Shown here: one piece after another, positions 1-34,263 of the stretch | How positions within the stretch are numbered: position 1 is the stretch's first letter | Layout: every line of letters starts with the position of its first letter | Source: a virus | Lineage: Duplodnaviria > Caudoviricetes | Virus record (IMG/VR): IMGVR_UViG_3300047275_000117 | Span: 1 to 34,263 of that record | Length of the DNA stretch: 34,263 bases | Direction: 5' to 3' (one strand) | Made by a program: the position numbers and the translations under genes | Notes under the pieces: model-generated | The model's input: the letters and a program-made list of their open reading frames with translations, nothing else | Databases searched by the model: none | What the model was told of the DNA's origin: nothing

Positions 1-565
1 CTTCATTGGTCTGGATGCCAAATTGTTGGTCTGCTGCGTTACGAATTTCTTGGTCGGAATACCCTTGAGACAACAAATCTTGATAGACCGCCATCTTGTC
101 AGCTTGAGACATTGAACCAATGTTCGGGGGGAAAGAAATGGGGGGCAATCCACCCCCAGTAGTGCCACCCCCAGTAGTGCCACCTCCAGCAGCACCACCA
201 CCGCCACCTCCAGCAGCACCACCTGAGAACCCTTGGCTAGACATCCAATCAATGTCTGCTTGGCTTACACCAGCGGAAAGCAATTGCTCAGTAGTGGCTC
301 CAACCGTGTTGAACCACTCAATCTTTTCTTGAGGAGAGTAACTGTCCCAATTTGCTGGAAGGATAGACGCAAGATCAGGCGCACCTTGACCAGAGCCACC
401 AGAAACAAAGCCGTTGCTAGACATCCAATCAATGTCTGCCTGCGGGACTCCAGCAGCTAACAACTCGCTTGCAGTAGCCCCAACAGTATTAAACCAATTG
501 ATCTTGTCGGTAGCAGAAAAACTTCCCCAGTTGGCGGGAAGCATTTTAGTTAAGTCTCGTGCCAT
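1..565 (-). CDS. 5' part of a repeat-containing virion/ejection (DNA injection) protein; runs off the left edge and probably continues as the ORF at the right edge
   Basis: Absent from the ORF track because it has no stop. ATG at 565, 4 nt after the 570..1352 stop, open to position 1: MARDLTKMLPANWGSFSATDKINWFNTVG...QADIDWMSS twice, a Gly-rich linker, then FPPNIGSMSQADKMAVYQDLLSQGYSDQEIRNAADQQFGIQTNE. Confidence 0.85.
   Translation of the reverse strand, partial: MARDLTKMLPANWGSFSATDKINWFNTVGATASELLAAGVPQADIDWMSSNGFVSGGSGQGAPDLASILPANWDSYSPQEKIEWFNTVGATTEQLLSAGVSQADIDWMSSQGFSGGAAGGGGGGAAGGGTTGGGTTGGGLPPISFPPNIGSMSQADKMAVYQDLLSQGYSDQEIRNAADQQFGIQTNE
150..223. repeat. Short tandem repeats encoding a Gly-rich linker (GGAAGGG/GGTTG)
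   Basis: ccacccccagtagtg twice (150-179); ccacctccagcagcaccacc twice (180-199, 204-223). Confidence 0.9.
236..439. repeat. 180-nt-period (60 aa) internal duplication
   Basis: Exact 24-nt repeat gctagacatccaatcaatgtctgc at 236-259 and 416-439; the protein unit LPANW...WFNTVGAT...QADIDWMSS occurs twice. Confidence 0.9.
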
Positions 566-569
566 CGTC

Positions 570-1352
570 TTATCCTATGATGATGTATGCGTAAGTCTTG
601 TCAGACGTTGAGTTAGCGTAGTGAGAAATCGTTGCCTGCCCATTCTGTTGAGCAGATACATAAACATTTGAGTAAGCCAGAGGCGCAATAAACTGCACTG
701 AAAGCGTAGCCGCAGGAATCGCAGGTCTCGGGATAGCACCATCAGAAGCAAAGTGTTCCAAAGTAACATCTGTGCTACTTACCGACCCAGCGACTTCAAT
801 GTAGTCACCAGCAGCCAAGGTCAGGACATACTCCGCAACACCAACCACATGAGAAAAATCTGTGGCACTTTTTCGAGGCGGCAAGTAATACCGCCTTCCA
901 GTGTTGTCTATGTCTGTCCCGTTCTTCCGTATCCAGACATCTGCATACTGCCCGTCATTGTTGGCATTCTGTAGCTGGAGACTGTACTTAACCTGATATG
1001 TTCCTGCGTTGCGAACATTGATCCGAGTCGTATTGGAGGCATAGACTCCGTTTGACTCCTCGGTCACTCCCCACTCTACGGTTGCAGTTGTTCCCACACC
1101 TGGAGCCAACTGGTCTGTGTCATTCCTAAATTCACCATAAGGCGCAGTGTCATTAAACGCTGCACTTGAGAACGGAATGAGAATGATCTTTGACTCTGGG
1201 CTTATACGAGCGTCATACAGAGTCGTAGAGGTGGCGTTGCCAGTCGCCAGGGTGATAGTCCCTGTGTTGTTGGTCTTGCCATCCATGATGTTATTGACGA
1301 TCTCAGCAACACCTCGCTGGTCAGCGCCAAATACAGGAAGCCTGCGAAACAT
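570..1352 (-). CDS. Tail protein (tail-needle position) with an internal C1q/BclA-like beta-sandwich region
   Basis: 260 aa, directly downstream of the gp10-like gene with a TAATG overlap; beta-rich segment RINVRNAGTYQVKYSLQL...LTLAAGDYIEV. Confidence 0.6.
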   Translation of the reverse strand: MFRRLPVFGADQRGVAEIVNNIMDGKTNNTGTITLATGNATSTTLYDARISPESKIILIPFSSAAFNDTAPYGEFRNDTDQLAPGVGTTATVEWGVTEESNGVYASNTTRINVRNAGTYQVKYSLQLQNANNDGQYADVWIRKNGTDIDNTGRRYYLPPRKSATDFSHVVGVAEYVLTLAAGDYIEVAGSVSSTDVTLEHFASDGAIPRPAIPAATLSVQFIAPLAYSNVYVSAQQNGQATISHYANSTSDKTYAYIIIG

Positions 1353-2782
1353 TACCTCATCCCCGCAGGCTGCACTTCAATATCAATTCCAATCGCTGTC
1401 TGCCAGTCATCTCCACTCGGGGAGACTTGGAAACGATGGTAACGCCCAAGAGACCTAACGCCCACTCGATTCTCTGAGCTTGCAGCGCTCTGAGTTCCAA
1501 AGTTCACCTGAGTGTCCAAAGCATTACGGGAGAACGCAGCCACACTCGCTGACCCGCCATCCACAAACGGACGCACGAGAGTCACCATTGAGTTGTTGCC
1601 ATCAGTAATGTCTGGGGTCTCAATGACTCCAGTCTTGTTCGGGCCTGTAAATGAAGAGATGCTACTGCCCGTCACGCCCATCAACAGAAGCCTTCCACCT
1701 AACCACAATCGTGAGTCTAGCGGAGTCTCCAGAGCGTCAATGCTGTTAGAAAATACATCCAAATCTTCCAGACTAAACGTCGGAGTAGCCGATGACGCAA
1801 GCGCATTGATCGTCGTGTCAGCATAAGACCACCTCTGTGTTGTGATGTGATAAATATAGAGGCGGTAAATGTTGCCCAGTACAGGCGCACCCCAGACTAC
1901 CAAGTTTCTCTGGGGGTCTACCGCAGCAGACATCTCAAACAGAGATTCTTCACGGACATCATTAAAGAACGTCCGGTTTACTTTCTCAGCACCAATCGGG
2001 ATTACACGCTGACCATCGCAAGCATAGAAACCGTCGTCAGACAGGAAGTAAGTAATACCCTGCCACTGAACCACAGAGTTCTGCTCGTAACAGCCTAGCG
2101 TCGGGCTAATGTTGTCAAACTGGAACACCAATGGCGCTCCAACATAAGACATCCGGTAAATGGCCTTTTCTAGCAACACTAGACCAAACTCACCACCAGT
2201 CACACCCCTAACATCACCACCGTCAGGGAGGTCTTGAAAGTCACTCTGAGTCACAGCGGAGCTAGACCAAGTGGTTGGATCGTTAATCCCAGACCATTGC
2301 ACTCGGTTCTTGTAGTCAGGCTGATAACCCGTCACCACAAAGTCACGCACCACAGTCACGAATCGAGCGTTAGGCGCACCAGAATCCAGAACGGTGAAGT
2401 CTCCGGTTGTCGTGATGTCGTAAGCCTGAAGCGTGTTTGGATCGCCAGCAGCAATCAGCGTGTTACCAAATCTAGCAAACTGCCACTTGTTAGTTACATC
2501 TGTGTAGGTGTTGGCAGAAACGTCATCAAGGTCAAGCGTAGAAGTATTCAGCAAAAACAGAAGCGTAGAGCCACCCGCAACAATCTTCGTGCTTCCTTGC
2601 GTGTCTTTGAAAGACGCTAGGTTGTTTAAATCTTGAGAAGCTGGGTTTGCGTAGGCTTCCTCTTCAGGGAATGGCCCATAACCAACTGCCTTCGGGTAGA
2701 CGTTCTTAGCGTTCGTGAGCGCACCCGCAACTCCAGGTTGGTCAGGTAGCCACTCCGTAAAGCTGATCTTCTGCGTAGCCAT
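1352..2782 (-). CDS. Tail hub/nozzle protein (P22 gp10 / T7 gp12-like)
   Basis: 476 aa beta-rich protein after the adaptor gene; motifs RVQWSGINDPTTW, LGCYEQNSV, YFLSDDGFY typical of podovirus nozzle proteins. Confidence 0.75.
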   Translation of the reverse strand: MATQKISFTEWLPDQPGVAGALTNAKNVYPKAVGYGPFPEEEAYANPASQDLNNLASFKDTQGSTKIVAGGSTLLFLLNTSTLDLDDVSANTYTDVTNKWQFARFGNTLIAAGDPNTLQAYDITTTGDFTVLDSGAPNARFVTVVRDFVVTGYQPDYKNRVQWSGINDPTTWSSSAVTQSDFQDLPDGGDVRGVTGGEFGLVLLEKAIYRMSYVGAPLVFQFDNISPTLGCYEQNSVVQWQGITYFLSDDGFYACDGQRVIPIGAEKVNRTFFNDVREESLFEMSAAVDPQRNLVVWGAPVLGNIYRLYIYHITTQRWSYADTTINALASSATPTFSLEDLDVFSNSIDALETPLDSRLWLGGRLLLMGVTGSSISSFTGPNKTGVIETPDITDGNNSMVTLVRPFVDGGSASVAAFSRNALDTQVNFGTQSAASSENRVGVRSLGRYHRFQVSPSGDDWQTAIGIDIEVQPAGMR

Positions 2783-3402
2783 TACTGAGCCGCCACCCGA
2801 ATCTGCAACGGAACACCAGAGTACTCAGCAGCGTCACTAGAATCGTTAGCATTCGAGATGGCCTGCTGGTACATACTCGCCCACACTTGTGTACGGGCAT
2901 CGTTCATCAGGTAAGGCTCTGCCTCCATGAGCGCACCGTAAAGCAAAGCGTCAGGAGTGTTCACCAAAAACTCGTTGCTCGTGTTTGAGTCACTCAGAGC
3001 CGTTGGCTTCTTGTAGTAAAGCATCTTGATGCTATAAGCGCTATCAGGATACGGAGCTAGTTCAATCGTGTTCGAGTTAATGGTGTAGTCAAGAGGCTTG
3101 CCAGTCTCATCTGCACGAGAGTTACGGGAGAAAGCAGACGGACTCATGTAGGTCAAGACCTGACGTGGGGTTCCCACTACATACAAGTCTCGAATCTCTA
3201 AGAAGTCACTGGGGAGATTTATGGTAGCCACTCCGCTGGTAGCGGTTAGTGTGGTGCTGGTGACCATCTGCCGAATACGCAACTGTCTCTGAAGACGCAA
3301 CTCGGCAAATGTAATGAAATCAGGAATCTGATTATCGAGGTCGCTTCTTCCGAGGTAGTTTGCTACGCTCGTCTTTAGTTCTGAGTAGGTGGTCAGGCTC
3401 AT
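2782..3402 (-). CDS. Head-tail adaptor (P22 gp4 / T7 gp11-like)
   Basis: 206 aa; TYSELKTSVANYLGRSDL...IPDFITFAE...LPSDF...PDALLYGALMEAEPYL; lies between capsid and nozzle genes. Confidence 0.75.
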   Translation of the reverse strand: MSLTTYSELKTSVANYLGRSDLDNQIPDFITFAELRLQRQLRIRQMVTSTTLTATSGVATINLPSDFLEIRDLYVVGTPRQVLTYMSPSAFSRNSRADETGKPLDYTINSNTIELAPYPDSAYSIKMLYYKKPTALSDSNTSNEFLVNTPDALLYGALMEAEPYLMNDARTQVWASMYQQAISNANDSSDAAEYSGVPLQIRVAAQ

Positions 3403-4024
3403 CTATGTTATGCCATCCGTAGGTATAAGACCCGACATGCCCTATTAGCTGGGTCAAGTCATGGTCAACAAATGTCTCAAAGCCAGCATCAAAGGCTTGA
3501 ACGCAGAAATGCACGTCTTCACCCATGATCTTCTTGCCAGGAAGCTCGTAGAACCAGTACCAAGGCTCCGGTGTCTTCTCAAACACTTCCCGTTTTACTA
3601 GCATCACACCGCATCCAATGGCGGTCACTCTTTCTATCCCAGTCTTACCCTTTGAGTTGACTGGAATCCAGCTATTTGTCTGCTCCTCAAAGTCAATCTT
3701 GAGGTTTTTAGCAGTTGGCCTGACTGGTTCGCTTCGAGTGGTGGCATTTACGCCAACAATCGGCAAATTTAACGAAATCAGACGCTCAATCGTGTCCTTC
3801 GGGAACCGCATATCTGCGTCAATCCACAGAATGTAGTCACATCCCTCGTCTAGCGCAGCCCTAACCAGATTATTTCGCTGGTCAAAGATCAAAGTCCCGT
3901 TAACTGTGTAAATCCCGATCTCACCATCACGATGTCGTGCGTCATAAGCACACATCACAGCAAGATCAAACGCAGTCCCAATCTCCATCTGGCCCCGTGA
4001 GGGGATGCAGATACCTACTTTCAC
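3332..4024 (-). CDS. Glycosyltransferase, GT2/GT-A fold
   Basis: N-terminal VGICIP strand, RNNLV, DxD motif (LWIDADM), GCGVMLVKREVFEK, GEDVHFC, late GH motif. Confidence 0.8.
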   Translation of the reverse strand: MKVGICIPSRGQMEIGTAFDLAVMCAYDARHRDGEIGIYTVNGTLIFDQRNNLVRAALDEGCDYILWIDADMRFPKDTIERLISLNLPIVGVNATTRSEPVRPTAKNLKIDFEEQTNSWIPVNSKGKTGIERVTAIGCGVMLVKREVFEKTPEPWYWFYELPGKKIMGEDVHFCVQAFDAGFETFVDHDLTQLIGHVGSYTYGWHNIDEPDHLLRTKDERSKLPRKKRPR

Positions 4025-4344
4025 TAGACTCTCCCTGGTCTCACACGAAAATGTCGGTTATCAGGATCGTTTAGCCATGCTTTCATGGCCTTGGGGTCAA
4101 CAATATGGAATCCTCGGCAGATTCCCTTCTTGTTGAGTTCCTGAAACACTGAGAGAGGTATCTGAGCAATGTGTGTCCACTCGCCCCAACGAGTATTCCC
4201 GTCGGTCTGTGCGTACATGGCTTTGTTTTGCTCGATGATCTGGGACACATCCTGTTTTGTCTCGACCACAAATGTGTCGGCATCAGGCATGTGAGCAATA
4301 TTTGTCACTCCCGTTAAGGGGTCATGACTGAGAATTTTCTTCAT
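4024..4344 (-). CDS. Phage hypothetical protein downstream of capsid
   Basis: 106 aa, GAGG RBS; QDVSQII...HIAQIP...WLNDPDNRHFR. Confidence 0.75.
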   Translation of the reverse strand: MKKILSHDPLTGVTNIAHMPDADTFVVETKQDVSQIIEQNKAMYAQTDGNTRWGEWTHIAQIPLSVFQELNKKGICRGFHIVDPKAMKAWLNDPDNRHFRVRPGRV

Positions 4345-4352
4345 ACAACCTC

Positions 4353-4386
4353 AAGAAAATGATGGGGGCAGGTGCCCACCCCCATC
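4353..4386 (-). terminator. Probable intrinsic terminator after the major capsid gene
   Basis: Minus strand GATGGGGGTGG-gcac-CTGCCCCCATC stem-loop followed by ATTTTCTT, ~10 nt after the MCP stop. Confidence 0.65.
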
Positions 4387-4395
4387 CTACTACAC

Positions 4396-5349
4396 TTACG
4401 ACGTGGCTACAAGGTCAGCAACCAGACCATGAGCTGCCTCTTGCTTCATTTCCAAGGTAAGTTCAGCAAGGACCTGAGTTTTTTCTGAGTCACCTGTGCG
4501 AGCAAGCTCGTTGGTTTGGAAAGGACGCAGGTAAGCGAGAGCAGCGTACTCAGGATCAAGCACGAATGCGTCACGGGTACGCATAAAGCGGTTAGGCACG
4601 ATCTGAAGCACACCAAAGTCGCTCTGATACAGGTCAGCACCAGCAAGGATGGCGATCTCGCCACCAGTATTGCTGTTGTAGCGGTGCTGGCTCAGGCCGG
4701 TGAAAGCAGAGACATCCTGCTTGAGTGCGGGAGGAACCACGAGCAGAGTGGGCGTACCACCTTGCGTGAAGACCTTCTGCACCACGTCCTTGAGCATAGA
4801 CTCTTGGAAAGTGCGAGTCGTAGCGGAGTCAGAACGAACGTCAGAACCGTCACCAGTGGGGTTAGTACCAGCGGACTGCTTGTTGACGTTGGTCGTGATC
4901 CAGGACAGGAGCGAACCCATCTTGCGAGTACCGGACGAACCAGAGTCTTTAGCCTGGTTAGCCGTGATGATCGCCTCAATGTCACGCTTGAGTTCAGCAG
5001 AAGCCTTAGCAAGCTGGTAAGCCTTCTCAGACTTGCGGCCTGCTTTGTCCACAGACTCAAGGGTTCCCGACACTTGGATGGTCTTGCCGACGATCTGCGT
5101 GTAGTTGCCAATGCGGACGGTGGGGGTCAGCGTGGCGGCAGTAGCGTCTGCACCTTCAGCCAGATAGTTCAGGGTGTTAGCAGCAGCGAGAGAGTCTTTC
5201 TGCCACTCGTGGTTAACAGCGGTCGCCTTGGTCTTGCCGATGGACGACATGATGGGCGTGTCTTGGGGGGAGATGTCATAGATAACATCAGCGAGGTCTT
5301 CACGAAGACCCTTTGCGGCATTAGCGCCAAATGTACCGAATGTAGGCAT
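4396..5349 (-). CDS. Major capsid protein (DUF5309/SU10-like)
   Basis: 317 aa; GLREDLADVIYDISPQDTP, HEWQKDSL, GNYTQI, LKRDIE, SDFG, PNRF motifs; follows the scaffold gene. Confidence 0.9.
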   Translation of the reverse strand: MPTFGTFGANAAKGLREDLADVIYDISPQDTPIMSSIGKTKATAVNHEWQKDSLAAANTLNYLAEGADATAATLTPTVRIGNYTQIVGKTIQVSGTLESVDKAGRKSEKAYQLAKASAELKRDIEAIITANQAKDSGSSGTRKMGSLLSWITTNVNKQSAGTNPTGDGSDVRSDSATTRTFQESMLKDVVQKVFTQGGTPTLLVVPPALKQDVSAFTGLSQHRYNSNTGGEIAILAGADLYQSDFGVLQIVPNRFMRTRDAFVLDPEYAALAYLRPFQTNELARTGDSEKTQVLAELTLEMKQEAAHGLVADLVATS

Positions 5350-5365
5350 TTTTACTTCCTTTCAA

Positions 5366-6304
5366 TTAGAGAAATGATTCAAAAAGTCTGGCGGCATCTT
5401 TTACCTTCCCAGACTTCCTTACTTGTTGTTTGAGTTTCTTACTCTGTTCCGTTTGACGGGACTCAGGGTTACTTGTGCCAGGACGCAGCATCTTGGGGGC
5501 TTGAGACACCCTCTTAGTAGCGTCAATCTTGCCCTTCATCAGCTTGTCGTACTGTGCAGCCTTGTAAAGTGCGGTCACTGCTCGGGAGTCGTAAACCTGT
5601 GCAAGCTCTTGGTCAGTAAAGCCAACAGACTTTGCGTATTCACGAATCTCTTTCTTGATGATCTCGCCCTTTACCTCATCCTGCCATTCGGGGATTGCCT
5701 CCCTCAGCTTTGCGGCCTCACTAGCTAGGTGCATTTTGAGACGCTCCTGCTGGTCAAACTGCTGCTTCTGAGCCAACCTTGCCCGTTCTGCTTGGACTGC
5801 GGCTAGTTGTTTTTGTCTCTCAGTTTGTTCTGCAACTGCCACGGCATAGCCAATGGGGTCAGTCTCTTTCAACTGAGATAGGTCAGGCTCCGGTTGCTGG
5901 AGCATTTGCTCAATGATGGAAAGGCGTTGAGCGTATTGGTCACGAAGTCTTGCGGCCTCCTCAATCTTGGCCTGCTGCGCCTCTACTGCCTTGCGCTGCT
6001 CCGCTACCTCTTGAGTCTTTTTCGTGTAATCAGATGTACGAGAATAACCCTTGATAAGCTCATCCAGCGGAACCTCGACTTCCTCCTTGCCTACCTTAAC
6101 TCTGTAGGTGGGGGTCGTTTCCTCTGGTTCATCATAGTCATCTTCGTGGAGGTCTTCTTGCACCTCCTCATGCTCGATTGCCTCATCAATAATCTCGGAA
6201 GGCTCTGGTTGGGCTTGCGCCTCCTCGCCATCCATCATACCGAGAAACTGTCCAGCAGCGTCTGACACGCTTAATGCACTCCCTTGCGGGTTGGTGTTTT
6301 CCAT
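5366..6304 (-). CDS. Capsid scaffolding protein
   Basis: 312 aa; acidic N-terminus, YRVKVGKEEVEVPLDELIKGYSRTSDYTKKTQ, coiled coil, basic C-terminus; between portal and MCP. Confidence 0.85.
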   Translation of the reverse strand: MENTNPQGSALSVSDAAGQFLGMMDGEEAQAQPEPSEIIDEAIEHEEVQEDLHEDDYDEPEETTPTYRVKVGKEEVEVPLDELIKGYSRTSDYTKKTQEVAEQRKAVEAQQAKIEEAARLRDQYAQRLSIIEQMLQQPEPDLSQLKETDPIGYAVAVAEQTERQKQLAAVQAERARLAQKQQFDQQERLKMHLASEAAKLREAIPEWQDEVKGEIIKKEIREYAKSVGFTDQELAQVYDSRAVTALYKAAQYDKLMKGKIDATKRVSQAPKMLRPGTSNPESRQTEQSKKLKQQVRKSGKVKDAARLFESFL

Positions 6305-6316
6305 CTAAGACTCCTG

Positions 6317-6556
6317 TTAAAAAATCTTGAAGCGTTTCTTCTCTATTGATGGTTTGTCAGCAATAGATTGGATTGACGCAATAAACTCCTCGATAGCCCT
6401 GTGTTTGATTAGCGCCCTCTCTCGAAGGTCTACATCAGTCTCAGAACTATTCAATATGGTGGAAATATACCCCTGTTGTTGTTTTTGTACAACAGAGGTG
6501 AAAAACTCGTCATTCAAGAGCGTTGAGGCACGCTCGGGCCAGTTATCAGTACTCAC
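6317..6556 (-). CDS. Small head-region hypothetical protein
   Basis: Likely GTG start at 6556 overlapping the portal end (the track uses 6568); usual small ORF between portal and scaffold. Confidence 0.65.
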   Translation of the reverse strand: MSTDNWPERASTLLNDEFFTSVVQKQQQGYISTILNSSETDVDLRERALIKHRAIEEFIASIQSIADKPSIEKKRFKIF

Positions 6557-8648
6557 CAGGGATTTCAATGTTTCCGGTTATCTCTGAGCCAACCTTTGCC
6601 GCTTTGAGTTGGGCCTCTGCTTGGAACTCCGCAGTCTTGAGTTGCAGGCTTGCGGCTGCTTTCTCTCTTGCAAGTTGAATCTCAGCCATTGCCTTCTCAC
6701 GAGCCAGTTGAATCTCTGCCTGCGCTTTTGCTTGGTCGATCTGGATGTCTGACTGGGCTTTGGCCTGTGCCGCTTGCAGTTGCATTTGCATCTGCTGCTG
6801 CAACATCATCATCTGGGGATCGGGTTGCCCCTGCGTCTGAGCCATCGCCTGCTCTGCTTCGGGAGGGATTTCACGGAAGAACTCAGTGGAATCTTTAAAA
6901 CCAGCGCTTTCGATGAATCTGCCAAGCGTGGCTCGATATTGTGAGATTCCAACCAAAGCCTGACCAATGCCACCCTGTCCAAGTAGCTGCTCCTGTTTCT
7001 GTAGCACCATTGCAAGCATAGCCATTTGTTCCTGGCGATTACCAGTCCCCAGACCAACATTCACGGTTACATCATAGGAACTGTCCCATTCACGAGGGTC
7101 GATGCTTACATACTTGCCACGAAGTCTGACGACACGAGGCTTGTCTTGGTATTTACAGAGAAGGTGCAGAATCTTCTTGAACATGTCCCGCACACCGCCT
7201 TCAGCAAACATCCGAGCCATGAGTTCGACCTTGCTTGCAGCAGCGTTTTGCATTGCCGCAACCGCAGTCGCAGTCGTGTTCTGAAGGATGTTGGGGTCTA
7301 GCCCTTGTGAGGCCATGCTGACCCCTGTCCGCTTCTCCTGAATCTGATCGAGATACTGGAGCATCGGGAACGACTGAGCCGCTACAGGAGGTATAGAAAG
7401 CTGCCCAATAGCCGCTGGATTCTTCACCCTCACCACACCACCCACTGCTTGCGTCAGGAGGTCGTCAAGGTTCACTTGGCCCTCTACTGCGGTCACACGA
7501 GGTGTGTTAGTTAGGTACAGATTGTCGAGAATCTGGCGGGTGATCGTGGACTTAATAAGCTGCAAGTCCATTGTCCGGTCTGCCAGAGAGTGTCCAAAGA
7601 ACTTGTGAGGCATCGGAATCGGGCAGACTGAGGCGAATGGCACATAGTCAATCTCTTCGTCCTCCAGCACCTCCATGCCTGCGTAGACGATTCTGCGCAG
7701 TTCAGCGATACCGTCCTTATCCTCGTCAATCCGTATATAGCACTCGTACACTTCAATCTCTTGCATCGAGTGGTCGAGACTTTGACGGTCTAGCGGTTGC
7801 TCGCCTTGTGTGTACCTAGCAACTTTTTCAGGCGTGAACTCCAAGTCTTCGTAGGTAGCGAGGTCGTTGACCACATCCTCTGGGTAGCCCATAGCCACAA
7901 GGTCGGAACGAGTCACGAGCTTGCGGTGAGCGCAGAACGGAGTGGAGGGGATGTCTCGTGCCTTCTTAGAGATGATGAACTCCTCGGGAGGCACATTCTC
8001 AATAACGACTCGGCCTTTACGGTCGATCTTCCGTATCTTCACATTGTAGGCAAAGACAGGCTGCATGATGGGTTCCAACTGGATACCCTGCTGCTGCGCC
8101 ATCATCAGGTCTTGAGGAGTCGGTGGGACTGGTTGCTCGCCTACCTGAATCTCCTCTTGCTCTACAACTTCGTATTGCTCATCAGACAGAAGAATGGTTA
8201 GTTCTTCTTGCGTCAGGTTCTCGTAGGACTCGGTGTTGACTTCTTCCTTCTCGTCCCAGTAGACCTTGAGGATGCCGTTCTTCTGCAACAGCGCATCCTT
8301 GAACCATGTGTGCATGATCGTCACACCAGGGTTGTCCCTGTAGAACACCCAGTTACAGTATTCCGTCGCCTGCTTTGCTTTCTCCTCATCTCCAGGGCCA
8401 GAAGGCTCAAAGCGCACCGCCTCATCCGACTGAGTGAAGACTCTCAGGATCGCAGGCAAAGCCCCGTCTACGGCCTCTGCGACCTCTCCAGTAACGATAG
8501 TAGAGCGACCCTCAACCTCGTTACCAAAGCCCTCACGGTTGTAATACTGGATTGCCTTGCGACGAGCTTCAGTTGTTTCCGTCTCGATATAGCCAAGCGA
8601 ATCCATTATTTCAGAATCAAGAATGGCTTTGATTTGATTTTCAGTCAT
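6546..8648 (-). CDS. Portal protein (P22-like)
   Basis: ~700 aa; start placed at the TAATG overlap with the terL stop; VRFEP, FKDALLQKNGILKVYW, IENVPPEEF, Q/A-rich C-terminal barrel helix. Confidence 0.9.
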   Translation of the reverse strand: MTENQIKAILDSEIMDSLGYIETETTEARRKAIQYYNREGFGNEVEGRSTIVTGEVAEAVDGALPAILRVFTQSDEAVRFEPSGPGDEEKAKQATEYCNWVFYRDNPGVTIMHTWFKDALLQKNGILKVYWDEKEEVNTESYENLTQEELTILLSDEQYEVVEQEEIQVGEQPVPPTPQDLMMAQQQGIQLEPIMQPVFAYNVKIRKIDRKGRVVIENVPPEEFIISKKARDIPSTPFCAHRKLVTRSDLVAMGYPEDVVNDLATYEDLEFTPEKVARYTQGEQPLDRQSLDHSMQEIEVYECYIRIDEDKDGIAELRRIVYAGMEVLEDEEIDYVPFASVCPIPMPHKFFGHSLADRTMDLQLIKSTITRQILDNLYLTNTPRVTAVEGQVNLDDLLTQAVGGVVRVKNPAAIGQLSIPPVAAQSFPMLQYLDQIQEKRTGVSMASQGLDPNILQNTTATAVAAMQNAAASKVELMARMFAEGGVRDMFKKILHLLCKYQDKPRVVRLRGKYVSIDPREWDSSYDVTVNVGLGTGNRQEQMAMLAMVLQKQEQLLGQGGIGQALVGISQYRATLGRFIESAGFKDSTEFFREIPPEAEQAMAQTQGQPDPQMMMLQQQMQMQLQAAQAKAQSDIQIDQAKAQAEIQLAREKAMAEIQLAREKAAASLQLKTAEFQAEAQLKAAKVGSEITGNIEIPGEY

Positions 8649-9901
8649 TACACTATCCAAGAGGTGTTGAGTTTTAGAGGCTTGCTCCAGGTCGAGCCTG
8701 TGTCCATTCCTATTGCCAAGTACCGGAACGCATCGCTTCCGTGTGAAGACCAGTCGTGCAAAGGCTTGTCAAAGAATACATTACGCTTCTCGTCGTATTC
8801 TCGTCGGTAATTTCGCAAGCAGTCTAAGCCCTGCTTTGTGGCTTTATTAAACCAGCATCTCGGCAGTAATCGGCGTACAGATGCGATCCCATCATCAACT
8901 GGCAAGCGAGGTACGACTGTACAGTTAAGACCGGCCTCTCGTAGCATCTCCAGCCTAGATCGGCCTGTGCCGAGTTCCCTGACCTCAACATCGTGCGGGA
9001 GGAGCATTTCACTCTTTTCCCAGTTCCTTGCCTTGAGTTCCCTGACGTACCAGTCGAGACCCTGCCCGTGATTTTCAATATAGTCCATGAGCCTAATTTC
9101 TTGCCCCGCCACTTGAGCAATCCAGATCGAGGTAGAGTCCCCAACGCCCAAGTCCCACGCTGCGTATGTTTTACAGAGGTCGTCTCTGGTGATCTCGCAG
9201 AACCTACCCTGCTGCTCAAGAGAATTGAGTATCTGCCCGTAATAAGAACCTTCCACGGCTGCGTTAAACGAGCATTCAAACTCTTGGTTGTACTTGTCTT
9301 CGCCCATCTCCTTCTTCGCCGCCTCGAGTTCCGCAGCAGGGACAATGCCCGTTTGAGACGCTTTGAATTCAAGTAGAGACCAGCCATCCTCTTTCTCTGC
9401 CCGATCTCTCAGGTCTTTAAAGTGGTTCGCACCCTTGGGGGTTCCGATGAATAACGCCCACCCCATTCTGTCGGATAGCGCAGGTCGCACTACCTCGTTC
9501 CAGATTTTAGGGTTCATGTCACCCACTTCGTCCAGCACCACCCCGTCGAGATATATTCCTCGGAGTGAGTCTGGGTTGTCTGCTCCGTACAGGCTTATGC
9601 GCCTACCGTAGAAGTCCACCCGTAGTTCGCTGATGTTCGCAGTAGCGTTTAGTGGTTGTGTGTACTTCAGCAGGTAGTCCCAGGCTACTCGCTTGGCTTG
9701 GGTGTAAGTTGGAGCGATGTAGGCAAAACGAGGAGCTTCCCGTTCGCATTGCAGCGCAGCTTTAATGATTTGGTTGATTGCCGCAACAGTCTTTCCGAAT
9801 CGTCTGTGCGCCACCGCAACAGAGAATCGGTGAGCATCAACTGTCTGATGGAGAGAGAGTTGTTGGTCACGAGGCTTGTAAGGGATTACGACTTCTGCCA
9901 T
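8648..9901 (-). CDS. terL: Terminase large subunit
   Basis: Walker A HRRFGKT, Walker B VVLDE, coupling motif GTP, nuclease motifs AWDLG and HDWSSHGSDAFRY. Confidence 0.95.
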   Translation of the reverse strand: MAEVVIPYKPRDQQLSLHQTVDAHRFSVAVAHRRFGKTVAAINQIIKAALQCEREAPRFAYIAPTYTQAKRVAWDYLLKYTQPLNATANISELRVDFYGRRISLYGADNPDSLRGIYLDGVVLDEVGDMNPKIWNEVVRPALSDRMGWALFIGTPKGANHFKDLRDRAEKEDGWSLLEFKASQTGIVPAAELEAAKKEMGEDKYNQEFECSFNAAVEGSYYGQILNSLEQQGRFCEITRDDLCKTYAAWDLGVGDSTSIWIAQVAGQEIRLMDYIENHGQGLDWYVRELKARNWEKSEMLLPHDVEVRELGTGRSRLEMLREAGLNCTVVPRLPVDDGIASVRRLLPRCWFNKATKQGLDCLRNYRREYDEKRNVFFDKPLHDWSSHGSDAFRYLAIGMDTGSTWSKPLKLNTSWIV

Positions 9902-10224
9902 GTAAAGTTCAACGGTTGACCATTCGCACCCGTCATCTCGTTTACCTGCGTCTCTTTCCAGCCAGCCCTAGTCTTGAGCCAGAAGATCATAGCGGTTGTG
10001 TTTCCAGACTTGGCCTGCTCATATAAAGACTTCGCAATCTGTGCGTTAGCGTCAATACGCCCGTCATCTAGCTCCTGACGATAATACTTTGTGAGCGTGT
10101 CTGCGCTAATGCCTAGCTTGCTCGCTATGTCCTCGTGCCGTACACCTACCGCTGCCAGAGTCTTGACTTGTAGCCTAGCCTGGTCAGTTGGTTGGTGGGG
10201 AGGACGCCCCACTCCTTCTGCCAT
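9886..10224 (-). CDS. terS: Terminase small subunit
   Basis: GRP N-terminus, HTH (DIASKLGISADTLTKYY), TAMIFWLKTRAGWKE; immediately upstream of terL. Confidence 0.85.
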   Translation of the reverse strand: MAEGVGRPPHQPTDQARLQVKTLAAVGVRHEDIASKLGISADTLTKYYRQELDDGRIDANAQIAKSLYEQAKSGNTTAMIFWLKTRAGWKETQVNEMTGANGQPLNFTWQKS

Positions 10225-10378
10225 TTTTTAACTCCGCTAAATATACTTCTGAAATGTAAAGTTTGTGCTTATTAACTAAACCTCGCAGCATTTTCTCTGC
10301 GGCTGGTTTCTGCACAAACACTGCCCCGTCTAGCGGTGAGCCATCATGTAGGTAAAGGATGGCCCATCGCTTAAACAA
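10184..10378 (-). CDS. Hypothetical protein
   Basis: 64 aa ORF filling the gap between the methylase and terS, overlapping both. Confidence 0.5.
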   Translation of the reverse strand: MFKRWAILYLHDGSPLDGAVFVQKPAAEKMLRGLVNKHKLYISEVYLAELKNGRRSGASSPPTN

Positions 10379-11579
10379 GTTCGGCCTTCTGGCCTGTGAA
10401 ATCTTCCCAGCGCTTTACGATTACATCGCAATACTTTGGGTCTAGTTCCATAAGCCTAGCGCACCTGCCTTGTTTCTCTGCCGCAATCATCGTAGACCCA
10501 GAGCCGCCAAAGAGGTCTAAAACAATTCCATTCACCTGACTTCCATCAAGTATTGCTTTTTCGACTAGTTCTACAGGCTTCATCGTTGGATGCAGGTCAT
10601 TTTTAGGAGTTCTTTTAATCCTCCAAATGTCCATTCCGTTTTTGCCACCATAGAACTTATGGTTGTTTACCCAACCATAAAACATTGGCTCATACATTGA
10701 CATATAGTCACTATTGCTTAGTGTGTGGTTGCCTTTGTCCCAAATGATAAGCGACCTGCATTTGAGGCCCGTTCTATCAAAACTAGCGTAATACTTCCCG
10801 ATGCCCAAACGATAAAAGGTAATGTAAAACGCTCCATCAACCTTTATTTTTATGATTGAATTAATCGCATCTAAAAAGTCGTTGCCTTCTTGCTCGGACA
10901 TTTTGTCGTTTTTGATCGCCCCATGCTTTGCGTTAAACGACTTGCTTCCGTCAGCATGAATCCCACCGGTAAAGTCCATTAAGTAAGGTGGGTCAGTAAA
11001 AATCATGTTTGCCGTTTCTGGCATCAGCTTCTCCACCGCATCTATGCTCGTAGAGTCACCGCACATCAGCCTGTGCCGACCTAGTTGGTAAATGTCCCCA
11101 GGCTTGGTCTTAGGCTCCTCTGGAACCTCTGGCACTTCGTCTTCGTCTGTAAGTCCTTCCGTAGGCTTTACAGGGTCTAGCAGGTTCTTTAGCTCGTCTA
11201 CATCGAAACCTAAGATGTCGAGCGCAAAGTTATCCGCTAAAAGTTCGTTTAACTCTATCGTGAGTAGCTCGTTATCCCAGCCAGCGTTCAGAGCCAGTCG
11301 GTTGTCTGCGATAATGTATGCCTTTCGCTGCGTCTCGGTCAGATGCCCCAGTCTTATGCATGGGACTTCCATAAGGCCGATCTTCCTTGCAGCCATGACC
11401 CGTCCGTGGCCAGCAATGATGACATCATCCTCGCCAATAAGAACAGGGTTGTTGAATCCGAACTCTTTGATTGACGCTGCGATCTGAGCTACTTGCTCGT
11501 CTGAGTGCGTCCTCGAGTTCTTGGCATACGGGATCAGCTTTTCAATGCCGATCTTTTCAATCTGATGTGCGCCTTGCAT
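10371..11579 (-). CDS. ParB/Srx-like domain fused to a beta-class N6-adenine/N4-cytosine DNA methyltransferase
   Basis: N-terminal LIPYAKNSRTH...IIAGHGR...IADNRL; catalytic DPPY precedes HPTMKP and SAM-binding DLFGGSGST. Confidence 0.9.
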   Translation of the reverse strand: MQGAHQIEKIGIEKLIPYAKNSRTHSDEQVAQIAASIKEFGFNNPVLIGEDDVIIAGHGRVMAARKIGLMEVPCIRLGHLTETQRKAYIIADNRLALNAGWDNELLTIELNELLADNFALDILGFDVDELKNLLDPVKPTEGLTDEDEVPEVPEEPKTKPGDIYQLGRHRLMCGDSTSIDAVEKLMPETANMIFTDPPYLMDFTGGIHADGSKSFNAKHGAIKNDKMSEQEGNDFLDAINSIIKIKVDGAFYITFYRLGIGKYYASFDRTGLKCRSLIIWDKGNHTLSNSDYMSMYEPMFYGWVNNHKFYGGKNGMDIWRIKRTPKNDLHPTMKPVELVEKAILDGSQVNGIVLDLFGGSGSTMIAAEKQGRCARLMELDPKYCDVIVKRWEDFTGQKAELV

Positions 11580-11624
11580 TGAGTCCTCTAGGGTTGCTCG
11601 ATATGAGGAGTATACACACTAATT

Positions 11625-12362
11625 TTATTTAAGTGTCTGTAGATAATCTTGATACAAAGAAGAAGTCTTTGCTTGACTGTTGTTCTGCTCTTTCCAAATT
11701 TTTATTAAAGAATTTATGTCAAAACTAACAGGAACCTCTTTTACGCCCTCTTCAATGTAAGCCGCCATTCGATGGTGGCCATCCTCTACATATGGCAAGT
11801 CACCCTTTTGGGTATGAACTAAAACAGGGGGGAATTTGTCACCACGCTTTAAGGATTCCCTAAAAGACTTAATCTTCTCCGAAGAACCTGGCAAAGATCG
11901 GTCAGCCCAACTAGACCATTCGCTTGGATCAAGCAAGCCAGGGGGAAGGTATTCGTGAGGCTCTTGCTTTACAACCCCTTCTGGAGGACTTTTCATATTC
12001 ATGTGTTCTGGCATGAATTGAGTGACATGCTTATCCAAGAACTCTTTTATATCTAGTCTTTTAGCATCTTCTTTTAATTTTGTTAGACCTTGACCAATTT
12101 TGACACTTCCTACTGGCGCAAACCCCATTGGCCCCGCCATCATCATGTCTGTGAGTTGGCGTAGTGCGTTCTCGTCTGTGACCTTGAATGGCTGCCGTGG
12201 GTCTGCAAATGCTTGGCTCTGGAGTGCTTTTGCCGCCTGACCAGATTCGACTACTCGTCCACCCAGCATGCTTGCGTAGTCAGCAGGGTTTTGCAGAGCG
12301 TCAAAGAGTTGTCGCTTGAGTGCGTCAATTCTGCTCGTCAGTGGGGTTAGTCTCTCAGCCAT
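11625..12362 (-). CDS. Protein with a C-terminal ParB/Sulfiredoxin-like domain
   Basis: GDKFPPVLV...VEDGHHRMAAY...VKEVPV; the 3' part is visibly more AT-rich than the 5' part. Confidence 0.7.
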   Translation of the reverse strand: MAERLTPLTSRIDALKRQLFDALQNPADYASMLGGRVVESGQAAKALQSQAFADPRQPFKVTDENALRQLTDMMMAGPMGFAPVGSVKIGQGLTKLKEDAKRLDIKEFLDKHVTQFMPEHMNMKSPPEGVVKQEPHEYLPPGLLDPSEWSSWADRSLPGSSEKIKSFRESLKRGDKFPPVLVHTQKGDLPYVEDGHHRMAAYIEEGVKEVPVSFDINSLIKIWKEQNNSQAKTSSLYQDYLQTLK

Positions 12363-12894
12363 TTTTCTCTAGTATCACGCTCATGGAGTCGATTGCCCTC
12401 GGAGTTATTGTTAGTAACTCGTCTGGACACTCGATGTTAGGGTTCTTGTGGAAGGTTAGGCTCTTCATTGTGAACCTGTCTTTCCAATTCAAATACCAAT
12501 GCCAGTCTGTGTAGTAAAGCCAGCTATTCTCGTTGAACGCTCTGACATGCGTAGGGTCTTGCCATGCCCCTAGACTTAAATCATAAGGTACATGGATGTA
12601 CATCTCGCCTCCAGGCTTGAGGAGGTCTTTACAGTTTGTCATTGCCTTAACGAGGTCGGGAATGTGTTCTAGTACATCGTTTGCCAAGATGGTTGCGAAC
12701 ATCTCTCGCTCGATCTTGAACTTCCCTAGTCTCGTTGTGATGCTTTGCCCCCAGGGGACATTTGTTATGTCTAGCACCCAGTCTGGGTTTTTCTCAGGCT
12801 GGATGTCTGCGTTGATAAAATCCGCCCTCCAGTCTTTTCCAGACCCGAGGTTAAGTTTTGGGCCTGCGATCTCTTGAACTTTCTTTTTTACCAT
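12355..12894 (-). CDS. Class I SAM-dependent methyltransferase (Methyltransf_11-like)
   Basis: KLNLGSG motif I, INADI, NDVLEHI, LLKPGG, WQDPTH. Confidence 0.85.
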   Translation of the reverse strand: MVKKKVQEIAGPKLNLGSGKDWRADFINADIQPEKNPDWVLDITNVPWGQSITTRLGKFKIEREMFATILANDVLEHIPDLVKAMTNCKDLLKPGGEMYIHVPYDLSLGAWQDPTHVRAFNENSWLYYTDWHWYLNWKDRFTMKSLTFHKNPNIECPDELLTITPRAIDSMSVILEKNG

Positions 12895-13178
12895 TTGACC
12901 TTATCGGCCCAGTACGCTGCGCTCATCTTGCCCTTGGCGATGTTTGCCGCATGTCTGGCCTTGAATGACTTCCTACGGGCCTTGTCTCCGGCAGACTCAC
13001 CCTTCTTAGCTGGACTGCCGGAAACGCCCTGTTGACCGAATCGGATGGTCTTGACCTTATCGCCCTCTTTAGCCACGACTACATGTGACTTAGTAGGGTG
13101 GTTAGGAGTGCGTTTGGGTCGGTTGTAGTCCTCTACCCCTATGCGCTCAAGAATCTTGGCGGCCTCTCTTACTTTCAT
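12888..13178 (-). CDS. Basic phage hypothetical protein
   Basis: 96 aa, K/R-rich; KSHVVVAKEGDKVKTIRFGQQG...RRKSFKARH...SAAYWA; ATGA-coupled to the upstream ORF. Confidence 0.8.
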   Translation of the reverse strand: MKVREAAKILERIGVEDYNRPKRTPNHPTKSHVVVAKEGDKVKTIRFGQQGVSGSPAKKGESAGDKARRKSFKARHAANIAKGKMSAAYWADKVKW

Positions 13179-13330
13179 TTCTTCTTCGCTGCTCGCATGT
13201 TGTCAATCAGGTTCGGGTAGGGCCGACCAGCAGACTTAGCCATAGCCTTGGCTGACTTCTTCTCTTTTGGAGATAGAGGGTCAGGCTTACCCAGAGCCTT
13301 TGGGCGCTTCTTGTCCCAAACGGCTTTCAC
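13175..13330 (-). CDS. Small basic protein (51 aa)
   Basis: Below the track cutoff: MKAVWDKKRPKALGKPDPLSPKEKKSAKAMAKSAGRPYPNLIDNMRAAKKK; GTGA/ATGA overlaps on both sides. Confidence 0.75.
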   Translation of the reverse strand: MKAVWDKKRPKALGKPDPLSPKEKKSAKAMAKSAGRPYPNLIDNMRAAKKK

Positions 13331-13479
13331 TTCTTGTACTCCGGTTTGCCCTTCATGGATTTCGTCTCTTTGACGTATTCCTTAGCCACCTTCTGCGGAA
13401 CTCCCATCATCTTTGCCATTTTGGGGCTCTTGGCGGCAGCTTGCATGAAACGGTTTTGGGCTTTACTCACGCTCGGCAT
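13327..13479 (-). CDS. Small basic protein (50 aa)
   Basis: MPSVSKAQNRFMQAAAKSPKMAKMMGVPQKVAKEYVKETKSMKGKPEYKK; GGAGG RBS; coupled to the next ORF. Confidence 0.75.
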   Translation of the reverse strand: MPSVSKAQNRFMQAAAKSPKMAKMMGVPQKVAKEYVKETKSMKGKPEYKK

Positions 13480-13783
13480 CTTTTTCCTCCCAGGCATCAC
13501 AGACGTTCTTCTTGGAACACTTGAAGTCGAATATCTCGCAATAGACCTCTGAATTCTTGAGACCGCACTTCTTCATGTCCATACCGTACTCACAGTTGCC
13601 GCAGCGCTCTTCACCCTCTGCTGGGCCGTAAGAGGCTTTCAGGATGGCAACCTGCTTGTTTCCTTTGTTTACGATCTCGTCCTGAGTCGCAAGCGGACAC
13701 TCACCATCTTCGAGGAGACCATCTTTCTTGACCGTCTCAGGCTCAGACCCGAGAAGGCCGATCATAATCGTCGGGCCTTTCAC
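13463..13783 (-). CDS. Cys-rich hypothetical protein (possible metal binding)
   Basis: 106 aa; CPLATQD, CGNC, C..C pattern, CDAW; GTGA-coupled start. Confidence 0.7.
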   Translation of the reverse strand: MKGPTIMIGLLGSEPETVKKDGLLEDGECPLATQDEIVNKGNKQVAILKASYGPAEGEERCGNCEYGMDMKKCGLKNSEVYCEIFDFKCSKKNVCDAWEEKDAERE

Positions 13784-13833
13784 TTCTTCTTCCCAGGCTT
13801 GGTGGGTTTCTTCATGGGTTTTTTGCCGTACAT
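13780..13833 (-). CDS. Lys-rich micropeptide (17 aa), first ORF of the late operon
   Basis: MYGKKPMKKPTKPGKKK; GGAG 6 nt before ATG; stop overlaps the next GTG start. Confidence 0.6.
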   Translation of the reverse strand: MYGKKPMKKPTKPGKKK

Positions 13834-13843
13834 GTCAGGCTCC

Positions 13844-13868
13844 AAAAAAAAGCCCAGACTGGCTGGGC
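13844..13868 (-). terminator. Intrinsic terminator in the late leader (tR'-like)
   Basis: GCCCAG-ccagt-CTGGGC followed by T8 on the minus strand. Confidence 0.85.
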
Positions 13869-13905
13869 GAATCACTACAGGAGGAGAAGATGGGCGCAAT
13901 AGCCC
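13844..13905 (-). ncRNA. Putative ~60 nt terminated late-leader RNA
   Basis: Bounded by the promoter at 13912-13940 and the terminator; contains hairpin TGGGC-tattgc-GCCCA and the pyrimidine tract CCATCTTCTCCTCCTG. Confidence 0.5.
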
Positions 13906-13911
13906 ACCCCG

Positions 13912-13940
13912 AATATATCACCCTTCAACTTTTGGTGCAA
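13912..13940 (-). promoter_or_regulatory. sigma70-type late promoter (pR'-like)
   Basis: TTGCAC (13940-13935), 17 nt spacer, TATATT (13917-13912), with an extended -10 TGn. Confidence 0.7.
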
Positions 13941-14130
13941 GGGAGAAGACGTAAATCATCCTCGGGCCAAGTTTATTAGTGGTCTCGACCTTGGTTTTGA
14001 CTACCTTTCCTTGTTTGACATATCTGGCTAGGCAAGCGGAGATATAGCTTCGCTTTAGGTTGGTAATAACCTCAATCTGCTGAGAGGTGCGTGGTTCGGT
14101 TAGTGCGTCAAGTACTTGTTGGCAACTCAT
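13918..14130 (-). CDS. Small winged-HTH-like protein
   Basis: 70 aa from ATG 14130 (GGAG RBS, ATGA coupling); VLDALTEPRTSQQIEVITNLKRSYISACLARYVKQGKV. Confidence 0.65.
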   Translation of the reverse strand: MSCQQVLDALTEPRTSQQIEVITNLKRSYISACLARYVKQGKVVKTKVETTNKLGPRMIYVFSLAPKVEG

Positions 14131-14303
14131 TTGGTCTCCAAGGCCCAAGAAAAAACTTTCTGGGAGTGTTCAGCGATTTCTCTGGATACTGTCTGGATCA
14201 TAGCCAGTCTTGCAGAATCTGGCTTGGCTGCATTAGCCGTTAGTTCTCTGAGTTCTGCTCCGAGTTGTTGTATTTTTACAACATGCAATGCTGGATCGTT
14301 CAT
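14127..14303 (-). CDS. Hypothetical protein (58 aa)
   Basis: MNDPALHVVKIQQLGAELRELTANAAKPDSARLAMIQTVSREIAEHSQKVFSWALETK; ATGA overlaps on both sides. Confidence 0.65.
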   Translation of the reverse strand: MNDPALHVVKIQQLGAELRELTANAAKPDSARLAMIQTVSREIAEHSQKVFSWALETK

Positions 14304-14515
14304 GTGTTCATCCTCTTTAGTCTTGATTCAATATCTTCAATTCCAACGTAGCCAAGTGCTTTCAAGTATTTCTTCTCACCGTCCGTAAAACCAACCCATT
14401 CACGCTTATCGGATCGAATCTTCTCAACAAATTCCAGTACATGATCGTAGCTTGCGAAGATAACCGCACCGTCGTCGCCAAGTATGCAGTAGTCGTTTAC
14501 TAGTTCGTCAATCAT
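14300..14515 (-). CDS. Hypothetical protein
   Basis: Start at the ATGA overlap (14515); C-terminal KREWVGFTDGE...IESRLKRMNT resembles a common small phage early-gene ending. Confidence 0.6.
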   Translation of the reverse strand: MIDELVNDYCILGDDGAVIFASYDHVLEFVEKIRSDKREWVGFTDGEKKYLKALGYVGIEDIESRLKRMNT

Positions 14516-14760
14516 AGCCATACCCCCATCACACATTTTGAATACTTCTTAGCCAGTTTTGCAGGAGCCTCTGGCTTTTGGGTCATGTACCACCATGCCA
14601 TGCGCTCCGTCCCTTGATCCGTCACCCGTCGGATGATCTTGTTTTCCAGTTGCAGCTTCAATAGTTGCTTGCTGACCTGACTTCTACCGACCTTAAAGTG
14701 CGCCTGGATGTCAGTGATCGTCCGAGGTTTGTAGCAATACTCAATCAGTTGTTCGTACAT
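14512..14760 (-). CDS. Small winged-HTH-like protein
   Basis: 82 aa; PRTITDIQAHFKVGRSQVSKQLLKLQLENKI. Confidence 0.6.
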   Translation of the reverse strand: MYEQLIEYCYKPRTITDIQAHFKVGRSQVSKQLLKLQLENKIIRRVTDQGTERMAWWYMTQKPEAPAKLAKKYSKCVMGVWL

Positions 14761-15010
14761 TCTGCCCCCACCATAGTGTTAAACATGCGCCCTCTAGCTC
14801 AGGCTTGACTCGTTTAGTGTCCAGAGCAGCATTGAAACCCTGCCTGTAGGCTCTCTGGAGTTCTTCGTTGGTCGCTATCCTGTGCGTGTTCCAGACTGTT
14901 GCCATGATCCAAATAATGATCGCAGAGACTACTAAAACAGGTATGTAGGTAAGTGGCCTGAGAGTGACCCGTCTGCGTTCTTCAGGAATACTACTTGTGG
15001 GTTTTCGCAT
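14741..15010 (-). CDS. Single-pass membrane protein
   Basis: ATG 15010 with GGAGA RBS; hydrophobic stretch YIPVLVVSAIIIWIMATVW. Confidence 0.6.
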   Translation of the reverse strand: MRKPTSSIPEERRRVTLRPLTYIPVLVVSAIIIWIMATVWNTHRIATNEELQRAYRQGFNAALDTKRVKPELEGACLTLWWGQNVRTTD

Positions 15011-15132
15011 CTGTTCTTCTCCATCATCTCGTTTTTGAATTGAGGCGTGCAGTCGTTGCAAGGCCCGTGGGCTGGGCATTCTGTCCTAGCGGCCTCCTTC
15101 CACTCCTCCCACTGCTGCCTTGTAAAACACAT
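14932..15132 (-). CDS. Small Cys-containing hypothetical protein
   Basis: ATG 15132 with GGGGAG RBS; CF..QW.EW...CNDCTPQFK..M...RCENP. Confidence 0.6.
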   Translation of the reverse strand: MCFTRQQWEEWKEAARTECPAHGPCNDCTPQFKNEMMEKNRCENPQVVFLKNADGSLSGHLPTYLF

Positions 15133-15151
15133 GGGGTACTCCCCCTTGAAC

Positions 15152-15667
15152 TTAACTCGCAAGGGACACCTTCCTTTCGTCTTTAGCGGCAGTGATCTTC
15201 GAGAGTGCATCCTGATCCCCGCTAAACTGCCTTACCGCAGCCTGGAAGACCGTCTGTAGGGTTGGGATGTTCGGAGCCGCCAGAATCGCTTCTATAGCCT
15301 TAGAGGGGTCAGCTTTAGGTTTGCTTTGTTGATGCACAGCGTTTTGGACTTCATTGGCGCTGGCGAACTCTGTCCCTCCAAAGCCTGCTGCTGCTAAGCA
15401 CCGACCGATTGCTGATGTCTCTGCATTTTCAAGGGCAGAGGTTTGATTGATCTGAGATGCCTTGCGCTTCTCTTCTGCGTGACCAGTTGCGATGACTCGA
15501 TTGGTCTCATTCAAGATGGTCGCCTTCATGACCACTTCATTTTCGTCACGAAAGACGATCTCGGTTGTAATCGACCAGTCTGGGTGCTTCTCACGAAACT
15601 GTTGAACTCGGAGTGCAACCGTCATGTACTCTTTGCCACGAATGTTTACGATACCTGTGTTTGACAT
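15152..15667 (-). CDS. Single-strand annealing protein (Rad52/Sak-like)
   Basis: GKEYMTVALRV..FR..HP, ATGHAEE, SALENAETSAIGRCLA, ASANEV; AGGAG RBS; YqaJ exonuclease elsewhere in the genome. Confidence 0.65.
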   Translation of the reverse strand: MSNTGIVNIRGKEYMTVALRVQQFREKHPDWSITTEIVFRDENEVVMKATILNETNRVIATGHAEEKRKASQINQTSALENAETSAIGRCLAAAGFGGTEFASANEVQNAVHQQSKPKADPSKAIEAILAAPNIPTLQTVFQAAVRQFSGDQDALSKITAAKDERKVSLAS

Positions 15668-15676
15668 CTTCTTCTC

Positions 15677-15763
15677 CTAGAGGAAACAAAACCAAATAAA
15701 TGTGATGGCCCAAATGGGCGCTACGATTGCGAAGGCGATTCGCTCTGCCCTGGTCTCAGTCAT
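15677..15763 (-). CDS. Small membrane peptide (28 aa)
   Basis: MTETRAERIAFAIVAPIWAITFIWFCFL; fills the gap between 15756..16016 and the SSAP; AGGA upstream. Confidence 0.55.
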   Translation of the reverse strand: MTETRAERIAFAIVAPIWAITFIWFCFL

Positions 15764-16016
15764 CGAAGTTATTCCTGTAAGAACGTAGGTCAATGTTGAG
15801 GTTGTCGATAAGCTTCCAGGTAAGGGCTACTTGCTCGTCGCTGCGGTTGAGGGGGAACGAGAACAGGTCTGCATAAAACTCTACGAGCTTGGCGACTTGC
15901 ATGAGTTGATACTTGACCAGTTCGCAGCTCTGCTCGTGTTCCTTCTGTTGTTGCTCTGACTCTTCTACCATGTGGCTATACTCCGAAATCCAGCAATCTA
16001 CGGGTTCTCTCATCAT
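15756..16016 (-). CDS. Hypothetical protein, first gene of the leftward early operon
   Basis: 86 aa, strong RBS AGGAGAAG-ATG. Confidence 0.75.
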   Translation of the reverse strand: MMREPVDCWISEYSHMVEESEQQQKEHEQSCELVKYQLMQVAKLVEFYADLFSFPLNRSDEQVALTWKLIDNLNIDLRSYRNNFDD

Positions 16017-16049
16017 CTTCTCCTGTGGTTGTTAACTGCTATGAGTAGA

Positions 16050-16114
16050 ACTATACAGACCTGCACACAGAAGTAAACAACTTTTTTTCTAAGTAGTTTC
16101 CCCTGTTGTATATT
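16050..16114. promoter_or_regulatory. Divergent early promoter region
   Basis: Minus strand: TTTACT-16 nt-TATAGT pointing at 16016. Plus strand: TATATT at 16109-16114, 6 nt before ATG 16121. AT-rich interval between them. Confidence 0.5.
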
Positions 16115-16120
16115 TGAGAC

Positions 16121-16480
16121 ATGTCACCCACACAACGAAGCCTGAAGTACCTAAAAGAGCAGGGCATGAAGCCTTGGGTCTGTGAGTACTGGAACTCGTT
16201 TGCCAGGAAGAGGGTTGACTTGTATGGGTGTATAGACATCTTAGCCATAGGCAACGGGGAGACCTGGGCGGTACAGACTACTAGCACAGGCGTGTCTTCA
16301 AGGGTCAAGAAAATTCAAGAGTCCGAGTACTTCCCTGCAATGCTGGAGTCTGGCTGGCGGGTCTTCGTCCACGGCTGGAGCAAAAATACAAAGGGAGAGA
16401 TGAAGCATCGGGTTGTGGAGTTGACGAGCGAAAATTTGTTGAGTAGTATTGACCATGTTGGGAGTGACGCCCCAGCATAG
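16121..16480 (+). CDS. PD-(D/E)XK-like small nuclease (resolvase-like)
   Basis: PTQRSLKYLKEQG...DLYGCIDILAI...AVQTT...VHGW; restriction-endonuclease-like pattern. Confidence 0.6.
   Translation: MSPTQRSLKYLKEQGMKPWVCEYWNSFARKRVDLYGCIDILAIGNGETWAVQTTSTGVSSRVKKIQESEYFPAMLESGWRVFVHGWSKNTKGEMKHRVVELTSENLLSSIDHVGSDAPA
16421..16449 (+). promoter_or_regulatory. sigma70-type promoter driving the structured RNA region
   Basis: TTGACG (16421-16426), 17 nt spacer, TAGTAT (16444-16449); a hairpin begins at the predicted +1 (~16455). Confidence 0.65.
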
Positions 16481-16497
16481 TGTGGAGACCAGATGAG

Positions 16498-16578
16498 AAC
16501 CCTTTAGCGGGGGCTTGATACGCATGATCTCCACCATGCTGGCCTGTCAAGCCCGAGCCTCCACTAGAGGGTTTTTTT
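16498..16578 (+). ncRNA. C4/CI-like antisense RNA or attenuator element
   Basis: Nested stems 16498-16507/16564-16573, 16511-16520/16545-16554, 16522-16526/16535-16539. Loop ATCTCCAC is complementary to GTGGAGA at 16482 and 16711. Followed by a U-tract. Confidence 0.6.
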
Positions 16579-16584
16579 ATTTCT

Positions 16585-16830
16585 AGTCGTACTCCTCACG
16601 TTAGCAAGAGCTTGAATCGGCTGCGAGGAAGAAAAGACACCTTATGCGTACACCCTGCATCAAGGTTCCAGCCTGTCAGCGAGGGACTGGAGTAGATTGA
16701 GAGACAAGCGGTGGAGACCAACTCTCAGTTGAATGAATCGCTGCCTTATGGGTTATCTAGGTTGAGTGTTATTAAGTTCTGCTGGTGTTAGCAACTGGGA
16801 TCAGGTGGGCTTCCACCCTTGGGGGAGCTA
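16585..16830 (+). ncRNA. Putative structured RNA upstream of the replication gene
   Basis: No credible ORF; consecutive hairpins and a possible pseudoknot (CAGCGA 16677-16682 / TCGCTG 16738-16743). Confidence 0.45.
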
Positions 16831-16851
16831 TGTCTAAAAAAGGAGAAGAAG

Positions 16852-17241
16852 ATGGAATTTGAAGATTTCTGGAAGGAGTACCCGAGAAAGATAGCAAAGG
16901 GGGATGCAAGAAAAGCCTGGGCGCAAACAGAGAAGGTCAGGCCAGACATACAGACCATCATCAAAGCAATAAAGGCAGCAAAGCAGACAGATAGCTGGAG
17001 GGAGAACGGAGGCAAGTACATACCCTATCCAGCGACATGGTTAAGAGCAGAGAGATGGGACGATGACTACGGGGTGGAGCTAGAGAACACCGTAGAGATA
17101 GAAGGCAAGATTGTTAACTGGTGGGAGAGTGCCACCGGAATAGAAAAGAAGGGCAGGGAGTTAGGACTCAAGCCTGAAGACTTCCCCAGCTTCCCAGACT
17201 TCAAAGCAGCGGTTATGCGACAGTCTATGAGGGCGGCATGA
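16852..17241 (+). CDS. Replication initiator/replisome-organiser C-terminal domain (helicase-loader-like), no N-terminal HTH
   Basis: ATG 16852 with AGGAGAAG RBS; FEDFWKEYPRKIAKGDARKAW...YIPYPATWLRAERWDD starts at residue 3. Confidence 0.7.
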   Translation: MEFEDFWKEYPRKIAKGDARKAWAQTEKVRPDIQTIIKAIKAAKQTDSWRENGGKYIPYPATWLRAERWDDDYGVELENTVEIEGKIVNWWESATGIEKKGRELGLKPEDFPSFPDFKAAVMRQSMRAA

Positions 17242-17960
17242 ATGAGTTGGCTCTTTTCGCAGGCGCTGGCGGAGGAATACTTGGGGGACATCTCCTTGGA
17301 TGGAGAACGGTCTGTGCAGTCGAATGGGAACCCTACCCAGCAAGCGTACTTGCCGCCAGACAGAATGACGGCATTCTCCCGCCTTTCCCGATTTGGGATG
17401 ACATACAAACCTTTGACGGAAGACCGTGGCGAGGAATTGTTGATGTCGTATCTGGAGGCTTTCCATGCCAGGACATCTCAGCCGCAGGTAAAGGAGCAGG
17501 GATCGACGGAGAGCGATCAGGAATGTGGCGAGAGATGGCGAGGATCATTCACGAAGTACGACCCAGATTCGTCTTCGTGGAGAACTCACCAATGCTCACT
17601 AGCAGGGGACTTGGAACTGTTCTCGGAGACTTGGCCTCGATGGGGTTTGATGCGAGATGGGGAGTGTTGGGAGCAGCCGATGTTGGCGCTCCGCATCAGC
17701 GAGACAGAATCTGGGTCAAAGCAAAAATGGACAACACCAACGGCTCACATGGCAAAGGAAACAAATGCACCATCAGAGTCGGAACGGAATACGCCAACAC
17801 TTGCCGCACAAGCTGGTGGGAAGTTGAACCCGATGTGGGTCGAGTGGCTGATGGGGTGGCCTGTCGGATGGACAGACTTAAAGCCACTGGAAATGGACAA
17901 GTTTCAAAAGTGGCTAGACGAGCATGGGAGGCGCTAGGTGAAGCACATCCTCACACATGA
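17238..17960 (+). CDS. C5-cytosine DNA methyltransferase, catalytic (alpha-like) chain
   Basis: Motif I LFAGAGG, IV GGFPCQD, VI FVENS, VIII HQRDRIW, X RLKATGNGQV; no motif IX in this frame. Confidence 0.9.
   Translation: MNELALFAGAGGGILGGHLLGWRTVCAVEWEPYPASVLAARQNDGILPPFPIWDDIQTFDGRPWRGIVDVVSGGFPCQDISAAGKGAGIDGERSGMWREMARIIHEVRPRFVFVENSPMLTSRGLGTVLGDLASMGFDARWGVLGAADVGAPHQRDRIWVKAKMDNTNGSHGKGNKCTIRVGTEYANTCRTSWWEVEPDVGRVADGVACRMDRLKATGNGQVSKVARRAWEALGEAHPHT
17242..17937 (+). CDS. Overlapping +1-frame protein, probable second (beta-like) chain of the C5 methyltransferase
   Basis: 231 aa open across almost the whole MTase gene; WTTPTA and GGKLNPMWVEWLMGWPVGWT (motif IX-like); its stop abuts the next gene start at 17938. 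Confidence 0.75.
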   Translation: MSWLFSQALAEEYLGDISLDGERSVQSNGNPTQQAYLPPDRMTAFSRLSRFGMTYKPLTEDRGEELLMSYLEAFHARTSQPQVKEQGSTESDQECGERWRGSFTKYDPDSSSWRTHQCSLAGDLELFSETWPRWGLMRDGECWEQPMLALRISETESGSKQKWTTPTAHMAKETNAPSESERNTPTLAAQAGGKLNPMWVEWLMGWPVGWTDLKPLEMDKFQKWLDEHGRR

Positions 17961-18267
17961 CCGCACGAGGGTCATACAGGCCATCTCAGAGGCTCCAGAC
18001 GGGCATACAGTAGAGATCAAAGCACCCAGCAGGTCAGACGAGCAGAACAGGCTTTATTGGGCGCAATTGGGTGAGTTATCGGATAAACACGGACACACAC
18101 CTAGTCTCTGGCATGAGTACTTTAAGAAGCAATTCCTGGGTGAGCATACCTTCCAAGTTCACGACGAGGTGATCTGGGTTCCCGCTTCTACGACTAAGTT
18201 GACCAAGGCTGAGTTTGCTGAGTATGTCGAGCAGGTCTTTCACTGGATAGCCGAGAATGCTGAATAA
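17938..18267 (+). CDS. ninB: NinB/Orf-family recombination accessory protein
   Basis: RSDEQNRLYWA, WHEYFKKQFL, STTKLTKAEFAEYVEQV. Confidence 0.75.
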   Translation: MKHILTHDRTRVIQAISEAPDGHTVEIKAPSRSDEQNRLYWAQLGELSDKHGHTPSLWHEYFKKQFLGEHTFQVHDEVIWVPASTTKLTKAEFAEYVEQVFHWIAENAE

Positions 18268-18514
18268 ACTAAACAAGCGTGAGAAGAGCCATCTCCTTCA
18301 GATTAAAGAGATGGACTGTGTAGTGTGTGGCGCTACAGGGCCAAGTGAGGCACACCACATACGGCAGCACTATCAGTATCTGTGTATCCCTCTCTGCCCT
18401 GACTGCCACCGTGGGTCTGTAAACGGATGGCATGGGCAGAGACGAATCTGGGACGTTAAGAAAATGGACGAGCTAGATGCGCTCAATGACACGCTCCAAG
18501 CCCTTCTCTCCTGA
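18257..18514 (+). CDS. Ref-like/DUF968-like zinc HNH protein
   Basis: CVVCG...EAHHIR...IPLCPDCHRG...GWHG. Confidence 0.7.
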   Translation: MLNKLNKREKSHLLQIKEMDCVVCGATGPSEAHHIRQHYQYLCIPLCPDCHRGSVNGWHGQRRIWDVKKMDELDALNDTLQALLS

Positions 18515-18911
18515 GTTACACGACGAGAACGATGGGCCTGCTAAGGATGCAGTGATGGCCTACATTAAACGAGCGTGGAAGCTAGACCCCAGAGAGGGCG
18601 GCAAGTACGACGTAGACATAGACGTGTATGAACGTGATGCGTTAATAGCTCATGTCGAGGTAGAAAAAAGGTCACACTGGGTGGGAGACTTTCCTTTTGC
18701 TACGGTCAACATTCCAGTACGAAAACGCAAGTTTTTTCTACTTGATCTCCCAACCCTACTCTTTTCTGTGAAGGCAGACTTGACACAAGCCTTGTATACC
18801 AAGGGTGATATAATTCTTGACAGTCAAGTTATCAACAACCCTAACAAGTACTTGAAGGAAGAACAGTTCTTTTCTGTTCCCATTCGCTACTGGAAACTGG
18901 TGAATCTGTGA
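18477..18911 (+). CDS. Hypothetical protein, possible PD-(D/E)XK fold
   Basis: 144 aa (alternative start 18486); YDVDI...HVEVEKR pattern. Confidence 0.6.
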   Translation: MRSMTRSKPFSPELHDENDGPAKDAVMAYIKRAWKLDPREGGKYDVDIDVYERDALIAHVEVEKRSHWVGDFPFATVNIPVRKRKFFLLDLPTLLFSVKADLTQALYTKGDIILDSQVINNPNKYLKEEQFFSVPIRYWKLVNL

Positions 18912-19585
18912 CTGCTCTCGTAATCGCCACCCAGAACGCTAAGTGCCTGCCTGTGCTGGCTGCGTCTGTGACCTTCTACGTCCCCCTTGAGGTGGAGGTT
19001 TACCTATCGGGATCAGACATGCTCTTTCCGAGGCATAGGACGCTGAATAGCCCTAACGAGGCTACGAACTTTGGTGATGCGTATAACGCAGTCGTGAACC
19101 AAGCCTTTGAGAGGCATAACGACATCATTGTGTGCAACGACGATATTGTGTTTACGCCTTACACTTTCCAGACACTAATGGAAGATGTAGCAACGTTGGC
19201 ACATCGGAAACTGGGATGGGTGGCCTGTCGGTCTGACTACGCCAGGGGCGCTCAGAACATCCGCTACAGGCACGACGGGGACTGCTTCGCAATGAAGCAC
19301 GCATCAGAGGCGCACATTGTCAGGACACATGTAATCGCCCCCATCTGTGCGTATATACAAAAACCTGCCTGGGTGGACTTCCCGCCTATCAACTGGTTCA
19401 GCGATGACATCCAGTGCCACGACATGTCTGAGAAGGGATACGAACACTACATTTCCAGAGCGTATATCCACCACGTTGGTAGCCAGACCTGCGGCATGGA
19501 CTACGACAAGTGCATTGAAGACGCAAAGCCTTGGGTACTTGAAAACAGACCGGAGTTCTCACAATGGTTCAAGAAAGACTCTTAA
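18908..19585 (+). CDS. Glycosyltransferase, GT2/GT-A fold
   Basis: NFGDAYN, IVCNDDI (DxD-like), WFSDDIQC, YIHHVGSQT. Confidence 0.75.
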   Translation: MTALVIATQNAKCLPVLAASVTFYVPLEVEVYLSGSDMLFPRHRTLNSPNEATNFGDAYNAVVNQAFERHNDIIVCNDDIVFTPYTFQTLMEDVATLAHRKLGWVACRSDYARGAQNIRYRHDGDCFAMKHASEAHIVRTHVIAPICAYIQKPAWVDFPPINWFSDDIQCHDMSEKGYEHYISRAYIHHVGSQTCGMDYDKCIEDAKPWVLENRPEFSQWFKKDS

Positions 19586-19935
19586 ATTGGGCGAGATGGT
19601 GTAGAGGGTGGGTTGGCCCTCCCAGGCAGACTCAGGCTGCGTCTGCTGAGGGTAACTACATTCCCGAGGCTGGAGAGGTCTGGGAACGTGATGAGATTGA
19701 GATAGAGATTGACGAGCTAGACGCTGAGTTGGTTGAGAAGTGCATAGGAGAGCTTGGCCCGTGGAGTCGAAAAGTCCTTCGGTTTCGTTACGTTGACTTC
19801 CCAGATCACCAAACGTATACTATTGCTCAGAGATTAAGAATCTCTACGGACAGATTGGAAGATGAGCTTAGGGTGTTATTAAGGAGACTAGAGTGGATGC
19901 TCAGAGATCAGAGGAATGGTACAAGAGTCGGCTAG
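19564..19935 (+). CDS. Q-like late antiterminator / sigma-region-4-like HTH regulator
   Basis: ERLLNWARW N-terminus; DAELVEKCIGEL...VLRFRY...IAQRLRIS C-terminal HTH. Confidence 0.6.
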   Translation: MVQERLLNWARWCRGWVGPPRQTQAASAEGNYIPEAGEVWERDEIEIEIDELDAELVEKCIGELGPWSRKVLRFRYVDFPDHQTYTIAQRLRISTDRLEDELRVLLRRLEWMLRDQRNGTRVG

Positions 19936-20498
19936 GCAAGTTAACCGCTTCGAGGTGTGGGGATGCGCTGGCTACAACAAAGACTGGTGAGTCTGCTTAC
20001 CGCAAGAATCTCAGGCTTCAGCTTCTCGCTGAACGTCTTACGGGTGTTCCTACCGTAATCCCTGAGACCCCCGCAATGCGCTGGGGAACAGAACAGGAAC
20101 CCGTCGCCAAGATCGCTTTTAGCGAGTTTACGGGGCTTTCCGTTGAGGATGTAGGGTTCATAGAACACCCTCTCATAAAGGGCTTAGGAGCCTCTCCTGA
20201 CGGCTTTACGAGCGATGGTGGCCTTATAGAGATCAAATGCCCACAAGGGCCAAAGCATATTGAGAACTTTCTCAGCGAGAGAGTTCCCTCCGACTATAGG
20301 CCGCAGCTACTCTGCCAGGTAGCCTGTACAGGTCGGGAGTTCGTACACTGGGTTTCCTTCCACCCAATGTTCCCCAAAGCATCCCAGATCAAAGTCATCA
20401 GGTTCGAGCCGAGCCAAGACGAGATACGGGAGTTTGAGGAAAAGGTTTACACCTTCTTGGAAGAGCTTAACGAATGGGAGAAGCGTCTTGGAAATTAA
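19893..20498 (+). CDS. YqaJ / lambda-exonuclease-family recombination nuclease
   Basis: QRSEEWYKSRLGKLTAS, MRWGTEQEP, GASPDG, LIEIKCP, YRPQ..CQ. Confidence 0.92.
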   Translation: MDAQRSEEWYKSRLGKLTASRCGDALATTKTGESAYRKNLRLQLLAERLTGVPTVIPETPAMRWGTEQEPVAKIAFSEFTGLSVEDVGFIEHPLIKGLGASPDGFTSDGGLIEIKCPQGPKHIENFLSERVPSDYRPQLLCQVACTGREFVHWVSFHPMFPKASQIKVIRFEPSQDEIREFEEKVYTFLEELNEWEKRLGN

Positions 20499-20694
20499 GA
20501 TTGACACTGACACCGACAACATGGACGAGGTTATGGAGTACATGCAAGGCCCGTTCATGATGGCGGCTATTGAATCATTTCGGCATCACCTCCGCACCTT
20601 GGAGAAGACTGCCGACATGACGGACGACGCTCAGGCGTTGTTTGATAAGGTGCAAGATTTGTTTGCACAAGAGTTTGCTGAGTTTCTTAAATAG
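20488..20694 (+). CDS. Hypothetical protein
   Basis: Likely TTG start at 20488 with GGGAG RBS (the track starts at 20434). Confidence 0.55.
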   Translation: MEIKIDTDTDNMDEVMEYMQGPFMMAAIESFRHHLRTLEKTADMTDDAQALFDKVQDLFAQEFAEFLK

Positions 20695-20702
20695 GAGGCG
20701 GT

Positions 20703-20903
20703 ATGTTGACTAAACAAGCGTTGTACACAATTGATGCAAGTAATAACTTTGGTGAGACGACCTACGCACTGAAGGTTGTGGATGACTTGGTAACCATTGA
20801 GGCTGAAGACAAAGAAGAACTGTATTTGGGTGATCTTGACCAAGCACTTGAGGTTATTGGGGAAACTTTGAAGGCACTTAAAGAGGTGAAGAATGGGGAT
20901 TAA
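20703..20903 (+). CDS. Acidic hypothetical protein
   Basis: 66 aa, AGGAGG RBS. Confidence 0.7.
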   Translation: MLTKQALYTIDASNNFGETTYALKVVDDLVTIEAEDKEELYLGDLDQALEVIGETLKALKEVKNGD

Positions 20904-21120
20904 GTACGAAGTCATCGCAAGTAGCGGAACTTACACCAACAAGGCTGGCGAGGAAAAGAAGCGCTGGGTGAAAATGGGTGTGGTTATGGATACCAGGAAT
21001 GGTATGAGCATCAAGCTGGAGTCTGTGCCTGTAGGCTGGGATGGTTGGGCTATGTTGACCGAGCCAAAGCAGAAAGACGCTCCCAAGGCTGGATTCGACG
21101 ATGACGAGGTTCCATTTTGA
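20893..21120 (+). CDS. Small SSB-like protein
   Basis: 75 aa; GTYTNKAGEEKKRW..MG; acidic C-terminal DDDEVPF like the bacterial SSB tail. Confidence 0.7.
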   Translation: MGIKYEVIASSGTYTNKAGEEKKRWVKMGVVMDTRNGMSIKLESVPVGWDGWAMLTEPKQKDAPKAGFDDDEVPF

Positions 21121-21554
21121 TCTACGACGTTGAAGCCTTCCTGAAAGCCTGCGGACAGGAGCCTTCGCACAAGACCATCTCTCTCTATCACGATTTAGTG
21201 GTAGAGGAGATTGGTGAACTTGAAGATGCGATGGCAGACTTTAACGCAGCAGAGACTGAGCAAGATGAACTCCAGGCCAAAGCAGATGCGCTTGACGCTA
21301 TCTGTGACTCAATCTGGGTTCTTATCGGTCTGGCTCAGATGATGAACCTACCACTAGAGCGTGGATGGGATGAGGTTGCTATCTCGAACCTCAGAAAGAT
21401 TGACCCAGAACTCGGACGGGTGCAGAGAGACGAGAACGGGAAGATCATGAAGCCAGAAGGATGGCGACCCCCAGACATGCTGAGGATTATCAAACATGAC
21501 CCTCGACAGACTTCTTCAGTATTTGGACAGAAAACGTCCGGTATCGACGAATGA
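21117..21554 (+). CDS. MazG-like nucleotide pyrophosphohydrolase
   Basis: EEIGEL...DAICDSIWV..G, WDEVAISNLRK, RDENGKIMKPEGWRPP. Confidence 0.85.
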   Translation: MIYDVEAFLKACGQEPSHKTISLYHDLVVEEIGELEDAMADFNAAETEQDELQAKADALDAICDSIWVLIGLAQMMNLPLERGWDEVAISNLRKIDPELGRVQRDENGKIMKPEGWRPPDMLRIIKHDPRQTSSVFGQKTSGIDE

Positions 21555-21690
21555 CATCGCCCATCACTTCCTTGTCTCTCCGTCTTTGGTAAGACTCAGA
21601 TGCAACTTACTCTTGGAGACGGGGGATTTGGAGGTGAGCTACCAAGGGAAGGCTCGATTGTTCAGACGCTCAGTAAAGAGGAGTTCATGA
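21496..21690 (+). CDS. Small winged-HTH protein
   Basis: LLQYL...VSTNDIAHHFLVSPSLVRLRCNLLLETG. Confidence 0.6.
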   Translation: MTLDRLLQYLDRKRPVSTNDIAHHFLVSPSLVRLRCNLLLETGDLEVSYQGKARLFRRSVKRSS

Positions 21691-21881
21691 GCAAGATTAA
21701 AGCTGAACACGAGTGGAAGATGAACGGACTGGCTATCCACCTACTCAACATGCCTAAACGCAGAAGGGTAGGATGGTTAGCCGAGTTCGAGGAGAAGCAC
21801 GGAGAGACGCTTACGACTGAACTGAAGTCAGTGATCTTACAGCTTCACGCAGTTCGGAAATCGTCTGATCCCGACGCTTGA
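21687..21881 (+). CDS. Hypothetical protein, last gene of the rightward operon
   Basis: ATGA-coupled start at 21687 with GAGGAG RBS. Confidence 0.65.
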   Translation: MSKIKAEHEWKMNGLAIHLLNMPKRRRVGWLAEFEEKHGETLTTELKSVILQLHAVRKSSDPDA

Positions 21882-22005
21882 CCTTGTTTAGCAGGCTGTG
21901 GACTACACCCTCCAATTGGTTGATGTAGCGATCCTTCTCCACGAAGTCTTCACGCATCACGTTGTATAGTCTTTCCTGCATTTCAATCTGTTGTTGGATG
22001 CTCAT
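21811..22005 (-). CDS. Coiled-coil hypothetical protein, last gene of the late operon
   Basis: 64 aa, ATGA-coupled to the HNH gene; overlaps the convergent gene by 71 nt. Confidence 0.6.
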   Translation of the reverse strand: MSIQQQIEMQERLYNVMREDFVEKDRYINQLEGVVHSLLNKVKRRDQTISELREAVRSLTSVQS

Positions 22006-22409
22006 TTGTGTACCTTTTTCAGTGCTACCTTGAATTGATCCCTGACCTTATCCAACACCTTATTCTCGAATTCTACGTCATTGTGCAAGTATCTGTGGCA
22101 GTTGGCGCAGAGCACTATGCACTTCTTTATCTCCTCCCTTAAACGCTTCCAGGAGTTGTTAGCAGCCAGCTTGTAGACCTTCTCGTTGTCTGGTTGACGG
22201 ACAACATGGTGAAAGTCTAGGGCGGCAGGATGCTCGTTATAACCGCAGTAAACGCAACAGAGGGTGGACTTGTACTCAGACCACCTTGCGGAGGAAAGAA
22301 TCTTTCCCTTCCTCGTGCGCTCTAGGCTAACCTCTCGGTTTCTGAGGTAGTACTTCCTAGCGTACTCAGCCTGCTTCTGCTTCTTTATGTCTGGGTCTTT
22401 ATACGGCAT
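22002..22409 (-). CDS. HNH endonuclease
   Basis: CVYCG...ALDFHH...EIKKCIVLCANCHR. Confidence 0.85.
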   Translation of the reverse strand: MPYKDPDIKKQKQAEYARKYYLRNREVSLERTRKGKILSSARWSEYKSTLCCVYCGYNEHPAALDFHHVVRQPDNEKVYKLAANNSWKRLREEIKKCIVLCANCHRYLHNDVEFENKVLDKVRDQFKVALKKVHK

Positions 22410-22747
22410 CAGAACTCTAAATGATCCCAGCCCATCGTCTTAGCGACATCGTGAGCTAGTGCTTGGAACTCTGGGCCATGCTTATCCCAGACCGGAGACT
22501 TATCTTTATAGAGTTTGAGGTGGACGATCTCATGCGCCATCGTTTTTAGCGCAGTATCGAGGTGAGCGATCTTCTTCGAGGAGAGTCGGATCGTATGAGG
22601 GTCAGGCGAGTAGTCCCCGTAACAAGTGGGGTCTCGGACTATACCAAAATTGATATATTGGCTTGGAGGTAAACGCCAGCCTTTAATCGGAGGGAGTTGA
22701 ATTAAGCACTCATACATCACTCGGCAAGCATCTGTTGTCAGGCGCAT
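22409..22747 (-). CDS. SprT-like zinc metalloprotease domain protein
   Basis: TMAHEIVH (HExxH) plus downstream HGPEF. Confidence 0.75.
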   Translation of the reverse strand: MRLTTDACRVMYECLIQLPPIKGWRLPPSQYINFGIVRDPTCYGDYSPDPHTIRLSSKKIAHLDTALKTMAHEIVHLKLYKDKSPVWDKHGPEFQALAHDVAKTMGWDHLEF

Positions 22748-22760
22748 ACCGACTTATACC

Positions 22761-22946
22761 TTACTCTTTGTTATCTAACGGTTTCAGTTTGAAGATAGTT
22801 CTGAATGTCCGTGTCTCAACGATGCGAATGCTTGTCCAGATGATCGTAAACAGTGCAGCTACCGCAGGGAGGATGTCGGCAAGGGTTCCGACCACTGTTA
22901 CGACAGAGACCGCATCAAGAGCGTGTTTAGTTGCTTCCGTTGTCAT
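22761..22946 (-). CDS. Small membrane protein, holin candidate
   Basis: 61 aa, hydrophobic core and basic C-terminus; ATGA-coupled to the endolysin. Confidence 0.6.
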   Translation of the reverse strand: MTTEATKHALDAVSVVTVVGTLADILPAVAALFTIIWTSIRIVETRTFRTIFKLKPLDNKE

Positions 22947-23446
22947 GATAAGTAGAGCTTTCGTTCATCTTGTCTTCGTTTAACGAGTCCAGGCAGAACT
23001 TTTCCACCACCCTTGACCCACGCTAAAAAGGCATCGGCGGCTGCTTCAAACTCGCCCCGATTGTTTTTCATGCGGATGGTAGACCTCTGGAAATTACCAA
23101 GTCCCGCATTGAAGGCAAAACTCACACAAGCATCAAAAGCGCCTTGCCGCCCATCCAGATTAGGAGCAAGTCGAAGCACACCACGCTCAAAACGAACCAA
23201 GTCTTGCGTAAAAAGTTCCAGAACCTCCTCCTTCGACCAGATTCTAAAATCTTCTGTCTTGAGAGGGAACTCCGTTCTAATAGGCCCAGTATAACCTTGC
23301 CTTCGTTGAACAGGCAATCTAATCTGTTCTTGGTATAAGACATGGCCCACACCTATCGTCCAAATTTTCGCTGGGCATAAGTATGGCTTAAACCTTATGC
23401 CCTCGTGGTGCATCATCATGTGCTTGCACTTCTCTGAGACCTTCAT
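22943..23446 (-). CDS. Endolysin, GH24 phage lysozyme
   Basis: HEG...PYLCPAKIWTIGVGH (E-x8-C-x5-T), FDACVSFAFNAG, GLVKRRQDE. Confidence 0.92.
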   Translation of the reverse strand: MKVSEKCKHMMMHHEGIRFKPYLCPAKIWTIGVGHVLYQEQIRLPVQRRQGYTGPIRTEFPLKTEDFRIWSKEEVLELFTQDLVRFERGVLRLAPNLDGRQGAFDACVSFAFNAGLGNFQRSTIRMKNNRGEFEAAADAFLAWVKGGGKVLPGLVKRRQDERKLYLS

Positions 23447-23946
23447 CTGCGGTTCCAGTTACGAGACCCGAACCAGAACCCGATAATCCCTCCAAGCATT
23501 GCCATCTCATCGTCAGAGAAGATCATATCGGCTACTGCGATGAATGTACTTACATCTACAATCAGACCAGGTTGCGTGAAGGCATACCAAGCAATACCGA
23601 TGTTAATGGCTACCAACTCCAACACGAAGATATAAGTCACCGTTGGGCGCACTGTCCCGACATAGTTAGCCACCCACTGAGAAGCTCTGTCCAGAACCCT
23701 CTCGTCGTGTTTGAGGGCTGCTTCTGTCATCAAGGCGGTGGTTTCCATAGCCACCTGCTCTGTCTTGATTTCCTCGATGCGCTCTTGGGCTATAAAACCC
23801 TGTGCAGCCAGAGCAAGTTCACGCTCCATCTGGAGGCGCATGAGGTTAGCTTCGTGCGCTTTGTCAGCTTTGTCTTGGAAGAACTCTAGGACTTTAGGCA
23901 GACCAGAGATAAGGAGGCCACCAAGTGTGGAGATGAGTGAAAGCAT
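23443..23946 (-). CDS. Holin-like membrane protein
   Basis: N-terminal hydrophobic helix, coiled coil, VRPTVTY transmembrane segment, C-terminal IIGFWFGSR; directly upstream of the lysozyme. Confidence 0.65.
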   Translation of the reverse strand: MLSLISTLGGLLISGLPKVLEFFQDKADKAHEANLMRLQMERELALAAQGFIAQERIEEIKTEQVAMETTALMTEAALKHDERVLDRASQWVANYVGTVRPTVTYIFVLELVAINIGIAWYAFTQPGLIVDVSTFIAVADMIFSDDEMAMLGGIIGFWFGSRNWNRR

Positions 23947-24401
23947 TAAATACCTCTGTTTTGGATTACATGGACGGTGAACCAGATCAGCAAAGACGCA
24001 GCAAGGATTCCACCTAGTGTTGCCCCTATGGTGATGAGAGCCTGCTTGTCTGCTTCTTTCCTGGCTTGTTCTTCAAGGATGAGTCTACGGGCCTCTGCGT
24101 CACGCTTTCTCTTTGCTTCAGCCTGAAACATAAGCCAGTCGTCCCATAAGCCTGGGCGACCTTGGTAGATCATCATTTGTTTTAATTCTTCTTGCTGCTG
24201 CTTGAGTTGCTCAAGAGCGAAGAATTCTTCTAGGTCACTGCGTTGGTCGTAAGGCTTTTCTTCTACTTTTTTCTGAAGGGAAGACTTCGCATCAAACCAC
24301 TCTGCGATAGCCTTCCCTGCGGATACCAGTTCACCAGAATTCTGAATTGCCTCTTTGATGACTGCAAAGGCAGCGTTAGCTGCTGCAATCTCTACCAGCA
24401 T
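23946..24401 (-). CDS. Coiled-coil protein with a C-terminal transmembrane helix
   Basis: 151 aa; TAATG overlaps on both sides; LITIGATLGGILAASLLIWFTV. Confidence 0.7.
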   Translation of the reverse strand: MLVEIAAANAAFAVIKEAIQNSGELVSAGKAIAEWFDAKSSLQKKVEEKPYDQRSDLEEFFALEQLKQQQEELKQMMIYQGRPGLWDDWLMFQAEAKRKRDAEARRLILEEQARKEADKQALITIGATLGGILAASLLIWFTVHVIQNRGI

Positions 24402-24862
24402 TACGGGCTTTCAGGCCAAGTAACATTCCAAGGGAAACCTTCTTGCGATGGTATATCCCGCAGTGCTTGACGATAGACCTCCCAGACTCCAGGAATGTTT
24501 TGGTTTAGCTCTAGATTCTTGATGACGAGCCAATCTGTTTCTGCAAGTAGTTTGTCTCTCTGCTGACGCACACTCGATGCCTTCTGCGCTGCTTCAGCAT
24601 CTACCTGCGCTTGATCCTTTGCGACTACAGCCCGAGTGACAGTCCAGACACCATCGACCAGAGTAGGTTGCTGAGTGACTAGGCGATGAGTGCGAGAATC
24701 ATAGTCTGGTGCTGCCGCCTCTGTTACTCGTACAAGACCAAACTCTGACAAGAGAGAGTCAGGGATGTTTTTAGGGAATGAGGTGTTCGGGTTGTCTTTA
24801 CGAAGATCACCTATGGTGTAGGGGAACTTGTCTATCTGCCCGTTTGTGATTTTCACGAACAT
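24401..24862 (-). CDS. Tail fibre assembly chaperone-like protein
   Basis: VRQQRDKLLAETDW...WEVYRQALRDIP...FPWNVTWPESP. Confidence 0.8.
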   Translation of the reverse strand: MFVKITNGQIDKFPYTIGDLRKDNPNTSFPKNIPDSLLSEFGLVRVTEAAAPDYDSRTHRLVTQQPTLVDGVWTVTRAVVAKDQAQVDAEAAQKASSVRQQRDKLLAETDWLVIKNLELNQNIPGVWEVYRQALRDIPSQEGFPWNVTWPESP

Positions 24863-24871
24863 TTATTGCTC

Positions 24872-26446
24872 CTAGTTAATTGTGTATGAATATACTTTGT
24901 CAGTGGTGTTATCTAAAACGAACAATTGTAATCCATCGTCTCGCATAAAAATTCCAGTAGAGATTGCAGCAACTATTTTTAAGGCTGCGGTGTAACTAGC
25001 AGTAGAAATATTCCAAGCAGTAGATAAAGAGTATTCGTTTACATTGTCATTTGTTTGACCAACAACATACATTTTAGTACCGTCGGATTTGAAAAATAAA
25101 CCTGTTGGGTTTGTTTCTTGTGCTGCTATTGAGAAGTTTTGAACATAAGAGGCAGTTGAAATATTCCAAGCAGTTGATAAGGAGTACTCATTTACATCGT
25201 CACCAATTGCACCAACAACATACATTTTAGTGCCATCAGGTTTAAAGAATAATCCTTGTGGGTTTGTGTCTTCATTTACTACCGAAAAATTCTGAACATA
25301 ACTTGCAGTGGATATATCCCAAGCGCTACTCAATGAATACTCGTTTACATCGTCGCCACTGCCTCCAAGAACATACATTTTAGTGCCGTCTGGTTTGAAG
25401 AACAAATCATTTGGGGTTGCGTCTTGAGATGCTACAGAAAAGTTTTGGGCATAGGAGGCACTATTTACATCCCATGCAGTAGATAGTGAATATTCATTTA
25501 CATCATCACCAGCAGTACCAATAACATACATCTTTGTTCCATCAGGTTTAAAGAATAAACCTTGTGCGCCTGTTTCCTCATTTACTACACTAAACCCACC
25601 AAGTGTGTATTGGTAGACTGAATCGTTGGTAATGCCAACAAAATAAAACATAGAGCCGTCAGGTTTAAAGAATAAACCATTTGGGTTTCCGTCTAACGGA
25701 GAAACTGAAAAATTTTGAACATAAGATGCGGTTGAAATATCCCATGCGGTAGATAAGGAGTACTCATTTACATCATCACCAGTATTTCCCAAAACATACA
25801 TCTTAGTTCCATCTGGTTTGAAGAATAAACCTGTTGGAACTGTTTCTTCAGTTGCTATTGAAAAGTTTTGGACATAAGAACAAGTAGATATATCCCAAGC
25901 AGTTGATAGAGAGTATTCGTTAACTTCGTCACCGTCGCTGCCAACAATATACATTTTAGTGCCATCAGGTTTAAAGAATAAACCATTTGGGAATGTTTCT
26001 TCAGTTGCTACAGAAAAGTTCTGTACATAAGAAGCAGTAGAGATGTCCCATGCAGTTGATAACGAATACTCATTTACAGCATCACCTGTTGACCCAACAA
26101 CATACATCTTTGTACCATCAGGTTTGAAGAATAAATCTTGTGGGGCTAATTCTTGCGTTGCTACAGAAAAATTTTGAACATACGATGCAGTTGAAATATC
26201 CCAAGCTGTTGATAGTGAATATTCATTAACATCGTCACCAGCATTTCCCAAAACATACATTTTAGTGCCGTCTGGTTTGAAGAATAACCCTGATGGAGTT
26301 GTGTCTTGCCCCGCCACAGAAAAACTTTGGAAATGAGTTAAGGTAGAAATATCCCAAGCCTTTGACTGAGCATCGTAGACAAACTTTGTGATGTCCCAAG
26401 CGTTGTTAACTGCTGCACTCGCAGACAGTGCCTTATTCGCCAGCAT
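24872..26446 (-). CDS. Beta-propeller repeat protein, probable receptor-binding adhesin
   Basis: Start placed at the TAATG overlap (26446); ten ~51-aa repeats GLFFKPDGTKMYV.G...VNEYSLSTAWDISTASYVQNFSV; AT-rich relative to the rest of the genome. Confidence 0.8.
   Translation of the reverse strand: MLANKALSASAAVNNAWDITKFVYDAQSKAWDISTLTHFQSFSVAGQDTTPSGLFFKPDGTKMYVLGNAGDDVNEYSLSTAWDISTASYVQNFSVATQELAPQDLFFKPDGTKMYVVGSTGDAVNEYSLSTAWDISTASYVQNFSVATEETFPNGLFFKPDGTKMYIVGSDGDEVNEYSLSTAWDISTCSYVQNFSIATEETVPTGLFFKPDGTKMYVLGNTGDDVNEYSLSTAWDISTASYVQNFSVSPLDGNPNGLFFKPDGSMFYFVGITNDSVYQYTLGGFSVVNEETGAQGLFFKPDGTKMYVIGTAGDDVNEYSLSTAWDVNSASYAQNFSVASQDATPNDLFFKPDGTKMYVLGGSGDDVNEYSLSSAWDISTASYVQNFSVVNEDTNPQGLFFKPDGTKMYVVGAIGDDVNEYSLSTAWNISTASYVQNFSIAAQETNPTGLFFKSDGTKMYVVGQTNDNVNEYSLSTAWNISTASYTAALKIVAAISTGIFMRDDGLQLFVLDNTTDKVYSYTIN
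24880..26400. repeat. 153-nt-period degenerate coding tandem repeat (10 units)
   Basis: Recurrent aacatacattttagtgcc.tc.ggttt.aagaataa and atatcccaagc blocks at ~153 nt spacing. Confidence 0.9.
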
Positions 26447-28512
26447 TACGCATCCCCCACTCTTGCGCCATAGACCTGAGTGCTGACCTTCCACAACACA
26501 ATGACCGTATAACCAGAAGTGTTCAGCGTAGGTGCAGTGCCTCCGTCGGTCTTCCACACAACACCAGAGCCGCCAAAGGTTGCGTCAGTCCATGTCAGCG
26601 TATACGCAGAGCCATCGTCTACCATCAGCGTTATAGACTCACCTGCCGCAAAGTTCGTCGCCTTGGGAGTACGGGACGCACCAAGAGTGATGAGCTGAAT
26701 CGAGCCATTGCTGGGGTCGATCTCAAACGCTGCGCCATCAGCAATTGTGTAAACATCCTCAAGAATGGTTCCGATAATTGCTGGATCGGTGAGGGTCTTA
26801 GAGGTAAGGGTTGCCGTTCCATCTACGGTTACAAAACCGCCTGTAGCGTTTGCATTAGTTCCAAGAGCAGTCGCTACTCCAGTTCCCAAACCAGAGACAC
26901 CAGTAGAGATTGGCAATCCCGTGGCATTTGTAAGAGTTGCGGCAGATGGAGTTCCTAAGTTTGGAGTTGTAAGTGTTGGCGATGTTGCCAATACAATGCC
27001 ACCTGAACCTGTGACATTTTGCCCCAGCGCAGTTCCGACACCCGTACCAAAAGAAGTGATCCCTGTGCCACCATTAGCGACTGGGAGCGTACCCGTAACT
27101 TGAGAGGTAAGGTCTACACCAGAGAGTGTGCCTCCTAGTGTTAGGTTTCCAGATGATGTGACAGTTCCCGTTAGCGTGATGCCGTTAACAGTTCCAGTTC
27201 CACCAACAGATGTAACCGTTCCCGTTCCGCTAACAGTAATAAACTCTACGTCAGTCTCGCCAACATTGACCGCCAAGACCTTCCCAGAGTTAGACGCAAG
27301 CGCTGGAAGGATGTTTACACGAGCAGCGGCAGCAGTAGATGCGTTGGTTCCACCGTTAGCGATAGGAAGCGTACCCGTTACACCCGTAGACAGAGGGAGC
27401 CCAGTTGCGTTTGTTAGTGTTGCAGATGACGGGGTTCCAAGCGCAGGAGTAACCAAGGTCGGAGATGTAGCGAATACCAATGACCCGCTACCCGTCTCGT
27501 CTGTTACTGCGGAGCGCAGGTTAGAGCTTGAAGGCGTAGCCAAGAAGGTAGCGACACCTGAACCAAGACCAGAAACTCCGGTGGCAATAGGCAAACCAGT
27601 ACAGTTAGTCAGCGTACCAGCGCTCGGTGTTCCAATGTTTGGGGTGGTCAGAGCAGCGTTAGTACTTAGTGCAATGCTTCCTGACCCAGTGACGTTTTGA
27701 CCGAGGGCAGTTGCGACACCTGTACCAAAAGATGTAATCCCCGTTCCACCGTTAGCTACAGGCAAAGTACCCGTCACTCCGGTCGTTAGCGGAAGTCCTG
27801 TAGCGTTTGTCAGCACTGCGGCAGAAGGAGTCCCAAGCGCAGGAGTTACAAGTGTGGGACTAGTTGCAAAGACCAGCGATCCGGTTCCGGTCTCATCACT
27901 AACAGCAGCACGCAGATTGGCAGATGATGGGGTTTGTAGAAAATCAACTACGCCAGACCCAAGAGACGTTACTCCTGTACCACCGTTGGCTACTGGCAAA
28001 GTTCCGGTCACGCCAGTTGAAAGAGGAAGCCCAGTAGCATTCGTCAGAACAGCCGCAGATGGAGTTCCTAAAGCTGGCGTGGTCAAAACAGGGGATGTCA
28101 GCGTCTTGTTGGTAAGCGTCTGTGCAGAGTCCGTATCAACAAGCGTCTTTGACGTTGGGATAGTCGTGCCGTTAATGTTTCCGACTACCGTCATGTTTCC
28201 GGTGAACGCAGACGTTCCCGTAACCGCCAAATTCCCACCGACACTAATGTTCCCAGAGGATGTAATCTGCGAGACAGAAACTGTCGTGACGGTAAATGTA
28301 TTAAAAGTTGCAGAACCGCTAACTACGAGGTTCCCACCTACCGTAAGAGAGTCACCATCGGAACCAGTCTCGAAGCGCTTGAGCGCAGCCATAACCTCAC
28401 GGATGGCGTTATTGATACCAGAAGGAGCGCAGCCTTCCGCAATGTTGACGTTATTGACATCAGTATTCTGCGCTGCGGTAGCGTCATACTGACTGATCTT
28501 GCTTTTAGCCAC
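26446..28512 (-). CDS. Long tail fibre protein
   Basis: 688 aa, T/G/S-rich; N-terminal [20 protein letters not shown] anchor; five TPx[13 protein letters not shown] modules and four GTLP(V/I)ANGGT modules. Confidence 0.85.
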
Positions 28513-28513
28513 T

Positions 28514-30535
28514 TTACTCTCCTAAAAGTCCTGATTGGGTTCCAATTACTGTTCCAGATTGACCACCAGCACGAGCAGCTTCTTGCCTTAACAATTGATC
28601 TAGGCTTTGTAAACGAAGCAGCGCTTGTCTTTGAGCGTTGGGGTCTAAATTAAACAACGTGGACGACAAAGCCTCTGCCGTAGGCTGCCCTGGCCCTGTC
28701 ATTGTGCGTAGAGCGTAGTTTCGTAGCGCAGCAGTTGGGCCTTGACGAATCACGCTAGGGACTAACTCTTCTTCGCCTTCTAACTCACGCCCAGCAATAG
28801 TCCGTCGAGCAGTCTGTGATCCACCCATCATGCCTACGTCTGTCTCACGAATAACTCTCTCTCGCAAAAGGCGGGACTGCAAGTCTTCAAAAGCATCTGG
28901 GCCAATAAACGCAGCCAACTGATTGCGTTTTTGTTGAGAAGACCAGACCCGACGCAGAACGTCATGCCCATCCGTCCCTTTGTCTACCGCTTCTCGAATA
29001 GCGTCATAAACACCAATTCGGAAGCCCTCTTGCTCGGCTGGAGTGAGCCCGTCGTAAGTTCTGCGAAGCTGTCGAGGATCAACCTTGGTGAACCTCTGCC
29101 CCTGCTCAATCGCATCAATAACTTCAGTTGGGCCAGCAAACGCTCTACGAGCTTCCCTATAAGATGCTGGGCCAACCTCATCAATAACCGCAACAAACTC
29201 ATTGCGACGTTGTTTAAGTTTGCCCATCTCTGTTTTTCCAATACCGCTAGTGGGCATCTTCCCGACATACAACACGTCATCAAGACCTCGCTTGATGTAG
29301 TCGAGTGTCATTAAGTCAAACCCGCCAACCTGACCCATTTTTGTTGGGTCTGGAGGAAGGTCAATACCATCAAGCGCAGCAAGTCTACGAGCAGTCCGGT
29401 AAGCGTCCTGAAACTGCGGAATCTTCATGAACTTATCAATTCGAGGGTCTTCAATCACACCACCCTCTTGATAGGCTCGTTTGTATAACGGATCAGCCTG
29501 AGCAGTTCGAGTTCTAATCAAATCGTCGGCAAGATCAAACGCATCTGCGTTGACTTGCAGGGCTTGCCTAAAGTCTTGTGTGATCCGCTGAGGCGCACCA
29601 GTGATTCGCTCTTCAGCAAGCAGAGCGGCCCGACCACGAGCGCCAGGATACTGGGCCACGATGTCAGCAAGCGCACGAGTATTCTCACCACCTAACTCAA
29701 TAATTGTCTCTGGCTTGTAATTGCTGTCACGAATACGATTAAGCCTTGCCATTGCCTCATCAAGATCAACCCCATCTCGTTGCAAAGCCTGGAGCAGCTT
29801 GACATCGGCACGTCGGGCAAAGTCTGTAACTGGCTCTTGACCCATTGCCCTGCGAACAGTCTCCACAACTGGGCGACCAACCTCCTTACCAACCTTGGCA
29901 ACCGTCATACCTACTGGGCCAAGCATAGCGCCCGTTTTACCGCCCTCAGAAGCGCCGGACACTCGACCACCTTCCACTGCCTCGCCTGCGCCCGTAAGCC
30001 CCCCAGAAACACCACCAGAGACAGTCGCACCAGTTGTAGCAACAACAGGGCGAGGAGCCCTAGCAAGTTGAGGAACAAGTCTAGACAACTGCAATGCACC
30101 AGCGCCACCTAGAAGCATCTGAGGAGTGGAGCCAACAATCTTCCCGCCAATAACCTCACTCATAGGAGCGCCTGCCTCGTATTCAGCCTGCGCCCCACGA
30201 ATTGCAGCTAAGTTCTGCTCGTAAGTTCCTTTTCCGACTAGAGCTTTTAAGCCAGCTTCTGCTTCGTCAGAGAATCCAAAGGTTAATCCTTGGAGAGCAT
30301 TCTTAAACGGGCCAAATTCAGCAATAACACCTTTGGCCTTGTTGTAGTTTTCAAGAGCATTAGTAAAAGATTTTTCATTAAACCCCTCAGAGGCAAGATA
30401 AGCACTTACATCAGAGGATGGCGCTTTAGCCTCAGCAAGTCTGTTCATATTACGAATGACTCGCTCAAGGTTTGGGGTTCCAACAACCGTAGTTGACTTA
30501 GGAACCTTGAGGCCAAACATGTTTTCAGTAGCCAT
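28514..30535 (-). CDS. Large internal virion/ejection protein
   Basis: 673 aa; [10 protein letters not shown] followed by G/A-rich hydrophobic segments, helical remainder, GSQTARR motif; between other ejection genes and the fibre. Confidence 0.7.
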
Positions 30536-30537
30536 TC

Positions 30538-31809
30538 TTATCTCCGTGGCTCAAGACCGTATTGCTGATAAACACCGCCAGCAAAGAAGGTGTCAATCGG
30601 GTTGACCAACTCTCGAAGTCTCTTGCGACCTTCTGCTGGGGTAATTTCTTGATCCATCACCATGTCTGCGATCTCGCCCTCTCTGATCTGATAATTGGCA
30701 ATGTCTTTGAGGGTTTTAATGATAATTTGGTTAGCACCAGGTCTGTTTATGATCCGTGGGAGTGACTTCTTGAACTCAGCCAAATCTGCGTCAGACATTG
30801 TTCCAGAGTTGGGTGGACGTTGCTGAGGGACAAGCCTACTAATAATTGCTTCAGCCGCTTGAATTTCACTAAGATTTTTAGTGTCAATGCCAAAGTTTCC
30901 AGCAAACTGTTTAAACGCAGCAGCGCCACCAGACTGAAATTGATTAAGCAAGTTGCCAAGACGATCAATTTCCGTGAGGCTACGACGTGCATTTTGGCTA
31001 GTTTCAGAGATTTTACTAAACACATCCGCTTGTTTTTGACTTACTGCTTTTCCAAACGGAGACATCTCTCCACCAACTTGAACCAAAGGAGCGCTACCAA
31101 CAGTACTAATCTTTCCGGTTGATTCGTTTACTTGGTAGTTACCACTAGGAAGTCCTTGCTGTCTTACCTCCTCTGTAGTCAGCACACGGTATCGATCTGT
31201 TTGCTTTTGCTCGGACGGAGCTTGGTAGATTACCCGCCCTGTTCTTGGGTCTACAATCTGCTCACCTGGTTTGGCAGTAACAGTCTTCATTTCAGGAATC
31301 ATCGCTTGCTCAAACTTCAAAGCATCTAGCGCAGCGCTCCTACCCTCTGGGCCAAGCATCGCAAGTTGACGCAAACGCTCAGGGTCTAATTGAAGACCAA
31401 CCACACCCTCAGTGGTCGTCTGCACATCCTCATAAGTTTCTGTCGGGATCGTCGTGGGAACTTGGCCCATACGCTCACGATAGAGAGCAGGAGTCAGGCT
31501 TTGAATCTGCTGCATCCGAACCTTACGCTGCTCTTCTTCACGTCGCTTCGCAAGCAAGTCCTGAAGTTGGGTGCGACGAAGGATGCTCTGTAGAGTCTGG
31601 TCGAATACTTGCTGCTGGCCTTGCATATAAGCGGGTGCAGCCATACCCAGACCCTGAAGCGTACTCACCCGCTGACCACCACCTCGACCTGCCTGCATAA
31701 GTGCATTACCCAGAGATAGAAGCCCTTGGGTACGAGCCTGTTGCTCTGTCTGCTGACGTTGCTCTGGGGAGAGCAGCCCTAACTGGGCTAGAAGTTCTAG
31801 TTCATCCAT
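30538..31809 (-). CDS. Internal virion/ejection protein
   Basis: 423 aa, Q-rich helical; GTMSDADL motif; located in the ejection cluster. Confidence 0.65.
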   Translation of the reverse strand: MDELELLAQLGLLSPEQRQQTEQQARTQGLLSLGNALMQAGRGGGQRVSTLQGLGMAAPAYMQGQQQVFDQTLQSILRRTQLQDLLAKRREEEQRKVRMQQIQSLTPALYRERMGQVPTTIPTETYEDVQTTTEGVVGLQLDPERLRQLAMLGPEGRSAALDALKFEQAMIPEMKTVTAKPGEQIVDPRTGRVIYQAPSEQKQTDRYRVLTTEEVRQQGLPSGNYQVNESTGKISTVGSAPLVQVGGEMSPFGKAVSQKQADVFSKISETSQNARRSLTEIDRLGNLLNQFQSGGAAAFKQFAGNFGIDTKNLSEIQAAEAIISRLVPQQRPPNSGTMSDADLAEFKKSLPRIINRPGANQIIIKTLKDIANYQIREGEIADMVMDQEITPAEGRKRLRELVNPIDTFFAGGVYQQYGLEPRR

Positions 31810-32859
31810 TTACAGAAGTCCTCTACGATATTGTTCTGCGTTAGGGAGCAATCCAGCTTTGTTTTGTAGCAAGCCTAACAGCCCTGAGTAATCCACACCT
31901 CGTGCGCCACCAGTCAAAGACCCCTGTGGCATGCCTGCTTGTTGTTGAACATTAGGAGTTCCGCTAAGGCTGTTGAGCAATCTACCTGTATTTTGAAGTG
32001 CGTTGCCAAGACCAGGAACACTTGTTGACGAAATGCCTGCAATCTCTCTACCAAAAGAATCAAGCGTTCTTCCGCTATCAAGAAGACCAGAGTTTGTATA
32101 TACGTTTGACCCTTGGTAGAAGTTAGCCAAATCAGCAGACATAGCATCTGGGCTTAAACCCAACGCTGCTTGTTGAGCTAAGTCAGCAGCAATGCTTGGG
32201 TCAATACCAGAAGCAATGAGGTTCTGTTGGATAGCATTAGGATCAGTAGTGATCTCGGCTAACCGACTAGCGTCTAACGCTGCAAATGCGTTGTCAAAGC
32301 CTGTCTGGGCAATGGAAGCCGCAAGCGTTGGGTTCATCGCATACTGCTGCCCAAGAATTTGTGAAATCTGAGCAGGTTGCAGACCTTGTGCCGCTAGTTG
32401 AGTTGCGTCAGCAATAGCCATTGCATCAGCACCAGCAGGCATCGTTTGAGTGGTTCCAAGCAAGTCAGCAGGAAGGCCAAGCGCTTCAGTCACTGAAGGC
32501 ATTAAAGCCTGCCCAGCCAACACCGTTGCTGCCGTGCGAATGATAGGGGCAATGTAAGTATTAACAAAGCCCAGTTCATTCTTTGCCATGTTCCAAGTGC
32601 CAATGACGTTACCCTGAGCGTCAACAGCTTCGTGTGGCCTAAAGACATCTTCGCCAGCTTGATACCAACCGCCCAAAGGCTTTGCAATAAACGCAGAACC
32701 CTCTGGCCCCTGACCAGCGTAGTAGTCCTTCGTGCTAAGAAGTTCTACTTCCTCGCCAGTGTCTGAGTCGGTGGCAAAGTATCGGTCTTGAATCTCTGCT
32801 TCATCTGTAGTCAGAGACCCAATATTTCCTGGGACTAAGCGAATATTGGTGTATTTCAT
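31810..32859 (-). CDS. Probable virion/ejection-associated protein
   Basis: 349 aa, A/Q/G-rich with an internal duplication (ADATQLAAQGL / LDASRLAEIT); ends in GLL repeats. Confidence 0.6.
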   Translation of the reverse strand: MKYTNIRLVPGNIGSLTTDEAEIQDRYFATDSDTGEEVELLSTKDYYAGQGPEGSAFIAKPLGGWYQAGEDVFRPHEAVDAQGNVIGTWNMAKNELGFVNTYIAPIIRTAATVLAGQALMPSVTEALGLPADLLGTTQTMPAGADAMAIADATQLAAQGLQPAQISQILGQQYAMNPTLAASIAQTGFDNAFAALDASRLAEITTDPNAIQQNLIASGIDPSIAADLAQQAALGLSPDAMSADLANFYQGSNVYTNSGLLDSGRTLDSFGREIAGISSTSVPGLGNALQNTGRLLNSLSGTPNVQQQAGMPQGSLTGGARGVDYSGLLGLLQNKAGLLPNAEQYRRGLL

Positions 32860-34263
32860 CTTCCCCCCAACAGTCCGCTAATCCAGTTGGTTGCTTGGCT
32901 TGCAGTCTGCGGGAACAGATTCGCAGCGGTTCCAAGGATGCTTACCCCAGCGCCCAAGTTGCTTAAGAACGAATTGCCCTGTTGTTGAGGCATCGCAGTC
33001 AAACTACCTAGGGGGCTACCGTACACACTCGACAAATACCCGCCTAGTTGCTGGTAAGGCAACTGCTGTGCGTAGTTGTATCGAGTAATCGCTTCTTGCA
33101 GAGGTTGCCCAGCAATCGCTTCTCTCTGTGCGCCAACCTGCGCCAAAGCCTGAGATGGCAGGAACTGTTGAGCGTAGAATTGAGGAGCTTGAGCAGCGGT
33201 TCCAAGACGTGTTTGGAGGGCTTGTTGCTGCGCTCCTGCGAGTGCTTGTGCTGCGCCAAACTGCTGACCAAACTGTTGAGCCTGAGCGCCCTGAAGACCC
33301 TGTGCGCCTGCAAGGATGTTCCCAAAGCCTTGCTGCTGAAGACCCGCAACTTGACCAAGCACGTTTGCTTGAGCGCCACGAGCAGCCTCTTGAAACCCAC
33401 GCTCTTGCGTGTAGGTCTGTTGTCCGATCTGTGTAGCAATATCTCCGATTGCACGAGCAGCAGACTCTGTAGCAGCGCCAATCGCTCTCTCCTGTGCGCC
33501 AGAACCGTATCGCCCAGCACGAGAAAACTGAGACTGAAGTGCAGGCAATGTCTGCTCTAGGAACTGCTCACGAATTGGACGAGTGGACTGCTCGATGAGT
33601 TGCTGCTGGTAAGGTGATCCGGTCAGGAACTGTCCTGCCGCTACGTTTCCAAATCCCTGAGCAACACTTTCAAGGCCAGCAGTCTCCGGTGTAAAAGCAC
33701 CCTGCATCGCCTGTTGATAAGCGCTCAGTCCAGGTTGAGTCGCTCCAAGGCTGTACAGGTTCTGAAGGTTCTCTTGACCATAAGTAGGAGCGTTAAGCCC
33801 TTGCAGGAAAGCGCCCTGAGACCCGATTAGCGCAGCATTGGGAGAGCTTGCAATAGCCTCTTGAGCCGATAGCGCAGAGAGCGTCTGTTCACTCGGGGAG
33901 ACGTACATCTGCCCTGGGTACAACTGTGGCCCTGGTTGATTTAAGAAGAGGCCCCTCGCTACGCTCAAACCTTCTCGCAGGTAAGGTGCGATGGTTGGGT
34001 CAATTCGTGACTCGCCTGCGCCCTGAGCTAAAGGGGATGCTGTGGTTGATAGTTGAGTTGTTGGTGGGGGCGTTACGGTTGTGGTCGTATTTGTGACATT
34101 TCCACCACGTCCCGTTAGATAGTTCCAAGCCTCATCTGTCTGCACTCCAAACTGAGCGTTAGCAGCAGAACGAATCTGAGCGTCTGTATACCCCTGAGCC
34201 AATAGGCTTTGATAGTAAGACTGTTTTTGAGCTTGGGTAAGAGAAGCTATATTGGAAGGGAAG
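32856..34263 (-). CDS. 3' part of a Q/A/G-rich ejection protein, open at the right edge
   Basis: The frame is open beyond the track start (34202) to the window end: FPSNIASLTQAQKQSYYQSLLAQGYTDAQIR...; contains the SQFSRAGRYGSGAQ motif and a Gly-rich hydrophobic C-terminus. Confidence 0.8.
   Translation of the reverse strand, partial: FPSNIASLTQAQKQSYYQSLLAQGYTDAQIRSAANAQFGVQTDEAWNYLTGRGGNVTNTTTTVTPPPTTQLSTTASPLAQGAGESRIDPTIAPYLREGLSVARGLFLNQPGPQLYPGQMYVSPSEQTLSALSAQEAIASSPNAALIGSQGAFLQGLNAPTYGQENLQNLYSLGATQPGLSAYQQAMQGAFTPETAGLESVAQGFGNVAAGQFLTGSPYQQQLIEQSTRPIREQFLEQTLPALQSQFSRAGRYGSGAQERAIGAATESAARAIGDIATQIGQQTYTQERGFQEAARGAQANVLGQVAGLQQQGFGNILAGAQGLQGAQAQQFGQQFGAAQALAGAQQQALQTRLGTAAQAPQFYAQQFLPSQALAQVGAQREAIAGQPLQEAITRYNYAQQLPYQQLGGYLSSVYGSPLGSLTAMPQQQGNSFLSNLGAGVSILGTAANLFPQTASQATNWISGLLGGR

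Follow-up and report, generated by a model that had tools for sequence, protein, structure and literature searches.

How does a phage start to replicate its genome when it carries no recognised helicase, primase, polymerase or DNA-binding initiator? The question is raised by the DNA analysed here (the window, 34,263 nucleotides), the record of a 34-kb virus about 95% complete, with portal, terminase, capsid, lysis, recombination and methylase genes. Public runs with matching sequence were mainly freshwater metagenomes; no RNA run was among those listed and two runs labelled as RNA gave no contig, which speaks neither for nor against expression. An earlier note on this DNA had reported that primase, helicase and polymerase genes were missing, and none was found among the 48 ORFs scanned in the window. 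Its statement that helix-turn-helix (HTH) proteins were missing as well holds for HTH_36 and DUF1376, neither of which occurs in the window, but a weak winged-helix-like ORF of 82 amino acids does exist on the minus strand at 14512-14760 (Pfam E 0.017-0.046, below the cut-off), and its product might serve in regulation or as a partner in origin binding. Small genes similar to this ORF also lie near the RNA described below in relatives. The reported lack of iterons was borne out, 16401-17300 containing only three repeated 9-mers, none of them tandem within the gene.

A trace of a replication initiator is a gene at 16852-17241 (+), preceded by the ribosome-binding site (RBS) AGGAG at 16841-16845 (+) and encoding a protein of 129 amino acids. 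The earlier reading of this protein as an initiator C-terminal domain (CTD) only was supported by a match to positions 178-253 of phrog_270 (E 1.2e-19); the C-domain begins at residue 2, and the N-terminal winged HTH (DUF1376, HTH_36) is absent from the protein. Residues 1-72 make up the domain homologous to initiator C-terminal domains, followed by a C-module at residues 88-129. Homologues fell into 202 clusters of 70-226 amino acids, mostly 125-150 among the matches listed, and the long ones bear HTH_36, DUF1376 or phage O N-termini. Judged from these comparisons, C-terminal initiator domains that lack an N-terminal HTH form a genuine family, to which the 129-amino acid protein belongs. Its structure was predicted with a pLDDT of 87.7, and a wide structure search ranked the helicase loader SPP1 G39P first, with a modest score (1no1; Z 5.3, rmsd 2.1, 57 aligned) not well above unrelated entries. 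The C-module is weakly SAP/LEM/Rho-N-like (Z about 3.5). A Foldseek search of the model against the PDB gave no match, and the ESM Atlas returned unnamed clusters only.

Upstream of this gene, at the start of the rightward early operon, lies the non-coding stretch to which the earlier note had drawn attention. Every sequence that it quoted was found in place, and the gap is real, but it extends over 16481-16851 (371 nt) rather than about 430 nt. The predicted sigma-70-type promoter that was said to belong to it (16421-16449, +; TTGACG-17-TAGTAT, 9/12 consensus match) is located inside the end of the upstream gene and by itself is at chance level, as a consensus scan found two promoter-like sites against 2.1 expected; in its favour, relatives have a TTGACA-type -35 plus a -10 at the equivalent position. 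The upstream gene (16121-16480, +; 119 amino acids) is a conserved neighbour of the cassette, the same gene standing upstream in L001, L003 and L013. Its product, which had no PHROG or Pfam match, we take from its motif to be nuclease-like, of the VRR-NUC/PD-(D/E)XK type.

The region from 16588 to 16826 (+), designated hereafter as B1, was compared with homologues found by an 18-nt pattern. The search covered under half of the viral collection and gave 119 loci, four of them chance matches (L095, L097, L142 and L207); about 260 viral stretches are estimated to match the pattern. The B1 alignment contained 71 homologues with a mean identity of 59%, nine of 80 with long insertions having been left out. 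Covariation, the check proposed in the earlier note, was strong, with 45 pairs arranged as 11 helices, of which four cross, and 96.0% canonical pairing. The covariation score of this structure, derived from the same alignment on which it was scored, was 0.486, compared with 0.140 +/- 0.006 for shuffled alignments and at most 0.116 with partners slid, and double changes were present in 29 pairs. Mutual-information pairs of the same alignment were nearly all canonical. The invariant positions of P3 carry no weight since P3 was fixed by the search pattern, and the structure as a whole rests on covariation and not on folding energy, 16580-16830 folding no better than shuffles (z +1.36). It is close to certain that B1, a multi-pseudoknot element of about 240 nt absent from Rfam, is a new structured RNA family.

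The 5' domain of B1 (16588-16638, +) is made up of P1a (16588-90/16598-600), a crossing helix (16593-96/16626-29) and P1b (16608-12/16619-24), with tertiary pairs 16614-16638, 16617-16637 and 16618-16636; judged by eye, it is shared with another candidate family, B5. The stem first proposed at 16594-16629 is thus real, but it crosses the small helix 16588-90/16598-600. Hairpins that had been read at 16639-66, 16667-91 and 16698-727 are likewise conserved, and covariation defines P3 (16668-74/16683-90), P4 (16695-703/16722-30) and the pseudoknot 16677-82/16738-43 within 16668-16743 (+). This CAGCGA/TCGCTG pseudoknot, also foreseen, was paired in 71/71 homologues with double changes in three of its six pairs, and its 3' partner, which is free of the search pattern, tracks every change. 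A local hairpin suggested at 16804-16817 could be formed in only 17/80 homologues and is not a conserved pairing. Its CCACC (16813-17) instead pairs with GGTGG (16710-14) in 70-71 of 71 homologues, switching between G-C and A-U in 25, as part of a covarying long-range helix on the plus strand (16710-16821) in which the P4 loop (GGUGG 16710-14 and 16718-20) is joined to the 3' end (CCACC 16813-17 and 16819-21). A G-run (16821-25, +) follows just past this pairing. The P2 hairpin (16639-16666, +) carries CACC in its loop in 78/80 homologues and offers a second possible partner, so that CACC sequences at the P2 loop and at the B1 3' end are rivals for the single GGUG loop; we infer that this competition would suit a switch leaving the RNA 3' end on DNA. 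No long direct-repeat covariation beyond the invariant CACC was found in B1.

These pairings dispose of a reading that the earlier note had named as able to refute it, in which the gap is a decayed or frameshifted HTH-coding segment with hairpins arising by chance. The minimum free energy of 16580-16830, no better than that of shuffles, would agree with it; however, stops occur in every reading frame of the gap and no frame encodes an HTH, more than 200 protein clusters share the same short length, and covariation far above the controls rules it out, leaving it scarcely credible. Concerning the active strand, G-U outnumbered A-C in B1 pairs (144 vs 19, or 73 vs 19 without the search-pattern-fixed pair, which accounts for 71 G-U), and the plus strand is therefore favoured.

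The cmscan search recommended in the earlier note assigned the window to no Rfam 15 family at the gathering threshold (including RF02932, C4, ARRPOF, GEBRO and PAGEV), and cmscan of 20 B1 loci gave tRNAs and one sub-threshold match only. BLASTN of the region and its relatives against GenBank phages and PLSDB plasmids returned nothing except one weak match, and PLSDB had none for B1; there is thus no cultured carrier and no plasmid evidence for B1. A description of B1, or of an RNA that replaces half of a phage initiator, was not found in the literature, survey supplements being only partly searchable. Supplement files 3-6 of PMC10690425, to the extent that this survey is open to searching, contained no B1 motif match, and the 10,000 candidates that it leaves unnamed may include B1.

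Between the promoter and B1 is a second element, designated module A (16456-16578, +), which has the form of an attenuator-like leader. Its folding energy, calculated for 16456-16580, was far better than that of shuffles (z -5.07). A 5' hairpin (16456-16478, +) displays the loop GUGACG (16464-16469), and a long branched terminator-like stem (16495-16578, +) carries the loop complement UGUCA (16545-16549) on top and ends in a 7-U tail (16572-16578). Loop and complement change together among phages (GTGAC/TGTCA, GTGGCA/TGCCA, GTAGGAA/TTCCTAC and GTGAGA/TCTCAC), and in a crude automatic test own loop-complement pairs had 5.26 matched bases vs 4.33 +/- 0.10 for swapped ones (n=88). The U-tract was found upstream of B1 in 64/79 homologues, and module A accompanies the B element even where the following gene has its own promoter, so that it most likely gates B itself. 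Contigs from two runs part exactly after the U-tail, as would be expected if B modules are swapped there. Where the earlier note had placed an antisense control element, no separate antisense gene was found, and a crude consensus scan detected no minus-strand promoter in 16450-16850; control of the cassette seems to be located in module A. No Rfam match was obtained for module A in the window or the 20 B1 loci, C4, c4-2 and c4-a1b1 included. Extra hairpin RNAs or tRNA genes occur between module A and B1, or just before, in L146, L106, L128, L108 and L093.

Could the element act as DNA? An origin folding as single-stranded DNA, as a site for helicase or primase assembly, would have an identical replication context, and covariation does not tell RNA from single-stranded DNA, as noted in the accessible sections of PMC5737381. 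Against this, a dedicated promoter and terminator-like leader travel with the element (64/79). Dense pseudoknots and lone tertiary pairs, both present here, are also more typical of RNA, and we consider the DNA reading quite unlikely.

The genes found next to B1 are more varied than the earlier note implied when it described the RNA as feeding this initiator. Only 10/49 B1 contigs (6/15 near-complete) encode the protein family of the window. Among 50 distinct B1 loci, 17 lie upstream of ParB-helicase(-primase) genes (the primase of G002 read by eye), five upstream of a second C-domain gene with a P-like gene, four (five counting L159) upstream of the window's protein and nine upstream of a capsid gene; the remaining 15 have, within 1.8 kb, different replication neighbours or none, L159 being one of these, with a CTD gene missed by the ORF filter. 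HTH_36 proteins were present in 5/50 B1 records, mostly capsid-context phages, and seven B1 phages retain an HTH-type protein or full initiator, G214 and G048 having B1 plus a complete conventional initiator. In G031, B1 is present and no loader, helicase or initiator was recognised in the ORFs scanned. Origins are not bound to one position and a phage may have two of them, but the ill-fitting contexts keep two further readings alive.

In one of them, B1 is a free trans-acting ornate phage RNA that rides operon heads, with GOLLD/ROOL-like behaviour, and the truncation of the initiator is otherwise explained. The placement of B1 in front of genes for capsid, terminase and tail, at the ends of operons, close to tRNA genes and alongside the full initiators of G214 and G048 would suit a free RNA, as would its closed fold, which captures its own 3' end; GOLLD and ROOL are themselves described near tRNAs and in prophages in the available text of PMC5737381. 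Such an RNA would leave unexplained why two unrelated initiator families lost HTH and repeats right behind B1, why five interchangeable RNAs occupy one slot and why the RNAs are distributed as detailed below (57/59 vs 0/84), and we regard it as rather unlikely. In the other, B1 is a cis-acting regulator of transcription or translation, for example an antiterminator comparable to put RNA or a leader of the downstream operon. It does stand at the start of an early operon, after a promoter and a leader of terminator-like form, and in the window it ends 15 nt short of the RBS, yet its pairings never include the RBS, and B1 frequently has a new promoter or inserted genes after it, or else convergent genes that leave no target (L108, L146 and L133), which makes a regulator unlikely.

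A cis-acting role at the origin is suggested by comparing truncated with full-length initiators. Profiles detected one of five RNA families near 57/59 CTD-only loci vs 0/84 loci with full-length initiators, truncated loci and loci with <1200 nt upstream being left out. The 57/59 count is redundant, draws largely on a single phage clade and is partly circular, those loci having supplied four of the five RNA profiles; as most of the 84 controls belong to other phage lineages, kinship could be a cause of this difference. Exactly one of four RNA markers was present at 51/57 CTD-only loci with at least 1.5 kb upstream, and the remaining six comprised four with the candidate RNA B6, one with a B5-like variant and one with nothing. 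B6 (about 250 nt, behind module A) lies about 1240-990 nt upstream of the CTD gene in L036, L048, L051 and L056. Eight whole genomes with full-length initiators, seven of them of one clade, lacked all RNA families and module A. The cultured phage P19250A has no gap in this slot, which is filled by an N-terminal domain and repeats that are fused to the C-domain (gp40). Among 28 CTD-only records, HTH_36 was found in none and DUF1376 in one, inside a second complete module. No recognised RNA was found near the CTD-only genes of L064 and the Bordetella locus L375. B2 (L009, L038 and L041) and B5 (L022, L037, L075 and L023; G-rich 3' end) are, like B6, uncatalogued candidate RNAs.

The second C-domain gene mentioned above encodes a stand-alone domain of 92-96 amino acids and starts 102-116 nt after B1 in seven contigs (about five distinct phages), and is followed by a lambda-P/G39P-like gene (Atlas 0.94). 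This domain has no BLAST similarity to the 129-amino acid protein of the window and belongs to a different initiator family, whose full-length forms (G214 and G048) have no RNA in front. The idea that an RNA replaces the DNA-binding domain thus gained from the near mutual exclusion with full-length initiators and from the truncation of a second C-domain, but B1 is not tied to one protein. More distantly, a CTD-only gene occurs in MW202674 (L209) together with module A and a divergent B1 (E 2.6e-5), and in two unrelated elements, L366 and L370, a promoter and a non-coding stretch of 350-450 bases precede CTD-only genes or lie near them. At L209 388-640, GenBank places several tiny minus-strand CDS over module A and the divergent B1.

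One of the five slot RNAs is the Rfam motif Betaproteobacteria-1 (RF02932), which in relatives is flanked by the same leader upstream and the same CTD-only gene downstream. Its sequence and fold differ from those of B1, and the window has no RF02932 match. About 330 stored viral stretches are estimated to match the pattern used for this sister RNA, 91/120 fetched being true. Betaproteobacteria-1 runs about 90 nt beyond its Rfam model, and its strongest signal is identity, not pairing, of a loop-displayed stretch and the 3' end, a covarying direct repeat with 5.9/7 bases alike vs 3.0 +/- 0.18 when swapped (n=56, near-duplicates included). B1 carries no such variable repeat. No consistent complement of the repeat was found from -250 to +150, which suggests the DNA template strand as its simplest partner, the alternative being a protein-bound tandem site. 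A C-domain gene was near 12/40 Betaproteobacteria-1 loci (all short), and a primase-helicase, identified by eye, at four. A search for RF02932 in 151 genomes of one order gave one match, with replication genes absent nearby. At L378 1380-1700 (-), Betaproteobacteria-1 lies in a bacterial genome, and no gene within 1.5 kb of it was recognised as related to replication or to phages.

Taken together, these comparative data make it reasonably probable that the two-part RNA cassette is a cis-acting replication origin which replaces the winged-helix domain and iterons and is dosed by module A; the truncated protein then likely keeps only the job of recruiting the host helicase. Transcription from 16421-16449 would either halt at the U-tail, giving a short A RNA, or read through, the latter when base pairing joins the 5' loop of module A to the complementary stretch of the terminator. 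Once released, A RNA may act in trans by pairing with the loops of nascent transcripts, which would determine dose and incompatibility. Upon read-through, B1 would fold co-transcriptionally, and its 3' end (CCACCC-UU-G-run) would stay on its own DNA, since either the P2 loop or the displaced DNA strand can take the place of the RNA tail as partner of the P4 loop. The resulting R-loop would open the A-rich spacer and may supply a primer, and the C-domain protein would load the helicase there; in other phages this step may be carried out by a C-domain protein with a P-like loader, or by a phage helicase-primase. The cumulative GC skew of the window has its minimum at 15242, the point where gene direction switches. 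At four-fold sites the skew of genes co-oriented with the RNA is lower in the window, opposite to the prediction, and higher in 10/11 other B1 records (one tie), both comparisons being confounded with gene class.

Replication from a structured transcript has precedents. ColE1-family replicons use an RNA II primer and an antisense RNA I; like them, the cassette has a structured transcript proposed to stay on the template and start replication, dose control through loop-loop contacts between RNAs and a G-run near the functional end. It differs in that control lies in a terminator-type leader on the same strand instead of an RNA from the opposite one, a phage initiator is retained in truncated form, and B1 is about 240 nt long, pseudoknotted and has no Rfam match. 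P1 c4/P4 CI systems are similar to module A in having a loop and complement that covary between phages and are coupled to a terminator, whereas the window has no tRNA-like processed RNA and module A gates an RNA, not an antirepressor gene. Lambdoid and other replisome-organiser initiators (DUF1376 or HTH_36, repeat linker and C-domain) have a homologous C-domain in the same slot, with an N-terminal domain and repeats where the window has the RNA cassette.

Among origins that dispense with a Rep protein, those of MRB plasmids are described in the accessible portion of PMC3035462 as having two complementary RNAs, no Rep protein and a distribution in Vibrionaceae plasmids only; they resemble the cassette as origins without a full Rep, and their small RNA sets replication control and incompatibility. 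Among the features that mark ColE1/MRB origins, a conserved RNA structure in the origin region is seen in the covariation of B1, while the absence of a Rep protein is not, a truncated initiator gene standing behind the RNA. Cluster A mycobacteriophage origins, as far as the consulted part of PMC7157519 goes, are without repA, express RNAs and are interchangeable with a protein-based module; they differ in being used with parABS by plasmid prophages of actinobacteria, no residual initiator domain is described in that part, and they have no sequence match to the B1 cassette. ARRPOF, GEBRO and PAGEV are structured motifs of 223-349 nt linked to plasmid replication regions, according to the sections of PMC5737381 at hand, which mention no link to truncated initiators; they belong to plasmids, not phages, and gave no Rfam match to the window. 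The cassette resembles RNA-based replicons (MRB, cluster A, ColE1) in its way of working yet is not one of them: it retains a remnant of the protein, shows no sequence match and has yielded no opposite-strand RNA.

A more specific version of the origin model, possible but doubtful, is an RNA-guided initiator in which loops pair with both strands of their own DNA at the RNA 3' end and so open the origin as a guide RNA would, the helicase being loaded by the C-domain once bound to this RNA-DNA complex. No fewer than five unrelated folds would have converged on this task, and a change of guide would move the origin. Just as tentatively, the guide loops might be the direct repeat of Betaproteobacteria-1, for the template strand, and the P2 and P4 loops of B1. 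Whatever its function, B1 adds a new, densely pseudoknotted RNA class. If the origin model is true, it would explain how replication starts in a very large freshwater phage group without helicase, primase, polymerase or DNA-binding initiator, would mean that on at least two occasions RNA assumed the role of a single initiator protein domain, and would provide the first functional hypothesis for the orphan motif Betaproteobacteria-1; a programmable origin would also be a useful tool. As the cassette is <900 bp, the origin claim is directly testable.

Variable cargo is found between the RNA and the CTD gene in L015, L023, L036, L080, L392 and L399, including HNH-like, queuosine/7-deazaguanine-like (by eye) and methylase genes, and from these sequences the 3' flank of the RNA looks like an insertion hot spot. 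In the window, two long overlapping same-strand frames, 17238-17960 and 17242-17937 (+), both match PHROG families labelled as methyltransferases. Stand-alone DUF1376 genes of 106-113 amino acids, apart from the initiator, are located right after a Cro-like gene in L227 (6136-6456) and L500 (1013-1354).
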